Positions 1-64,000 of a stretch of DNA of 64,000 nucleotides are shown here, piece by piece. Positions within the stretch are counted from its first letter, which is position 1. Each line of letters opens with the position of its first letter. The notes under the pieces are model-generated. The model saw nothing but the letters and a program-made list of their open reading frames with translations, did no database searches and was not told the origin of the DNA. A program made the translations under genes and the position numbers. The stretch comes from an uncultured delta proteobacterium (GTDB lineage Bacteria; Desulfobacterota; Binatia; Binatales; Binataceae): the NCBI GenBank assembly GCA_963765675.1, contig CAVXXK010000001.1, positions 1,696,001 to 1,760,000 on the forward strand, written 5' to 3'.

Positions 1-1244
1 AGGAAAATCCGCAGGCGCGGCCGCGCGCGGTGCTCGCGTTGTGGGCCGGTTTCGGCCTTGCGGCCGGATATTCCGTCGCGATTCGTCCCACCAATGCGAC
101 TTTGCTCGTCGGACTTGCTCTTGCCTTTGTGATGGTGCGGCCGCCGCGCACGAAAATCGCGGAGTTAACGAAGCCGATCGCGGCATTCGCGGTTGCGTTC
201 GCGATTCCCGTCGTCTGGCTCTTGCGCATCAACTCGGTCTATCTCGGCGGCGCGCTGCGCAGCGGATATGCGTGGTGGGTGAAAGAGGTCTATGGCGCCG
301 GCGGCACCGGCTTTTCGATCGCGTATCTATTCGGACCGACACTGCCGCGAAATCCGCACGGCAACGTGCTGATCTACGTGAGCGCGCTGCTCGGTGTCGA
401 CGGGATGCTGGGTGACCGCGGCGATGCGCGCTACTTTCTGTATCCATTCGCGGCGGCCGTCTTCGCGATTATCGGGATCGTCGCGATCGTTCGCTCACCG
501 GCTCCTCGCGCGGCGCGGCGCGTCGTATGGCTTGGCCTGGGATTTCTGGTCGCGCTATTCGCGATCTACATCTTCCACGTTTTCACCGACGTGGTGTTCC
601 TTCTGCCCGGGACTTTCGTGTTGTTTATCGGCGCAGGCTACGGCGCGGCGCTTGCGAATCGGCGGATGCGCGCGACGCTGGCGTTGCGTCGCAAGACCTC
701 GCGCGAGACCGCAGGAGCGATCGGCGTAATCATCCTCGACGCGCTCCTGCTGATCGCGGTCGGCGGCGATGTCGTCGCAAGGCTGTCGTCGCCGCCGATC
801 GCATCGCCGATCGTCGCGGCGTTCGAGCAGGTTGACGCGCGGATTCCGCCCGACGCCACGATCGCGAGCAACATCTCGCTCCAATTTCTGCGACTTTACA
901 TCCCGGGAAGTGATCGCCAGTTCATCGGGCTCAGCTCGTCCGATCCCGGTGAGAGTTTCACCGATTACCATCTGAGTCGCCTGTTCGTGAAACGAACCCA
1001 AGGATGGACCGGTCCGATTCCGCCCACGATATTCGTCGGCGGTTCGGTATCGGCACCGGCCGAAAAACTGCTCACCACGAAAGCGCGAGCAAGCGGCGGC
1101 GCCTACCTGCTGCTATGCGCTCCCGAGTCGAGCGAGTACGCCACCGTGCTCAAGGACGAAATGGCAAAGCTCGGCGCCGCCTTCACGATGACCCCGCTAT
1201 TCGAGGACCGCTCTCTCGCTCTATTTCGTCTTATTTCTCGTTAA
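1..1244 (+). CDS. Polytopic membrane protein, possible GT-C (PMT/ArnT-like) glycosyltransferase; 5' end outside window
   Basis: ORF 30..1244 probably continues upstream; many TM segments, 'AIRPTN' motif, soluble C-terminal domain typical of GT-C folds. Confidence 0.5.
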   Translation, partial: ENPQARPRAVLALWAGFGLAAGYSVAIRPTNATLLVGLALAFVMVRPPRTKIAELTKPIAAFAVAFAIPVVWLLRINSVYLGGALRSGYAWWVKEVYGAGGTGFSIAYLFGPTLPRNPHGNVLIYVSALLGVDGMLGDRGDARYFLYPFAAAVFAIIGIVAIVRSPAPRAARRVVWLGLGFLVALFAIYIFHVFTDVVFLLPGTFVLFIGAGYGAALANRRMRATLALRRKTSRETAGAIGVIILDALLLIAVGGDVVARLSSPPIASPIVAAFEQVDARIPPDATIASNISLQFLRLYIPGSDRQFIGLSSSDPGESFTDYHLSRLFVKRTQGWTGPIPPTIFVGGSVSAPAEKLLTTKARASGGAYLLLCAPESSEYATVLKDEMAKLGAAFTMTPLFEDRSLALFRLISR

Positions 1245-1337
1245 TTTAGCTATCTATCTCTTTGTTATGACCGCGACGTCTCATCGCTGGCGACACAGCT
1301 TTGTTACAATCAGTCTAATCGACTTATAATAGATTGT

Positions 1338-1367
1338 TTGACAAAAATGCATGTTTCGAGAGATAAT
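1338..1367 (+). promoter_or_regulatory. Putative sigma70 promoter
   Basis: TTGACA-N18-GATAAT in an AT-rich intergenic region upstream of the 1408 gene. Confidence 0.45.
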
Positions 1368-1407
1368 CTGCGCAAAATTTGCACTTTATGACGGAGGAGG
1401 GACCAAG

Positions 1408-1956
1408 ATGTACAAAATCATCAAAGGTTCTATGTTAATCGCAGCCACCGCAGTCTTGATGATCGGGCTGATCGCTGGCTCGGCGCGCATTACGCGTGCG
1501 CAGGACACGAACGTGCAGGATGAATCAGGTGCGCATGGAACCGCTGCGGGGAATTCCGCAATTCAACCCGACGCGAAGGTTCCACCAATCGCTGTGGGCG
1601 GATGCTGGGACGGCAGCAGTATCGATGGCAGCCTGAATGATCAGAGCGTCGGACCCGGCGCCGGCTGGATTGGAATCGTTCAGCACCAGAAGGAAATCAA
1701 GGGCGGCAAAAAGGGCAGCTTCTACAGCTTTGTGTGGGATAACGAAGACTTTGCACAGGGAACCTTGTCCGGCAAGGCGAGCGCCACTGGATTTGTTGCC
1801 ACGGGGCTCGCGGGCGGAAAATGCCGGGTGAAGCTGATTGGCAGCTTGACCAACGCTGGCCACGACATTTCCGGGACCTACGCTTTCATTCATTGCGGAA
1901 GCTTCGACAATCACGTCGGGACTTTCGACTTTCCCTCTGATCCGTCTGGCTGCTGA
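1408..1956 (+). CDS. Secreted hypothetical protein, paralog of 2218..2751
   Basis: RBS GGAGGAGG before ATG 1408; signal peptide; GCW..G and GTFDF..C motifs shared with neighbour. Confidence 0.8.
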   Translation: MYKIIKGSMLIAATAVLMIGLIAGSARITRAQDTNVQDESGAHGTAAGNSAIQPDAKVPPIAVGGCWDGSSIDGSLNDQSVGPGAGWIGIVQHQKEIKGGKKGSFYSFVWDNEDFAQGTLSGKASATGFVATGLAGGKCRVKLIGSLTNAGHDISGTYAFIHCGSFDNHVGTFDFPSDPSGC

Positions 1957-2157
1957 ACTATGGTTTCGCCGAGCGGAGCAAATGCCCTCGTGAGCGAACA
2001 ATATGAGTCAGGGGGGTGCGAGCGCCGGATGGCGCCCGCCTTCTCGTCTGACGCCAGGGTGGCTGCCACGACGCGACACAGGAACGTGAATATTCCCTCC
2101 AAAGATCTCAGGCATCGCCACTTACCGTCTGGCGCGCGCGGTGCAAGGGGGACCACT

Positions 2158-2186
2158 TTGACATAGCGTAATGCTCTGTGTAGCGT
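2158..2186 (+). promoter_or_regulatory. Putative sigma70 promoter
   Basis: TTGACA-N17-TAGCGT upstream of RBS AGGAGG of the 2218 gene. Confidence 0.45.
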
Positions 2187-2217
2187 TACCGCATCTCAGG
2201 AGGCCGGAGACTACCAA

Positions 2218-2751
2218 ATGCGCGAATATAGACGAATGATCTCCACGATTGCTGGCGTCGCCGCATTGGCGGCGGTGATTGCAGGATCGGCGTGTCTGGC
2301 ATACGCCCAAGAATCCAATTCACAGGCGACCGGCTGGACGCCTCCGAATTTCGCTTCCAGCCCTTCCAGCCTGCCGGAGCCCGAAGTAAAGACGCCGCTG
2401 GATGTTGCGGGATGCTGGAGCGGCGCCATCGACGACGACAAGGCCGGCGAGGGTACGGGGTTTCTCTTTTTCGTTCAAGAAGGAACCAAGCTCGTCAATG
2501 GGACTGAAGCCGGCTTCTCCATCCCCGGCTTAGGATCGACGGGCGGTCGTCCTCTGACCGGCCATGTCACGAGCAAGTCCTTCTTGACCAGTTTCAAAAA
2601 CAAGCAGTGCAGCGTAAGTGTTCGCGGCAGGATTGTATCGGGAGATCTCACCGGCACTTATAACATCGGCAAGAAATGTTTAGGTGACACCTCGTTCAAG
2701 GGTACTTTTGATTTTACTTTCGACGCGACCGGAAATTCCTGCAACAACTGA
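2218..2751 (+). CDS. Secreted hypothetical protein, paralog of 1408..1956
   Basis: RBS AGGAGG; signal peptide ending AYA; four Cys aligned with paralog. Confidence 0.8.
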   Translation: MREYRRMISTIAGVAALAAVIAGSACLAYAQESNSQATGWTPPNFASSPSSLPEPEVKTPLDVAGCWSGAIDDDKAGEGTGFLFFVQEGTKLVNGTEAGFSIPGLGSTGGRPLTGHVTSKSFLTSFKNKQCSVSVRGRIVSGDLTGTYNIGKKCLGDTSFKGTFDFTFDATGNSCNN

Positions 2752-2771
2752 CCAGTTTCCCGGGCAAGCGG

Positions 2772-3719
2772 CTAGAAATAGAGCAGGACGATATCGGTCG
2801 CGATCCAGAGCAGGACCGCCAGTAACAGGGGGCGGTCGCGCACCAATAGGCGGGCTGGGTCGCCGCCTTCGTCGCGTTCGTCGATTAGGTACAGGTAGCG
2901 GAGAATTCCGAACGCGACGAATGGCACCGTCAGGGCGAGGCGATGCGTTCCGAGCTTGGCTTCGACCTCCGCCGACGCGGTGTAAATCATGTAGCTGACG
3001 AGCGTCGCGCCCGCGAGGATCGCGATCATCTGGTCGACCAGCCGGATGCTGTATTGCGATAGCGCGCCGCGATGCGCCGCGGCTCCGTCGCCGAGTACTA
3101 CCAGCTCATGCCGGCGCCGCCCCAGTACGAGCAGCATCGCCAGCTCGAAAGTGATGAATGCGAGCCACGGCGATACTTGCGCGTCGATCGCGACCCCGCC
3201 TGCGAACGCGCGCAAAACGAAGCCAATCGCCACCACGATCACGTCGAGCACGACGTACTGCTTGGCCCACAGCGAATAGCCGAACTGAAGCGCGATGTAG
3301 AGTGCGGCAATTCCCAGGAAATCGAGTCCGAGCGCGAGACTCAGCAGCATCGCAATCGCGCCGAGTACGACAGCGAAACCGGCCGCTTCGGTGACGCCGA
3401 GGTCTCTGCGCGCCAGCGGCCGGTCGCGCTTTTCCGGGTTGAAGCGATCAGCTTCGCGATCGAAAATATCGTTCAGCACGTATGCGAGGCTCGAAAGCGC
3501 GCAAAATGCTACCAACGCGACCACGGCCAGAATCGTGTCATGCAGGACAAACAGCCGATGGCTGAAGACCAGGGCCGCGAGCACCAGGCCGTTTTTGATC
3601 CACTGCCATGGGCGCGCGAGCATCAGCAGCGCGAATGCTCTGCCGCGCTTGGCGACGCTCTTGGCGACGACGGTATCGGCGGCCTTCGCGATCGAAGCTG
3701 TGGGCATCGCGAGGCTCAA
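2772..3719 (-). CDS. UbiA-family prenyltransferase, decaprenyl-phosphate phosphoribosyltransferase-like
   Basis: RPWQWIKN, YVLNDIFDREADRFNPEKRDRPLA, YSLWAKQ, GRRRHEL motifs of the DPPR synthase subfamily. Confidence 0.85.
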   Translation of the reverse strand: MSLAMPTASIAKAADTVVAKSVAKRGRAFALLMLARPWQWIKNGLVLAALVFSHRLFVLHDTILAVVALVAFCALSSLAYVLNDIFDREADRFNPEKRDRPLARRDLGVTEAAGFAVVLGAIAMLLSLALGLDFLGIAALYIALQFGYSLWAKQYVVLDVIVVAIGFVLRAFAGGVAIDAQVSPWLAFITFELAMLLVLGRRRHELVVLGDGAAAHRGALSQYSIRLVDQMIAILAGATLVSYMIYTASAEVEAKLGTHRLALTVPFVAFGILRYLYLIDERDEGGDPARLLVRDRPLLLAVLLWIATDIVLLYF

Positions 3720-5486
3720 TAAATTCCACGCTCTGGCGCGAGCGTCACCGTCTGGCCGATCGCGGGCGGCGTCCAGGGGACGTAAACGCCATCGTGCCAG
3801 CGCATCCAGCGCAGCGAAGAATCCTCGAGCGGCACCGAGAACTTGTACAGCACCTGCTCGGGGTCACCATGCGCATCCAGCGCCTCAACCACGACTGAGA
3901 ACCCCGGCAGCTCCACCTGCTGCCCAATCGAAAAGTGATCGTTCGGGCTGCGGATGAAAGCGGCTAAACGTTGACGGGAAGAACCCGGCCGGAAAGCGCA
4001 CGCGAAGCGACTGCGGATCGACGCGCGTAATTTCGAGCGCGGCTCCCGCCGAGAGCGCCCTGATCCGCCGAGGCGACGGCAGTCCTTCGAGTTGCTTCAC
4101 AGTCGATATCGCGGTGACGAGATAGATGTGCTCGGGCGGATTTACCAGGACCAGGGTCTGCGATGCGATCGCCGGGTCGTTCGGCACGCTCGCGATCGCG
4201 TGCAGCATCCGCGCGCTCACCTTATCCTGGTATTTCATTCGCATGAGCCCGAGCGGCGGCGCGGCGAGCAGATGAAGCGGCAGCAGCACGATCACCGCCG
4301 CTTGCGCGAATCTCGTCCAAATCCGCGACGCGGGTACGGCGGATACGCGCGCGAAGGCTGCTTGCGTCAATTGCGCGAGCAAACCCATCGAACCCAGGCC
4401 CACGAAACTCAACAAGCGATTCTCGGGGCCGATCGCCGCGATCGGCACCATCGACAGTAGCACGCCCACGCACCAGAACCCCGTCATCCGATCGCGTATC
4501 GCCAGCGGAATGAAAAGCGCCGCCAGGATCGCGACGACGATCACGCCGAAGATGAGCATATGAATCGCCGCCGGGGAGCCCGGTGCAGAAATCTGACTCA
4601 TTTCCGCAGGGATCGGTGTCCATTGCCCCATCAGCAGAAATGTCACGTGCCGCCATGACGCCGCGGCGAAGCCGAGCGGGTCGCGCAGAGGGTCGATATA
4701 ATAACCGGAACCGCTGGAGCCGAAGTTGCCGAGACGATAGACAATCGCCCACGCGCCGAACACCGCGGTATGCGGCAAGAGCGAACGGATTTTTGTCCAC
4801 AACGTTCCACGTTCGAGAATCAGCGCGTATGCGAACAGGTAGGCCGCGGTCGCGACCCCCTCCTCACTGGCCGACAGGGCCAGCGCAAGCAGGAAGAGGC
4901 TCAGCCACAGATCCCATTGCCGTCGATGTTCTCTCCATCGGACAAAGGTCAGGAGGCTCAGGAATCCGAAGCAGCAGGCGATGAGCGCATTGCGATTCGC
5001 GAGGTACTCCACCGGAATCACGTGCGCACTGTCGAGCGCATAGAGAAGCGCCGCCAGTCCTGCTACCCAGGTCGCGCCCAACACTTCGCGGTAGAGCAGC
5101 GCGGCAGCGAAGACCGCAGCAGCGAACCACAGCAGACTGTGCAGATGCATCAGGGCGGGATGGTTGGGCCACAGGCGATAATCGAGCATGGCGGTGAGCG
5201 TGCTCGTGTAGCGCAGGAACGCCAGATGCAGGTTGAGCGAACCCCACCAGGGCATCGAGCCGAAATCCATCTGCCTCAGGTTGTGCGCGCGATCGATGTA
5301 TTGGACAAACATATCAATCGGCCTCGAATCGCCGTGACCGAGTATCGTGGCGCGCTGAAAATAATCGTCGAACTGCCAGCCTGCGCCGAGCGCCGGGAGC
5401 ATCACCAGCGCCGCGAGGACCGCGGTGATCAGCGGAAACCAGCGATACTTCAAAGCTACCTCGATCGCGGCCGCCGCGCGCCGCAT
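3716..5486 (-). CDS. GT-C-like membrane protein (TMTC/DUF1736-like); +1 frameshift near 3958
   Basis: FDDY motif after first TM, 'HVIPVEYLANRNAL' segment; removing one T of a T3 run joins ORF 3885..5564 to ORF 3716..3916; stop overlaps UbiA start. Confidence 0.65.
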
Positions 5487-5533
5487 CGCCTTTGAGCCTG
5501 CCTCTTCTTGTTGATTAAGGTCCAGCATAATAT

Positions 5534-5569
5534 TATAGTTAACTATAGATATAGGGTTAACCATGTCAA
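5534..5569 (-). promoter_or_regulatory. Promoter with overlapping palindromic operator, probably bound by the adjacent TetR
   Basis: TTGACA-N16-TATAGT on minus strand; perfect palindrome TATAGTTAACTATA 5534..5547 and a second GGTTAACC core at 5555..5562. Confidence 0.6.
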
Positions 5570-5668
5570 TGCAGTCAAACGCCTGCGGCTCCGATTCGCC
5601 GCCCGCGATGCGGCGTAGCGGCGCGCGGGAATTTCTTTCGCCGCTATTGCCGTGTAAGTCATAGGGCG

Positions 5669-6364
5669 ATGGGTTTGCGCGAAGAAAAGAAGGCGGAGCA
5701 GCGCCGCGCGATCCTCGCGGCGGCGACCGCGATGTTCTGCAAGCGCGGCTACGAACAGACCCGCGTCCAGGATATCGTCGCCCGGCTGCGCATCAGCGAG
5801 GCGACGTTTTTCAATTATTTCCCGACCAAGGAAGCGCTGATACAGGAGTTTGCCCTCGAGCAGCTCGATTCCTCGATCGCCACGGTAACGGCCGAGCTCG
5901 AACGCCACGATTCCAGCGTGCCCGACCGCATTCGCAACATCATGGTTGTCGGATGGGCACGCGCATGGGACGCGAACCCCGAATTCCACACGCTGGTCGC
6001 GACCCACTCCCGGATGATGTCGGGGCCGCAGGGTCCATTGCTGCGCGAAAAGTCAATGCGCCTTTACAGTCTGTACGAGGAACTGTTTTCCGAAGGACAG
6101 CGCCGCGGAGAGATTCGATCCGATCAAAAGGCTTTGTACCTGGCCGAGATGCTTGAGGGCATGGTCATCAAGATCGCCGAGAACTGGATGGTCGGATGGT
6201 GGAAAGGCCGGACCGAGCCGCTCGAAGAGCGTTTCATGAACGCGGTCAACGTCTTTCTCGACGGATGCGCGCCGGCCCGCGGCGGCGCATCGCGATCGGC
6301 GCGCCCGAATATCGCGCTCAAATCCAAAGCGAAGCGCATCAAGCCTCCGATTCGCAGGGCCTAA
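5669..6364 (+). CDS. TetR/AcrR family transcriptional regulator
   Basis: N-terminal HTH 'GYEQTRVQDIVARLRISEATFFNYFPTKEAL'. Confidence 0.92.
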   Translation: MGLREEKKAEQRRAILAAATAMFCKRGYEQTRVQDIVARLRISEATFFNYFPTKEALIQEFALEQLDSSIATVTAELERHDSSVPDRIRNIMVVGWARAWDANPEFHTLVATHSRMMSGPQGPLLREKSMRLYSLYEELFSEGQRRGEIRSDQKALYLAEMLEGMVIKIAENWMVGWWKGRTEPLEERFMNAVNVFLDGCAPARGGASRSARPNIALKSKAKRIKPPIRRA

Positions 6365-6371
6365 GCAAGAG

Positions 6372-7787
6372 TTACAACAGATCGGATTGGGTCTGTGCGT
6401 GAGGGCCGCCCCAGCAGTGGCGCGTTAACGCGTAGGCGGGCCATACGGTCAGCGACAGCGCGATCGCGATCATGAAGTCGCGCTGACCGCTGCCCGTCCC
6501 GAGCGCGAGCGCGAAGGTCGCGATCCACGTGACCAGCGGCAGCGCCGCCGCGAGCCACAAGCCAGCCCCGCCGCCGCCGATCGTGAACATCCCATCGCGA
6601 TTCGGGGCGAGAGAGCGCAGCCGCACCAGCGACACCATTTCGAGCGCGAGCGCCGCCATGTAGAAAAATACGTCGAGCACCACCAGTGCCACGAAGCCGA
6701 GCGGAATCAGCAGCGTAAAGACTACGCAGGAAGCGAGGATCGCCTTGACCGGCGTCGCGGTCGTGCTCCAGATGTCGCGCAGCGGCGCCGGCAGATAACC
6801 CTCGCGCGCCAGCACAAACGGCATCCGCGAGACCCATAGCATCGCGGCCTCGAACACCGCGAATGCCATCACGCTGCCACCGATCGCGAGAGCGCCGCCG
6901 AGGAGCGGCCCGCCCAGGCGCGCGCCCTGCTGCGCGAACGATCCTTCGTGCCAATTCGCTGCGCCGGTCGCGCCCGACAGGCAGACGGCCAGCGGCAGCA
7001 GGTACCCGGCAACGATAATCGGCAGGGCGACGGCGATCGCGCGGATATAGTTGCGCCGCGGATTCTCGATCTCGGCCGAGACCACGCTCAGGTTTTCCCA
7101 TCCGCCGAAATTCCAGATGACCACGATCAGCGCCGCGCCAAGCGCACCCATCGGATCGGCGCCAAACAACGGCGCGGTCGGCATCGTGAAGTGCGCGATC
7201 TTCCCGAATCCCAAAATCACCATGGCGACGAACGGCGCGATCAGGATTATCGCGAGCGCAATCGACGCCTCGCCGACCGGACGCACGCCAGCGATATTCA
7301 GCAGTCCCGAGAGCCACACCACGCCAATCCCGATCGCGACTTGCCCGAGCGGTCCGACCGGCACGATGAACGACAGGTACGCGGCGAATAAAACCGGATA
7401 GATCGCCATGTCCACCGCGGTGTAGAGAATCGTCAGGTAGGCCTCGGCGAAGCCGGCGAACGGGCCCAGCGCGCGCTTGACCCAGAAGTAGAATCCGCCC
7501 TCCAGCGGCATCAGCGCCGTCAGCTCTCCCGCCATCAGCGCCGTCGGCAGCGAGAGCGTCAGCGGCACCACGATGCATAGAAGCAGCACCAGCTTGGGTC
7601 CTCCGGCGCTGACCGCGTCTTCAAGGCCGTAGGCGCCGCCCGAGACCACCAGGTACATCAGGCAGACGAGGGCGGGCAGTCCGAGCGCGCGCCGCGGCAT
7701 CCGGATGCTATTGCGAGGGGCGGGAGCGGCGGAAACCTCGCGCGGCGCCGGTCGTAGTTCTTGTGGTGATTCTTCGTGAATCGGCAA
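6372..7787 (-). CDS. APC family amino acid/polyamine permease (start uncertain: 7787 TTG or 7700 ATG)
   Basis: SGGAYGLED, GGFYFWV, WNFGGWEN, EIENPRRN motifs; about 12 TM. Confidence 0.88.
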   Translation of the reverse strand: MPIHEESPQELRPAPREVSAAPAPRNSIRMPRRALGLPALVCLMYLVVSGGAYGLEDAVSAGGPKLVLLLCIVVPLTLSLPTALMAGELTALMPLEGGFYFWVKRALGPFAGFAEAYLTILYTAVDMAIYPVLFAAYLSFIVPVGPLGQVAIGIGVVWLSGLLNIAGVRPVGEASIALAIILIAPFVAMVILGFGKIAHFTMPTAPLFGADPMGALGAALIVVIWNFGGWENLSVVSAEIENPRRNYIRAIAVALPIIVAGYLLPLAVCLSGATGAANWHEGSFAQQGARLGGPLLGGALAIGGSVMAFAVFEAAMLWVSRMPFVLAREGYLPAPLRDIWSTTATPVKAILASCVVFTLLIPLGFVALVVLDVFFYMAALALEMVSLVRLRSLAPNRDGMFTIGGGGAGLWLAAALPLVTWIATFALALGTGSGQRDFMIAIALSLTVWPAYALTRHCWGGPHAQTQSDLL

Positions 7788-8023
7788 CGTGGTTCTCAGC
7801 GGCAATTCATAATTGCAACGCAGCGGATTGGCTGTATCGGAGCGAGGCCCGCGCGGCAAGCGGCCGATTTCGCGCCGACCGGCCTTTATGCGGTCGCATC
7901 CTTGGCCGCATAGCATATAATATGAAAGTTGTTCAGGGGCGCTGCGGCGCGACCCCATACGTTGACGATCAGCAATCCGTGGTGTTAGCTCTCGTGAATA
8001 TTTTCCAAACCCCTCTTCTCCAC

Positions 8024-9796
8024 ATGAATAGGACTTTCAATTACGCGCTCGTTGCGCTGATCGTCTGCGTTGTGGCGGCCGCCGGATGCGACCAGATACG
8101 GGAGTTGCGCGGAATGCCGGTGCAGACCGTCAGCAACGCCGGCACCAATCCGTTCGGCGGAGCGCCTGCGGTCGAGATTCCCCCAGACGCGAAAGCGATG
8201 GGCGCGTTCCTGATCGCGGAATACGCCTCCGATGAAGGCGACCATGAAGCCGCTCTCAAGGGCTACGAAGACGCGGTTGCCGCCGATCCTACCAATTCGA
8301 CTTTGCGCGTGCGCCTGGCGACGCTGTACGTGCGCGACGGCCGCCTGAAGGAAGCGCTGACGCAGGTAAACGAAGCGCTCAGATCCAACCCGGATTCGGT
8401 TGACGCGCGCTTGCTCGCCGCCGGAATCAGCGGCGCGCTCGGCGACGACGCCACCGCTGAAGCCGACTACAAGCAGGTCTTGCAGGAAAGCCCGCAGAAT
8501 CAGGAAGCCTATCTCTATCTCGGCACGCTCTACGCCAAGCAGGGCAACTTCGATGAAGCCGAGCAGACTTTTCAGCGTCTGATCGCGCTCGATCCCAATT
8601 CGTTTCTCGGCTACTACTACGCCGGCCGGGTGATGGTGGCGGCGAAGAAATACGACAAGGCCGACTCGTATTACCAGAAGGCGCTCGACCTGAATCCTGA
8701 CTCCGAGCTGGTGATGCTCGATCTGGCGACGCTGCGGATCCTGCAGAACAAGCCCGACGAAGCGACCGCGTACTACAAGAAGATCATCCAGATAAATCCG
8801 AACAACGAGTTCGTGCGCAATCGCCTGGCCGCGGTCTACGTCGGCCAGAAAAAATATGATCAGGCGCTCGGCGAGCTCAAGGAACTCGAAGGAATCCAGA
8901 CCAATCCTGTCGATACCCGAACCAAGATCGGGCTGCTCTATTTCCGCCGTGGCGATTTCGATCAGGCAGCCACGGAATTTAACCTGGTGCTGGGTTCCGA
9001 GCCCAACAACACCGAGGTTCGCTACTACCTTGGTACCGCCTACACCGAGCTTAACGAGAACGATCGCGCGGTCGATCAGTTCAACAAAATTCCCGACACC
9101 GACGATCATTACATCGAGTCGCGCCTCCAGCTCGCCTACGTTTACGACAAGCAGAACAACTACGATTCCGCGATCGCGGCGCTCAAGCAGGCGCTGGCGA
9201 AAAAACCCGATGACCCCGAGATCCTGGGTTTCCTGATCGGCGTATACCAGGAAAAGAAAGATTATCCCGACGCGATCGGGGTCGCGCGCCAGATGGTCGC
9301 GCTCGATCCCAAGAACGACAAGTATCATTTCACCCTTGGCGCCGTGCTCGATCAGGACAAACAGCGCTCTGACGGGATGGTCGAGATGAAAAAGGCCATC
9401 GACATCAATCCCGCCAACGCGCAGGCGCTCAACTACCTCGGCTACACCTACGCCGAGGAAGGCAGGAACCTCGACGAAGCCGAGAAGCTGATCAAGCGCG
9501 CGCTCGATATCGAGCCCGAAGACGGTTTCTATATCGACAGCCTCGGATGGGTTTACTACCAGAAGGGCAACTATCCGCAGGCGGTCGAACAGCTCGAACG
9601 CGCGGTAAACCTGACCAACAGCGACCCGACTATCACCGAGCACCTGGGAGACGCGTACCGCAAGTTGGGCAAGCTGCAAGCGGCGTCGCGCGAGTATCAG
9701 GACGCGCTCAGGAAATCGCAGGAGCCCGAACAGGTCGCGCGCCTGAAGGACAAGATCCAGGTTCTCGAGAATTCGCAGAATGCCGCCGGGCATTGA
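8024..9796 (+). CDS. Tetratricopeptide-repeat lipoprotein
   Basis: Lipobox AAGC; many TPRs; C-terminal 'ALNYLGY...YIDSLGWVYY...TEHLGDAY' typical of the TPR gene upstream of lolB. Confidence 0.9.
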   Translation: MNRTFNYALVALIVCVVAAAGCDQIRELRGMPVQTVSNAGTNPFGGAPAVEIPPDAKAMGAFLIAEYASDEGDHEAALKGYEDAVAADPTNSTLRVRLATLYVRDGRLKEALTQVNEALRSNPDSVDARLLAAGISGALGDDATAEADYKQVLQESPQNQEAYLYLGTLYAKQGNFDEAEQTFQRLIALDPNSFLGYYYAGRVMVAAKKYDKADSYYQKALDLNPDSELVMLDLATLRILQNKPDEATAYYKKIIQINPNNEFVRNRLAAVYVGQKKYDQALGELKELEGIQTNPVDTRTKIGLLYFRRGDFDQAATEFNLVLGSEPNNTEVRYYLGTAYTELNENDRAVDQFNKIPDTDDHYIESRLQLAYVYDKQNNYDSAIAALKQALAKKPDDPEILGFLIGVYQEKKDYPDAIGVARQMVALDPKNDKYHFTLGAVLDQDKQRSDGMVEMKKAIDINPANAQALNYLGYTYAEEGRNLDEAEKLIKRALDIEPEDGFYIDSLGWVYYQKGNYPQAVEQLERAVNLTNSDPTITEHLGDAYRKLGKLQAASREYQDALRKSQEPEQVARLKDKIQVLENSQNAAGH

Positions 9797-10630
9797 GCGC
9801 GTCGCTCGAGGCGCGCTGCGCCCGAGCCTCGCGCCGCTACTGCTCATCGCTGCCGCCGCCGGATTGATTTTTTCCGCCTGCGCGACGCTCGCCCCGCCCG
9901 AATCTCCGCAAATCACCGCTGCCGCGCCGTCAAGTCAGGCCGCCGAACTAAGCGCGATGACCTCGCGTCTGGCGGAGCGAGACCGCGCGCTCGTCTCGAT
10001 GCAGACCTGCGGCGATAATGGAATACACCGCGCCTGATCGTCACGCCAAAGCCCGCGAGAATATCACGGTCAGCCGCCCCGCGAGCCTGCGCGTCGAGGC
10101 GATGTCGCCATTCGGCATCGCGCTGATCGTCGCGACTCACGGCGGCCAGCTCGAAATTTTCGAGCCGTCAAAAAACAAGCTCATCCGCGCCGCAGCCAAC
10201 GCCGCGACTCTCGATCAGTTCGTGCAAATCCCGATGGAGCCCGCCGACGCGGTGACGCTTCTGCTCGGAATCGCGCCCGACATCGAGCGTATCGCCGCGA
10301 GCGCGCCCGCTCGCGATTACGACCGAGCATCCGGACGTCGACAGTATCGCCACGATGACCGTCGCCGCTTGGCGCGACGCGAGCGGTGGGACGAGCGAAC
10401 TCGGATTTGAGGACGGCAACCTTGCGATGGTGCGGCGGCGCGACGCGTCCGGCCATATCGGCTACGAGGTCCGCTATCGCGACTATCACGATATCGGTGG
10501 CGTGATGTTTCCCTACGTGGTGGAAGCCGATTTCCCGCCCGCGCAAAGTCACCTGACGATCCGCTACGATCGCCCGATAGTGAACGGCCGAATCTCGCCG
10601 GCAGTTTTCGATCTGGCCCCGGCGACTTGA
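9780..10630 (+). CDS. LolB-like/DUF4292-like lipoprotein; +1 frameshifts near 10008 and 10307
   Basis: Lipobox FSAC; 'RPASLRVEAMSPFG', 'YRDYHDIGGVMFP', 'NGRISPAVF' spread over three consecutive ORFs. Confidence 0.65.
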
Positions 10631-10663
10631 CCTCATCTCCTCTGCCGATGCTCCTGCTGGAAA

Positions 10664-10684
10664 CCCTCTCCCTCCGGGTGAGGG
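10664..10684. repeat. REP-like palindromic repeat (CCCTCTCCC...GAGGG family)
   Basis: CCCTCTCCCTCCGGGTGAGGG resembles 63273..63293. Confidence 0.5.
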
Positions 10685-10807
10685 CGGCCTTGCTCCAACC
10701 CACGGCGGCAGATCAGACCTTGCCCGGGCGCCTTACGCTCGCGCAATTTGCCAGCTAATCTTGATCGCGTCCCCCCATCCGCATCGACGCGGAGCGGACG
10801 GAATCTG

Positions 10808-12520
10808 ATGCCTGCGCGCCGGCCAAACTTTTTTTGCATCGCCGCGATTGCGATCGCCGCGCTTGCATGTGTTGCCGGATGCCGTGTCGATCGTCCGAAG
10901 ATCGATCACGCTCGCGAGCAGATTCTCTACGACGCGACCTCGGCCGATCCGCGCACCTTCAATCCGATCCTGGTCACCGACGCGACTTCCGGCGCGATCG
11001 TCGGCGATCTGTTCGAAACCCTGATCCGCGTTGATTTGAAAACCTTGTTGCCCGAGCCGTCTATCGCCGAAAGCTGGGATATCACGCCCGACCAGAAGAC
11101 CATCACCTTCCACATCCGCCACGGACTCAAGTGGTTCGACGGTGCTCCGCTCGATGCGCGCGATGTCGTGTTCACGATGAAGGCGATCTACGATCCGAAA
11201 GTTCCCAACAGCATCCGCCCGGGCATGATGATCGATGACAAACCTATCGAGACGGAGCTGATCGACAACTACACGGTCGCGATGCATCTGCCGCGCCCGT
11301 TCGCTCCGTTGCTGTATGAGGCCTCAGGAATACCCGTGATGCCGGAGCATCTGCTCGGTGCGGCACTCGCGGCCGGAAAATTCGCCCAGATGTGGGGAAT
11401 CAACACTCCCGCGAGCGAAATCATCGGCGATGGCCAATTCAAGATGACGCACTACCTCCAGAGCCAGGTCGTGCAGTATGAACGCAATCCCGATTTCTGG
11501 ATGAAGGACGAGCATGGCGGCCAGCTTCCGCGCCTGCGCGGCCGGGCGACCATGATCGTCCAGGATCAGAACACCGATTACCTGAAATTCCTCTCCGGAC
11601 AGACCGACGTTTACGGTCCGCGCCCGAAGGACGTGATCGATCTGAAAGACAAGGCGCGCGCGCTCGGGATCAACGTGCAGGAGATCGGCATCGATACCGG
11701 CGAGCTATTCTTCTCGTTCAATCGCAACCCGAAACATTTCGTGCACGACGGCGTGACCGATCCGAAACTGACGTGGTTCACCGACCCGTATTTCCTGCAG
11801 GCGATCGCGCATTCGATCGACAAGCAGGGGATCATCAACCTGTGCTACCACGGTCTTGCGGTTCCGGCAGTCGCGGAGATTTCGCCGGCTAACAAGATCT
11901 TTCACAACCCGAACCTGAAAGATTACGACTACGATCTGGCCGAGGCCGCGCGCCTGCTCGAGGCTGGTGGCTATCATATGATCCGTCCCGGCGTGCGCGC
12001 CGATTCGCACGGCAACCCTATCGTGTTCACGCTGACGACCAACGCCGATTCGCAGGAGCGCCAGCAGATGTGCGCGATCCTGAAGCAGGATCTCTCGACG
12101 CTCGGAATCCAGGTGAATTTCCGCCCGTTGGATTTCCAGACGCTGATCGAAAAGCTCGATTCGAATTTCGACTGGGACTGTATCTTGATGGGCTTCACCG
12201 GCGGGTTCGAGCCCAACGACGGCGCCGACTTCCTGCGCTCGTCGGGCAATTTGCACATCTGGTACCCGAATCAGAAAACTCCAGCGACACCGTGGGAAGC
12301 CGAGATCGATCACCTGATGGATCAGGGCACCACCGTAATGGACCCGCTGAAACGCGCGCCCTATTACTGGAAGATTCAGGAAATCCTGCACCAGCAGTTG
12401 CCGATTATCGAAACCGTGCGCGGAACGCGCTACGCCGCGTGGAAAACTTCGCTCGAGAACTACCAGCCGACAGTTTGGGGGCTGTACCATCCCGAATGGA
12501 TCGAATTCAAACCGAATTGA
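10808..12520 (+). CDS. Peptide/nickel ABC transporter substrate-binding lipoprotein (SBP family 5)
   Basis: Lipobox VAGC; 'PEPSIAESWDI...FHIRHGLKWFDG..DVVFT' signature. Confidence 0.92.
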   Translation: MPARRPNFFCIAAIAIAALACVAGCRVDRPKIDHAREQILYDATSADPRTFNPILVTDATSGAIVGDLFETLIRVDLKTLLPEPSIAESWDITPDQKTITFHIRHGLKWFDGAPLDARDVVFTMKAIYDPKVPNSIRPGMMIDDKPIETELIDNYTVAMHLPRPFAPLLYEASGIPVMPEHLLGAALAAGKFAQMWGINTPASEIIGDGQFKMTHYLQSQVVQYERNPDFWMKDEHGGQLPRLRGRATMIVQDQNTDYLKFLSGQTDVYGPRPKDVIDLKDKARALGINVQEIGIDTGELFFSFNRNPKHFVHDGVTDPKLTWFTDPYFLQAIAHSIDKQGIINLCYHGLAVPAVAEISPANKIFHNPNLKDYDYDLAEAARLLEAGGYHMIRPGVRADSHGNPIVFTLTTNADSQERQQMCAILKQDLSTLGIQVNFRPLDFQTLIEKLDSNFDWDCILMGFTGGFEPNDGADFLRSSGNLHIWYPNQKTPATPWEAEIDHLMDQGTTVMDPLKRAPYYWKIQEILHQQLPIIETVRGTRYAAWKTSLENYQPTVWGLYHPEWIEFKPN

Positions 12521-12559
12521 AGCATTGCTCGCGGACCGCGCCGCGCAGATAGCAAGCTC

Positions 12560-13540
12560 ATGGGACGCTTCCTCATCCGCCGCCTGATCAACATGATCCC
12601 GCTGATCATCGGGATCACGTTCCTGTCGTTCCTCGTGATGTCGCTGGTGCCGGGAAATTTTCTCTCGACCCTCAAGCTCAATCCGCGCATCTCGCCGCAG
12701 GTGATCAAGCAGATGGAGGCGCAGTTTGGTCTCGATCAGCCTCTGCTGATTCGCTACTTCAAATGGCTCTGGTCGGTGCTTCATCTGAACCTAGGAATCT
12801 CGCTCGCCTACCGGGTCAGCGTCACCTCGCTTATCACCACGCGCGCGATCAACACGATCATCCTGTCGGCGTGCGCGATGCTGTTTGCGTGGGTCGTCGC
12901 GATCCCGATCGGGATTATCGTCGCGGTCAATCAAAATTCGATCTGGGACCGCGTGCTGTCGTTCCTCGCGTTCTTCGGGATGTCGGTGCCGAATTTCTTT
13001 CTCGCCTTCCTGATGATGTGGGTGGCGCTGCAGACCGGATGGTTTCCGATCGGCGGCACCTATTCGGTGGATTACTCAACCCTCGACTTCTGGTCGCAAA
13101 TCGCCGACCGCATCAACCATCTCATCCTGCCGGTGTTCGTGCTCGGCACGGCCGGGATGGCGGGGCTGATGCGCCTGATGCGCTCGCAGATTCTCGAGAT
13201 CAAGAATGCCGAATTCGTTCGCACCGCGCGCGCCAAGGGACTTTCCGAACGCGTCGTGATCTACAAGCACGTGCTGCGTAACGCGCTCAATCCGTTCGTC
13301 ACGATGGCGGGATACTCGCTCGGCGATCTGCTCGGCGGCGCCGCGCTGGTGGAGGCCGTGATGAACTTGCAAGGCCTCGGATTGTTGCTGCTCGACGCCG
13401 TGCGCCAGCTCGATATCTACCTGGTGATGGGATCGGTGCTGGTCGGCACCGTGCTACTGCTCGTTGGCAACCTGCTCGCGGATATCGCGCTGGTCGCGGT
13501 CGATCCACGCGTCGACTTTTCGTCGTCGGCGCAGCAATGA
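12560..13540 (+). CDS. Peptide ABC transporter permease (OppB/DppB-like)
   Basis: 'FGLDQP', EAA-type loop 'FVRTARAKGLSE...KHVLRNAL'. Confidence 0.93.
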   Translation: MGRFLIRRLINMIPLIIGITFLSFLVMSLVPGNFLSTLKLNPRISPQVIKQMEAQFGLDQPLLIRYFKWLWSVLHLNLGISLAYRVSVTSLITTRAINTIILSACAMLFAWVVAIPIGIIVAVNQNSIWDRVLSFLAFFGMSVPNFFLAFLMMWVALQTGWFPIGGTYSVDYSTLDFWSQIADRINHLILPVFVLGTAGMAGLMRLMRSQILEIKNAEFVRTARAKGLSERVVIYKHVLRNALNPFVTMAGYSLGDLLGGAALVEAVMNLQGLGLLLLDAVRQLDIYLVMGSVLVGTVLLLVGNLLADIALVAVDPRVDFSSSAQQ

Positions 13541-14628
13541 GCGCGATGCCGGGAATGATCGGGCAGCCGGGCGCTATCGCCGAGCCGATAGCCTTGCCGG
13601 TTCAGTCCACCGGCGTCGTGCGCGAATGGCGGCTCGCGTCGTGGACCGTGCGCGCGTCCGCGATCTGTCTGGTCCTGTTTTACCTGTTCGCGGCGGCGTC
13701 GCCGTTCTTCGCGCCCTACGACGACACCTATCAGAATCGCGCGATGCCGGATTGTCCGCCGATGCGCCTGCATCTGGCCGCCCCGTCGGACTGGTCGGCC
13801 GGGTTTTTCTACACGCATCCGATGCGCCTGCTTGATCCGGTCGAGCGTAACTACGCGCCCGACCTCGCGCATCGCACCTACATTCACATACTTTCGCGCG
13901 GGCATTTGTTCACCACCGATTCGCCGAAAGATCCCTTCTACCTGATGGGCAGCGACTCGCTCGGTCGCGATCTGTTCTCGCGTATCGTGTACGGCTCGCG
14001 GGTCAGCATGCTGGTTGGATTGATCGGAGTCGCGATCAGCTTCTCGCTCGGGATCACGATCGGCGCGCTCTCGGGCTACGTCGGCGGATTGACCGACAAT
14101 CTGATCATGCGATGGTCCGAGATCGAGATGTCGCTGCCGTCGTTTTATTTCCTGCTCGCGCTCGCCGCGATCATTCCGGCCGGGATGAGCACGACCGCGA
14201 CATTCTTCATGATTATCGCGATCATGAGCTTCATAAGCTGGGCCGGACTGGCGCGGATTATCCGCGGGATGGCGGCCTCAGTACGCTCGCGCCCATACGT
14301 CGAAGCGGCGCGCGCGCTCGGCGCCTCGCGCTGGCGGATCATCACGCGCCACGTGATTCCCTCTGTTCTCGGCTACGCGATCGTCGCTGCCACGCTGTCG
14401 ATTCCGGGCTTCATCCTGGGCGAAAGCGCTCTCTCCCTGCTAGGCCTGGGAATCCAGGAACCCGCCGCCTCGTGGGGCAACCTGCTGGCGCAAGCCCAGG
14501 ACGTGCAAAGCCTCGCGCGCTATCCCTGGATCCTGATCCCGGGCGTCTTCATTTTCCTCGCCGTGATGTCATTCAATTTCCTGGGCGATCATCTCCGCGA
14601 TCGCATGGACCCCTCGAACGCCAACTGA
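13537..14628 (+). CDS. Peptide ABC transporter permease (OppC/DppC-like)
   Basis: 'GSDSLGRDLFSRIVYGSRVS', 'YVEAARALGAS'; ATGA overlap with previous gene. Confidence 0.93.
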   Translation: MSAMPGMIGQPGAIAEPIALPVQSTGVVREWRLASWTVRASAICLVLFYLFAAASPFFAPYDDTYQNRAMPDCPPMRLHLAAPSDWSAGFFYTHPMRLLDPVERNYAPDLAHRTYIHILSRGHLFTTDSPKDPFYLMGSDSLGRDLFSRIVYGSRVSMLVGLIGVAISFSLGITIGALSGYVGGLTDNLIMRWSEIEMSLPSFYFLLALAAIIPAGMSTTATFFMIIAIMSFISWAGLARIIRGMAASVRSRPYVEAARALGASRWRIITRHVIPSVLGYAIVAATLSIPGFILGESALSLLGLGIQEPAASWGNLLAQAQDVQSLARYPWILIPGVFIFLAVMSFNFLGDHLRDRMDPSNAN

Positions 14629-14632
14629 TTTC

Positions 14633-14682
14633 TGATTCCTCCCCCGTTGTTTGAAACGGGGGACGATTAAAGGAGGGGGTGC
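14633..14682 (+). repeat. 50-bp REP-like repeat, near-copy at 22885..22934
   Basis: TGATTCCTCCCC...hairpin...GATTAAAGGAGGGGGTGC in both copies. Confidence 0.75.
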
Positions 14683-14758
14683 AGCCGAGCACATATTCCG
14701 TTACGCTGCGGCCCCGTCTGGTCCGGCATACGCTGGCGATGCTACCCTGTACGCACAA

Positions 14759-15721
14759 GTGGCGCCTCTACTCGAAGTCAAATCGCTCAGCACCTCGTTC
14801 TTCACCGGCGAAGGCGAGGTGCGCGCGGTTGACGGCGTGAGCTTCTCGGTCGAGGCGGGCAAGCTGATGGGTATCGTCGGCGAGTCCGGATCCGGCAAGA
14901 CCGCGACGGTGCTATCGATCATGCGGCTGCTGCCCGAGACCGCGCGGATCACCGGCGGCGAAATTCTCTTCGAGGGCAAGGACCTGCTGAAACTCCCCGA
15001 GCCCGAGATGCGCGCGATTCGCGGCGCGCGGATCGCGATGATCTTCCAGGAGCCGATGACCTCGCTCAATCCGGTCTTCACGATCGGCAGCCAAATCGGC
15101 GAAGCGGTGCGGCTGCATCAGCATACCGCAAGGCGCGAAACCCGCGACCGCTCGATCGAGGCGCTGCGGATGGTCGGAATCGCAGACCCCGAGCGGCGCA
15201 TCGACGACTATCCGCATCAGCTCTCCGGCGGGATGCGCCAGCGCGTGATGATCGCGATGGCGCTGGCGTGTAATCCCAAGGTGCTGGTGGCGGACGAGCC
15301 GACCACCGCGCTCGACGTGACTATCCAGGCGCAGATTCTCGATCTGATTCGCGAGCTGCAAGCGCGCCTGGGCCTCGCGGTGATCCTGGTCACGCACGAC
15401 CTCGGAATCGTCGCCGAGTATGCCGACGACGTGACGATTCTTTATTCCGCGCGCGTGATGGAACAGGCATCGTCGCGCGACCTATTTGCAAATCCGCTCA
15501 ATCCCTACACGCGCGGGCTGCTCGCGTCGATTCCCGGAATCGACGGCGCGCGCCGCGCGAGATTGCAGGCGATTCCCGGCTCGATCCCGAGCGCGCTGCG
15601 CCCGCCTTCCGGCTGCAGGTTTCATCCGCGATGCCCCCGCGCGATTCCCGAATGCGCTCAAGCCGTGCCGCCGCTCGAGGCGAAGGCGCCCAACCATTAT
15701 GTCGCCTGTATCCGCGTTTGA
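14759..15721 (+). CDS. Peptide ABC transporter ATP-binding protein (OppD/DppD-like)
   Basis: [26 protein letters not shown]-terminal GCRFHPRC. Confidence 0.94.
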
Positions 15722-16730
15722 TCCGGCGCGCACGCCGGCAGCTTCGCCCGATTCGGGTGCGGCGCTGGTCCGCGTCGAAAATCTAAGTAAGGAATTTCCC
15801 GCCGGCGGCGACGCGCTGTTCGCACGCGAACGTCTGACGGTCAAAGCGGTCACAGGGGTCAATCTCGAAATCTTTCCCGGCGAAACGCTTGGCCTGGTCG
15901 GCGAGTCAGGTTCGGGAAAATCCACGCTCGGAAGATTGATCCTGAAACTTATCGAGCCGACCGCCGGAACGGTCTGGTTCGACGGCCGCGATCTGCAGAC
16001 GCTAGGCCGCGCGGAGCTGCGCGCGCTGCGACGCGAGATGCAGCTCGTGTTCCAAGATCCGTACGCGTCGCTAAACCCGAGGATGAAGGTGCGCGCGATC
16101 GTCGGCGAAGGAATCGAGATCCACAAGCTCGCGCGCGGCGCCGAAAAAGAAAAGCGCATCGCTGAGCTGCTCGAGATGGTTGGTCTCGGCGCGGACACGA
16201 TGAACCGCTATCCGCACGAATTTTCCGGCGGTCAGCGCCAGCGCATCGGAATCGCCCGCGCGCTTGCCGTCGGACCACGCTTTATCGTGCTCGATGAGCC
16301 GGTCTCCGCGCTCGACGTTTCGATCCAGGCGCAGATCATCAACTTGCTCCAAGATTTGCAGGAGCGCTTGCGTCTCACTTATCTGTTCGTCGCGCACGAT
16401 CTGCGCGTCGTCGAGCACATCAGCCGCCGGGTCGCCATCATGTATCTTGGCAAGATCGTCGAGCTCGCCACGCGCGAGGAGATTTACGCGAATCCGCGGC
16501 ATCCCTACACTCGTGCGCTGCTCTCCGCGATTCCGACCGTTGATCCCGCGGGCAGGCCCGAACGGATCAAGCTGCCCGGCGAGATGCCCAGCCCGGTCAA
16601 TCCGCCATCCGGCTGCGCCTTTCATCCGCGATGCCCTTATGCGAAGGATGAATGCAGGACGCTCGAGCCAGCGCTGATCACGGGAAGGGGGGGGCACGCG
16701 GTTGCGTGTCACGTGTTTCCCGCGCCATGA
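15699..16730 (+). CDS. Peptide ABC transporter ATP-binding protein (OppF/DppF-like)
   Basis: [34 protein letters not shown]. Confidence 0.94.
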
Positions 16731-16751
16731 TCGGCGTCCGGCGGTAGTAAA

Positions 16752-17189
16752 ATGGCTCCCGAGCACAATGGACACGGCAACGTAGGCAGCGTGACGCATC
16801 CGATCGCGCGGCCAGCCACGAATATCCCCAACGAGCCGGCGGTGGCGTGGGTCGAAGAGCGCACTCGCGTCGCGGTCGGCCGCAACGTCAACGTCTCGGG
16901 CCGGCTGGTGTTTCACGAACCGGTCAGAATCGAAGGACGTTTCCGTGGAGAGGTGTCGTCGGCTGAGCTGGTGGTGATTTCAGAAGGCGCGACGATCGAA
17001 GGCAAAATCCGCGCGCCGCGCCTGCTGGTCATGGGTGAGTTGCGCGGCGATATCGCCGCCGCCAAACGCGTGGTGCTGGGACCGAACTCGCGCGTCGACG
17101 GCAATATCGAGACCGATAGCCTGACCATCTGCGAGGGCGCCCACTTCGACGGGCACGTGCGGATGACGGCGGCCGGCCGCGCGAATTAA
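16752..17189 (+). CDS. Bactofilin (polymer-forming cytoskeletal protein)
   Basis: Beta-helix repeats 'VRIEGRFRGEV..LVVISEGATIEG..VDGNIETDSLTICEGAHFDG'. Confidence 0.88.
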   Translation: MAPEHNGHGNVGSVTHPIARPATNIPNEPAVAWVEERTRVAVGRNVNVSGRLVFHEPVRIEGRFRGEVSSAELVVISEGATIEGKIRAPRLLVMGELRGDIAAAKRVVLGPNSRVDGNIETDSLTICEGAHFDGHVRMTAAGRAN

Positions 17190-17202
17190 TTCCTGGATCG
17201 AG

Positions 17203-17547
17203 TTAGGCGAGAGTGTCGAGGCGCGCGGCCTTGCCCTGTCGTCCACGCAGGTAATAGAGACGCGCGCGGCGCACCCGGCTTCGCGACAGCACCTGGATCT
17301 TTTCGAGCCGCGGCGAATGCAGCGGGAAAATCCGCTCGACTCCGACGCCGTAGGAGACCTTGCGTACCGTGAAGGTCGCGCGATTCCCGCCGCGATTCAT
17401 CTTGATCACGACGCCTTCGAACGACTGAATGCGTTCCTTCTCGCCCTCGCGGACTTTGACCTGCAAGCGCAGCATATCGCCCACGCGGAAATCGGGAAGG
17501 TCGGTCCGCAGGGCTCGATCTTCGAGCTTTTGGATGATGCTATTCAT
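17203..17547 (-). CDS. rplS: 50S ribosomal protein L19
   Basis: '[49 protein letters not shown]'. Confidence 0.98.
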
Positions 17548-17731
17548 GTGAAATGTGTTCCAGGTTGAGCACCCAAACCTATCCAAACCCGCCGCCTGAA
17601 ACAAGCACCCGCGCCGCGGTACTTTCATCTCGAATGCTTTTCGCGCAGCCTGCGGCCGCTTTCGTTCGGGATTCCTCGCGCGCTGCAAACATGCGCGGGA
17701 TTGCCATCTTTCGAGCGCGCGATCAATCCGG

Positions 17732-18232
17732 TCAAACCGTGTCGGGACCGGGGATCGCGTGCGGCGCCGGAGACGGTCCTTCAGGACGGCGGGCGCGGCA
17801 GGTCAGGCTCTTGCGGCTCGAATCGGGCAGGTCGAGTGTGGTCGTCCAGGGGGCGTTGCCGCCGAGCACCTGGCATTGAACCGGGTCGCCCGAGCATTGG
17901 AATTTCAGCACTTGATTTTCGAGCGGCTTGTCCTCGGCCCCAATCAGCGTGCGCCGCTCTTCGCATTGCGTTCCATAGCCCGAGCGAGCGCATCGGAAGT
18001 CTTCGCGCATATGGCCCGGGCTGTCGCTCGCGACGATCTGCGAAAAATCGCAGAGCGGCACGTCGGCGTCGGTACAGACCAACTCGCGGCAATGGCGGAA
18101 CACCAGGGTTGTTGGATCTTCCGCCGCTACGGCGGGCGGCAAGGCGGAGTTGCCGCCGCTCGCGGCGCATCCGGAGGCGATCGCTATCGCCGCACCGAAC
18201 AGAATCGCGCGGCCAACAAGACGGAAATTCAT
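17732..18232 (-). CDS. Cys-rich hypothetical lipoprotein
   Basis: Signal with ASGC lipobox, eight further Cys; co-oriented inside the trmD-rplS cluster. Confidence 0.6.
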
Positions 18233-18278
18233 ACAGCTAAAATTGCCTCGCCGCGCGCCACGCGGCAAGTACCGCGAG

Positions 18279-18836
18279 TTATTTGCCGCGCAGGCGGTCG
18301 AGGATGATCGCGCCCGCGGCGCGCACCGACAGATGATTGTAATCCGTGGCGCCGTGAATCGCTTCGAGCACGATATCGGCGCGCCTGGCCATTTCCGGCG
18401 TCATCCCAAATCCGGTTCCGAGCAGGATCATCGCCGGCGGCGAGCTCGGCGTTTCCAGCCGCGTGCGTAGCGAGGCGAAGGTCTCTCCGCGGTCGGTCCG
18501 TGCTGACGTATGCACGACCAGCGCGCGCGTGCCTGCGATCTTCCCGGCCTCGGCGCACGCGTCGTCGAGGGTCGCAACGATTCGCACCAGCTCCAGCGCC
18601 TCGCGCCGGCGCGCGTCGAACGCGCGGCCAAAGTCGAAGCGCCAATGATCGATCACGCTTTTGGCAAATTCGCGCTGCTCGGGAATCGGATGCACGATGA
18701 AGAGCGCGCGCACGCCATAGGTGCGCGCCGAGCGCGCGAGATCATGGATGTCGAGGCTGGTGATCGCGGACGTGACCACTTGGCCGTTGCGGTTGACGAC
18801 CGGATGATGAATCAGCGCGAGGAAAAGATCAGCCAC
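18279..18836 (-). CDS. TrmD-associated SPOUT RNA methyltransferase (DUF2168-like)
   Basis: 'LALIHHPVVNR..SAITSLDIHDLARSARTYG', 'LLGTGFG', 'YNHLSVRAA..IILDRL'. Confidence 0.88.
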   Translation of the reverse strand: MADLFLALIHHPVVNRNGQVVTSAITSLDIHDLARSARTYGVRALFIVHPIPEQREFAKSVIDHWRFDFGRAFDARRREALELVRIVATLDDACAEAGKIAGTRALVVHTSARTDRGETFASLRTRLETPSSPPAMILLGTGFGMTPEMARRADIVLEAIHGATDYNHLSVRAAGAIILDRLRGK

Positions 18837-18838
18837 GC

Positions 18839-19525
18839 TCAGAACTTTCGCCGCTCGAGCAGGTCGGGCCGGCGCCGCGCGGTGCGCCGCCGCGCCTCGG
18901 CTTCGCGCCATGCGCGAATCTTGCCATGATCGCCCGAGAGCAGAATCTCCGGCACGCGCATCCCGCGAAACTCCTCGGGCCGGGTGTATTGCGGATATTC
19001 GAGCGTGCGCTCGGCGAACGATTCCTCGGTCAGCGACGCGGGATTCCCGAGCACGCCCGCAAGCAGCCGCCCCGTCGCCTCGATCACGACCATCGCGGCC
19101 AACTCCCCGCCGGAGAGCACGTAATCACCGATCGAAATTTCCTGATCGACCATCGAGCGCACCCGCTCGTCAATTCCTTCGTAGCGTCCCGCGATCAGCA
19201 GGATCCCGTCGGGCTTGGCGGAGAACTCTCGCGCGAGCGCCTGGTCGAAAACCTCGCCCTGAGGAGTCAGCAGGACTTTCCAGAGCTGCGGATGCTCCGC
19301 CCCGACGGAGTCGATCGCCGCCGCGATTGGCTCCGGCCGCATCACCATCCCGCTGCCGCCGCCGTAGGGGGCGTCATCGACCTGCTTGTAGTTGCCGAGA
19401 CCGTAAGGACGCAGCGGGTGAACGTGTATCGCGATTAGTCCCTGCTCGATCGCGCGACCGATCATCCCGCCGCGAAACGGCGACTCGAACATCTCGGGGA
19501 ACAGCGTGATTACGTGGAAATCCAT
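18839..19525 (-). CDS. trmD: tRNA (guanine37-N1)-methyltransferase
   Basis: 'ITLFPEMF', 'VDDAPYGGGSGMVM', 'GRYEGIDER', 'SIGDYVLSGGE', 'LEYPQYTRP'. Confidence 0.98.
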   Translation of the reverse strand: MDFHVITLFPEMFESPFRGGMIGRAIEQGLIAIHVHPLRPYGLGNYKQVDDAPYGGGSGMVMRPEPIAAAIDSVGAEHPQLWKVLLTPQGEVFDQALAREFSAKPDGILLIAGRYEGIDERVRSMVDQEISIGDYVLSGGELAAMVVIEATGRLLAGVLGNPASLTEESFAERTLEYPQYTRPEEFRGMRVPEILLSGDHGKIRAWREAEARRRTARRRPDLLERRKF

Positions 19526-19662
19526 CGCGAGCATGCGCCTGGCGCGCGTCTCAAACGTATCGCGCCGCGAGCGCTCGAACCAGACGCGGCTCGGCGGCGG
19601 ACCAAGGACTCTTGCGGCAATAGTTTTTCGGATGCTACTTAGGCTGAAACCGGGAGGACAGG

Positions 19663-20235
19663 ATGAATCTGACGATGAAGCTCTTTGCGGTCTCGACCGC
19701 CTGCATAGTTGCACTCGGAGTGGCGTTCGCGCCCCGCATTGCCTGCGCGCAGACGGACGCCGCCGCGAAGGACGATCCCGCGCTGACCGCTGCTGCGAAG
19801 AAGATTTTCCAGGGAATAGCCGACGACGACGCCGCCGCCGTCAAGGCGACCGTCGTCAGCAAGTACGCGAGGAAAGTCAGTAAGGAGCAGCTTCGTCCCG
19901 AGCAGACGGGACCCAAGCTCACCATCGCCTACGATTCGAACGTGAAAGTGCTGCGCGCGACCGACAAGGACGCGGTCGTGGAGGCCACAATGTTCGCGCC
20001 GGCTTCAGACATCCCCAAGGGCGAGGCGAGCAAGCTTGACATCTACATGGTCAAGGAAAAAGGCCAATGGCTCGCCGACGCGCCGGACAAAAAGGAAGCG
20101 GGCGACGACGCGACGATGCAGGGCGGATGGTACCATCCCGGCACCTTCACCTATTGTCCGAACAAGGGCCTTGAGTACTTGGGCAGTCATTTCAGCAACA
20201 AGCTGAACTGCCGCGCGACCGCTGTCTGTAGATAG
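19663..20235 (+). CDS. Secreted hypothetical protein (possible NTF2-like fold plus Cys-containing tail)
   Basis: RBS GGGAGG; signal peptide; 'IYMVKEKGQW' strand motif; strongly GC3-biased codons. Confidence 0.75.
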   Translation: MNLTMKLFAVSTACIVALGVAFAPRIACAQTDAAAKDDPALTAAAKKIFQGIADDDAAAVKATVVSKYARKVSKEQLRPEQTGPKLTIAYDSNVKVLRATDKDAVVEATMFAPASDIPKGEASKLDIYMVKEKGQWLADAPDKKEAGDDATMQGGWYHPGTFTYCPNKGLEYLGSHFSNKLNCRATAVCR

Positions 20236-20275
20236 GCATAGGGGACCTGGCAAATGAACCGATGATGCTCCCGGC

Positions 20276-20884
20276 TCAATCGAGCAGGCCGGGTACCGGC
20301 TCGACTACGATCCGCCGAGCGTCGAGGTCCATCGCTTTGACCACGTCCGCGATAACCGGCACCAGGATTTCTTTGCCGCCGTCGCGGACCACGAGCACGT
20401 CATTGGCTCCGGTGGATAGAACCTCCTCGACGAGGCCGAGCCTCCTCCCGTCGGTCAGCACGACCTCGCAACCCACCGCCTGATAGTAATAGAACTCGCC
20501 CGGTCCGGCCGTTGGGAGTTCGGAGGCAGCAATCAGCACGATTGCGCCTTTGAGCGCTTCCGCGTGATCGGCGCTGGAGAGGCCCTCCAGGATGAGCCGG
20601 AGCATTCCGCCGCCGGCGCGCGACACGCTCAGCAGGTCATATTCACGGCGCTCGCCGCCGAGGTCGAGCGTGAGCCGCGTCGCATCGGCAAAAGCCCCGG
20701 AATCGGGATTGTCCGGGCGCATCCGCAGCGCGCCGGAAAGGCCGTGCGCGCCGGCAATTCGTCCGACGCGGATCATCGCTGGATCGGAATCGGCGTGAAC
20801 GGAATTTTCTTCAAGATGCGGTCGGTCCTCGATTGAGGAGGACGCGGGGGAATGCGGGCGCGAAGGCCGCTCGGCCGATACCAT
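20276..20884 (-). CDS. rimM: Ribosome maturation factor RimM (start 20884 or 20776)
   Basis: 'VGRIAGAHGLSG', 'GEFYYYQAVG', 'TGANDVLVV..ILVPVIADVV'. Confidence 0.95.
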   Translation of the reverse strand: MVSAERPSRPHSPASSSIEDRPHLEENSVHADSDPAMIRVGRIAGAHGLSGALRMRPDNPDSGAFADATRLTLDLGGERREYDLLSVSRAGGGMLRLILEGLSSADHAEALKGAIVLIAASELPTAGPGEFYYYQAVGCEVVLTDGRRLGLVEEVLSTGANDVLVVRDGGKEILVPVIADVVKAMDLDARRIVVEPVPGLLD

Positions 20885-20888
20885 CGCG

Positions 20889-21125
20889 CTACTTGTCTTC
20901 GATAATCTCGAGGACGACCTTGCGATTCGTGCGCGACGCGACCGCATTCAGGATCGTCCGGATCGATTTGGCGGTCCGGCCCTGCTTGCCGATCACGCGG
21001 CCGAGGTCTTCCTTGGCGACGCGCAACTCGAGGACCGAGGCGGTGTCGCCCTGGGTCTCTTTGACCTCGACGGCGTCGGGATTATTGACCAGTTGTTGCG
21101 CCAGGAACTGAACCAGCTCCTTCAT
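20889..21125 (-). CDS. khpA: KH-domain RNA-binding protein KhpA
   Basis: 'DLGRVIGKQGRTAKSIRTIL'; located between rpsP and rimM. Confidence 0.95.
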   Translation of the reverse strand: MKELVQFLAQQLVNNPDAVEVKETQGDTASVLELRVAKEDLGRVIGKQGRTAKSIRTILNAVASRTNRKVVLEIIEDK

Positions 21126-21151
21126 GGTTGGCCCCGTTGCAGCGGGTCGCG

Positions 21152-21406
21152 TCAGGCGGAGGTCGCTGCGTTAGAAACCTGCTTGATCAACTTCCTTACC
21201 GTGTCGCTGGGCTTTGCTCCAACTTTGAGCCAGCGCTCGACGTGATCCTTTTTGATCGCGACCCGCGGCGGATTAAACGCCGGGTCGTAAGTGCCGATCT
21301 GATCGACAAAGCGGCCATCGCGGGGCGCGCGCGAATCCGCCACCACGATCCGGTAGAAGGGTTTCTTTTTGCCGCCATGGCGGCGCAGTCGGATTACCAG
21401 TGCCAT
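21152..21406 (-). CDS. rpsP: 30S ribosomal protein S16
   Basis: '[34 protein letters not shown]'. Confidence 0.98.
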
Positions 21407-21419
21407 CGTATCTCCTATT

Positions 21420-22760
21420 CTAGCTCCCGAAGCCCATTCCGCGCATCATGGATTTTCCTGCGCCGAGCTTGGTCAGTTTTTTCATCATCTTGCGGGTCTG
21501 GTCGAATTGTTTGAGGAAGCGGTTGATCTCCTGGACCGAAGTCCCGCTGCCGGCGGCGATCCGGATGCGCCGCTTGCCATTCAGGATCAGGTGATTCTCG
21601 CGCTCCTGGATAGTCATCGAATCGATTATCGCCTGGATTCGCTTGAGCTCGAGGTTGGCCTGCTCGGAGTCGGCCGCCCCGGCGAGCTTCTTCAGTCCCG
21701 GGATCATCCCGATCAAATCTCCGAGCGAGCCCATCTTCTTGATAGCCTTCATCTGCTCAGCGAAATCGGTGATTGTGAATTCGTTTTTCTTGAACTTGCG
21801 CTGCAGCTCTTTGGCCTTGGTGGCGTCGTAGTTGGTCTGCGCCTTTTCGATCAGCGTCAGCACGTCGCCCATCCCCAAAATCCGCGAAGAGAGGCGGTCG
21901 GGATGAAAAATCTCGAATGAATCGAGCTTCTCGCCCAGGCCGACGAACAGGATCGGCGCGCCCGTCACCGCGCGCACTGAAAGCGCCGCGCCGCCGCGCG
22001 CGTCGGAGTCGAGCTTGGTCAGGATCACGCCGGAGAGCCCGAGCCGCTCATGAAATCCGAGCGCGACGTTGGCGGCCTCTTGCCCCGTCATCGCGTCGGC
22101 GACGAAGACGATATGATGCGGAGTCAACGCGGCCTTGAGGCGCGAGAGCTCGTCCATCAGCTCCTCGTCGATCTGCAAACGGCCCGCGGTGTCGATAATG
22201 ATCGCGTCGTGGCCGCCGGCGTCCGCTCGCGCCATCGCGCGCGACGCGATCTCGACCGGGTCCTCGGTCTCGCGGCTTTCGAGCACTGGAACCTCAACCT
22301 GCGCGCCCAGCACGCGCAACTGCTCCATCGCGGCCGGACGGTAGATATCGGTCGAGACGAGCAGCGGATGCCGCTTGCGCTCGTTCTTGAGCCACTTGGC
22401 GAGCTTCGCGCCGTGGGTGGTTTTGCCCGCGCCCTGCAGCCCAACCAGCATAATCTTGACAGGCGGCTTGACCTTGAGATCGAGCTCGCGCGCCTGCCCC
22501 CCCATCACCTGGGTCAGCTCGTTCGAGACGAAGCGGACCAGATGCTGCTCCGGAGTGAGCGAGCGCAGGACTTCCTGGCCTAGCGCGCGGGTTCGTACAT
22601 GCTCGACGAAATCGCGAACGACCTTGATATTGACGTCGGCCTCGAGCAGGGCAAGGCGGACCTCGCGCAGCGCATCTTCGATATTGCGCTCGGTGATCCG
22701 CCCTTGGCCTTTGAGCTTCTTGAAGACGCCTTCGAGGCGATCGCTAAGGGTGTCGAACAT
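21420..22760 (-). CDS. ffh: Signal recognition particle protein Ffh
   Basis: 'ALLEADV', [18 protein letters not shown], 'ARGGAALS', M domain 'IIDSMT'. Confidence 0.98.
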
Positions 22761-22884
22761 AAGTCAGAGCCGGATGCGGCCGGTACAGGATGCGGTGCTG
22801 GTACTTCCGATACGAGATCAGTCTAGCAAACCGCCGAGGTTAGGCCAGCACATCAAGGCAGTCAATCACCCAGTCTGGTCTGAT

Positions 22885-22934
22885 TGATTCCTCCCCGCGT
22901 TTTTTCACGGGAGGAGGATTAAAGGAGGGGGTGC
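22885..22934 (+). repeat. 50-bp REP-like repeat, near-copy at 14633..14682
   Basis: Same ends and internal hairpin as the 14633 copy. Confidence 0.75.
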
Positions 22935-22964
22935 CTGCTTTTCCTGCCGCGCGGAAACGCACGC

Positions 22965-23290
22965 TCATTCACAAGGGATCCGGTCGATCGATCCGTCGTG
23001 GAGCCTCAAGACCACGTCGCGCGAGACCTCGAGCTCCAGCGCCGCCGCCTTTGCGATACCGCCATAGAGTCAGCGCAGGATCCGGCTGATCACGCCGTGC
23101 GCGACGGCAATCAAGCGCTCGCGCTGCGCGTTGTCGGAGAGCCATTGGCGCACACGCGACGAGACTGCCGCGAGCGTCTCGCCGTCGGGAGATTGAAAAA
23201 TACCAGTCGTAGCGTCCGCTGTGATCGAGCGCTCCGGGCCAGCACGAGGCGACTTCGTCCCGCACCAGGGAGGCATTCAGAGCCGCCGGT
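22965..23290 (-). pseudogene. Histidine phosphatase (phosphoglycerate mutase family) remnant
   Basis: Reconstructed 'WYFQSPDGETLAAVSSRVRQWL..LIAVAHGVISRILR*LYGG..IDRIPCE'; no N-terminal RHG; frameshift in T5 run near 23198; in-frame TGA 23070..23072. Confidence 0.7.
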
Positions 23291-23312
23291 GGGCGTGTCG
23301 TAGCGCGGATTT

Positions 23313-23795
23313 TCAGGAACGCGAGATGGCCCAGGTCGAGGACGCGGTCGCGGCGACCTCGCCTGTCGCCGAGACGACGCTCGCCTCCAGGAATGCGAGC
23401 GCGCGCGTGCGCCGCAAGACGCGCGCGGTGCCGGTGATCGCTCCGGGTATCAGAACGCGCAAATACGACAGCTTTATCTCCGCAGTGACAGCGAACTCGT
23501 CGCGTTCAAGGACTGAGCCGATTGCGGTCGAGAACATTTCATCGACGAAGATTCCAATATATCCGCCGCCGATAGTGCCGAAGGGATTCAGGACTTGCGC
23601 CGGATGCTCGCGCCACTCCCATCGCGAAGTTCCCGGACCGAATTCGACCGGACGCATCCCGAGCACGCGGCTGGCGGTAGCATAATCGGCGACCCGATTC
23701 TCGCGGATGATTTGATTTATCTTTGAAAGCGACCGCAGTGGCGAATGATCCGACAATGCTGATACTCCCGGCGACTGATTTCGCGCCGAGAGCAC
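23313..23795 (-). CDS. PaaI family thioesterase (hot-dog fold)
   Basis: 'LNPFGTIGGG..FVDE', 'VTAEIKLSYLR', 'GEVAATASST'. Confidence 0.85.
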   Translation of the reverse strand: MLSARNQSPGVSALSDHSPLRSLSKINQIIRENRVADYATASRVLGMRPVEFGPGTSRWEWREHPAQVLNPFGTIGGGYIGIFVDEMFSTAIGSVLERDEFAVTAEIKLSYLRVLIPGAITGTARVLRRTRALAFLEASVVSATGEVAATASSTWAISRS

Positions 23796-23932
23796 AGTCG
23801 TGAGCGTCGGCGCTCGACCAGATTACCGGGACGTGCGCGCAGAATCATCCGCTGCGATCGCGAGACCGCATTTTCGAACCTGATGCGATCCGATCGTCCC
23901 CGGGTTCCGCAAACCAGGGACCAAGTCGAGGA

Positions 23933-24034
23933 CTAGCCGGCGGCGGTGGAGAGGTAGCTTGCGATCATCAGGGCTCCGACAGTGAGAGCCGATCCCAATA
24001 CGACGAATACCGCCATCTTGGCCTTGCTGCCCAT
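23933..24034 (-). CDS. 33-aa single-TM small protein MGSKAKMAVFVVLGSALTVGALMIASYLSTAAG
   Basis: RBS AAGGGAGGT just upstream of ATG; one hydrophobic helix after a basic N-terminus; below the ORF-track size cut-off. Confidence 0.65.
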   Translation of the reverse strand: MGSKAKMAVFVVLGSALTVGALMIASYLSTAAG

Positions 24035-24149
24035 CGGTGACCTCCCTTGGAACGCGGCGCGAGAGCCGGTTCCGGGTAATCAGCCATTACAATCGCTTAT
24101 CTAAAGAATCAGTTACGCCGATGCGTGGTGAAAGGCAATATGCCCCGCA

Positions 24150-25682
24150 CTACAGCGGGGCGCGGTCGAGGGAGCGGTACTGGATTGCTTCGCTGACGTG
24201 GTGCGCCGCGATCGCGGGGGCGTCTTCGAGGTCGGCGATCGTGCGCGCGACCTTCAGGATTCGGGTGTAGGCGCGGGCCGACAATCCGAGCCGGTTGATC
24301 GCGAGCTCGAGCAGTTTTTCGCCCGCGCTCTCGACCGCGCAATGCTGATGCAGCTCGCGCGCGCCCATCTGCGCATTGCAATACATCGGCATCCCCGCGA
24401 AACGGCTCAGTTGATGCGCCCGCGCGCGATTGACGCGCTCGCGGATTGCGGCGGAGGTCTCTCCGGCGCGCTTGTCGGTCAGGTCTTTGTACTTCACCGC
24501 AGGCACTTCGATATGGATATCGATCCGATCGAGCAACGGACCGGAGATTCGCGAACGGTAGCGCGCGATCTCAAGCGGCGAGCACGAGCACTCGTGCTGT
24601 GGGTCGGTGTAGAATCCGCACGGGCACGGGTTCATCGCCGCGATCAGCATCACGCTGGCCGGGAAGGTGAGCGTGCCCATCACGCGCGAGATCGTGATCT
24701 TCGAATCCTCGAGCGGTTGGCGCAGCACCTCGAGCACGTTCTTGCGGAACTCCGGCAGCTCGTCGAGGAAGAGGACGCCGCGATGCGCCAAGCTGACCTC
24801 GCCGGGACGCGGGATCGGCCCGCCGCCGATCAGGCCCGCGTCGGAGATCGTGTGATGCGGCGAGCGGAACGGGCGCGTCGCGATCAGCGCGCGGCCGTCG
24901 AGCAGGCCCATCACGCTGTGCACCTTGGTGGTCTCGATCGCCTCCTCGAAACTCATCGCGGGCAGGACCGTCGGGAGCCGCTTCGCAAGCATCGTCTTGC
25001 CTGATCCCGGCGGACCGATCATCAGCACGTTATGTCCGCCGGCGGCGGCGACTTCGAGCGCGCGCTTGGCCTGCTCCTGGCCTTTGACCTCGCTGAAATC
25101 GACTTCGTATTTCGCCGCGCTCGCGAACAGCTCGTCGAGATTGGCGAGCGCCGGTTCGATCGAGCGCGTGCCGTCGAAGAACTCGATCGCCTCGCGGATA
25201 TTGCTCACGCCGACGATTGGCGTGCCGTCTCCGACCACGGCGGCCTCGCGCGCGTTCTCGGCCGGCAGCACGGCGCCGTCGAATTTCTGCGCGCGCGCTA
25301 ATAGCGCGGAGGGCAGGGCGCCCTTGATGCCTTTCACGCGCCCGTCAAGCGCGAGTTCGCCCAGAACGAGATAGCGGCGCATCCGACCGCGATCGCGAAT
25401 CTGTCCGTTCGCGCCGAGGAGCGCGATCGCCAGCGGCAGATCGAATGCGGAGCCTTCCTTGCGGGTGTCGGCGGGAGCGAGGTTGATCGTGATCTTGCGG
25501 CCGGGAAAGTCGTAGCCCGAGTTGCGCAGCGCCGATTTGATTCGGTCCAGTGCCTCGAGCACCGACTTCTCCGGCAGCCCGACCATCTTGAGCGCGGGCA
25601 GTCCGCCCGAGATGTCGATCTCGACCTCGACCGGGTACGCATCGACGCCCGCAAGTGCGCTCGAGATAACGCTAGCTAGCAA
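24150..25682 (-). CDS. comM: ComM/YifB Mg-chelatase-like AAA+ ATPase
   Basis: '[18 protein letters not shown]', GPPGSGKTM, 'RPFRSPHHT', '[15 protein letters not shown]', 'AAMNPCPCG'. Confidence 0.95.
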
Positions 25683-25786
25683 CCTGACCCCCCTTACATG
25701 TCGGTGACTACGGAAAGGAACTCTAGCGCAATAAAGGGCACCGCGCGAAGCGGGTTAGCGAGTATTTCGCTTTTAGATCGCTATCG

Positions 25787-27010
25787 CTACGGCCACACCA
25801 CGCCAGAGGCGATCAGCTCGTCGCGCTCGGCGCGGCTTAGGCCGAGGATCTCGCCGAGGACGTAGTCGTTGTTCTCGCCGACGTCGGGACCGATCGATCG
25901 GATCGCGCCGGAGCCGGTTGAAATGCGAAACGGGATCCCGGTCACCTGGGTTGCCGTGCCTGCGGCGGTCGCGACCGTGGGCCAGAAGCCGCGCTCGCGG
26001 AGTTGAGGATCGCGCGCGCAGAGATCGATTCCGTTTTCGACGACTCCCGCCGCGACGCGCGCCGCTTGCAGCGTCGCCATCGCATCTTCCGGCGAGCGCT
26101 CGGCGGTCCATCGCGAGATATGCGCGTCAAGTTCCGCCCGATTCCTGATTCGCAGATAAAGCGTCTGAAATTTCGGATCACTTGCCCACTTGGGTGAATC
26201 CAACGCCGCGGTGAAGCGTTCCCATTCGGCTTGCGTATGCACCGAAATCGCGACCCAGCGGTCGTCGTCGATAGCGCCGTTGGGCGCGTCAGCTTTGCGC
26301 GCGCTGCATCGGTAAATCCCGTGCGGCGCGGCAGGCGCTTCCTGCGAATCGTAGCCGAAGGCCTTTTGCTCGCGTCCATTGACGGAGATATCCAGCAGCG
26401 AGGGGCCGATTACGGCGGCGACCGCCTCGAACTGCGAGAGATCAACGAACTGGCCCTGTCCGGTTCGCTTCCGGCTCCAGAGCGCCGCGAGCGCGGCGAG
26501 CGCGCCGGTGTATCCGCCGCACATGTCGGCGTAGGAATACCCGTAGCCTGCGGGCTCGCCGTCTGGCTCCGCCATCAGCATCGTATATCCGGTCAGCGCC
26601 TGCAGCGTCGGCCCGTAACTGACATAGCTCGAGCGGGGGCCGGTGTGTCCGAGGCCCGACATGCTGACGCAGATGATGTCGGGTTTGATTTTTTTCAGGC
26701 TCTCGTAATCCATCCCCCACGCGCGCATCACGCGGGCCGAGAAATTATCCATCACGAGATCGGATTTCGCGGCGAGCTTGCGCGCGAGCTCGACGCCGCG
26801 CGGATCGCCCATGTTGATTGCGGCGGAAAGCTTGCCGCGATGCAGGTCGCACTGGAGGCCGAGCTTGCGATTACCGAGCGGCGGAGGATTCTTGCGCTCG
26901 ATTTTGACCACCTGCGCGCCGTGATCGGCGAGAATCCGCGTCGCAACCGGACCGGCGACGACCCAAGTGAAATCGAGCACGCGGATTCCTTCGAGCGGCA
27001 GCGGCGGCAT
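25787..27010 (-). CDS. Class III CoA-transferase, catalytic (BbsF-like) subunit
   Basis: 'LEGIRVLDFTWVVAGP..LADHGAQVVKIE'; putative catalytic Asp in 'YSYADM'. Confidence 0.9.
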   Translation of the reverse strand: MPPLPLEGIRVLDFTWVVAGPVATRILADHGAQVVKIERKNPPPLGNRKLGLQCDLHRGKLSAAINMGDPRGVELARKLAAKSDLVMDNFSARVMRAWGMDYESLKKIKPDIICVSMSGLGHTGPRSSYVSYGPTLQALTGYTMLMAEPDGEPAGYGYSYADMCGGYTGALAALAALWSRKRTGQGQFVDLSQFEAVAAVIGPSLLDISVNGREQKAFGYDSQEAPAAPHGIYRCSARKADAPNGAIDDDRWVAISVHTQAEWERFTAALDSPKWASDPKFQTLYLRIRNRAELDAHISRWTAERSPEDAMATLQAARVAAGVVENGIDLCARDPQLRERGFWPTVATAAGTATQVTGIPFRISTGSGAIRSIGPDVGENNDYVLGEILGLSRAERDELIASGVVWP

Positions 27011-27012
27011 CG

Positions 27013-28218
27013 TCAGATAACTCCCTCCGCCGCGAGCGGCGCGAGTTCCGCCGGGGCAAGGTCAAGCTCGCCGCGCAGGATCTCGCCCGAATGCTCTCCC
27101 ACCAGTGGCGGGCGCCGATAGACCCTCCACGGCGTGCCGTTCATCACGTACGGCGGGCCGGGATAGCGAAACGTGCGGCCCAGCTCCGGATGCTCGACTT
27201 CGACAAAGAAGCCGCGTGCCGCGAGCTGCTCGTCGTCGAACAGGGCCTCGGGCTTGAGCACGGTCGCATACGGCTGTCGCAGAAGCTGCGCGCGTTCCAG
27301 CAGCTCGTCGCGGGGATAATCCTTGACCCATTCGTCGAGCACGTCGAACAGATGCTCCGCCATCAGGTAGCGATGCAGCACCTGGTCGTAGGCGGGATCG
27401 TCAAGGTCCTGCGCTTTGCCGTCGGCCTTGACCCATTCGATAAGCGAGGTCCAGTCGCCGAGCGTGCAATGCATGATATGCCCGTCGCGGCATCGCCCGA
27501 CGCGGAAGAACCGGCTCCAGTGCAACGTGCCGCGGCGCGGCTCGGCGATCTTGTTTTCGAAATAGCTGCCGGCAACGTGCTCGACGGCGGCGGCGGTCGC
27601 CTCCTGCATCGAGAGGTCGATCCACGCGCCATCGCCCGAATGGTCGCGCGCGAACAGCGCGCACAGCGCTGCGATCGCGGCGTAATGGGCGGCAGAATGA
27701 TAGGCCTGCAATCCCAGAGGACGCACCGGCGCGCGGCCGGGGAATCCGTTGACGTAGAGCATCCCCGAAAGCGCGCTCAGCACGGTGTCGTCGGCCTTGA
27801 AATCGCGATACGGACCGGTCTGCCCGAAGGGCGCGATCGACAGGAGGATCAGCGCGGGATTCTCGCGCCGCAGATCGTCGAAGCCGAGCCCGAGCCGCGC
27901 CATCGTGCCGGGCGCGAAGCTCTCAACGACGATATCCGCCGAGCGCGCGAGCTTGCGCAGGATTTCCGCGCCGCGCGGATGATGCACGTCGAGCGCGAGC
28001 GCGCGTTTGTTGAGATTATAGAACCAGAAGAACAGCGAGCGATCGGGATGCGGAACGTCGTTGACAAAGGGACCGATACGCCGCGCGGCGTCGCCGCCGG
28101 GCGCCTCGATCTTGATCACGTCGGCGCCGAGATCGGCGAAGATCCGGGCGCATAGCTGAGCGCGATGGTCAGTCAGATCGAGAACGCGTAGGCCCGCGAG
28201 CGCGCCGGGAGGATTCAC
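27013..28218 (-). CDS. Class III CoA-transferase, BbsE-like subunit
   Basis: 'LAGLRVLDL..FADLGADVIKIEAPGGD..SLFFWFYNLNKR'; no Asp at the equivalent catalytic position. Confidence 0.88.
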   Translation of the reverse strand: MNPPGALAGLRVLDLTDHRAQLCARIFADLGADVIKIEAPGGDAARRIGPFVNDVPHPDRSLFFWFYNLNKRALALDVHHPRGAEILRKLARSADIVVESFAPGTMARLGLGFDDLRRENPALILLSIAPFGQTGPYRDFKADDTVLSALSGMLYVNGFPGRAPVRPLGLQAYHSAAHYAAIAALCALFARDHSGDGAWIDLSMQEATAAAVEHVAGSYFENKIAEPRRGTLHWSRFFRVGRCRDGHIMHCTLGDWTSLIEWVKADGKAQDLDDPAYDQVLHRYLMAEHLFDVLDEWVKDYPRDELLERAQLLRQPYATVLKPEALFDDEQLAARGFFVEVEHPELGRTFRYPGPPYVMNGTPWRVYRRPPLVGEHSGEILRGELDLAPAELAPLAAEGVI

Positions 28219-28469
28219 TTTTCGATTTTGCGGGGCGCCTGGCCCAGCCGCTCGATCGCGAACGGGCTCGTGTCGAGTGTCGCCGGAATTTCTTCCAGGA
28301 CTTCGCTGTGGCGTCCGGTGCGTTTGCCGCCGCGGACGCGGATCGTCTCGAAGCTGTCGGGATTGACGTAGCGGACGCCGAGCACGCAGGGCTTGGCTTG
28401 CCCGTCTTCATCGACGGGAACCTCGGCGGGTCCGGGTTTATCGAAGTAAGTAACTTTTCTGATCGACAT
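28215..28469 (-). CDS. 84-aa hypothetical protein translationally coupled to the CoA-transferase pair
   Basis: GTGA stop/start overlap at 28215..28218; host-like codon usage. Confidence 0.65.
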   Translation of the reverse strand: MSIRKVTYFDKPGPAEVPVDEDGQAKPCVLGVRYVNPDSFETIRVRGGKRTGRHSEVLEEIPATLDTSPFAIERLGQAPRKIEK

Positions 28470-28716
28470 CTTGCCGACGCTCCTGCGCCGCTGATGATAC
28501 GAAGCCCGCCCGAGTTATTCAAACGACCGCGACCGACAGATCCGCGCCGTCGCGCCAGGACGTAGCGTCCCACTTGTCCAGCGCGTCGAGATCGGCTTTG
28601 GCTTCGCGCATACGACGGAGGCCATCAAATTGACCCACTACCGGAGCGTTGACGAATGCAATCTTATGTCCACTATCGCTCGCGGAATAAACTGCTTCAC
28701 CGTGGCCGGCGCGCGG

Positions 28717-31257
28717 CTAAAGGCGTGGATCGACCGGTTCACTCTCGAGCGCCAGTACTCCGAATACGCATTCGTGCACCCGGCGAAGTGGTTCCTTGCG
28801 CACGAATCGTTCTAAAGACTCTATTCCGAGAGCAAACTCGCGAAGCGCCAGCGATCGCTTGACCGAGAGTCCGCGCAAGCGCAGGCGGATGAGATTCTCG
28901 GGCATCGTGTATTCGGGCCCGTATACAATTCTCAGGTATTCCGGACCCCGGCACTTGAGCGCCGGCTGCGCCAGTCCGCGCCTGCCGCGCGCGATATATT
29001 CCAGTGGCTTCACGACCATCCCTTCGCCTCCGCGATTGGTTAGCTCACTCCACCAGCGAACGCCATCCGCCTCTGAGCGTGGATCTGTCAGATCGACAAT
29101 CAGATACGGTGTCGCGAGAAGGATCGGATCGTTGTCGTCGCAGAGCTTCGAGAGCATCGCGAGATGCCATCCATGATCCTTGTCCACGTGCACCCCGTGT
29201 TCACTGGCGAGCAAGTGGAACGGCGCGAGCTTCAGGTCGGCTAACGACGAAACCGGCCAGCAGTAGCGCCGATATGAATCGACGTACAACCGTGCGAGCC
29301 GCTCCCGCTCCCGGGTCCGATGGAGAAGGTCTTTCACTTCCGCTCCCGCAGACACGGCTCGCTCCAGAGCGGCGACCGCGGCGGGCAACGCGACACCCGC
29401 GGCGGCGCCGACTCCCGCATACTGCGAAGTGATAAGCTCTCGGGCCTTCGCCGACCACGGCATCAGTTCGCAATCCAGGCAGAGCCAGTCCGTATCGAGT
29501 TCATCGAACAAGCGGGCATGCTCCACCGCAGAGTGGATACGAGACAGAAACTCGTGCTCGATTTGCGCCGAGTCAAAGAAGCGCCGTCCAGTGCGCGTAT
29601 AGCAAATGCCAAAATCGCCATCGGTGACGCCAAATCGATGCCGCGCCGACTCGTCGTCGCGACACACGATCACCACTGCGCGCGAGCCCATGTGTTTTTC
29701 TTCGCAGATCACCCGTGGCACCCCTTCGTGTCGGTAGTGCGCGAAGGCCTGGGCAGGATGCTCGAGCAATCCGGGTACGCCGGAGGTATCAGCAGGCGAC
29801 ATCGTCGGCGGCAGGAAGATCAACCACTTTGGGTCGGCGGCAAATCGACTGATCGCCTCGAGCGCCGCCGCCGAATTCTCTTCCCGGATAGTGATATTGT
29901 GGTAGAGCCGCGTATCGATAATGCGCTTTCCGCTGACATCTTCGAAATCCAGGATGTCGTCGTGCAGTTGTTGAGCCGTGAGTCTTGACGGCTCGTCGGC
30001 CGGTTTGATGAATGGCCGCGCTGGCTCGCACCAGGCGTGCTCCGCGGGGACAGAAACGAGGGCTTTCTCAGGATAGCGCAACGCGGTGAGCTTTCCGCCG
30101 AAGACGCATCCTGTATCGATATTCATCGTGCCATTGAGCCATTCCGGTTCCGGCACCGGAGTGTGTCCATATACGACAAGCGCCCTGCCACGATATTCCG
30201 CCGCCCAATTGTATCGAACCGGAAGTCCGAACTCGTCGGTCTCACCGGTGGTCTCGCCGAACAATGCAAACTCCCGGACCTTGCCCGAGCCGCGCCCTCG
30301 CATGCTTTCCTTCATTCCGGCGTGTGCGACGACCAACTGTCCCCCGTCCAACACATAATGCGATACGAGACCGTCGATGAACTTTGCAGCGGTCTCAACA
30401 AACTCCGCTGGTTCTCGTTCCAGTTGCTCCAATGACTCGGCAAGTCCGTGAGTGACTTGCACGTTGCGACCACGCAGCTTGCGAAGCAGTTTCATTTCAT
30501 GATTTCCAGGAACGCAGATCGCGTTTCCCGCGGATACCATCTCCATCGCGATCCGCAGAACTCCCGGAATGTCGGGACCGCGATCAACCAAGTCGCCGAG
30601 GAATATCACCTTGCGCCCATCACGATGGCGCCGAGTCGTATGGGCGTAGCCCAGCTTCTCCAGCAGCGTCTCGAGCTCGCGCCGGCAGCCGTGGACGTCG
30701 CCGATGATGTCGAAGGGGCCGCGATCGCTTTTGCGATCGCACCAAAGCGGCTGCCGTTCCACGGTGGCGGTGTCGATCATCTCGGGCGAATCGAGAACGT
30801 GGATGTGACGGAAGCCCTCGCGGTCGAGCCTTCTGAGTGAGTGGCGCAGCTCCTGCACGTGCTGGCGGATCACGCGGCTCGAGAATTTGCGGTCGGGCCG
30901 GGCCGAATTGCGTGCGGCGCAGATTCGCTCTGGCAGATCAAGCACGATTGCCACGGGCAGGCAGTGATATTGCCGGGCGAGGGCGACCAGCGGCTTGCGC
31001 GACTCCGGCTTCACGTTGGTCGCGTCGACTACGGTGAGACGTCCGGCCTGCAGGCGCTTGGCCGCGATAAAGTGCAGGACCTCGAATGCATCGGTGGTCG
31101 CCGATTGATCATTCTCGTTGTCGCTCACCAGCCCGCGGCAAAAGTCCGACGAAAGAATCTCGGTCGCCTGGAAGATCCGCCGCGCGAAGGTTGATTTGCC
31201 TGCGCCTGACGGCCCAATCAAGACCACCAGCGAGAGCTCGGGGATGGTGATATTCAT
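28717..31257 (-). CDS. pnkp: Bacterial polynucleotide kinase-phosphatase-ligase (RNA repair Pnkp)
   Basis: P-loop GPSGAGKST; metallophosphoesterase GDVHG/GDLVDRG/GNHE; ligase motif EEKHMGSR; C-terminal ESEPVDPRL. Confidence 0.96.
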   Translation of the reverse strand: MNITIPELSLVVLIGPSGAGKSTFARRIFQATEILSSDFCRGLVSDNENDQSATTDAFEVLHFIAAKRLQAGRLTVVDATNVKPESRKPLVALARQYHCLPVAIVLDLPERICAARNSARPDRKFSSRVIRQHVQELRHSLRRLDREGFRHIHVLDSPEMIDTATVERQPLWCDRKSDRGPFDIIGDVHGCRRELETLLEKLGYAHTTRRHRDGRKVIFLGDLVDRGPDIPGVLRIAMEMVSAGNAICVPGNHEMKLLRKLRGRNVQVTHGLAESLEQLEREPAEFVETAAKFIDGLVSHYVLDGGQLVVAHAGMKESMRGRGSGKVREFALFGETTGETDEFGLPVRYNWAAEYRGRALVVYGHTPVPEPEWLNGTMNIDTGCVFGGKLTALRYPEKALVSVPAEHAWCEPARPFIKPADEPSRLTAQQLHDDILDFEDVSGKRIIDTRLYHNITIREENSAAALEAISRFAADPKWLIFLPPTMSPADTSGVPGLLEHPAQAFAHYRHEGVPRVICEEKHMGSRAVVIVCRDDESARHRFGVTDGDFGICYTRTGRRFFDSAQIEHEFLSRIHSAVEHARLFDELDTDWLCLDCELMPWSAKARELITSQYAGVGAAAGVALPAAVAALERAVSAGAEVKDLLHRTRERERLARLYVDSYRRYCWPVSSLADLKLAPFHLLASEHGVHVDKDHGWHLAMLSKLCDDNDPILLATPYLIVDLTDPRSEADGVRWWSELTNRGGEGMVVKPLEYIARGRRGLAQPALKCRGPEYLRIVYGPEYTMPENLIRLRLRGLSVKRSLALREFALGIESLERFVRKEPLRRVHECVFGVLALESEPVDPRL

Positions 31258-32655
31258 CGGCTGAAAACCGCCATCTGCGTCGGCGCACCAAGCGCTTCAT
31301 CCTCGTTTCCGACCGGCAGGAATCGCAGTCGGTAGCCGAAGCGTTCGCCAATATCGCGGCCCCATTGCTCGAATTCAGCCCGGGTCCACTCGAAACGATG
31401 ATCACGATGCCGAAAGTGGCCCGCAGGCAGTCCCTCGAACCTGACGTTGTATTCACTGTTCGGTGTTGTGACGACTATGGTTCTGGGTCGTGCGAACTCG
31501 AAGACGTTGCGCTCCATCGCGCGCAGCCGCGGCGGATCCAGATGTTCGATCACCTCAACCAGGGCGGCGGCGTCATAACCCTCCAGACGGCGGTCCCGAT
31601 ACGTCAGCGATCCGTGAATCAGGCGAACGCGCTCGCGCTGGAGATCGGGCATCCGTTCGAGCCGTAAGCGGTCCGAGGCGCGTTCAAGCGACCGATGGGA
31701 GACGTCCATTCCGACAATTTCGCCGAAGGCTTTCTCTTTCAGGAGCGCCGACAGCAGATGGCCTTCGCCGCATCCGAGATCGAGAATCCGGCGAGCGCCC
31801 GACTGTCTCAGCACTCCCAGCACGGCACCGATTCGTTGCTCACCAAGCGCTTATCTGGCCCTCCAGCGTTCGCTCTTCAGCGGTATGCTCGGCCGCGAGC
31901 GAGTCGGCTTCGGGTTCTTCTTCAGCGGTCAATCGATCAAGCGCGGTGCGAGCCAGGCTACGCTGATGGCGCAGGTATCGCCGCACGATCAAATCGCGTT
32001 CCGGGTGCGAATCGAGCCATCCCGCGCCGCGGCGAAGAAGCTTCTCGACCTCGTCATCGCCGACCCAGTAATGTTTGTCGTCATCGAGCACTGGAATCAG
32101 AACGTAGAGATGAGTTAGCAGATCGCAGAGGCGCCGGTGCGCTCTGAGGGTTACGCTGAAATAGGGGCTCATGCCCCATTCCGGATGCGTTTCATCTAGC
32201 GGAGGCTGTTTGACCTCAAGCCGATAACCGAGTGGCTCGAACAGCCGGTGCAACAAGGCTTGTCCGTCGCGGCAAGGCAGAGCAGCCAGATGCGCCTCGA
32301 GGGGAAGTTCGCGTTGCGCCAGCTCGGGACGGTCTTTGCTTGTCCCCGCCATCGCTGAGCTAAAGACCCGCGCGAGCGCGACGCTCAGGAACGACGACGC
32401 CGCATAAGGGCGGTCGTTTACGTACTCTTCGAGCTTGCGATCTGCACCGGACGGCCCGCTGCGCTTTCGCACGAGCCCAATCGGATCGACTTCGAGCAGC
32501 AACGCGGCGGTGCACCGTTCAGAGCCGGTCTCCGGATAAAAGACGTGCGCCTTGGCGAATCCGAGGTCGGTCGATTGCGCGCGAGACGGATTCTTGTGCA
32601 ACAAAAAGCCAAGATCACTGGCTGGAGAGAAACTGGCTGTTATCGTCAAAATCAT
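31254..32655 (-). CDS. hen1: 3'-terminal RNA ribose 2'-O-methyltransferase Hen1; +1 frameshift near 31848
   Basis: N-domain 'DLGFLLHKNP..YVNDRPYAASS..IPVLDDDKHYWVG'; MTase 'DLGCGEG..EVIEH..TPNSEYN..FRHRDHRFEW'; ATGA overlap with pnkp. Confidence 0.93.
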
Positions 32656-32853
32656 CCTGGTTTCCGATCACATGGGAGCGTAACGACCCCGATGCCAGAT
32701 TGCGATAGACGATTCTCCGAGTCCATGCCTGCTGATGAATTCTCGCGGAACAGACGAGTTGGAATCAATTCGACAACCGCTGTCGTGAGGCCAAATCCGC
32801 CCTCTGGTGCGTTACGCTGCGCGGTGGTTCATTTTCCAATAGGAGTTTGAGAA

Positions 32854-33204
32854 ATGAACGATCGATGTTCACTGTGCGGAGCTTGGTGTTCCGCGCGGGC
32901 GCGGTTCTGTGGCAATTGCGGAAGTGCTCTGGTTGCATCCACACGGATCAATCCCGGGGTAGCATTTGCCCTCTCGCAGCCGGTGGGCGAGTTCTGCCAG
33001 CTTTCCTGCAGTGCGTTCTTCCGCCATCGATGGAAAGCCTACGGCGTTTTGCGCGGAGGGCTCTACTATTTCAGGGAAGAGGATCAGATATGCCCGCGAT
33101 GCGGCCGTCCGGCGGCGGGCGTAGCGGCGCAGACCGACCTTATGATTCGCGAGCAGCGCAGGTCGAACTTCTGGCTGACGTTACTCTTCCTGTTCCGCAA
33201 TTGA
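32854..33204 (+). CDS. Zinc-ribbon hypothetical protein with hydrophobic C-terminus
   Basis: RBS AGGAG; CSLC...FCGNCG, CQLSC, CPRCG motifs. Confidence 0.65.
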   Translation: MNDRCSLCGAWCSARARFCGNCGSALVASTRINPGVAFALSQPVGEFCQLSCSAFFRHRWKAYGVLRGGLYYFREEDQICPRCGRPAAGVAAQTDLMIREQRRSNFWLTLLFLFRN

Positions 33205-33367
33205 GCCTGTTTTGCCGGTACGGAACACTCACTTGCGCGGCTTCGAAGCCGATAGCCGTGCTCTCGCGCGTGTTTTGCGGGTCAGATAATCTTAAACGCA
33301 GGCCGCATCAGCAGATATTGCAGGGAGAATAGCTCGGACGCGGGATCCGCGTCCGCATTGACCATCC

Positions 33368-36241
33368 GTGGCAGAGACCGACTACAAATCCACCCTCGCG
33401 CTTCCTAAAACTGACTTTCCGATGAAGGCGAACCTCGCCAAGCGCGAGCCGGAAATTCTGAAGCGCTGGGACGAGATGGATATCTATGCGCTCCTGCTCA
33501 AGACGCGCAAAGATCGGCCCGCCTGGATCCTGCACGACGGTCCTCCATACGCCAACGGCCGGGCGCATCTGGGCACCGCGCTCAATAAGATTTTGAAGGA
33601 CTTCGTCGTGCGCTCGCGCTCGATGTTGGGGAATCGGACGCCATTCGTGCCCGGATGGGACTGTCACGGGATGCCGATCGAGCACAAGGTCTCGCGCGAT
33701 CTGGGCGCGAAGGCGCGCACGATGCCGAAGCTGGAGTTGCGCAAGCGATGCCGCGCTGAGGCCGAGAAGTGGATCGACCTGCAGCGCGGCGACTACCGGC
33801 GCCTCGGATGTATCGGCGACTGGTTCAATCCGTACCTTACGATGGCGCCGGCGTACGACGCCGCCGAGATCGGCGTACTGCGCGACCTGGTCGAGCGCGG
33901 CTACGTCTATCGCGGCCTGCGCCCGGTTCATTGGTGTTTCGATTGCCGCACCGGCTTGGCGGAAGCCGAAGTTGAATACGGCGATCACAAATCGCCCGCG
34001 ATCTACGTCGCGTTTCGCGCTCAATCAAAACGCCGGTGATGCCGGCGCGCTTGCCGCCGACTAACGCGGACCGCGCGGAGCTCTCCGCCGCTCACAAAGC
34101 GGGCAACCTGTTCGCCGTCATCTGGACCACCACGCCTTGGACGCTGCCCGCCAATCTTGGGATCAGCCTCAACGAGACCTTCGATTACGTCGCGCTGAAG
34201 GTCGGCGAGAAATATTACATCGTGGCGGCGAGGCTCGCCGAAGCGGTTACCGAGGCGATCTTGAAAGAGGCCGGGCTCACGGTCGAAAAGAGTATCGTGC
34301 TCGATCGCGGCGCGATCCACGCGCTCGACGGCAAGGATATTTTCCGGCATCCGTTTCTCCCGCGCGACGTGAAGCTGATGTATGCCGAGCACGTTACCGC
34401 CGACGCCGGCACGGGGCTGGTGCATACCGCGCCGGGCCATGGCTACGAGGATTTCGTGGTCGGCGCGAAGTATGGAATCGAGCCGTTCACTCCGGTTGAC
34501 GGCGCGGGCGTGTTCACCGCCGAGGGAGGAGAGTGGGCCGGACGCAACGTGTTCGACGCGAACGACTCGATCGTCGCGCGGCTGCGCGAAACCGGCGCGC
34601 TGCTGGCGGCGCATACAATCTCACACAGCTATCCGCATTGCTGGCGATGCCACAAGCCGCTCATCTTCCGGGCGACCGAGCAGTGGTTCCTGCGGATCGA
34701 TCACGAAGGGTTGCGCGAAAAAGTCGTCGCGGCGATCGACGGCGCGACATGGGTTCCCGGATGGTCGCGCGATCGAATCCGCAACATGACCGAGACCCGT
34801 CCCGACTGGAACCTGTCACGCCAGCGAGCATGGGGCGTGCCGATTCCAGCGCTGCGCTGCTCCGGATGCGCCAACGTGATCCTCGACTCGGGCGTGATGA
34901 AAATCGCCGAGACGATCTTCATGAAAGAAAGCTCCGATGCGTGGTTCGAGCGTCCGGCCGCCGACTTCGTGCCGCCCGGACTCAAATGCCCGAAGTGCTC
35001 GGGCGCGGCGTTCAGCAAAGAAGAGGATGTGCTCGACGTCTGGTTCGATTCCGGATGCTCGCAGGCCGCCGTGCTCGCGATCCGGCCAGAGCTCACGTGG
35101 CCCGCGGACGCGTACCTGGAAGCGGTAGAGCAGGCGCGCGGATGGTTCAGCTCGTCGCTGACCTGCGCGGTCGCGCAGCGCGGCGCCGCTCCGTTTCGCG
35201 CGGTTATCAGCCACGGGCTTACGGTGGACGAGCGCGGGCGCAAGATGTCGAAGTCGCTCGGCAACACCGAGGACGCATACGAGGTCGCGAACCGGCTCGG
35301 CTCCGACGTGATCCGGCTGGTCTACGCGTCGCTCGACTACACCAGCGAAATCGCGCTCGGTCCGACGATCTTCGGCGCCGTCTCGGAGTCGTACCGCAAG
35401 ATTCGCAATACCTGTAAATATCTCCTCGGCAATCTTTCGGACTTCGATCCGGCGCGTGACGCGATCGCGCATCCGGCGATGTTCGAGTTCGACCGCTTTA
35501 TCCTCGCGCGATTGGAGCGGCTCAAGACCGAGGTGCGCCGCGCGTTCGAGAATTTCGATTTTCAGGCCGCGTATTCGGCGATGTCGAATTTTATCGTGGT
35601 CGATCTGAGCTCGCTGTATATCGACGTGGCGCGCGACCGGCTCTATTGCGACGGTAAAACCTCGGTGAGCCGGCGCTCGGCGCAGAGCGCGATGTATCAA
35701 ATCCTCGACGCGCTGGTGCGGATGCTCGCGCCGCTGATTCCGTACACCGCCGAGGAAATTTATTCGTACGTTCCCGGAAAGGCAGCCGAGAGTGTGCACC
35801 TGCTCGAGCTCCAGCCTGCTCATCCCGAATGGACTGACGCGGCGCTCGCGGCGAAATGGGATCGGCTGCTCGCGGTCCGTGACGACGCGCTCAAGCTGCT
35901 CGAAGCGATGCGCAAAGCGGGCACGATCGGCGGCCCACTCGATGCCGTGGTTAAGATTTCTTCCGACGCCGCGACTGACGCGGCTGCATTGAAGGCGTTG
36001 TTTATCGTCTCCGACGTGGCGCCGTTGGAACCCGGCGAAGCTGCCGCGCTCAAGACCGAAGCGGCAGGCACGCGACGAGGTATTTGCGCAGCGATCGGCT
36101 TCTACGCCTCGAGTCTCGCCGACCGTTGCTCTGACTGGACGGCGCGCGCCGGGCGTTAAGTGCCATCGATGCTGGTGCTATTTCGACGACGGCGGCGACC
36201 CCGAGCTGTGCCCGCGATGCCGCGCCGTGGTCAGGGCCTGA
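33368..36241 (+). CDS. ileS: Isoleucine--tRNA ligase (type 1); apparent frameshifts near 34015-34060 and 36070-36150
   Basis: '[13 protein letters not shown]', GWDCHG, GTGLVH, KMSKS; C-terminal zinc finger 'KCHRCW..LCPRC' in another frame, stop at 36241. Confidence 0.96.
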
Positions 36242-36245
36242 TCCG

Positions 36246-36837
36246 GTGAGCGAAACTTCCTCCGATTCACAGACGGCCGCGCGTTCGCGGCTTGGCGTAA
36301 TCGCGATACTGCTCGGTCTCGTGACCTTGCCGATTGTCGTACTCGATCAGGCAAGCAAGCTCTGCGTCGCCCGGAATATGGCGCTGTACGAATCGATTCC
36401 GGTCATCCCGCACTGGTTCGATATCACCTACACGCGCAACCCCGGCGCCGCGTTCAGCATGTTCGTCGCGATGGCGCCGTGGGTTCGCGGCGCGATGCTG
36501 CTCGCGACTCTCGGTCGCGGCTATCATCGTGCTGCTGGTGCTGATCGCGCGCAGCCGCCGAATCGATATCAACTCGGTCGCGTTCGCACTGATCCTGGCG
36601 GGTGCGGCCGGCAACCTGATCGATCGCGCGCTCCGCGGCCAGGTGATTGATTTTATCCGGGTGCACTATTACGACCTCAACTACCCGGTGTTCAATGTCG
36701 CCGACAGCGCGATAACGATCGGCGTTGTGCTGGTGATCCTCGCGACGATCGTAAGCTCACCCGAGCACTCCGCGGAGAGCCGTCCTACCGAACCGGCCGA
36801 GCAGCCCCGTTCTTCTCACAGCACCGCCGGGAATTGA
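36246..36837 (+). CDS. lspA: Lipoprotein signal peptidase II; +1 frameshift near 36507
   Basis: 'LDQASK..NPGAAFS' then '[22 protein letters not shown]'; follows ileS. Confidence 0.93.
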
Positions 36838-36946
36838 TCGGACGCGCCGGGTTGCCGCCGATTTGACGATTTGCCGCGCGCGGGTTTAACGTGCGATTGC
36901 GAACCCGCGCCATCGACGACCGGCGCGGGCGCGAGGAGCGCCGCCG

Positions 36947-37897
36947 ATGAAATCGATCAATACCGTCACCGGAACCGCGACCGCCGAGCAGCTCGGCACG
37001 ACGTTGATGCACGAGCATCTGATGATCGGATGGGCCGGATGGGAGCTCGATTGCGCTGCGCCCAAGTTCGAGCGCAAGGCGGCGCTCAAGACCTGCGTCG
37101 AGCGGCTGAAGGAATTGAAAGACCTGGGCGTCTCGACCTTCGTCGATCCGTGCCCGATGGACATCGGACGCGACGTGAACTTCATGGCCGAGGTCGCGTC
37201 GGCCTCTGGCATCAATATCGTCTGCGCCACCGGGCTGTACAAGGAAGACCTCGGCAGCACGCCGTATTTCAAACAGCGCACGGTCGATCAGATCGCGGAA
37301 GTTTACGTGCAGGAGATCACCAAGGGTATCGGCGGGACCGGAATCAAGGCGGGGATCATCAAGTGCGCCACCGGCAAGGGCCAGGTGACCGCATACGAAG
37401 AGAATTGTCTGCGCGCCGCGGGACGGGCGCATCTGCGCACCGGCGCTCCGATCACGACGCATACCGAAGACGGCACGATGGGGCGCGAGCAACTCGAGAT
37501 TTTCGCCTCAGAGGGCGTGGATCTCGCTCACGTGGTTATTGGCCATAGCTGCGGCTCGGCCGACTTGGGCTATCACACGGCGATGCTCGATCGCGGATGT
37601 GTTCTCGGCTTCGACCGCTTCGGCCTGGATTTCCTGCATCCCGACAAGCTCAGGCTCGCCGCGCTGATCGGACTGCTCGGCGTCGGCTATGAGAAGCAGC
37701 TCGTGCTCTCGCACGATACTGTTGCCTGCTGGCTCGGACGCGGGCTGGATCTACCGCCGGAGACTGCCAAACTGGTCGAGAACTGGAAGCCGACCCACGT
37801 GCTCAAGAATATCGTGCCCGCGCTGCGGACCGCCGGGGTCGGAGAGGAAAAGATCCGCGCGATGCTGGTGGAGAACCCGCGCCGATACTTCAGTTGA
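36947..37897 (+). CDS. Phosphotriesterase-family amidohydrolase
   Basis: 'GTTLMHEH', 'GIIKCA', 'ITTHT', 'VIGH', 'LSHD', 'VENPRR'. Confidence 0.92.
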   Translation: MKSINTVTGTATAEQLGTTLMHEHLMIGWAGWELDCAAPKFERKAALKTCVERLKELKDLGVSTFVDPCPMDIGRDVNFMAEVASASGINIVCATGLYKEDLGSTPYFKQRTVDQIAEVYVQEITKGIGGTGIKAGIIKCATGKGQVTAYEENCLRAAGRAHLRTGAPITTHTEDGTMGREQLEIFASEGVDLAHVVIGHSCGSADLGYHTAMLDRGCVLGFDRFGLDFLHPDKLRLAALIGLLGVGYEKQLVLSHDTVACWLGRGLDLPPETAKLVENWKPTHVLKNIVPALRTAGVGEEKIRAMLVENPRRYFS

Positions 37898-37934
37898 GCA
37901 CCGGCGCGGGGCTCTTGAGCTTCGATACGCCGCG

Positions 37935-38162
37935 TTACTTGCGCGGCTCGGACATCGCTACCGGCTCGCCCGCGCCGGTTTCGGCCTTCTCGCGCCACTG
38001 GTCGATCGCCTCGACCGTGAAACGCCAGTCGCTGCCCACCCGGAAGGCGGGAAGCTGGTTTTTCTTGAGCATCCGGTAAATGGTTGACGGATGCACGCGC
38101 AGGTAGCTCGAGACCTCTTGCACGGTGAGCACCCTGCTTCTCATTACTTCAACACGATCCAT
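37935..38162 (-). CDS. Excisionase-like helix-turn-helix DNA-binding protein
   Basis: 'LTVQEVSSYLRVHPSTIYRM..LPAFRVGSDWRF'; RBS GAGGTG. Confidence 0.88.
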   Translation of the reverse strand: MDRVEVMRSRVLTVQEVSSYLRVHPSTIYRMLKKNQLPAFRVGSDWRFTVEAIDQWREKAETGAGEPVAMSEPRK

Positions 38163-38555
38163 GACTCACCTCGGCGCCGTTTGATTTGTTCCTTGCTGTC
38201 CAGACGGAAGTAGCCGGTTAACTACAGCGCCTCTCAGGCCTTATGCCGGTCAGCAAGCCCATGACGGGATTAGCCGGGTCCCGGCAGAAACACCAGACCT
38301 GATACCAACATTAATCCACTATCCGGTGCCCGGGTAAAGACCGCATGTCGGCTTGAGAGCTGCAAAATACCGCCGTCCACAGACAAGCGTCGCGCGTCAA
38401 TGGCGCTATACGCGCTCCACCTCGTACGTTTGACGATCACCACCAGTAGGATATTCGTACATTTCGATAGCCGAGGGCAAGCATAAATCTGATCATCTAT
38501 CCACAATCGTGCGCGAGCGGGGATGATCAAATGTGAATAGAAGGGCTGATGATGC

Positions 38556-39635
38556 CTAGGCGAGAACGGCGAGAATCTCTTCGATGCCGAGTTTGCGCGT
38601 GAACGCGTGCCCGAGCCGGTCGAGCAGAACGAACTCGATCCCGCCGTCCGCGCGTTTCTTGTCCAGGCGTATCGCGCTCAGAAATGCCGCGTCGTGCTGC
38701 GTATCCGGCGGCATCGCGGTCGGAAGCCCGGTTCGCGCGATCAGGCGCACCAGGCGCGACGCCTCGTCGGCGCTAAGGCCGCCGTGCTTCTCGGAAAGCG
38801 CTGCCGCGGCGACCATCCCGATTGCGACCGCCTCTCCGTGGAGATAACGGCCATAGCCGGCGCTGGCTTCCAGAGCGTGGCCGAGGGTATGGCCGAAATT
38901 CAGAATCTTGCGCAGCCCGCCCTCGCGTTCGTCCGACGCGACGATCGCGGCTTTGTGCCTGAGCGAGCGGGCGATGACTGCCTCGAGAATCGCGGGCTCG
39001 CGCGCTGCGATCCGATCAAGGTCGCGTTCCAGGTCCGAGACCATCGCGGCGTCCATGATCGCGCCGTACTTGATCACTTCGGCAAATCCCTCGCGGTATT
39101 CACGCTCGGGCAGGGTCGCGAGCGTGGCGACGTCGGCGATGATCGCGAGCGGCTGATGGAACGCGCCGATCAGATTTTTTGCGCGTGGATGGTTGACGCC
39201 GGTTTTTCCGCCGAGCGACGAATCCACCTGGGCGACGACGGTTGTCGGCACCTGCACCACCGCGATTCCGCGCAGGTATGTCGCCGCTGCGAAGCCTGCC
39301 AGATCGCCGACCACGCCGCCGCCGAGTGCGAACACCGCGCCTGCGCGATCGATCTCCGCCGCCGTCATCCGATCGTACAGCATCGCCAGCGTCGCGAGAG
39401 ACTTGCTCGCCTCTCCCGCCGCAATCTCGATTATTTCGGGTGTGAAACCGCTCCGTTTAAGCGAATCGATCGCACGCGCTGCATAGAGCTTCGCGACGTT
39501 CGAGTCGGTCACGAGCGCGGCGCGCCCGGGCTTTAGTCCCGCACGAGTCGTGAACGCGCCCAAATCGTCGAGCAGGCCCACGCCGACGTGGACCTCGTGC
39601 GCGTTCGCGCCCAGCTCTACGCGGAAAGATTGCAT
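38556..39635 (-). CDS. aroB: 3-dehydroquinate synthase
   Basis: 'GEASK', 'GGGVVGDLAGF', 'PTT..QVDSSLGGKTG', 'LNFGHTLGHA'. Confidence 0.97.
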   Translation of the reverse strand: MQSFRVELGANAHEVHVGVGLLDDLGAFTTRAGLKPGRAALVTDSNVAKLYAARAIDSLKRSGFTPEIIEIAAGEASKSLATLAMLYDRMTAAEIDRAGAVFALGGGVVGDLAGFAAATYLRGIAVVQVPTTVVAQVDSSLGGKTGVNHPRAKNLIGAFHQPLAIIADVATLATLPEREYREGFAEVIKYGAIMDAAMVSDLERDLDRIAAREPAILEAVIARSLRHKAAIVASDEREGGLRKILNFGHTLGHALEASAGYGRYLHGEAVAIGMVAAAALSEKHGGLSADEASRLVRLIARTGLPTAMPPDTQHDAAFLSAIRLDKKRADGGIEFVLLDRLGHAFTRKLGIEEILAVLA

Positions 39636-40204
39636 CGCAGTCTTCCATGTTTGACGTAGACGTCGATCACGCGCTCGACGGTGGCTTCGATCGCGAGGTC
39701 CGAGGTGTCGATGGTCGCGTCGGCGCGCGCGTATGCGCCCGCCCGCTCGGCCATCAGTTCGGTGATTCGTTCGAGCAGCGGCTTGCCGCCTTCGAGCAGT
39801 TTGGGCCGCCGCGCCGCGGTCCGCCTGACCCGGCGCGCGATCACTTCGGGCCGTGCGCTCAGGCAGATCACTACTCCGGCGGCGTGCAGCTCAGCGAAGT
39901 TCGCTTCATCGACGATCGCGCCGCCCCCCGTGGCAATGACTGCCGGGCGGCGCCGGCCGCACAGCGCGCAGCAGATCCGATCGCGCGCTAGCGCCGCGAT
40001 AGCCTCGCGCTCGAGCGCGCGCATCCGTGCCTCGCCCTCGTCGGCGAAGATCGCGGCGACCGTCTTGCCCGCGCGCGCGGCGACCGTCGCGTCGGTGTCT
40101 TCGAAGCGCCAGCCGAGCCGGCGCGCGACGATCGGACCGATCACGCTTTTACCAGTCGCCATGAAGCCGGTCAGGATCAGTTTCGGCGCCATCTCGTATG
40201 CCAT
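39617..40204 (-). CDS. aroK: Shikimate kinase
   Basis: GFMATGKS P-loop, 'VIATGGG', 'RPKL'. Confidence 0.95.
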   Translation of the reverse strand: MAYEMAPKLILTGFMATGKSVIGPIVARRLGWRFEDTDATVAARAGKTVAAIFADEGEARMRALEREAIAALARDRICCALCGRRRPAVIATGGGAIVDEANFAELHAAGVVICLSARPEVIARRVRRTAARRPKLLEGGKPLLERITELMAERAGAYARADATIDTSDLAIEATVERVIDVYVKHGRLRCNLSA

Positions 40205-40222
40205 CGCTGGGCGTCCGCGCGG

Positions 40223-41390
40223 TCAGTAACTGCGCACCTGCTCGAGGTAGCCATCCCAGTTGCGCGTGATCTCCACCAGCGAGTCGCCGCCGAATTTCTC
40301 CAGGAATGCGGCTGCGAGCTCGAAGGCAACCACCGCTTCGGCGATCACCGCGGCCGCGGGAATCGCGCATACGTCGGAGCGCTCGATCGTGCCGACCGCT
40401 TCGGCCTTGGTCCTCGTATCGACCGACTTGAGCGGTCGCATCAGGGTGGAAAGCGGCTTGAACGCGACCCGCACCGTCAGCGGCTCTCCGGTCGACATGC
40501 CGCCTTCCGTGCCGCCCGAATTGTTCGAGTCGCGCGTGAAGCGGCGCGCGCTCGCGTCGTAGCCGATCTCGTCGTGCAGGCCCGAGCCTCGTATGCGGCC
40601 GACCTGAAAGCCCGCGCCGAATTCGACGCCTTTTGCGGCCTGCAGGCTAAGGAGCGCGTGCGCTAGGCGCCCGTCGAGCTTGCGATCCCATTGCACGTGG
40701 CTGCCCAGCCCGACGGGAAGTCCGGTTGCGACCACCTCGACGACGCCGCCGAGTGTGTCGCCGGTTTTCTTGCACGCGTCGATCTCTTCGATGATCGCGC
40801 GCTCGGCGGCAGGATCGGTGACCCGCACCTGAGATTCTTCCGTGATGCGCCGCAGCTCGGCACAACTGAGATCGCGTCGGCGTCTTCGCCTCGGTCGCGC
40901 CGATACTCACGACGTACCCGAGCACGTCGATTCCGAACGGCCGCAGGAGCTCCATCGCAAGCGCGCCAATCGCAACCCGCGCAGTAGTCTCGCGAGCCGA
41001 GGCGCGCTCGAGCACGTCGCGAATATCGTCAAGGTTGTATTTGAGCACGCCCGCAAGATCGGCGTGGCCCGGCCGCGGCCGCGTGATCACCTTGGCCTCG
41101 CCCGCGTCGGCCGGATCGGCGGACATCCGTTTTTCCCAGTTCTTGAAATCGCGATTCGCGATGATGAACGTCACCGGGCTGCCCATCGTGCGCCCGAAGC
41201 GGATTCCCGAGACCGGACGAACCTCGTCCTTTTCAATCAGCATCCTGCCGCCGCGGCCGTAGCCTTTCTGGCGGCGCGCGAGCTGATGGTTGACGCGCGC
41301 GAGGTCGATTTCGAAGCCGGCGGGGACGCCCTCGACCACCGCGACGAGTTCGGGGCCGTGCGATTCACCGGCGGTGAGAAAACGGAGCAT
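40223..41390 (-). CDS. aroC: Chorismate synthase; +1 frameshift near 40876
   Basis: 'LRFLTAGESHG', 'PRPGHAD', 'ERASARET' then 'GDTLGG', 'GGTEGGMS', 'ERSDVC'. Confidence 0.96.
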
Positions 41391-41546
41391 CGATTAAATT
41401 CCCCTCCCGGCCGCGTAGCTGCTTCACCGGGGCATCACGATTCAACCATTCCGGACGATGGCTTGGAAGCAGGTGCGCGGCGGTTGCTCGCGCGCGATTC
41501 GGGAGTAGATTGCACTCGGCACCGCGCCTTGAGCGGACCCCCTTTG

Positions 41547-44021
41547 ATGCAGGCGAAAGTGGTAATCGTCGGAGCGGCGCACGGCGTCGATCAACTGACA
41601 TACGATATTCCGCCCGCGCTCGAGGGCCGCGTCGCACCCGGGCATCGCGTGCTGGTGCCGCTGCGCTCGCGCAAGGTCACGGCGGTGGTGCTCGAAGTCG
41701 CAGAGGCGCTGAATGCGGGCGCGCTCAAGCCGATCACGGAGCTGATGGAGCCGCAGCCGCTGTTCGATGCCGCGCATCTGAAGCTGCTTGAGTTCCTGGC
41801 GAGCTACTACATGGCGCCGCTCGGCGACGCATACCGCAGCGTCATTCCTTCGGTCGCGCGCGTCGAGTCGCGCGGCGAGTATCGTCTGGCTCTGACGCCG
41901 GACGTGCTGCGCTCCGCGGCGCTCAGCAAAGTCGAGCGCAAGATTATCGATCTCATTTCGCGCCGTCCCGCGCTTGCGAGCCGGCTCGACAAGCTCGGCC
42001 CGCCCGGCGAGGTTCGCGCCGCGCTCGCGCGCCTGCAGGGCGAAGGGATTGTCGAACGTCACGACGCCACCCGCGGACGGCATCGCGAGCGCGAGGAATT
42101 CTTCGCACGCATATCGCCGGCAGCGCAGACTCCAGCGTTGCGCGGCCCCAAGCAGCGCGAGGTTTACGCGCTCGTCGCTGCTGCCGGCGAAGCGGGACTC
42201 GCGCTCGACGGGCTGGCAGTGCAGATTCGCGGCGCGGGCGCGATCCTGAAATCGCTCGCGCGCCGCAAACTCCTCGAGCTCGCGCCCATCGCGGAAATCG
42301 CCGCCGAGCCCGCGCGCGTCGCCGGCTTCGAGTTGAGCGACGAACAAAAGGTCTCGGTAGACGCGGTCGCGCCTGCCGTTTTCCAGTCCCGTTTCGAGAC
42401 CTTTCTTCTGTGGGGTGTAACAGGCAGCGGCAAGACCGAGGTTTATCTTCATCTCGCCGCACGCGCGCTCGCGGCTGGGCGGCAGGTGCTCGTGATGGTG
42501 CCCGAAATCGCGCTCGCCGACGAAGTTGTGCGCTCGTTTCGCGCACGCTTTGGAGCGCTGGTTGCGGTCGCTCACAGTGCGCAGAATGTGAGCGAACGGT
42601 GGTCAAGCTGGATGAGCGCAATCGGTGGCGCGGCGCGAATCATGATTGGCCCGCGCTCGGTCATCTTCGCGCCGATTCGCGACGCGGGGCTGATTATCGT
42701 CGATGAAGAGCACGACGCCGCGTACAAGAACGAAGAGGGCATTCGTTATCACGCGCGCGATCTCGCGGTCGCGCTTGGCGGCTACAGCCGATGCCCCGTC
42801 GTGCTGGGCTCGGCGACTCCATCGACCGAGTCGTTCGCGAATTCGCGCCGCGGACGCTACCGGCTCCTGCGCCTTGCGCGGCGCGCGAATGATCGCGCGA
42901 TGGCGGATGTCGAGATTGTCGATCTGCGCCGAGCGATGCCCCCGCCGCTCGCGGCTCCTGCCGAGTCCGCGCGTAATGGCGCGGCACCGCCCGTCAAACC
43001 GTCCGCGCCCGCCGACGTGGTTCCGCTTTCGCCCGTGCTGATCGAAGCGATCCGAGCGAACCTCGCGGCGGGCGGACAGGCGATGGTGTTTCTCAATCGG
43101 CGTGGGTTTCACAATTTCCTGCAATGCAGTCTATGCGGCAATGTGATCGCGTGCGCGAATTGCAGCGTCAGCATGACGTTTCACATGCGCGACCGCTCGC
43201 TTCGGTGCCACTACTGCGGCAGCCACAGCCCGGCGCCGGACGTCTGCCCCGAGTGCAAAGGCTACGGACTCTCCGGCCAGGGTTTCGGCACCGAGCAGCT
43301 AACGTCGGCTCTTGAAGCAATCTTCCCCGATGCGCGCGTCGACAGGATGGACAGCGACACCAGCGGAAAGCGCGGGGCGCGCGCGCGAATCCTGGCGGCG
43401 CTGCGCGCGGGTGAGATCGATATCCTGGTCGGCACGCAGATGATCACCAAGGGGTTCGATTTTCCCGGCGTCACCCTCGCTGCCGTAGTGCTGGCCGATA
43501 TGGGACTCAACATGCCCGACTTTCGCTCCGCCGAGCGCACCTTCCAGGTGCTGACCCAAGTCGCCGGCCGCGCAGGCCGCGGCGAGCGCGCGGGCCGGGT
43601 GATTATCCAGACGCGCGCGCCGCACCATTACAGTGTCCGCGCGGCGCAGGGGCAGGATTACGCGCGCTTCGTGCGTCGCGAGCTCGAGCTGCGCAAGGAG
43701 CTGGGCTATCCGCCGTTCGCGCGCCTCGCGATGGTCCGGATCGAGGGCGAGGATTCGCGCCGCGTCGCGCAAGTCGCGGCGGCCGCTGCGCAAGCGCTCA
43801 CGCGCGCCTCGGCGTCGCCGGAGATTGTTCGCGTGCTGGGACCGTCGCCCGCGCCGATCGAGCGGATCAAGCAGCGCTACCGCTGGCAGGTGATGCTAAA
43901 ATCCAAGGAGCTGCGCCCGATGCGCGCGGCGCTCGCGGCGATGCGCGCCGAGATTGGTCCGATGGCCGAAGAGCACCGCGTCTATCTGATCATCGATATC
44001 GATCCGGTGCGGATGCTATAG
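41547..44021 (+). CDS. priA: Primosomal protein N' (replication restart helicase)
   Basis: GVTGSGKTEVY, DEEH, GSATPS, four CxxC motifs, 'QVAGRAGR', 'DIDP'. Confidence 0.97.
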   Translation: MQAKVVIVGAAHGVDQLTYDIPPALEGRVAPGHRVLVPLRSRKVTAVVLEVAEALNAGALKPITELMEPQPLFDAAHLKLLEFLASYYMAPLGDAYRSVIPSVARVESRGEYRLALTPDVLRSAALSKVERKIIDLISRRPALASRLDKLGPPGEVRAALARLQGEGIVERHDATRGRHREREEFFARISPAAQTPALRGPKQREVYALVAAAGEAGLALDGLAVQIRGAGAILKSLARRKLLELAPIAEIAAEPARVAGFELSDEQKVSVDAVAPAVFQSRFETFLLWGVTGSGKTEVYLHLAARALAAGRQVLVMVPEIALADEVVRSFRARFGALVAVAHSAQNVSERWSSWMSAIGGAARIMIGPRSVIFAPIRDAGLIIVDEEHDAAYKNEEGIRYHARDLAVALGGYSRCPVVLGSATPSTESFANSRRGRYRLLRLARRANDRAMADVEIVDLRRAMPPPLAAPAESARNGAAPPVKPSAPADVVPLSPVLIEAIRANLAAGGQAMVFLNRRGFHNFLQCSLCGNVIACANCSVSMTFHMRDRSLRCHYCGSHSPAPDVCPECKGYGLSGQGFGTEQLTSALEAIFPDARVDRMDSDTSGKRGARARILAALRAGEIDILVGTQMITKGFDFPGVTLAAVVLADMGLNMPDFRSAERTFQVLTQVAGRAGRGERAGRVIIQTRAPHHYSVRAAQGQDYARFVRRELELRKELGYPPFARLAMVRIEGEDSRRVAQVAAAAAQALTRASASPEIVRVLGPSPAPIERIKQRYRWQVMLKSKELRPMRAALAAMRAEIGPMAEEHRVYLIIDIDPVRML

Positions 44022-44053
44022 GCGCGGAGAAGTCTCGAAAGCAGGAACCGGTG

Positions 44054-44974
44054 ATGCAACCAGGTCATGACGCCGTGCCGCGGGCGCGGCACAGTTTCGA
44101 TGTGCGAATGGAAGACGGCGCGATCATCCGCGTGCGCCAGCATGGCGTTCCCGGCGGGCCGCGCATTGTCTTGAGCCACGGCAACGGCCTTGCGATCGAC
44201 GGCTACCTGCCGTTCTGGGGGCCGCTATGCGCGCGTTATGAAGTCGTGTTGTTCGATTTCCGCAATCACGGCCACAACCCGTTGCATCGCGAGGACGCGC
44301 ATCTGTGGACCCATTTCGTGACCGACATGGAGACGGTGTTCACGGCGATTCAGCGTGAGCTCGGCACGAAGCGCACCGCGGGCGTGTTTCATTCGCTCTC
44401 CGGCGTGACCGCCGCGATGCACGCGCGCAAGTACGGCAAACGCTTCGAGGCGCTGGTGCTGTTCGATCCGCCGATGTTTCCGCCTGAGGGTCATCGGCTG
44501 CGCGGCAATCAGGCGGAGGACAAGAACTCGCTCGCCGGCCGCGCGCGGCGGCGCACTGAACGCTACGCCGATCCGTCGATCCTCGCCGCGCAATTTCGCA
44601 AATACAATCCGCGCTGGCGGCCCGAGGCCTACGAGCTGATGGCGCGCGCGACGCTGCGCCACGACACTCGCGCCGGCGACTGGATTCTCGCCTGCCCGCG
44701 CGAGTTTGAAGCCAACGTGTTCTCGATCGTCGCCGATCCGAGCCTGTGGAACGCGATGGGCTCCCTGCCGGTGCCGGTCAAACTGATTTGCGGCGATCCG
44801 GATCTCATAGGCGTGATGCCGCCGGCGCTGATCGGCCGCGAACTCGCGCGCGAGCACGGCCTGCCCTACGAATCGATCCCGGGCACGACGCATTTCCTGC
44901 AAATCGAAAAACCCGAAGAATGCACCCGCGCGATGGAATCATTCCTCGCCAAGTACAATCTCGCCGCACGATAA
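44054..44974 (+). CDS. Alpha/beta-fold hydrolase
   Basis: 'LSHGNG', 'FDFRNHG', elbow 'FHSLSG', 'GTTHF'. Confidence 0.85.
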   Translation: MQPGHDAVPRARHSFDVRMEDGAIIRVRQHGVPGGPRIVLSHGNGLAIDGYLPFWGPLCARYEVVLFDFRNHGHNPLHREDAHLWTHFVTDMETVFTAIQRELGTKRTAGVFHSLSGVTAAMHARKYGKRFEALVLFDPPMFPPEGHRLRGNQAEDKNSLAGRARRRTERYADPSILAAQFRKYNPRWRPEAYELMARATLRHDTRAGDWILACPREFEANVFSIVADPSLWNAMGSLPVPVKLICGDPDLIGVMPPALIGRELAREHGLPYESIPGTTHFLQIEKPEECTRAMESFLAKYNLAAR

Positions 44975-45029
44975 GGGAGTTGAAAAATCGCTGTGCACCT
45001 CATTGTGAGAGGGCGTCGATGCCCAGGGC

Positions 45030-45300
45030 GAGATTCCTTGCGGAGATTGCCGTACGCCATGACGCCCACGACGCTCTACGCATTGCCGGCTCGCGCTCGG
45101 AATGACACAAAAGTCGAGAGACGTTCATTCCGATCGGAGGCAGCGGAGAGGTGTCATTCCGAGCCGTAAGCGAGGAATCCCGAGGCGGCCATGCTCCGCG
45201 TCAACATCACATGCAGCGGCGCTCGCGATCGGGATTGCCTTCGGCCTTGCTCAGGAAGGCTCTCGCGCGTCGGCGAAAGCCACGCGCGAGGGAATGAGCA
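45030..45300. repeat. Degenerate REP-like palindromic cluster (GTCATTCCGAGC family)
   Basis: 14-bp inverted repeat GCTCGGAATGACAC (45095..45108) / GTGTCATTCCGAGC (45151..45164); motifs related to 57209..57351. Confidence 0.6.
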
Positions 45301-45374
45301 ATCGAGCGATGGGCCCTGCGGCTTTCGAGCGGGCGGGCGCTTTGATAGATTTTTCGATCCTAGACGTAACGTAG

Positions 45375-45917
45375 ATGGCGCTGTTAAAAATCCGGAAATT
45401 TCCCGACGAGTCGCTCAAGACGGTCGCCAAACCGATTGAGAATATCGACGGCAAAATCAATTCACTCATCGACAGCATGGCGCAGACGATGTACTCCGCG
45501 CCCGGCGTCGGCCTGGCCGCGCCGCAGGTGGGAGAGTCCAAACGGATCGTGGTGCTCGACACCAATCACGACGAGCCCGGCAAGAATCTGCTCAAGCTCA
45601 TTAACCCACGCATCGTCGAGTCCGAGGGCAAAGTCGTCTGGGAAGAGGGATGCCTGTCTGTGATCGATTACTCCGCCGACGTTGAGCGCGCCGCGCGGGT
45701 GCTGGTTCGCGCGTGGACTCCCGATCAGGAAGAAATCGAGATCGAAGCCGACGATCTGCTCGCGGTCGCGCTGCAGCACGAGATCGATCATCTCGACGGC
45801 AAGCTGTTCATCGATCGAATCAGCCGGATCAAGCGCGAGCTCTACCGGCGCAAGCTCAAGAAGCTGATCAAGGATGGCAAGGCCGACGAACGTCCCCCCT
45901 CCAAGGTCAGGATCTGA
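45375..45917 (+). CDS. def: Peptide deformylase
   Basis: GVGLAAPQ, EGCLS, QHEIDH. Confidence 0.98.
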   Translation: MALLKIRKFPDESLKTVAKPIENIDGKINSLIDSMAQTMYSAPGVGLAAPQVGESKRIVVLDTNHDEPGKNLLKLINPRIVESEGKVVWEEGCLSVIDYSADVERAARVLVRAWTPDQEEIEIEADDLLAVALQHEIDHLDGKLFIDRISRIKRELYRRKLKKLIKDGKADERPPSKVRI

Positions 45918-46875
45918 AATCGGATCGCCGCTGAAAATAGTTTTCATGGGCACGCCCGCGCTCGCGGCGCATATTCTCGACCGCCTGGCGTCGCGGGCCG
46001 ACCCGCGCTTCAGCGTCGTCGCCGTCGTGACCCGGCCCGACGAGCCGCGCGGCCGCGGAATGGCGCTTGCCCCGAGCGAGGTCGGCACGGTCGCCGCACG
46101 GCATAAGCTCCCGGCGCTGAAGCCGGTAAAAGTTCGCACCCCGGAATTTCTGGTCGAGATCAAATCGTATGATCCCGATCTGCTTGTGGTTGCGGCGTAT
46201 GGAAGAATTCTGCCGCAGCCGATTCTTGACGCGGCGAAACTCGCGCCGATCAATGTCCACGCCTCACTGCTGCCGCGCTTTCGCGGCGCCGCGCCGATCG
46301 AGGGCGCGATTCTTTCAGGCGACGCCGAGACGGGTGTTACGATCATGCGCATCACGGCTGTGATGGATTCCGGACCGATCATTCTACGCCGCGCGATTCC
46401 GATCGCATCCGACGACACGCAGGGTTCTCTTAAGTCGAAGCTCGCCGAACTCGGCGCCAGCGCGTTGCTCGATGCGCTCGATCTCTACGCGCGCGGCGCC
46501 GCGGTTGAGACGCCGCAGGACGAATCGCTCGCGACTTACACCAAGCAAATCCGCAAAGAGGACGCGGTGATCGACTGGAGCGCCGACGCGGCGCGGATCG
46601 AGCGGATGACGCGCGCGTTCGATCCGTGGCCGGTCGCGCGGACGACGCTCGGCGGTGCGCCGATACTCATCTGGCGCGCGCGCGTCGCCGAATCCGGGCA
46701 CGAATCCTCGGCGGCGCCGGGAACGCTCGTCGTCGTCAAGCCCGAGCCGATCGTGCGATGCGGCCGTGGAGCGCTCGCGCTGCGCGAGGTTCAGGCGCCG
46801 GGGCGCAAGCGGATGCCCGCGGCGGATTTTTTCAACGGACGCCAGGTCGCGCCCGGCACGCGGCTCGGCGGATGA
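45874..46875 (+). CDS. fmt: Methionyl-tRNA formyltransferase (start may be near 45931)
   Basis: 'IVFMGTP', 'VVAAYG', 'INVHASLLPRFRGAAPI'. Confidence 0.97.
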   Translation: MARPTNVPPPRSGSEIGSPLKIVFMGTPALAAHILDRLASRADPRFSVVAVVTRPDEPRGRGMALAPSEVGTVAARHKLPALKPVKVRTPEFLVEIKSYDPDLLVVAAYGRILPQPILDAAKLAPINVHASLLPRFRGAAPIEGAILSGDAETGVTIMRITAVMDSGPIILRRAIPIASDDTQGSLKSKLAELGASALLDALDLYARGAAVETPQDESLATYTKQIRKEDAVIDWSADAARIERMTRAFDPWPVARTTLGGAPILIWRARVAESGHESSAAPGTLVVVKPEPIVRCGRGALALREVQAPGRKRMPAADFFNGRQVAPGTRLGG

Positions 46876-48269
46876 GCCCTCCTGTCAGGCATCCGCCCGC
46901 GCGCGCGGCCTCGCCGCGTTCCACCGACGAGGGTTTGCATGCGCGGCGAATCGCACTCGATATTCTGCTCGAAGTCGAGTACCGCGGCGGATACGCCGAC
47001 GCACTTCTCGGCGGAAAAATCGCATCGCTCGATCCTGCCGATCGCCGCTTGGTGACGCGCTTGGTCCTTGGCACGCTCGCGTGGCGCGGGCGGCTCGATT
47101 ACGAGCTCGAGCGGATGACGGAGCGCAAGCTCGCGCAAATCCAGCCCGAGGCGCTCGAAATCATGCGGATGGGTCTGCTGCAGCTCCGGTTTCTCGATCG
47201 GATGCCGCAGCATGCCGTCGTTTCCACTACCGTCGAACTTGCCAAGCGCAACGCCGGGACCAAGGTTGCCGCGGGATTTATCAACGCGATAATGCGCCGC
47301 GCGACGCGCGAGCAAATGGCGATGCCCCCGCGCGAGCCCGAACTGCCGCACTACCTCGCGATCGCGTATTCGCATCCGCGATGGCTCGTGGAGCGGTTCA
47401 TCGAATGGTTCGGCGCCGAAGACGCCGAGCGCCTGATGGCCGCCGATAACGAGGCTGCGCCCAACGTGATCCGGCTGAATCTCGTGCGCGGGTCGCGTGC
47501 GGAAATAATCGAGCGGCTCTCTGCCGAAGGTTTCCAGATGGGCAGCGGCGGCCACGCGCTCGAAACGATCGTGCTGGCCAGCGCCGCCCGCTTCGATTCC
47601 GAGGCCTATCGCGCCGGGCTGTTCGTCGCCCAATCGGAGGCCTCGCAACTCGTGGCGCGGATGCTCGCGCCGCGCGCGGGCGCGGTGATTATCGATCTGG
47701 CGGCGGCGCCTGGCGGCAAATCGACGCATCTGGCGGAGCTCGCGGGCAAGGACGCGCGGATAATTGCGCTTGACCGAAATCATGGCGGACTCAAGAACGC
47801 GCGCGAACTCGCCGCGCGCCTCAGGCATCCGAATATCGAATTCGTCCGTGCCGACGCGACGGCCGCGCTTCCGTTTCCCGCGCGCAGTGCAGACTTCATT
47901 CTGCTCGATGCGCCGTGCACCGGACTCGGCACGTTGCGGGAGCATCCGGAGATCAGATGGCGCGTGCAGTCTGGCGATCCCGCGCGGATGGCGATTGTGC
48001 AGTCAGCGATGCTCGCGAACGCCGCGGAGATTCTCCGGCCGGGCGGAGCGCTGGTTTATTCCGTATGCAGCCTCGCGCCCGAAGAGGGCGAGGGCGTAAT
48101 ACGAGAATTTCTTGCCGCGCATCGCGAGTTCGAAATCGATCGAGCGCCCGCGATTCGCGCCGAAGCGCCGGGCCTCTTCGACGACGCCGGTTTCATGCGC
48201 ACGCGGCCTGACCACGGCGGCCTCGACGGCTTCTTCGCCGCGCGCCTCGTCAGAAGGTCGCCGTCCTGA
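46872..48269 (+). CDS. rsmB: 16S rRNA (cytosine967-C5)-methyltransferase RsmB
   Basis: NusB-like N-terminus, 'YSHPRW', 'DLAAAPGGKS', 'DAPCTG', 'YSVCS', 'DGFF'; def-fmt-rsmB order. Confidence 0.96.
   Translation: MSPPVRHPPARAASPRSTDEGLHARRIALDILLEVEYRGGYADALLGGKIASLDPADRRLVTRLVLGTLAWRGRLDYELERMTERKLAQIQPEALEIMRMGLLQLRFLDRMPQHAVVSTTVELAKRNAGTKVAAGFINAIMRRATREQMAMPPREPELPHYLAIAYSHPRWLVERFIEWFGAEDAERLMAADNEAAPNVIRLNLVRGSRAEIIERLSAEGFQMGSGGHALETIVLASAARFDSEAYRAGLFVAQSEASQLVARMLAPRAGAVIIDLAAAPGGKSTHLAELAGKDARIIALDRNHGGLKNARELAARLRHPNIEFVRADATAALPFPARSADFILLDAPCTGLGTLREHPEIRWRVQSGDPARMAIVQSAMLANAAEILRPGGALVYSVCSLAPEEGEGVIREFLAAHREFEIDRAPAIRAEAPGLFDDAGFMRTRPDHGGLDGFFAARLVRRSPS
47981..48269 (+). repeat. 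Direct repeat copy 1 (rsmB 3' end)
   Basis: Aligns to 50327..50609; about 17 mismatches in the first 264 bp by hand count. Confidence 0.95.
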
Positions 48270-48275
48270 TCAATC

Positions 48276-49658
48276 CTATTGCCCGGAAGCTCGCAGAGTG
48301 TGCACGGTTCGCAGAGCGAGATTCTGGATCGCGTGACTCTCTCGCTGGCCCAACGCCATCACGCCCAGTCCCAAAACGATGACGGCCACCGATACCGCCG
48401 CCACGCGATAGAAAATCGGCTTGCTGCGAATCTGGCCGTAGACGATCGGAATATCGATAAGCGCGCTCGCCATCGAGGTGAGCACTACCGCCATCCCCGC
48501 GCTGTCGGGCGATATGCTCCCCGTCGCCGCGAGTGCCGCTGCGGTTGCGGTGGTGCTCGCGCTGCTCACCAGTCCCCCGACAATACTGAGCGCGAGGAAT
48601 CCCGTCGTGCCAAGATAGCGCTCGGCGAGAGTGCCCGCGGCGGCGATAGCGAGGAACATCGCGGCGAACTTCAGTACGTGCGGCAGCGAGATCGGCGACG
48701 AGAGGGAAAGCTGAGACACCGGATTGTCGCGCCGTCGCCCATGGAACCAAACCACCACTAGTGCGGCCAGCGTCATGGCGGCGAGCGGAAGCAGCGCGGT
48801 GCCGACCGCCATCGGCGCGAAGATCGCGAGAATCACGAGGTTGCGCAGGAACATCGCAACGCTGGTGACCATGATCACGCCGACCGCCATCAGCGGCGAG
48901 CTCTCCGCTTCTCGGAACAGGCCCGAGAGCTCGGCCGCCGCCGCGGTGCTGTTCACCAATCCGCCAAGGAAGGCCGCGTAGAACGTGCCGCGCGTGCCGT
49001 ATAGCCGCAGCATCAGGTAGTTCGCAAATCCGAGCCCCGCGATCACAACCACGATCAGCCAGGATTGTTTTGGATTGAGCAGCGCGAAAGGATCGACAAA
49101 TCTATCGGGCAGCAGCGGATAGATGACGAAGGTCAGCAAGCCCAAGAGCACCGCGCTGCGAATCTCTTCCGGCTGCAGGCCGCCCGCGAAACGCGACAAG
49201 CCTTCTTTCCACGCCAGCAGCATCGTCATCGCGATCGCCGCCGTGATTGCCGTGAAATAATGTCCTTGCCCGATCAGCGCGCCGAGCATCAGCGTCACCA
49301 GCAGCGCGGCCGAAGTGGTTATTTCCAGCGGAGCGTCGCGATCGATCACGTACGCTGAATCGCGCGCTCTCGCGGCGGGGTTTGCTTCAACCGGTTCGAG
49401 CCGCCAATTCTTTACGAGGTGATGCACATTCAGAAGGATCACGAGCAGAAAGGTTCCGCAAAGAGCCGCGATGAGAAGGTCGGGCGCGACAAGGCAGGTC
49501 AGGGTCCCGAGCAACGCGATAATCGCGAAGGTGCGGACGCCAACCGCCTTCTGCGCCCACTCTCGCTCCAGTCCGACGAGCAGTCCGACGGCGACGGCCA
49601 GCGCGATTTTCGACGCAACGTCCGCGCGGGCGAAGGAACTAACAACAACGGGCGTCAA
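48276..49658 (-). CDS. MgtC/SapB-family membrane protein with DUF4010-like C-terminal region
   Basis: 'GLLVGLERE..GVRTF', 'EITTSAAL', 'YPLLPD', 'LGGLVNSTA'; TTG start 9 nt after SD AGGAGGT. Confidence 0.88.
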   Translation of the reverse strand: MTPVVVSSFARADVASKIALAVAVGLLVGLEREWAQKAVGVRTFAIIALLGTLTCLVAPDLLIAALCGTFLLVILLNVHHLVKNWRLEPVEANPAARARDSAYVIDRDAPLEITTSAALLVTLMLGALIGQGHYFTAITAAIAMTMLLAWKEGLSRFAGGLQPEEIRSAVLLGLLTFVIYPLLPDRFVDPFALLNPKQSWLIVVVIAGLGFANYLMLRLYGTRGTFYAAFLGGLVNSTAAAAELSGLFREAESSPLMAVGVIMVTSVAMFLRNLVILAIFAPMAVGTALLPLAAMTLAALVVVWFHGRRRDNPVSQLSLSSPISLPHVLKFAAMFLAIAAAGTLAERYLGTTGFLALSIVGGLVSSASTTATAAALAATGSISPDSAGMAVVLTSMASALIDIPIVYGQIRSKPIFYRVAAVSVAVIVLGLGVMALGQRESHAIQNLALRTVHTLRASGQ

Positions 49659-49810
49659 GTCTTCCGAACCTCCTCCAACAAAAGCATCACGCAGGCAGTG
49701 CGCCTGCAAAAGTGAATACGCCACCGCGCCAGCCGAGAGCGGCGGTCGCATGATGCGATCTTCTCGGCGACGATCGATTAAATTGCTTGCTGACAGAAAG
49801 GAGGTGGCCG
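49659..49810 (-). promoter_or_regulatory. Structured spacer: anti-SD formed by leader Pro codons pairs with the SD of the MgtC-like gene
   Basis: ACCUCCU (49805..49799) complements AGGAGGU (49674..49668); nested stems AAGCA/UGCUU, GCCGAGA/UCUCGGC, GCAGGC/GCCUGC. Confidence 0.6.
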
Positions 49811-50137
49811 CAGGAACATCGCGAGGTAAATCAGAAGCTCGCGGACGCCGTCGTCGGCGCAGAGTAAAACGAAGCCACCGATCAAATGAGGACGAAGGCC
49901 GGCAACGGCCAATAACCCCACGACCGCTGCCAGCGCCATCGCGCCGTCCACCGCCGCAAGAACTCGCGCTGGCTGGCCGCTGTCGGGCCGCAGATCGCCG
50001 TGCAGGATGTGGCTCGCGGGGAAGACGGAGAGGTTATCGTATCTGGCGAGTTGAACGTGGAGGCTGAGCGCGAACGTAAACAGAAGCATCAACACGATGA
50101 AAGGTTCTGATCGAAGCGGTGAACCTCTTACCGACAT
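49778..50137 (-). CDS. 119-aa membrane-targeted leader protein ending in FLRPPP (candidate arrest peptide)
   Basis: Two hydrophobic segments; RPPP followed by 6 residues and stop; own promoter upstream. Confidence 0.6.
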   Translation of the reverse strand: MSVRGSPLRSEPFIVLMLLFTFALSLHVQLARYDNLSVFPASHILHGDLRPDSGQPARVLAAVDGAMALAAVVGLLAVAGLRPHLIGGFVLLCADDGVRELLIYLAMFLRPPPFCQQAI

Positions 50138-50171
50138 TGAAAGCTTTTCGATGCCGAGCCTCACACAATCG

Positions 50172-50200
50172 AAGCTACGGTCGCATCTGCAATCAGTCAA
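50172..50200 (-). promoter_or_regulatory. Putative sigma70 promoter for the leader ORF
   Basis: TTGACT-N17-TAGCTT about 35 nt upstream of ATG 50137. Confidence 0.5.
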
Positions 50201-50203
50201 TAG

Positions 50204-50231
50204 AAAAGACCCCGCGCGAGCGGCGCGGGTC
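50204..50231 (-). terminator. Putative intrinsic terminator upstream of the leader promoter
   Basis: GC-rich hairpin GACCCGCGC...GCGCGGGGTC followed by TTTT on the minus strand. Confidence 0.45.
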
Positions 50232-50318
50232 GTCACCGCGGCGTGCGCGATGATAGACTGATCGCGACGACAGAAAGTTCTGCTGCGAAACATTCAGATG
50301 GAAACTGCGGTCCGCACA

Positions 50319-50609
50319 GGCAAGGACGCGCGGATGGCGGTTGTGCAATCAGCGATGCTCGCGAACGCCGCGGAGATTCTCCGGCCGGGCGGCGCGCTGG
50401 TTTATTCCGTATGCAGCCTCGCGCCCGAAGAGGGCGAGGGCGTGGTGCGAGAGTTTCTCGCCGCGCATCGCGACTTCGAAATCGATCGAGCGCCCGCGAT
50501 TCGCGCCGAAGCGCAGGACCTCTTCGACGACGCCGGTCTTATGCGCACCCGCCCCGACCACGGCGGCCTCGACGGCTTCTTCGCTGCGCGAATAGTTAGA
50601 AAATCCTGA
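50319..50609 (+). pseudogene. Duplicated, internally deleted rsmB 3' fragment (direct repeat copy 2)
   Basis: 50319..50335 equals rsmB 47745..47761; from 50327 it aligns to rsmB 47981 onward. Confidence 0.9.
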
Positions 50610-50770
50610 TAAGATCTGACCTTCTGATGACGCGAAGATGCGCTTTTTGGTGCGCAGCGGCAGTTTCTGCGCGCCAGGCCGTTGCGCTGCCGCGCACCTT
50701 GATTGGAAAATGCTCTTTGCGGGCGGCGCGGATTCTCTTAGATTGATTGGTGGGGGTTCAAGCGTTCCGA

Positions 50771-51496
50771 ATGGCGAAGCACCGCCGAATCTCAGTCGCG
50801 TGGATATCGAACGGCCTGCGCGTTTCGGCTGTCGCACGCACGGCCGCTAGCATCCCAGTGCTCGCGGCGCTTGCCATCGTCGGACTTGCAGGGTGTTCGG
50901 CTCAGAATCCGGCTCCCGATTTCGCCCGCTCATCATCTCAGTCTGGTGCCGCGCTCTACCCATTGGGCGCGAATCCGGTTATTGCGCCGCACGTCGAAGT
51001 GGCGTCGTGGTACGGTTCCGGATTCCAAGGGCATCCGACCAGCACTGGCGAGAGCTTCAATGAATATGGCCTCACCGCCGCGTCCAAGACTCTTCCGCTC
51101 GGAAGCACGGTGCGCGTGACCAATCCCGCCAACGGACGCTCGGTCAATGTACGGATTAACGATCGCGGCCCATATGTGCGCGGTCGCTCGCTCGATCTCT
51201 CCAAGCGCGCGGCACAGAGCCTCGGGATCACGGGCACCGGTGTAGCTCCGGTGTTGGTTGCCTCATCCGAGGCGGCGCCCATTCGAATACATTATTCGCC
51301 GCCTCACGGAGTCGCCGCCAGGACCTACCGGCCTGCGCATCACACGGCGGAGCATTCGGCGATGCGCTGGAGCCGGTCGAGCGCACATCGGCAGCCCGTT
51401 TACCGCATCGTGCGCACGTATCATTGGCGGCGGCATTCGCGGACGGTCTGGAATCCGGTTGGCGCGTGGATCGAGAGTTCGCTCTCTACACTCTGA
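50771..51496 (+). CDS. rlpA: RlpA-family lytic transglycosylase lipoprotein
   Basis: Lipobox LAGC; 'ASWYG..TAASKTLPLG..VRINDRGPY..DLSKRAA'. Confidence 0.9.
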   Translation: MAKHRRISVAWISNGLRVSAVARTAASIPVLAALAIVGLAGCSAQNPAPDFARSSSQSGAALYPLGANPVIAPHVEVASWYGSGFQGHPTSTGESFNEYGLTAASKTLPLGSTVRVTNPANGRSVNVRINDRGPYVRGRSLDLSKRAAQSLGITGTGVAPVLVASSEAAPIRIHYSPPHGVAARTYRPAHHTAEHSAMRWSRSSAHRQPVYRIVRTYHWRRHSRTVWNPVGAWIESSLSTL

Positions 51497-51614
51497 ATTT
51501 CTGATGCGAATGGCAGTGTTCCCACTGGTTCGCTTTCCGCGCTCTCCGGAATCAGCTAATTGGTCTATGCAGCGCGAATCGCATGCTGATCTCTGACCGA
51601 AAGAGGGCGAATTC

Positions 51615-52415
51615 ATGGATACCGCGGCAAGTACCCGACTCAAAAGACTCGACGAGGCGATCAGCCGCCACGTGCGGCCCGATTCGTTCCCGCTCGGAAT
51701 CCGGATGCTCAAGCCCGGCGAGCCCGTGCCCGAGGGCTTGCGTATCCCGAGCAAGAGCATGGGCGAGCACTGGATCGTATGCCAATCGATCGGAGTCGCG
51801 CGACGCTACGGATGGGGAATCGCGGTGGGAAAGGAGGACGTGATCTGTCCGCTCTCCGCGATCGCATTCGGATTTCGCAAACCCAACGATGAATACCTGC
51901 GTGGCTTCGCCTCGACCGGGATGTACTGCGAGAACGAGGAAGCGGCCACGCGGCTCGAAGCAGGAGTCTGGCACTTCGAGCCGGGCAGCTACGATTACGT
52001 CTGCGTCGCGCCGCTTGCCCGCGCGACCTTCGAGCCGCACGTCGTCGCGGTGTATGCCAACAGCGCGCAGGTGATGCGGCTGGTGAACGCCGCCCTCTAC
52101 ACCCGCGGCGGAAGAATCGAAAGCACGACCGGAGGGCGGCTGGATTGCGCGGAAATAGTAATTCAGACGATGACCACCGCCGCGCCCAAGGTGATTATTC
52201 CGTGCAACGGAGATCGTGTATTCGGGATGGCGCAGGACACAGAGATGGTTTTCGCGTGTCCGTGGGCGTTCGTAGACGAACTCTTAAAGGGACTCGAAGG
52301 TACCTACAAGGGAGGCGTGCGCTATCCGATTCCGGTGGCGATGCGAGGCACGGTCACGATGCCGAAGCATTACCAGGAGCTGCTGACAATGCTCGAGAAG
52401 CGCGATACCAAGTAG
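51615..52415 (+). CDS. DUF169 family protein
   Basis: 'CQSIGVARRYGW..DVICP', 'QVMRL', 'DCAE', 'PCNGDR'. Confidence 0.8.
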   Translation: MDTAASTRLKRLDEAISRHVRPDSFPLGIRMLKPGEPVPEGLRIPSKSMGEHWIVCQSIGVARRYGWGIAVGKEDVICPLSAIAFGFRKPNDEYLRGFASTGMYCENEEAATRLEAGVWHFEPGSYDYVCVAPLARATFEPHVVAVYANSAQVMRLVNAALYTRGGRIESTTGGRLDCAEIVIQTMTTAAPKVIIPCNGDRVFGMAQDTEMVFACPWAFVDELLKGLEGTYKGGVRYPIPVAMRGTVTMPKHYQELLTMLEKRDTK

Positions 52416-52476
52416 CATTGGCGCGTCACTGAGTAATTTAAATTTCCGATCCCTACTGAGAATTTACTGAGAAATA

Positions 52477-52511
52477 AAAACGGGCGGCCCGCACAATGGG
52501 TCGCCCGTTTT
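52477..52511. terminator. Bidirectional intrinsic terminator
   Basis: AAAACGGGCGGCCC-loop-GGGTCGCCCGTTTT between convergent genes. Confidence 0.85.
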
Positions 52512-52534
52512 GTCGACTACTATAATCCGTGCGC

Positions 52535-53038
52535 TTAGTCCTGGGCGGGCGGCGCGGACTCAGACTGCTGCGAGCTGTTCTGATGCATCAGTGAGTGCAT
52601 CTGCTGGTGCAGCGATTGCATCTGCGTATAAGTCGAGCCGGCCTGCGCGAGCTGCGTCGGCGTCAGGACTCCGCGAATCTGGATCGCGGTCTGAATGAAG
52701 GCCTGGTCGATCTGGCTCTGAATCTGCTCGTTGGCGGTGACCAGCGGCGAGATATCAGAGGCTGAAACCGTCCCGGCCGACAAGTACTTGGCGGCTACCG
52801 CCTCGCGGCCGGCGTGCAGTTGCTGAAACAGGGGTTTCAGCGTCGCGAATTGAGACTTCATGATCGTATGAATCTGTTGGCGCTGCGACGAAGTCAGATT
52901 TGCCGAGTGCAGGACCTGCGGCAACGGGATGCCGACGGCGCTGCCGCCTCCGTGCCCGTGCATATGTGCCATGGCCGGAGCGGCGGTTATCGCGAGCGCA
53001 AAAACTCCCGCAGCGAGTCCAATCCATCGTGCTTTCAT
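52535..53038 (-). CDS. Spy/CpxP-family periplasmic protein
   Basis: Signal peptide; two LTxxQ motifs (NLTSSQ, VLTPTQ); RBS AAGGAG. Confidence 0.85.
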   Translation of the reverse strand: MKARWIGLAAGVFALAITAAPAMAHMHGHGGGSAVGIPLPQVLHSANLTSSQRQQIHTIMKSQFATLKPLFQQLHAGREAVAAKYLSAGTVSASDISPLVTANEQIQSQIDQAFIQTAIQIRGVLTPTQLAQAGSTYTQMQSLHQQMHSLMHQNSSQQSESAPPAQD

Positions 53039-53355
53039 TTCCTTATATCTCCTTAACTTCCGTGAAAGTTGATTCCTCAAATTCAGTTTTTGACAATCCG
53101 AGCGGGGGTTCGGACGCCCAGCCTGCCCGGGGAGGGGGGCAGGTCAATCGCTGCGCGCGGAGCCTGCTGCCGGAGACATCCTCGTCCCCGCTCTTGATAG
53201 GGTAGACGCACCTGGTTCCGCCGAGTTGCGCGGGCGTCAGGACTGCCCAATGTATTATACTTTCAGCAGTGTTATGGCCGTCCCGATGAGAGTACCCGTC
53301 GTCCGATGACCGCAACTCCGGAATCCGCGCCGCGTCTGGCACGTATAGGAAGATA

Positions 53356-53985
53356 GTGGGAAATCCATGCCTCAAGCCTGAGCATCCCGTCTCGATCGTG
53401 CTTCGCGCACAGTCCGGGGATGAAACCGCGCTCGAGGAGTTGGTTACGCTCTACCAGGAGAGAATCGGCGGGTTCGTTTACTCGATCCTCGGGGATCCCG
53501 AGGCGATTCCTGATACCTGCCATTCGGTGTTCGTCAAGATGATCGTCGGACTAAAGCGGTTGCGCGAACCCGCGAGCTTCGAGCCGTGGCTGTTCAGAAT
53601 CGCGCGCAACGCCTGCAACGATTTCCTGCGCCGCAAGCGGATGCGCCAGATCTTCGTTCCCTTCGAGCGCAAGCACGAGCAGGTCGCCGCTCCCGCGCAT
53701 CCCGAGCGCGACAGCAGGCTCGACGCGATGCGCCGCGCAATCGGCGCGTTGCCGGCACGTCAGCGCGAATTGATTTCCTTGCTCCAGGATCATGACTGGA
53801 GCTACGAGGATTTGGCGCGGGTCACGAATACTACAGTAGGTTCGGTAAAGTCGCGTCTGTTCCGCGCGCGCGAATTTTTACGCGAGAAAATCACCGCGGA
53901 TGAGCTGCGCGAGATCCAGCGCGAGCCGGCTAACGCCGGCCACCGCACCGCAGCAAATCCGTCTGAGGAATCAAATGACTACTAG
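53356..53985 (+). CDS. ECF sigma-70 factor (start uncertain)
   Basis: 'AQSGDETALEELV', 'FEPWLFRIARN', 'SYEDLA..GSVKSRLFRAR'. Confidence 0.92.
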   Translation: MGNPCLKPEHPVSIVLRAQSGDETALEELVTLYQERIGGFVYSILGDPEAIPDTCHSVFVKMIVGLKRLREPASFEPWLFRIARNACNDFLRRKRMRQIFVPFERKHEQVAAPAHPERDSRLDAMRRAIGALPARQRELISLLQDHDWSYEDLARVTNTTVGSVKSRLFRAREFLREKITADELREIQREPANAGHRTAANPSEESNDY

Positions 53986-54235
53986 ATTTGGATACTCACA
54001 ACGCCGCGAAGCGGGACGTCATCTGCCGCCTGGTTTTTCGAGCCGGGTAGTCGCCGACGCACGCGCGCTCGCGCGAGGCTCGGGCGAGCGGCGCCTGATG
54101 GCGATAACCGGTGCGGCCTGTATCGCATTGGTGATCGCGGGACACCTGGCGATTACCGCGGCCACCAGCCGCGCGAACCTTGAGCAATGGTCCAGCACCA
54201 CGAATCAAATCGTCGCGCTGGAAGAAACCCCATGA
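53975..54235 (+). CDS. Small single-TM protein, putative anti-sigma factor
   Basis: Overlaps the sigma gene end; 'LPPGFSSRVV' followed by one TM helix. Confidence 0.6.
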   Translation: MTTRFGYSQRREAGRHLPPGFSSRVVADARALARGSGERRLMAITGAACIALVIAGHLAITAATSRANLEQWSSTTNQIVALEETP

Positions 54236-54906
54236 GCGATCGCCTCCAGACCATCATCATCACGGTATTGCTATTCGTCAGCGGACTACTGATCGGAGTA
54301 TGGACTCAGCGCAGCCGTCCGTTTCCTCCCCCGCCGATTCCGCTGATGGGCGAGTTCGAGGGCCCGCGCGTGCTGGGCGAATACCCGCATCATCATTCCC
54401 ATCGCTTTGAGCGCGAATTTTTCGGCAAAGGACATATGTCGCCCGAGGAAATGCGCACCAAACTTGCTGAGCTCGAGCCGCGGATCAAGGCGTTCCAGGC
54501 CAACCTCGCCAATATCGAGAGCGACTTCCGCAAGGGCTTCGATGCGATCCTTACTCCTGCGCAGAAGACCAAGCTCGACCAGATCACCGCGGACCGCCAT
54601 CATCGCTTTGATGACGGTCCGATGCCCGGATGCGCCGGCGAACTCGGAAAGCCGCTCATTCCGATCGTGATCTATCGTCCGCTGCTCGACCGGATGACCG
54701 AGATGCTGACGCTCACGTCGGTGCAGCACGATCAGCTCGAGACCCTGCTGGTCGAGCGGCGCACGCGCTTTCTGAAATTCATCGACGACAATCCGCCCCC
54801 GAGCTTCAGCCTGCGCTATATGATTGGCCGCGGCTCCGCGCCGAGCGGCGCCGCAGCCAGCGAAGCCGCATCGCCTGCTCCCCCCGAGCCTCCCGCCACT
54901 GACTGA
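54232..54906 (+). CDS. Membrane-anchored periplasmic helical protein (Spy/heavy-metal-sensor-like)
   Basis: N-terminal TM; His cluster PHHHSH; LTPAQ and LTSVQ motifs; ATGA overlap. Confidence 0.65.
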   Translation: MSDRLQTIIITVLLFVSGLLIGVWTQRSRPFPPPPIPLMGEFEGPRVLGEYPHHHSHRFEREFFGKGHMSPEEMRTKLAELEPRIKAFQANLANIESDFRKGFDAILTPAQKTKLDQITADRHHRFDDGPMPGCAGELGKPLIPIVIYRPLLDRMTEMLTLTSVQHDQLETLLVERRTRFLKFIDDNPPPSFSLRYMIGRGSAPSGAAASEAASPAPPEPPATD

Positions 54907-54956
54907 TTCGATCGCGGGATCTCGCGGCGCGGCCCGCGCGAGGCTATCTTGTGCGC

Positions 54957-55646
54957 ATGGAGCGACAAGACAAAATCGCGCCGTCGGTACTCTCCGCCGA
55001 CTTCGCGCGCCTGGGCGAAGAGGTCGCGCGCGTCGAGCGCGCCGGCGCGGACCTGATTCATTTCGACGTGATGGACGGGCATTTCGTGCCCAATATCTCG
55101 ATTGGCGTGCCGGTCCTCGAATCGCTGCGCAAGGTGACGCGGTTGCCGCTCGACGCGCATCTGATGATCGAGAATCCCGAAAAGTACGTCGAGGTCTTCG
55201 TCAAGGCAGGCGCAAATTCCGTCTCGGTCCACGCCGAGGTCTGCAACGACATCCCCGCGATGGCGAAGCGGCTGCATGACCTGGGCGCACGCGCGTCGAT
55301 CGGCATCAATCCCGAAACCGACGTTGAGCGCGTACTGCCGTTCGCCGAGCATCTGGATATGATCCTGATCATGAGCGTGCATCCGGGCTTCGGCGGCCAG
55401 AGTTTCATCCCCGGCGCGCTCGACAAGCTGCGCGTCGTCAAGCGAGAGCTCGACCGGCGCGGCCTCGCGATCGATATCGAGATCGACGGCGGAGTTAAGC
55501 TCGACAATATCGCCGACGTGAAGGCGGCCGGCGCCAACGTATTCGTCTCCGGCTCCGGCATCTTCGGCCATCCGGACTACACCGTGATCATCGACGAGAT
55601 GCGCGACCAAATCGCGCACGCCGCCGCATCGCCGTCGCGGAAGTAA
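54957..55646 (+). CDS. rpe: Ribulose-phosphate 3-epimerase
   Basis: 'IAPSVLSADF', 'HFDVMDGHFVPN', 'MSVHPGFGGQSF', 'EIDGG'. Confidence 0.98.
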   Translation: MERQDKIAPSVLSADFARLGEEVARVERAGADLIHFDVMDGHFVPNISIGVPVLESLRKVTRLPLDAHLMIENPEKYVEVFVKAGANSVSVHAEVCNDIPAMAKRLHDLGARASIGINPETDVERVLPFAEHLDMILIMSVHPGFGGQSFIPGALDKLRVVKRELDRRGLAIDIEIDGGVKLDNIADVKAAGANVFVSGSGIFGHPDYTVIIDEMRDQIAHAAASPSRK

Positions 55647-55777
55647 CCGCCAAACGGTTCGTTTAGTCGCGCGTGGCTGCCGCGCGTGATGAATGACAGA
55701 TTTGTGCGCTCTCGCGCCGAAAAGGTGCCGATGCTATAACAATCCTTCTGCGCGTTCCCGGCGTGGCATTACGGAAT

Positions 55778-55855
55778 CGGGGTGTAGCTCAGCCTGGCCA
55801 GAGCACTGCGTTCGGGACGCAGGAGTCGCTGGTTCAAATCCAGTCACCCCGACCA
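55778..55855 (+). tRNA. tRNA-Pro (anticodon CGG)
   Basis: Acceptor stem CGGGGTG/CACCCCG, anticodon arm CTGCG-TTCGGGA-CGCAG, GGTTCAAATCC T-arm, encoded CCA; TGCTATAAC extended -10 upstream. Confidence 0.97.
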
Positions 55856-55884
55856 TCCTCTTCCCGCCGCGAACCCAAGTCATC

Positions 55885-56493
55885 ATGCTTACCCTCATCG
55901 TTCTGGTAATCGGCGCATACCTGATCGGATCGATCCCGTTCGGCGTGATCGTCGGCCGGATGCGCGGATTCGACCCGCGCGCGGTCGGCTCGGGAAATAT
56001 CGGGATGACCAACGTCGCGCGCGCGGGCGGCATGAGCGCCGCGATCATCACGTTCGTGGGCGATGTCCTCAAAGGAGCATTGCCTGTGCTCTTCGCGCGT
56101 GTGGCCGGCTTTGGACCCGCCGCCATAGCATGGACCGCGATTGGCGCCTTCGTCGGCTCGATCTGTTCGGTCTTCCTCCGCTTTGGCGGCGGCAAAGGCA
56201 TTTCCGCCGCGCTCGGGATCTGGCTCGTGATCTCGCCGCTGGCCGTGCTGATCGCCGGGAGCGCCTTTGCGATTGTCTTCGCGATCTTCCAGATCGTGTC
56301 GCTAGCGTCGCTGACCGCCGCGATCGTGATGCCGCCGGCCGTCGCTATCCTGCACCTCCCAAGTCCCTTCCTGTTGCTCGCTATCGTCATAACCGCGCTG
56401 ATACTCCTGCGATTTCACGGGAATATCGCGCGGCTGATTCGCGGCGAGGAACCGCAGTTTCGGCCCTGGGCGAAGTCCGATGCCCCGGCGTGA
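55885..56493 (+). CDS. plsY: Glycerol-3-phosphate acyltransferase PlsY
   Basis: 'YLIGSIPFG', 'GSGNIGMTNVAR', 'DVLKG', 'FGGGKGIS', 'NIARL..GEE'. Confidence 0.95.
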   Translation: MLTLIVLVIGAYLIGSIPFGVIVGRMRGFDPRAVGSGNIGMTNVARAGGMSAAIITFVGDVLKGALPVLFARVAGFGPAAIAWTAIGAFVGSICSVFLRFGGGKGISAALGIWLVISPLAVLIAGSAFAIVFAIFQIVSLASLTAAIVMPPAVAILHLPSPFLLLAIVITALILLRFHGNIARLIRGEEPQFRPWAKSDAPA

Positions 56494-56585
56494 GGGCGAT
56501 GCCTGCCGATTCATCGTTAGCCCGCTCGATGGGCACAGCTAAGGGCGAAATCGACATCCGCGAGGTCAATTTGGGCCGTCCGCGA

Positions 56586-56600
56586 TGGCATCGCGATTGC
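56586..56600 (+). promoter_or_regulatory. Sigma54 (-24/-12) promoter of glnB
   Basis: TGGCATCGCGATTGC with exact GG-N10-GC spacing, 130 nt upstream of the P-II gene. Confidence 0.7.
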
Positions 56601-56712
56601 CTGTCGATAGACGGGACCGGCGCCCGCGGCGGGCACTTGCGCAACCCACCCGGAAGGGGAAAAGGTAAAGCAGCCTTCGCGTGAATGCCTGAGCGCCGTG
56701 CTGCCCCGCTAA

Positions 56713-57084
<372 letters not shown>

Positions 57085-57117
57085 CCGCGCCCGCTCGCAG
57101 CCAATCAAAGAATCCCC

Positions 57118-57150
57118 CACGGCGGTTGGTCGTCCAACCGCCGTGTTTTT
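57118..57150 (+). terminator. Intrinsic terminator after glnB
   Basis: 12-bp stem CACGGCGGTTGG/CCAACCGCCGTG plus TTTTT. Confidence 0.88.
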
Positions 57151-57177
57151 CATCCGCCTCTGATCCCTCGCCCTGAA

Positions 57178-57386
57178 GAAACTGTCGATAAATGCCGAAT
57201 TCTTGTCCGTCATCCTGAACGAAGGCTGCCCCTTTCGGCGATGCTCAGGGCAGGCTCTGTGAAGGATCTCCGCGAAGCGATTAGTGCGAATGACCCAGAG
57301 GGGTTGCACTAATCGCTTCGCGGAGATCCTTCGCCTACGGCTCAGGATGACAACAGCGGCGGGTTTGCGAAAAAATCGACATCCTC
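57178..57386. mobile_element. 209-bp non-autonomous MITE-like element inserted in a REP-like repeat
   Basis: 5-bp duplication CTGAA (57173..57177, 57387..57391); imperfect TIRs; internal perfect 27-bp inverted repeat 57261..57287/57306..57332; empty-site homolog at 63117. Confidence 0.7.
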
Positions 57387-57505
57387 CTGAAAGGGAGAGG
57401 TTAGGTGAGGGACCGATCCGCGCGCGGCATCGCCGCGCGCTTTAAATCCTGCCGCTGGAGATCTGCGACGCTTCCTGGGCGAGGTGAAATTCTGGATTCG
57501 TGTAG

Positions 57506-60253
57506 CTATACATCCTTGAAGGCTTTCTTCTTTTGGGTTGATTCGATCGCGGCTTGGGCTGCCGCCAGGCGGGCTACCGGTAGGCGATACGGCGAGCAGG
57601 AGACGTAGTCGAGGCCTAAGCGGTGGCAGGTTTTTACGCTGGCGGGGTCGCCGCCGTGCTCGCCGCAGATTCCGATCTTGAGCTTCCTGTTCGATTTGCG
57701 GCCGCGCTCGATCGCGATTCGCATCAGCTCGCCGACGCCGCTCGCGTCGAGTTCCTGGAACGGATCTTTTTTGTAGATTCCGCGCGTCACGTAGTCGTTC
57801 AGGAACTTCGAGGAGTCGTCGCGCGACAGGCCGTAGGCCATCTGCGTCAGGTCGTTGGTGCCGAAGGAGAAAAATTCCGCCGACTCCGCGATCTCGCCCG
57901 CCATCACACAGGCGCGCGGCACTTCGATCATCGTGCCGATCGTAAAGGCAACCTTCGTGCCGGTCTCCGCGAATACTTCCTTGGCCACCTCGCGAATCTC
58001 ACCCGCAAGGATGTCGAACTCTTTCTTGTCGCCGATTAGCGGAAGCATGATCTCGGGCAACGCCTTGACGCCATTCTTGCGCAGCTCGCACGCCGCTTCG
58101 ATAATCGCGCGCGCCTGCGCCTTGTAGATCTCCGGATAGCTGATGCCCAGGCGCGAGCCGCGATGCCCCAGCATCGGATTGAACTCGAACAGGCTGTCGC
58201 GGACCTGTTTCAGATGCGCGGGCGTGACGCCGATCTTCGCGGCGAGGTCCGCGATCTCGGCGTCCTCCTTGGGCAGGAATTCGTGCAGCGGCGGATCGAG
58301 CAGGCGAATCGTAACCGGCAGCGGCGCCATCTCCTTGAGGATGCCGACAAAGTCCTGGCGCTGCATCGGCAGGATTTTCGCGAGCGCCGTGGCGCGCTGC
58401 TTCGCGTTCTCCGCGAGGATCATCTGGCGCACCGCTTCGATCCGCTCGGGGTCGAAGAACATATGCTCGGTGCGGCACAGGCCGATTCCCTCGGCGCCGA
58501 ATTCGCGCGCGACGCGCGCGTCGTTGGGCGTATCGGCGTTGGCGCGCACGCCGAGCTTGCGCGTCGCGTCGGCCCATCCCATGAATTTTTTGAGATGCGC
58601 CGGCATCTCGGGCTGCACCGTCGGCACGCGGCCGATAATCACCTCGCCCGCCGAGCCGTCCAGCGTCAGGTACTCGCCGCGGCGGACAACGTGGCCCTCG
58701 GCGCTGAGCGTTCCCGCGTTGTAGTCGATCTCGAGCGCGCTGCATCCCGCGACGCAGCACTTGCCCATCCCGCGCGCGACCACGGCGGCGTGACTGGTCA
58801 TCCCGCCGCGCGCGGTGAGAATTCCCTCGGCCACCTGCATCCCGTGGATGTCTTCGGGCGAGGTTTCGACGCGCACGAGAATCACGGGACGGCCCGCGGC
58901 GCTGACGGCGACCGCCTCTTCGGCGGAGAATGCGACTTCGCCGAACACGGCGCCCGGCGAGGCCGGGAGTCCGCGCGCGATGACCTGCTTCTTCGCGCTC
59001 GGGTCTAATCGCGGATGCAGAAATTGATCGAGCGTCTCCGGCTCGACGCGCGTCAGCGCGACCTTGCGATCGATCAGCTTCTCGTCGGCCATATCGACCG
59101 CGATTCGAACGGCAGAAATCGCGGTGCGCTTGCCGTTGCGGGTCTGGAGCATGAACAGGCGTTCGCGCTCGATCGTGAATTCCATGTCCTGGCAATCTTT
59201 GAAATGGCGTTCGAGGCGCCCGCCGATCGCGACCAGCTCTTTGTAGGCTTTCGGAAAAGTCTCTTCGAGCGTCGAATGATCGCGCTTGCGTTCGGCCTCG
59301 CTCATCCCGACCCGCTCGGCCATCTTGCGCCCCGCGACAAGGCTGTTAGGACGCGGAGTGCGGACGCCGGCGACGACGTCTTCGCCCTGCGCGTTGGGCA
59401 GGAACTCGCCGTAGAGGCCTTTCTCGCCGGTTGCGGGATCGCGGGTGAAGGCGACGCCGGTCGCGCAATCGGAGCCGAGATTTCCGAACACCATCGATTG
59501 CACGGTGACGGCGGTGCCCCAATCGCCGGGGATATTGTTGATGCGGCGGTAGGTGATCGCGCGATCGTTGTTCCACGAGCCGAACACGGCGCCAATCGCC
59601 TCCCAGAGCTGCTCGTTCGGATCCTGCGGAAGGTCGCGGCCAACGCGGCGGCGGATCAGATCGCGGAACTCATCGACCAACTCGCGCAGATCATCGACTG
59701 AAAGATCAACGTCCTGCTTGACGCCGCGCGCGGCTTTCTTTTTGTCGATCAATTCCTCGAACGGATCGGCGTCGTTCTTGTTCTCGGGTTTGAGCTTTAA
59801 GACGACGTCGCCGTACATCTGGCAGAAGCGGCGATAGGAATCCCACGCGAAGCGCGGATTTCCGGAAACCGCTTCGAGTCCCTTCACGGTTTCGTCGGTG
59901 AGGCCCAAGTTGAGCACCGTGTCCATCATCCCGGGCATCGAGACTCGCGCGCCCGAGCGCACGGAGACCAACAGTGGATTGGTCGAGTCGCCGAATTTGC
60001 GCCCGAGCGCTTTTTCGACCCGCGCGACGCTTTTCTTGACGCCCTCGGCGAGGCCCTTCGGGTAAGTATTTTTGTGCGCGTAGAAGTAGTTGCAGACCTC
60101 GGTCGAAATCGTGAAGCCGGGAGGGACCGGCAGCTTGAGCGAGGCCATCTCGGCCAGGTTCGCGCCCTTGCCGCCCAGCAGATTACGCATCGCGGCGCGG
60201 CCCTCAGCCGCTCCCGCGCCGAAAAAGAAAATTTCAGGATGCACTCGAGCCAT
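57506..60253 (-). CDS. ppdK: Pyruvate, phosphate dikinase
   Basis: 'LLGGKGANLAEM', 'VSVRSG..SMPGMMDT', 'GGMTSHAAVVARG', 'GIGLCRTEHMF', 'GICGEHGG'. Confidence 0.98.
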   Translation of the reverse strand: MARVHPEIFFFGAGAAEGRAAMRNLLGGKGANLAEMASLKLPVPPGFTISTEVCNYFYAHKNTYPKGLAEGVKKSVARVEKALGRKFGDSTNPLLVSVRSGARVSMPGMMDTVLNLGLTDETVKGLEAVSGNPRFAWDSYRRFCQMYGDVVLKLKPENKNDADPFEELIDKKKAARGVKQDVDLSVDDLRELVDEFRDLIRRRVGRDLPQDPNEQLWEAIGAVFGSWNNDRAITYRRINNIPGDWGTAVTVQSMVFGNLGSDCATGVAFTRDPATGEKGLYGEFLPNAQGEDVVAGVRTPRPNSLVAGRKMAERVGMSEAERKRDHSTLEETFPKAYKELVAIGGRLERHFKDCQDMEFTIERERLFMLQTRNGKRTAISAVRIAVDMADEKLIDRKVALTRVEPETLDQFLHPRLDPSAKKQVIARGLPASPGAVFGEVAFSAEEAVAVSAAGRPVILVRVETSPEDIHGMQVAEGILTARGGMTSHAAVVARGMGKCCVAGCSALEIDYNAGTLSAEGHVVRRGEYLTLDGSAGEVIIGRVPTVQPEMPAHLKKFMGWADATRKLGVRANADTPNDARVAREFGAEGIGLCRTEHMFFDPERIEAVRQMILAENAKQRATALAKILPMQRQDFVGILKEMAPLPVTIRLLDPPLHEFLPKEDAEIADLAAKIGVTPAHLKQVRDSLFEFNPMLGHRGSRLGISYPEIYKAQARAIIEAACELRKNGVKALPEIMLPLIGDKKEFDILAGEIREVAKEVFAETGTKVAFTIGTMIEVPRACVMAGEIAESAEFFSFGTNDLTQMAYGLSRDDSSKFLNDYVTRGIYKKDPFQELDASGVGELMRIAIERGRKSNRKLKIGICGEHGGDPASVKTCHRLGLDYVSCSPYRLPVARLAAAQAAIESTQKKKAFKDV

Positions 60254-60326
60254 TTCAGGTATCGTCTCCAATCCCCGCGTCGGCGGGTCCGATAGTAACT
60301 GCCTTGATGTTACGGCAGTTCGATTT

Positions 60327-61664
60327 CTATTTGGTCCATCCGATCTTGTCGCTCACTACTTCGACCAGCCGCGCGATCGGCACGCGCTCCTGCGTGGTCG
60401 AGTCGCGATCGCGCAGCGTGACGGTGTCATCTTCCATCGTCTGATGGTCGATCGTCACGCCGTAGGGCGTTCCGACTTCGTCCTGCCGGCGATAGCGGCG
60501 GCCGATCGAGCCCGCCTGATCATACGCGGTCGTGAAGTGGCGCTGCAAAATCTCGCGCACCGCATTCGCCTTCTCGGGCTGCCCGCCTTTGCGCAACAGC
60601 GGATAGATCGCAACTTTGATCGGCGCGAGGCGCGGATCGAAGCGCATCACGATGCGCGCCTCGTTCTCGACGATGTCTTCATCATAGGCGTCGAGCATGA
60701 ACGCGAGCATCGCACGGTCCACGCCGAGCGCGGGCTCGATCACCCACGGGCGGTAGCGCGTCTTCGCGTCTTCGTCGAAGTAGGTAAGGTCCTTGCCGCT
60801 GAACTTCGCGTGCTGATCGAGATCGAAGCTGCCGCGCTTGGCGACGCCTTCCAGCTCGCCCCATCCGAACGGATAGAGAAACTCGATATCGGTGGTGCCG
60901 CTCGAATAGTGCGAGAGCTCGTCGCTCGCGTGTTCGCGGCGGCGCAGATGCTCGGCCTTAAGGCCGTACTTCACATGCCAGTTGAAGCGGAAATCTGACC
61001 AGTAGGCATACCACTTCGCTTCCTCTGCGGTATCGGGGCGGATGAAAAACTCCATCTCCATCTGCTCGAACTCGCGGGTGCGGAAGATGAAATTTTCGGT
61101 GGTGATTTCGTTGCGGAACGATTTTCCGATCTGCGCGACGCCGAACGGCAGCTTGACGCGCTGGGTATCGACCATGTTCTGGAAGTTCGCGAAAATTCCC
61201 TGCGCGGTTTCCGGGCGGAGATAAACGACCGAGGCGGTGTCCTCGACCGGGCCGAGGAAAGTTTTGAACATCAGGTTGAAGTTGCGCGCCTCGGTCAGCT
61301 CGCCGCCACAATCGGGACATTTGCCGCCCGCGATCTTGTCGGCGCGAAAGCGATGCTTGCAAACTTTGCAATCGACCAGGGGGTCGGTGAAGTTCTGCAG
61401 ATGCTGCGACGCTTCCCAGGTTTTCGGATGCTGAAAAATCGCGGAGTCGAGCCCGAGCACGTCGCTGCGGTATTGGACCATCTCGCGCCACCACGCTTCC
61501 TTGACATTGCGCTTGAGCTCGACGCCGAGCGGGCCGTAGTCGAAGGTCGAGCCGAGGCCGCCGTAGATATCGCTGGTGGGAAAGACCAATCCGCGCCGCT
61601 TGCACAGGTTGACCAGCTTCTCCATCGTGACCGCGTTTTTCCGCGGCGGATTTTCGTCAGACAA
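60327..61664 (-). CDS. glyQS: Glycine--tRNA ligase, homodimeric alpha2 type
   Basis: 'DYGPLGVELK', 'YLRPETAQG', 'GKSFRNEI', 'FRTREFEQME', 'GSIGRRYRRQDEVGTP'. Confidence 0.96.
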   Translation of the reverse strand: MSDENPPRKNAVTMEKLVNLCKRRGLVFPTSDIYGGLGSTFDYGPLGVELKRNVKEAWWREMVQYRSDVLGLDSAIFQHPKTWEASQHLQNFTDPLVDCKVCKHRFRADKIAGGKCPDCGGELTEARNFNLMFKTFLGPVEDTASVVYLRPETAQGIFANFQNMVDTQRVKLPFGVAQIGKSFRNEITTENFIFRTREFEQMEMEFFIRPDTAEEAKWYAYWSDFRFNWHVKYGLKAEHLRRREHASDELSHYSSGTTDIEFLYPFGWGELEGVAKRGSFDLDQHAKFSGKDLTYFDEDAKTRYRPWVIEPALGVDRAMLAFMLDAYDEDIVENEARIVMRFDPRLAPIKVAIYPLLRKGGQPEKANAVREILQRHFTTAYDQAGSIGRRYRRQDEVGTPYGVTIDHQTMEDDTVTLRDRDSTTQERVPIARLVEVVSDKIGWTK

Positions 61665-61693
61665 ACTTCTCTCCCAAATTGATCGATTGCCGA

Positions 61694-62248
61694 TCAGCTT
61701 TTTACGGCGTTCGTCGCGAGCGTGATAATCTCCGCGCTCGTGACCTTGCCGCGCGCGACTTCGAGTATCGCCACGGTCCCCGGCACGTTGACGAGGTTGT
61801 GCGGCAGCGTGGCGCTGCCGGGATTCACGACCAGGATCGAGCCGTAGCGCACGATACCCTCGACGTGGCTGTGCCCCTGCACGATCACGTCGACCGGGCC
61901 GCCGAAGTTGCGCTCGATCGCGCGGGCGAAAACCTCGTCTGAGGTTTCGTCGGGTGTCGGCACGGCATGCACGAGACCGATTCGCACGCCCTCGATCTCG
62001 AGCAGATGGGCCTCGCGTACGCGAGAGTCGGGATCGAGCCTGAAGCGATGGCCGTCAAGGCCCTCGTCGCCGTTGCCCATCGCGGCGATCACCGGCGCGA
62101 TTTTGGCCAGCTCGTCGAGCACGCGATTCACATAGACGTCGCCGGCGTGCATCACCAAATCGACGCCGCGAAATACCTCGAAGACCTCGGCGGGCAGATG
62201 CTCGCAGGCTTCGGGGATATGAGTGTCGGAAATCAGACCGATTCGCAT
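61694..62248 (-). CDS. YfcE-like metallophosphoesterase
   Basis: 'ISDTH', 'HAGD', 'GNGD', 'GHSH', 'NPGS'. Confidence 0.9.
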   Translation of the reverse strand: MRIGLISDTHIPEACEHLPAEVFEVFRGVDLVMHAGDVYVNRVLDELAKIAPVIAAMGNGDEGLDGHRFRLDPDSRVREAHLLEIEGVRIGLVHAVPTPDETSDEVFARAIERNFGGPVDVIVQGHSHVEGIVRYGSILVVNPGSATLPHNLVNVPGTVAILEVARGKVTSAEIITLATNAVKS

Positions 62249-62419
62249 TTCGATACGTCCGGAGTGGAGATCCTCCGAAACGCGAAGGGTAAAGGCTATC
62301 ATGGGAGGACGGCGGCGGCAATTTTGCCGAATTCGCGGCGCATCGGGAAGCGTGCTAAAAGCGCTCACGTGCATCGCGGATGCGCCGGAATGGGGATCGG
62401 CGCTGATGCTGGAGGAATC

Positions 62420-62752
62420 ATGAAGGCATGGAAAATTCTCGCGGCGGCTGCCGCAATCGGAATGACGCTCGCGCTCGCGGGATGCGGTCATAAGCTGGTC
62501 GCTCTGCAAGGCGAGAAATCGGTGCCGATGTACCCGGACGAGCAGACATACACCAAGATCTCGTCGCTCAAGCAGCAGGGCGGCGTGCAGGGGATGCTGG
62601 GCAGCGTCGGGCAGGGGTTCGCGGCCAAGCAGATCGACGACCAGACGCCGGTCAAGGTGATCTCGACCGATGACAACGGCGCACAGGTGGAGATCATCGA
62701 CGGTCCAATGAAGGGGCAGTCGGGCTTCGTCGCAAAGCAGAACCTGGAGTGA
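62420..62752 (+). CDS. Small hypothetical lipoprotein (possible SH3-like C-terminus)
   Basis: RBS GGAGG; lipobox LAGC; 'VEIIDGPMKGQSGFV'. Confidence 0.78.
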   Translation: MKAWKILAAAAAIGMTLALAGCGHKLVALQGEKSVPMYPDEQTYTKISSLKQQGGVQGMLGSVGQGFAAKQIDDQTPVKVISTDDNGAQVEIIDGPMKGQSGFVAKQNLE

Positions 62753-63076
62753 GCGGGTCGGCTCGCATCGGATGGCGATGATTTGAGAATCATAAAGCTG
62801 TTTTAACGGTGGCTTCGTTTGGGCTGTTTTCGTTCGTGCCGAAATAAGAACAGCTTGTAAATACTCGATAATTTGACGGGAAAAGTGGCTTCATTACACT
62901 TTTTCGCGAAATGCGAATCTCGGAAACATGCAGCGCTGGGAGGACTGGAGTCCTCAGGTTTTTTTGACGCGATTGAGGATCGAAGCTCTGGGGGTTCAAT
63001 TCCATGCGGACAGGATTGCACGGAATGGGATTGAGCATAAGGCTGAACAGTTCAGCCATGAACAAATCTGGCAAAA

Positions 63077-63096
63077 AACCTAACGATCGTTAGGTT
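63077..63096. promoter_or_regulatory. Perfect 20-bp palindrome, operator-like
   Basis: AACCTAACGA/TCGTTAGGTT. Confidence 0.45.
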
Positions 63097-63116
63097 GATG
63101 GCGCGTCGCTCGAAGT

Positions 63117-63293
63117 CTGATTCCTCGCCCTGAAAGGGAGAGGTTAGGCGAGGGTCCGAATTCAGCGCGACGCGCAGCGACGCGCGATTACAAAAAGAGA
63201 AGACGCAGAGCAGCACCCTCACCCGCGCGTCACGATGCTTGCGAAAAGAATCGCAACCATCGCGCCGCGCCGCCCTCTCCCGGAGGGAGAGGG
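63117..63293. repeat. REP-like doublet (CCTCGCCC..GGGAGAGG / CCCTCACCC..CCCTCTCCC..GGGAGAGGG)
   Basis: Left arm matches the interrupted copy at 57160..57415 (3 mismatches in 43 bp); right arm resembles 10664..10684. Confidence 0.75.
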
Positions 63294-63426
63294 TATATTC
63301 GGGATCGTCGGCCGTGCGGATTTCACTAATCGCGCGAAGGAAATCGTCAATCGACTATTTCGTATTTCTGCCAGTGGCGGCCGACGGCCCGTCGGCTGAA
63401 GCGTAGCGTCGCCTTCGTCGCACGCG

Positions 63427-64000
63427 CTACGAGGCTTTGCGGTAGTCGCGGGGGGCGGTGCCGATTACGCCGGCGGCTTCGAGTTCTGATAGTTCCGCGT
63501 CGGTCATCCCTAACAACTCGCGGAAGACTTCGGCGTTGTGCTCGCCAAGGAGAGGCGCGGGAACGTGTTGCGATGCGGGCGTTGCCGACATCCGGGCTAC
63601 GGCGCCGGGATATAGATGCGTTCCCACGACGGCGCGCTCGACCGGAACGAAGTAGGCGCGATCCTGCAGCTGCGCGTCGCCGAGCACTGCCGGCGCCGAG
63701 TTTACCGGCGCCGCATAGACGCTCGCAGCGTGCAGACGGGCGACGGCGTCCTCTGCGCTAACCGTGGCGAGCGCGCGGGTCAGCTCGGCGTCGAGCGCGT
63801 CTTCGTTTGCTTTGCGATTTGATGCGTCGATGAAGCGCGGGTCGGTTGCGAGGCGCTCGAGTCCGAGAGCGCGCGCAAGAACGCGCCACTGATCGTCGGT
63901 CTGTGCGGCAATCGCGATCCATGCGTGCTCTTCGTCGCCGGCGCAGCGGAAGATTCCGTGCGGCGCGAATTGCGGATGCCGGTTTCCGCGAGGCGCGGGG
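63427..64000 (-). CDS. Class III CoA-transferase, C-terminal part; 5' end outside window
   Basis: Frame open to window edge: 'RGNRHPQFAPHGIFRCAG..WIAIAAQTDDQW..DAQLQDRAYF..APLLGEHN'. Confidence 0.9.
   Translation of the reverse strand, partial: PAPRGNRHPQFAPHGIFRCAGDEEHAWIAIAAQTDDQWRVLARALGLERLATDPRFIDASNRKANEDALDAELTRALATVSAEDAVARLHAASVYAAPVNSAPAVLGDAQLQDRAYFVPVERAVVGTHLYPGAVARMSATPASQHVPAPLLGEHNAEVFRELLGMTDAELSELEAAGVIGTAPRDYRKAS

What the first reader, a model, noticed from the sequence alone, without database searches (positions are those of the whole stretch)
48276..50231. Candidate new arrest-peptide switch: RPPP leader whose Pro codons pair with the SD of an MgtC/DUF4010-like gene
Seen, on the minus strand: terminator-like hairpin, TTGACT-N17-TAGCTT promoter, a 119-aa ORF with an N-terminal hydrophobic segment ending ..FLRPPPFCQQAI, a 119-nt spacer, then the membrane protein gene. 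The codons CCA CCU CCU contain ACCUCCU (49805..49799), the exact complement of the downstream SD AGGAGGU (49674..49668). This helix would close a multibranch fold with stems AAGCA/UGCUU, GCCGAGA/UCUCGGC, UCGCA/UGCGA and GCAGGC/GCCUGC. Known: RAPP-like C-terminal motifs stall ribosomes in ApcA, ApdA, ApdP and occur in DUF2946/CruR leaders; SecM and MifM stalling frees a sequestered SD; Salmonella mgtC is controlled by the leader mgtP with three consecutive Pro codons. Inference: a ribosome stalled at RPPP would cover the anti-SD and switch on the downstream gene, with release tied to membrane targeting, EF-P or ion status. The leader lacks CruR's CxxC, and I know of no described arrest peptide for this target family.
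Basis: partly seen in the sequence, partly recalled or inferred. Interest (0 to 1): 0.8.

Follow-up and report, generated by a model that had tools for sequence, protein, structure and literature searches.

The report
Proline-stall leader gene before MgtC-like gene
A small membrane-protein gene ending in Arg-Pro-Pro-Pro sits in front of an MgtC/DUF4010 membrane-protein gene and belongs to a conserved, unnamed family that looks like a ribosome-stalling sensor leader, but the proposed pairing of its proline codons with the next gene's ribosome-binding site is particular to this genome.

Summary

The 119-aa ORF is a real gene of an unnamed family, found only in Binataceae among the genomes searched (12 of 165 family genomes).
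- HxLHGDL is invariant.
- 33 of 36 proteins carry x[P/A/G]PP 2-8 residues from the C-terminus: RPPP 20, RAPP 10, RGPP 1, CPPP 1, HPPP 1.
- A linker of only 19% identity keeps a length of 57-63 residues.
- In 13 of 14 informative loci an MgtC/DUF4010 gene follows, directly or after a small two-helix membrane gene. The 14th holds a truncated remnant.

This is the architecture of RAPP-like sensor and arrest leaders such as CruR and CutF, but there is no DUF2946 match and no CxxC motif.

The ACCUCCU:AGGAGGU helix is strongly predicted here (P 0.71-0.97). It is predicted at 0.00-0.18 in the six other short-spacer loci, including two congeners. The Pro codons vary freely.

How a stall would reach the downstream gene is open: unmasking of the ribosome-binding site, or Rho-dependent termination. 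No stalling has been shown. I rate it a new variant of a known kind, of moderate interest.

The parts
50205..50232 (-). G+C-rich hairpin with a U-rich tail, upstream of the leader promoter. Its role is unknown. It is shared only with the two genomes of the same genus.
   Evidence: 7 G-C pairs, tail GTCTTTTCTA. The alignment of upstream regions shows it in win and L010, and degenerate in L011.
50172..50200 (-). Promoter: -35 TTGACT (50200..50195), 17-nt spacer, -10 TAGCTT (50177..50172).
   Evidence: It fails the consensus scan. In the alignment of 15 loci, conservation begins abruptly at TCTATTGAC: TTGAC in 11 loci, TTGAT in 3, and a TA(G/A)C(T/C)T-like -10 at fixed spacing.
49778..50137 (-). 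Leader gene, 119 aa. It has an N-terminal hydrophobic helix, an invariant HILHGDL, a variable linker, the conserved module REL-LIYLAMFL-RPPP, and a 6-residue tail.
   Evidence: Homologues, alignments. GC by codon position is 0.69/0.42/0.67. AF2 gives helices 11-38, 56-79 and 96-108 with pTM 0.34. No Pfam or NCBIfam family.
49991..50011 (-). Codons for HILHGDL (residues 43-49), the invariant candidate sensor motif.
   Evidence: H43, H46, G47, D48 and L49 are invariant in 29 of 29 aligned sequences. The motif lies 66-72 residues before the P-site Pro in 33 proteins.
49799..49810 (-). Codons CGG CCA CCU CCU (R110-P113), a RAPP-like candidate arrest site. They contain ACCUCCU (49805..49799).
   Evidence: P112 and P113 are invariant and R110 is kept in at least 90%. 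Motif counts; codon variation.
49659..49777 (-). The 119-nt spacer between the leader stop codon and the DUF4010 start codon.
49712..49763 (-). Sequence block after the stop codon (..GACCG..CGG..GGCGUAUUC), conserved in the 11 RPPP-type loci. Function unknown.
   Evidence: Alignments. RNAalifold finds only a 3-bp hairpin (-1.69 kcal/mol). No Rfam family: the one hit has E 4.6.
49680..49708 (-). Terminator-like hairpin (GCAGGC/GCCUGC) with a U-rich tail, inside the spacer and just before the SD.
   Evidence: It is kept in G044 with one G-U to G-C change, has a weak U tract in G336, and is absent from other clades.
49656..49674 (-). SD AGGAGGU (49674..49668) and start codon TTG (49658..49656) of the DUF4010 gene.
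   Evidence: The start is placed by alignment with homologues that begin at the equivalent GTG or ATG. The upstream ATG at 49751 is not conserved.
48276..49658 (-). Membrane-protein gene, 460 aa, with an N-terminal MgtC domain and a DUF4010 domain.
   Evidence: Pfam. NCBIfam gives only weak MgtC/SapB hits. Orthologues.

Best explanation
The 119-aa ORF is the first gene of a small operon. It encodes a member of an unnamed, Binataceae-restricted family of sensor-plus-arrest leader proteins, analogous to CruR and CutF but not homologous to them.

Shown:
- The family is real.
- It has an N-terminal hydrophobic helix and an invariant HxLHGDL motif.
- It has a poorly conserved linker of fixed length (57-63 residues).
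- It has a conserved ~16-residue module ending in R-[P/A/G]-P-P, 2-8 residues before the stop.
- The MgtC/DUF4010 gene lies directly downstream, in some loci after a small two-helix membrane gene.
- A conserved promoter lies in front of the leader.

Inferred:
- The N-terminal helix takes the nascent chain to the membrane.
- The ribosome pauses with R-x-P in the P site and Pro-tRNA in the A site, as in ApdA, ApdP and CruR. At that moment the His/Asp motif is about 68 residues from the peptidyl-transferase centre, outside the tunnel and probably at the outer face of the translocon.
- What the motif meets there (a divalent metal or a partner is my guess) decides how long the stall lasts.
- Stall duration sets expression of the downstream membrane proteins.

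The link from stall to downstream expression is unresolved. In this genome the leader's 3' end, Pro codons included, is predicted to occlude the SD (CutF/SecM-type). Across the family, a C-rich, G-poor tract over the stall site and a long spacer fit Rho-dependent termination control (CruR-type) about as well.
For: Family is real and narrow:
- 13 clusters at E <= 0.01 among 5.8 billion proteins.
- 25 representatives at E <= 0.001 among 1.84 billion.
- Genomes with a match: 7 of 401 in the class sample, all in one family; 1 of 401 in the phylum sample, the window's own genome only; 12 of 165 in the family.

Motif:
- Of 36 distinct proteins with HxLHGDL, 33 carry x[PAG]PP 2-8 residues from the C-terminus: RPPP 20, RAPP 10, RGPP 1, CPPP 1, HPPP 1.
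- P, A and G are the residues that kept arrest at that position in ApdP and ApdA mutagenesis. Arg and the following Pro tolerated almost nothing (PMC12992588, section 7 read).
- Selection acts on the peptide, not the RNA. Among the 11 RPPP loci the three Pro codons show 10 different combinations.

Architecture:
- Mean pairwise identity is 0.55 (TM1), 0.54 (His loop), 0.19 (linker), 0.51 (C-terminal module) and 0.17 (tail). Linker length is 57-63 in 29 of 29 sequences.
- CruR shows the same conserved sensor-to-RAPP spacing and a long intergenic region (PMC9426467, passages read).
- AF2 finds three helices and no confident tertiary fold (pTM 0.34).

Linkage:
- DUF4010 follows in 13 of 14 informative loci. 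The 14th holds a 63-codon remnant.
- The promoter is conserved, and conservation stops just upstream of it.

Context:
- The same genome has a CruR-like small ORF (CxxC..RAPP plus 3 residues) 17 nt before a TonB-dependent receptor gene.
- The genome encodes Rho and EF-P.
- A C>G tract (mean +9 per 40 nt) covers the stall site in 14 of 14 loci.
Against: - No stalling, no regulation and no expression data exist. No RNA run holds the locus.
- RPPP was only partly permissive in ApdA and in ApdP in E. coli. [quoted passage not shown]
- One family member has CPPP and one HPPP, although Arg is reported irreplaceable.
- No conserved RNA structure links the stall site to the downstream start.
- The C>G tract follows partly from Pro, Leu and Phe codons.
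- Fixed linker length could reflect the narrow, young family rather than a ruler.
- DUF4010 orthologues also occur without the leader: 2 of 10 loci at 76% identity or more, and 12 of 14 at 56-68%. The leader is therefore dispensable.
- The ligand is a pure guess.
Confidence: 0.6

Rival explanations
1. The Pro codons CCA CCU CCU are themselves the anti-SD. A ribosome stalled on RPPP covers them, frees AGGAGGU and turns on translation of the DUF4010 gene (SecM/MifM/CutF-type). This would be the mechanism of this genome's lineage, not of the family.
For: - The 8-bp helix ACCUCCUU:GAGGAGGU is in the MFE and has P 0.71-0.97 in three sequence contexts.
- The SD region is 91% paired in the free mRNA.
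- CCU is 12 of 39 Pro codons at the motif across 14 loci, against 8.5% in 1,235 long ORFs of this genome. CCUCC occurs in 7 of 14 loci.
- CutF is a precedent: a PPP stall melts an SD-shielding stem-loop (bioRxiv 10.1101/2025.02.05.636593, abstract and discussion read).
Against: - Pairing of the SD window with the RxPP codons is 0.00 in both congeners (leader 83% and 73% identical) and 0.01-0.18 in the four other short-spacer loci.
- Footprint masking raises SD accessibility only from 0.09 to 0.18 in the window, rank 19 of 63 mask positions. Among all loci, only 3 of 14 rank in the top 10% of positions (L010, L011, L012).
- The stall window ranks 15 of 144 as duplex partner of the SD.
- Fold z-score is -0.45.
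- In 7 loci the next gene is a different small gene with a weak SD.
- The CCU excess is not corrected for shared ancestry and could equally serve slow decoding.
Confidence: 0.15
2. The small protein is a structural or assembly partner of the MgtC/DUF4010 membrane protein (and of the two-helix protein), not a regulator. On this reading R-x-P-P is a translational pause that gives a short membrane protein time to be targeted and inserted, or simply part of a cytoplasmic tail.
For: - All two or three genes of the unit encode membrane proteins.
- TM1 and the His loop are as conserved as the C-terminal module.
- Many members have a second hydrophobic segment 25-55 residues before the motif.
- The leader is 119 aa, much longer than classical leader peptides.
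Against: - The linker has 19% identity and there is no confident fold.
- The motif position (2-8 residues from the end) and the substitution spectrum P/A/G after a near-invariant Arg match arrest motifs, not a generic tail.
- DUF4010 orthologues occur without it.
- The second hydrophobic segment is missing in about a third of members at the threshold used.
- This rival does not exclude regulation. CutF and CruR are also exported proteins.
Confidence: 0.2
3. An mgtP-like attenuator. The consecutive Pro codons report proline-tRNA charging or EF-P activity, and ribosome position selects between alternative RNA hairpins that terminate or permit transcription into the MgtC-like gene.
For: - A terminator-like hairpin with a U-rich tail lies in the spacer (49708..49690). 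Its U tract pairs with the leader's last codons in the MFE.
- The downstream gene has an MgtC domain.
- The Salmonella precedent is known to me from search listings and abstracts only (PMC3641672, PMC5299641).
Against: - The hairpin is confined to the genus and has a weak U tract in G336.
- RAPP and RGPP members have only two Pro codons.
- The invariant His motif, the hydrophobic helix and the fixed linker have no role in such a model.
- mgtP is a very short ORF with no similarity to this protein (recalled, not tested).
Confidence: 0.05

Closest known systems
CruR (Bordetella pertussis Bp2923, DUF2946)
   Same: - A small exported protein encoded first in the operon.
- A conserved sensor motif at a conserved distance from a C-terminal R-x-P-P placed a few residues before the stop.
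- A long intergenic region before the regulated gene.
- Regulation proposed through arrest (PMC9426467, abstract and passages read).
   Different: - No DUF2946 match in 0 of 29 members.
- HxLHGDL in place of CxxC.
- Spacing of about 60 linker residues instead of 45.
- Mostly RPPP rather than RAPP.
- The target is an MgtC/DUF4010 inner-membrane protein, not a TonB-dependent receptor.
- Rho dependence and metal response are untested here.
CutF (Rhodobacter capsulatus, DUF2946)
   Same: A C-terminal PPP stall motif in a co-translationally exported small protein. An SD-shielding RNA structure before the downstream gene, as predicted for this window.
   Different: - Unrelated sequence, with no CxxxC.
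- The SD-shielding helix is not conserved in the family.
- The target is not a copper oxidase.
RAPP-like arrest peptides ApdA, ApdP, ApcA, SecM and the RAPP/RGPP small proteins of Fujiwara et al. 2025
   Same: - The R-[A/G/P]-P-P core near the C-terminus of a small protein with an N-terminal localisation signal.
- A conserved adjacent N-terminal stretch.
- Patchy phylogenetic distribution.
- Downstream genes of diverse function (PMC12992588, abstract and sections 7 and 13 read; PMC10987492, passages read).
   Different: - The downstream gene is not a Sec or YidC component.
- RPPP, the commonest form here, was not one of the two motifs (RAPP, RGPP) mined in that survey.
- 'MgtC' and 'DUF4010' do not occur in its main text. 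Its supplements could not be read.
mgtP leader of Salmonella mgtCBR
   Same: Consecutive Pro codons upstream of an MgtC-family gene.
   Different: mgtP is a very short ORF in a transcription-attenuating leader RNA (listing and abstract only). Here the ORF is a 119-aa membrane protein with a conserved sensor motif. No conserved alternative hairpins were found.

Membership tests
RAPP-like arrest peptides (ApdA/ApdP/ApcA/SecM class) | R-[A/G, partly P/S]-P-P (or RAPG/RAGP) core a few residues from the C-terminus | tested here: met
   33 of 36 family proteins carry it: RPPP 20, RAPP 10, RGPP 1, CPPP 1, HPPP 1. It lies 2-8 residues from the end. The permissive set comes from PMC12992588 section 7.
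RAPP-like arrest peptides (ApdA/ApdP/ApcA/SecM class) | N-terminal signal peptide or transmembrane segment in a small protein (<300 aa) | tested here: met
   A hydrophobic segment lies 78-108 residues before the P-site Pro in nearly all members. AF2 gives helix 11-38 at pLDDT 87-90. No dedicated signal-peptide predictor was available.
RAPP-like arrest peptides (ApdA/ApdP/ApcA/SecM class) | Conserved stretch N-terminal to the core (the part that lies in the exit tunnel) | tested here: met
   The C-terminal module (residues 96-113) has 0.51 mean identity, against 0.19 for the linker.
RAPP-like arrest peptides (ApdA/ApdP/ApcA/SecM class) | Experimentally shown elongation arrest (peptidyl-tRNA, toeprint, reporter) | not testable with these tools
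   No experiment was possible and no RNA or Ribo-seq data are listed.
Sec/YidC monitoring substrates (SecM, MifM, VemP, ApdA/P) | Encoded upstream of secA, secDF or yidC | tested here: not met
   The downstream gene has MgtC and DUF4010 domains. In other loci a small 2-TM gene with no family comes first.
DUF2946 (CruR/CutF) | Match to Pfam PF11162 | tested here: not met
   0 of 29 members match at E <= 1. Caveat: the genome's own CruR-like ORF also has no Pfam hit.
DUF2946 (CruR/CutF) | Conserved CxxC or CxxxC copper-binding motif | tested here: not met
   There is no conserved Cys. The invariant motif is HxLHGDL.
DUF2946 (CruR/CutF) | Conserved spacing between sensor motif and arrest motif | tested here: met
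   Linker length is 57-63 residues in 29 of 29 sequences, and 57-61 in 28 of 29. This is an analogous feature, not evidence of homology.
DUF2946 (CruR/CutF) | Metal-dependent control of the downstream gene through the arrest motif | not testable with these tools
   Needs reporters.
mgtP-type attenuator leader | Very short ORF with consecutive Pro codons inside a leader RNA with alternative terminator and antiterminator hairpins | tested here: not met
   The ORF is 119 aa. A terminator-like hairpin exists only in this genus. There is no conserved structure.
MgtC/DUF4010 membrane proteins (downstream gene) | Pfam MgtC (PF02308) and DUF4010 (PF13194) domains above cut-off | tested here: met
   53.8 bits (cut-off 31.4) and 154 bits (cut-off 30).

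The most novel reading that the evidence does not exclude
This is a new class of transmembrane sensory arrest peptide. A His/His/Asp motif is held about 68 residues from the peptidyl-transferase centre and reads a periplasmic ligand, most plausibly a divalent cation, while the ribosome waits on R-x-P-P. Stall time then sets production of an MgtC/DUF4010 membrane protein. If true, it would give the first functional handle on DUF4010 proteins and a second sensor chemistry, unrelated to DUF2946, for the CruR/CutF principle. Different lineages of one bacterial family would wire the same stall to different outputs: SD occlusion here, something else elsewhere.
Probability: 0.3. Interest if true: 0.65.

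Novelty: new variant of a known kind. Interest (0 to 1): 0.45.

Why it matters
[quoted passage not shown] Only a few have been characterised, chiefly the Sec/YidC monitors, CruR and CutF.

This family adds a case whose comparative signature is unusually clean:
- an invariant sensor-like motif;
- a linker of fixed length but free sequence;
- a substitution spectrum at the arrest core (P, A, G) that matches mutagenesis data;
- a target, MgtC/DUF4010, with no known function and essentially no literature.

It also carries a caution for sequence-only reading. An exact 7-nt SD/anti-SD complement that folds with high probability can still be lineage-specific.

The organisms are uncultured soil Binataceae, so any test must be heterologous.

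Tried and rejected
- Rfam scan of 49500-50400 at E <= 10: only a chance CRISPR-repeat hit, E 4.6.
- RNAalifold on the post-stop block of 11 loci: a 3-bp hairpin only, -1.69 kcal/mol. I could not explain this conserved block. I considered an internal promoter and a small ORF. I rejected both because the spacing is wrong and there is no conserved start codon.
- In-silico footprint masking and duplex ranking gave no family-wide support for SD unmasking.
- Phylum-level genome search: no match outside the window's own genome, 1 of 401.
- ESM Atlas: nearest clusters are unnamed hypothetical proteins, with recognition below the usual level. Not used as evidence.
- Profile comparison with the genome's CruR-like ORF: only 9 C-terminal residues align, probability 0.47%.
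- Sequencing runs: no RNA holder listed. Six DNA holders have small shares.
- AF2 of the leader: low pTM. No fold search was made.
- The idea that the 275-nt rsmB repeats bracket an inserted leader-DUF4010 cassette was rejected. Relative to sister genomes, the extra DNA is the rsmB fragment plus the RlpA-like gene.
The genomic context of most of the 25 representatives therefore could not be seen.
- Paper supplements are closed and were not requested. The lists of downstream gene groups in PMC12992588 and PMC10987492 may bear on whether this family was already catalogued.

Unpublished genomes:
- G856 is counted in the 12 of 165. Its locus is L046, and apparently also L024, one of the seven short-spacer loci.
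- G213 (L042), G857 (L050), G372 (L063) and G087 enter the DUF4010 tallies and the 'orthologue without leader' counts.
Full report
**What is in the sequence**

Read on the minus strand, the region holds, in order:
- A G+C-rich hairpin with a U-rich tail (50229..50211). The terminator scan flags it.
- TTGACT, 17 nt, TAGCTT (50200..50172).
- A 119-aa ORF (50137..49778) ending FLRPPPFCQQAI.
- A 119-nt spacer.
- AGGAGGU (49674..49668), then TTG at 49658.
- A 460-aa gene with MgtC and DUF4010 domains (Pfam 53.8 and 154 bits).

The codons CGG CCA CCU CCU contain ACCUCCU (49805..49799), the exact complement of the SD. The linear observation is therefore correct.

The helix is in the minimum-free-energy fold as 8 bp.

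- The fold is no more stable than shuffles. Its z-score is -0.45, and 61 of 200 shuffles fold at least as well.
- The promoter does not pass a consensus scan.

**The ORF is a real gene of a narrow, unnamed family**

- A word-indexed search of 5.8 billion proteins found 13 clusters.
- A full HMMER scan of 1.84 billion representatives with the alignment found 25 at E <= 0.001.
- No member matches any Pfam family relevant here. 0 of 29 match DUF2946 at E <= 1. NCBIfam gives nothing.
- Whole-genome searches found the gene in 7 of 401 genomes sampled from the class, all in one family. In the phylum sample it was found in 1 of 401, the window's own genome. In the family it was found in 12 of 165 genomes, 7 of 30 genera.
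- Record titles call the family's genomes Candidatus Binataceae or 'uncultured delta proteobacterium'.
- The window's genome has one copy.
- GC by codon position (0.69/0.42/0.67) has the same shape as the neighbouring membrane-protein gene.

**Anatomy of the family**

In 29 aligned sequences the invariant residues are L24, H43, H46, G47, D48, L49, P112 and P113. R110 is kept in at least 90%.

Of 36 distinct proteins that have HxLHGDL, 33 carry x[P/A/G]PP 2-8 residues from the C-terminus: RPPP 20, RAPP 10, RGPP 1, CPPP 1, HPPP 1. The other three diverge midway and look frameshifted or truncated.

Mean pairwise identity by segment:

| Segment | Identity |
|---|---|
| First hydrophobic helix | 0.55 |
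| His loop | 0.54 |
| Linker | 0.19 |
| 18 residues ending in RxPP | 0.51 |
| Tail | 0.17 |

Despite its sequence drift, the linker is 57-63 residues long in all 29 and 57-61 in 28. The first His is therefore 66-72 residues from the P-site Pro.

AlphaFold2 with this alignment gives three helices (11-38, 56-79, 96-108) and no confident tertiary fold (pTM 0.34).

**Neighbourhood**

I examined 14 loci: 12 genomes and 2 metagenome contigs. A further contig, L018, ends inside the leader.
- In seven loci the leader is followed after 88-121 nt by the DUF4010 gene (window, L010, L011, L012, L013, L017, L024).
- In six loci a conserved 87-105-aa two-helix membrane gene with no family lies between them (L014, L016, L022, L023, L037, L038). 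It starts 102-198 nt after the leader stop.
- In L015 the leader (RAPP type) and the small gene are followed by a 63-codon remnant of DUF4010.

The leader's promoter is conserved. In 15 aligned upstream regions similarity starts abruptly at TCTATTGAC, with TTGAC in 11 and TTGAT in 3. A TA(G/A)C(T/C)T-like -10 follows at fixed spacing.

DUF4010 also occurs without the leader.
- Among 30 DUF4010 loci of the family, the leader HMM hits 10.
- It is missing from 2 of 10 loci at 76% identity or more. One of these, G805, keeps what looks like a remnant of the leader's 3' end.
- It is missing from 12 of 14 loci at 56-68% identity, and from all 5 distant paralogues.

**Comparison with known arrest systems**

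- Systematic mutagenesis of ApdA and ApdP showed that Arg and the following Pro of RAPP tolerate almost no change. At the second position, Gly is fully permissive. Pro is near-fully permissive for ApdP in B. subtilis and partly permissive elsewhere. RxPP with x = G, A, S or P was also recovered from random libraries (PMC12992588, section 7).
- The same paper reports that RAPP and RGPP motifs cluster near the C-termini of small secreted or membrane proteins upstream of genes of many functions (section 13).
- CruR has a CxxC motif at a conserved distance from RAPP, a 162-bp intergenic region, and acts through Rho-dependent termination (PMC9426467, passages).
- CutF stalls on PPP and melts a stem-loop over the next gene's SD (bioRxiv 10.1101/2025.02.05.636593, abstract and discussion).

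The family here reproduces this architecture point by point. Its sensor motif is different, and it has no sequence relationship to DUF2946.

The same genome carries a CruR-like ORF before a TonB-dependent receptor. Only its last 9 residues align with the leader.

**The proposed switch**

The Pro-codon/SD helix is not a family feature.
- The mean probability that the 16-nt SD window pairs with the RxPP codons is 0.39 in the window. It is 0.00 and 0.00 in the two congeners, and 0.01, 0.07, 0.18 and 0.00 in the other short-spacer loci.
- The Pro codons vary synonymously: 10 combinations in 11 RPPP loci.
- Constraining a 31-nt stalled-ribosome footprint raises the unpaired fraction of the SD/start region from 0.09 to 0.18 in the window, rank 19 of 63 mask positions. 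It helps clearly only in L010, L011 and L012. It does nothing, or the opposite, in the three-gene loci.
- As a duplex partner of the SD region, the stall window ranks 15 of 144 in the window and is never first in any locus.

Two observations keep a lineage-specific version alive.
- The helix is robust here.
- CCU, a rare Pro codon (8.5% in 1,235 long ORFs), makes up 12 of 39 motif Pro codons. This gives CCUCC in 7 of 14 loci. That count ignores shared ancestry and could equally reflect selection for slow decoding.

**Other routes from stall to output**

- A C-rich, G-poor tract (mean C minus G of +9 per 40 nt) covers the stall site in all 14 loci, and the spacer then turns G-rich.
- The genome encodes Rho and EF-P.
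- A sequence block after the stop codon is conserved in the 11 RPPP loci, with no detectable consensus structure and no Rfam match.
- In this genus only, a terminator-like hairpin lies just before the SD.

None of this decides between CruR-type and CutF-type coupling.

**Verdict**

The leader and its R-x-P-P are conserved, and their pattern of conservation is what an arrest-peptide sensor predicts. The specific RNA switch is not conserved.

I put 0.2 on a structural or assembly role without regulation, and 0.05 on an mgtP-like attenuator.

It is a new variant of a known kind. No paper found links arrest peptides to DUF4010 or MgtC-domain targets (listings only), but supplementary catalogues could not be read.

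Claims that include genomes flagged unpublished (G856, which is L046 and apparently L024; G213; G857; G372; G087) are marked in Tried and rejected.

Noticed in passing
window 47981-48255 and 50327-50601; 50298-51638: A 275-nt direct repeat (92% identical) is a second copy of the 3' end of the rsmB gene. Relative to two genomes of the same genus, window 50312-51638 is extra DNA. It holds this rsmB fragment plus an RlpA-like lipoprotein gene at 50747-51496. At the junction, the first five codons of the next gene (METAV, 50298-50312) are fused to the rsmB fragment, and that gene's start recurs at 51615. It looks like a duplicative recombination between two gene orders.
   Followed up: partly
L069 3719-4054 (-), = G000 contig C3, about 231218-231553: A 111-aa ORF has an N-terminal hydrophobic segment, CPICLHHCH, and a C-terminal RAPP plus 3 residues. 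It lies 17 nt upstream of an 828-aa TonB-dependent receptor gene, which is followed by an ExbB/TolQ-like ORF named by eye. This is CruR-like by architecture, but there is no Pfam hit at E <= 0.1.
   Followed up: partly
window about 49712-49763 (-) and the equivalent in L010-L014, L016, L017, L022-L024: A sequence block after the leader's stop codon (..GACCGAUGCUUGUCGGUCCG..GGCGUAUUC in most loci) is conserved in both operon classes. It has no consensus structure and no Rfam match. Unexplained.
   Followed up: partly
L022 3538-3801 (+); also L014, L015, L016, L023, L037, L038: A conserved 87-105-aa gene for a two-helix membrane protein lies between the leader and DUF4010 in seven loci. In L038 its stop abuts the DUF4010 start, and in L037 the gap is 12 nt. 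It has no Pfam or NCBIfam family. It is absent from the window.
   Followed up: partly
window 49690-49708 (-): A terminator-like hairpin (GCAGGC/GCCUGC) with a U-rich tail lies inside the spacer, immediately before the SD. It is kept in G044 with a G-U to G-C change, and its U tract is weak in G336.
   Followed up: partly
L014 (G354) leader; L015 (G151) 5558-5749 in leader orientation: The G354 leader has an in-frame TGA in its linker. In G151 the DUF4010 gene is cut down to 63 codons, while the RAPP-type leader and the small gene are intact. These may be decaying copies or assembly errors.
   Followed up: no
window 49751 (-): An in-frame ATG 31 codons upstream of the TTG start would extend the DUF4010 ORF to 491 aa, as listed. 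It is not conserved in the two congeners (ATA and ACG at that place), so TTG at 49658 is the likelier start.
   Followed up: yes
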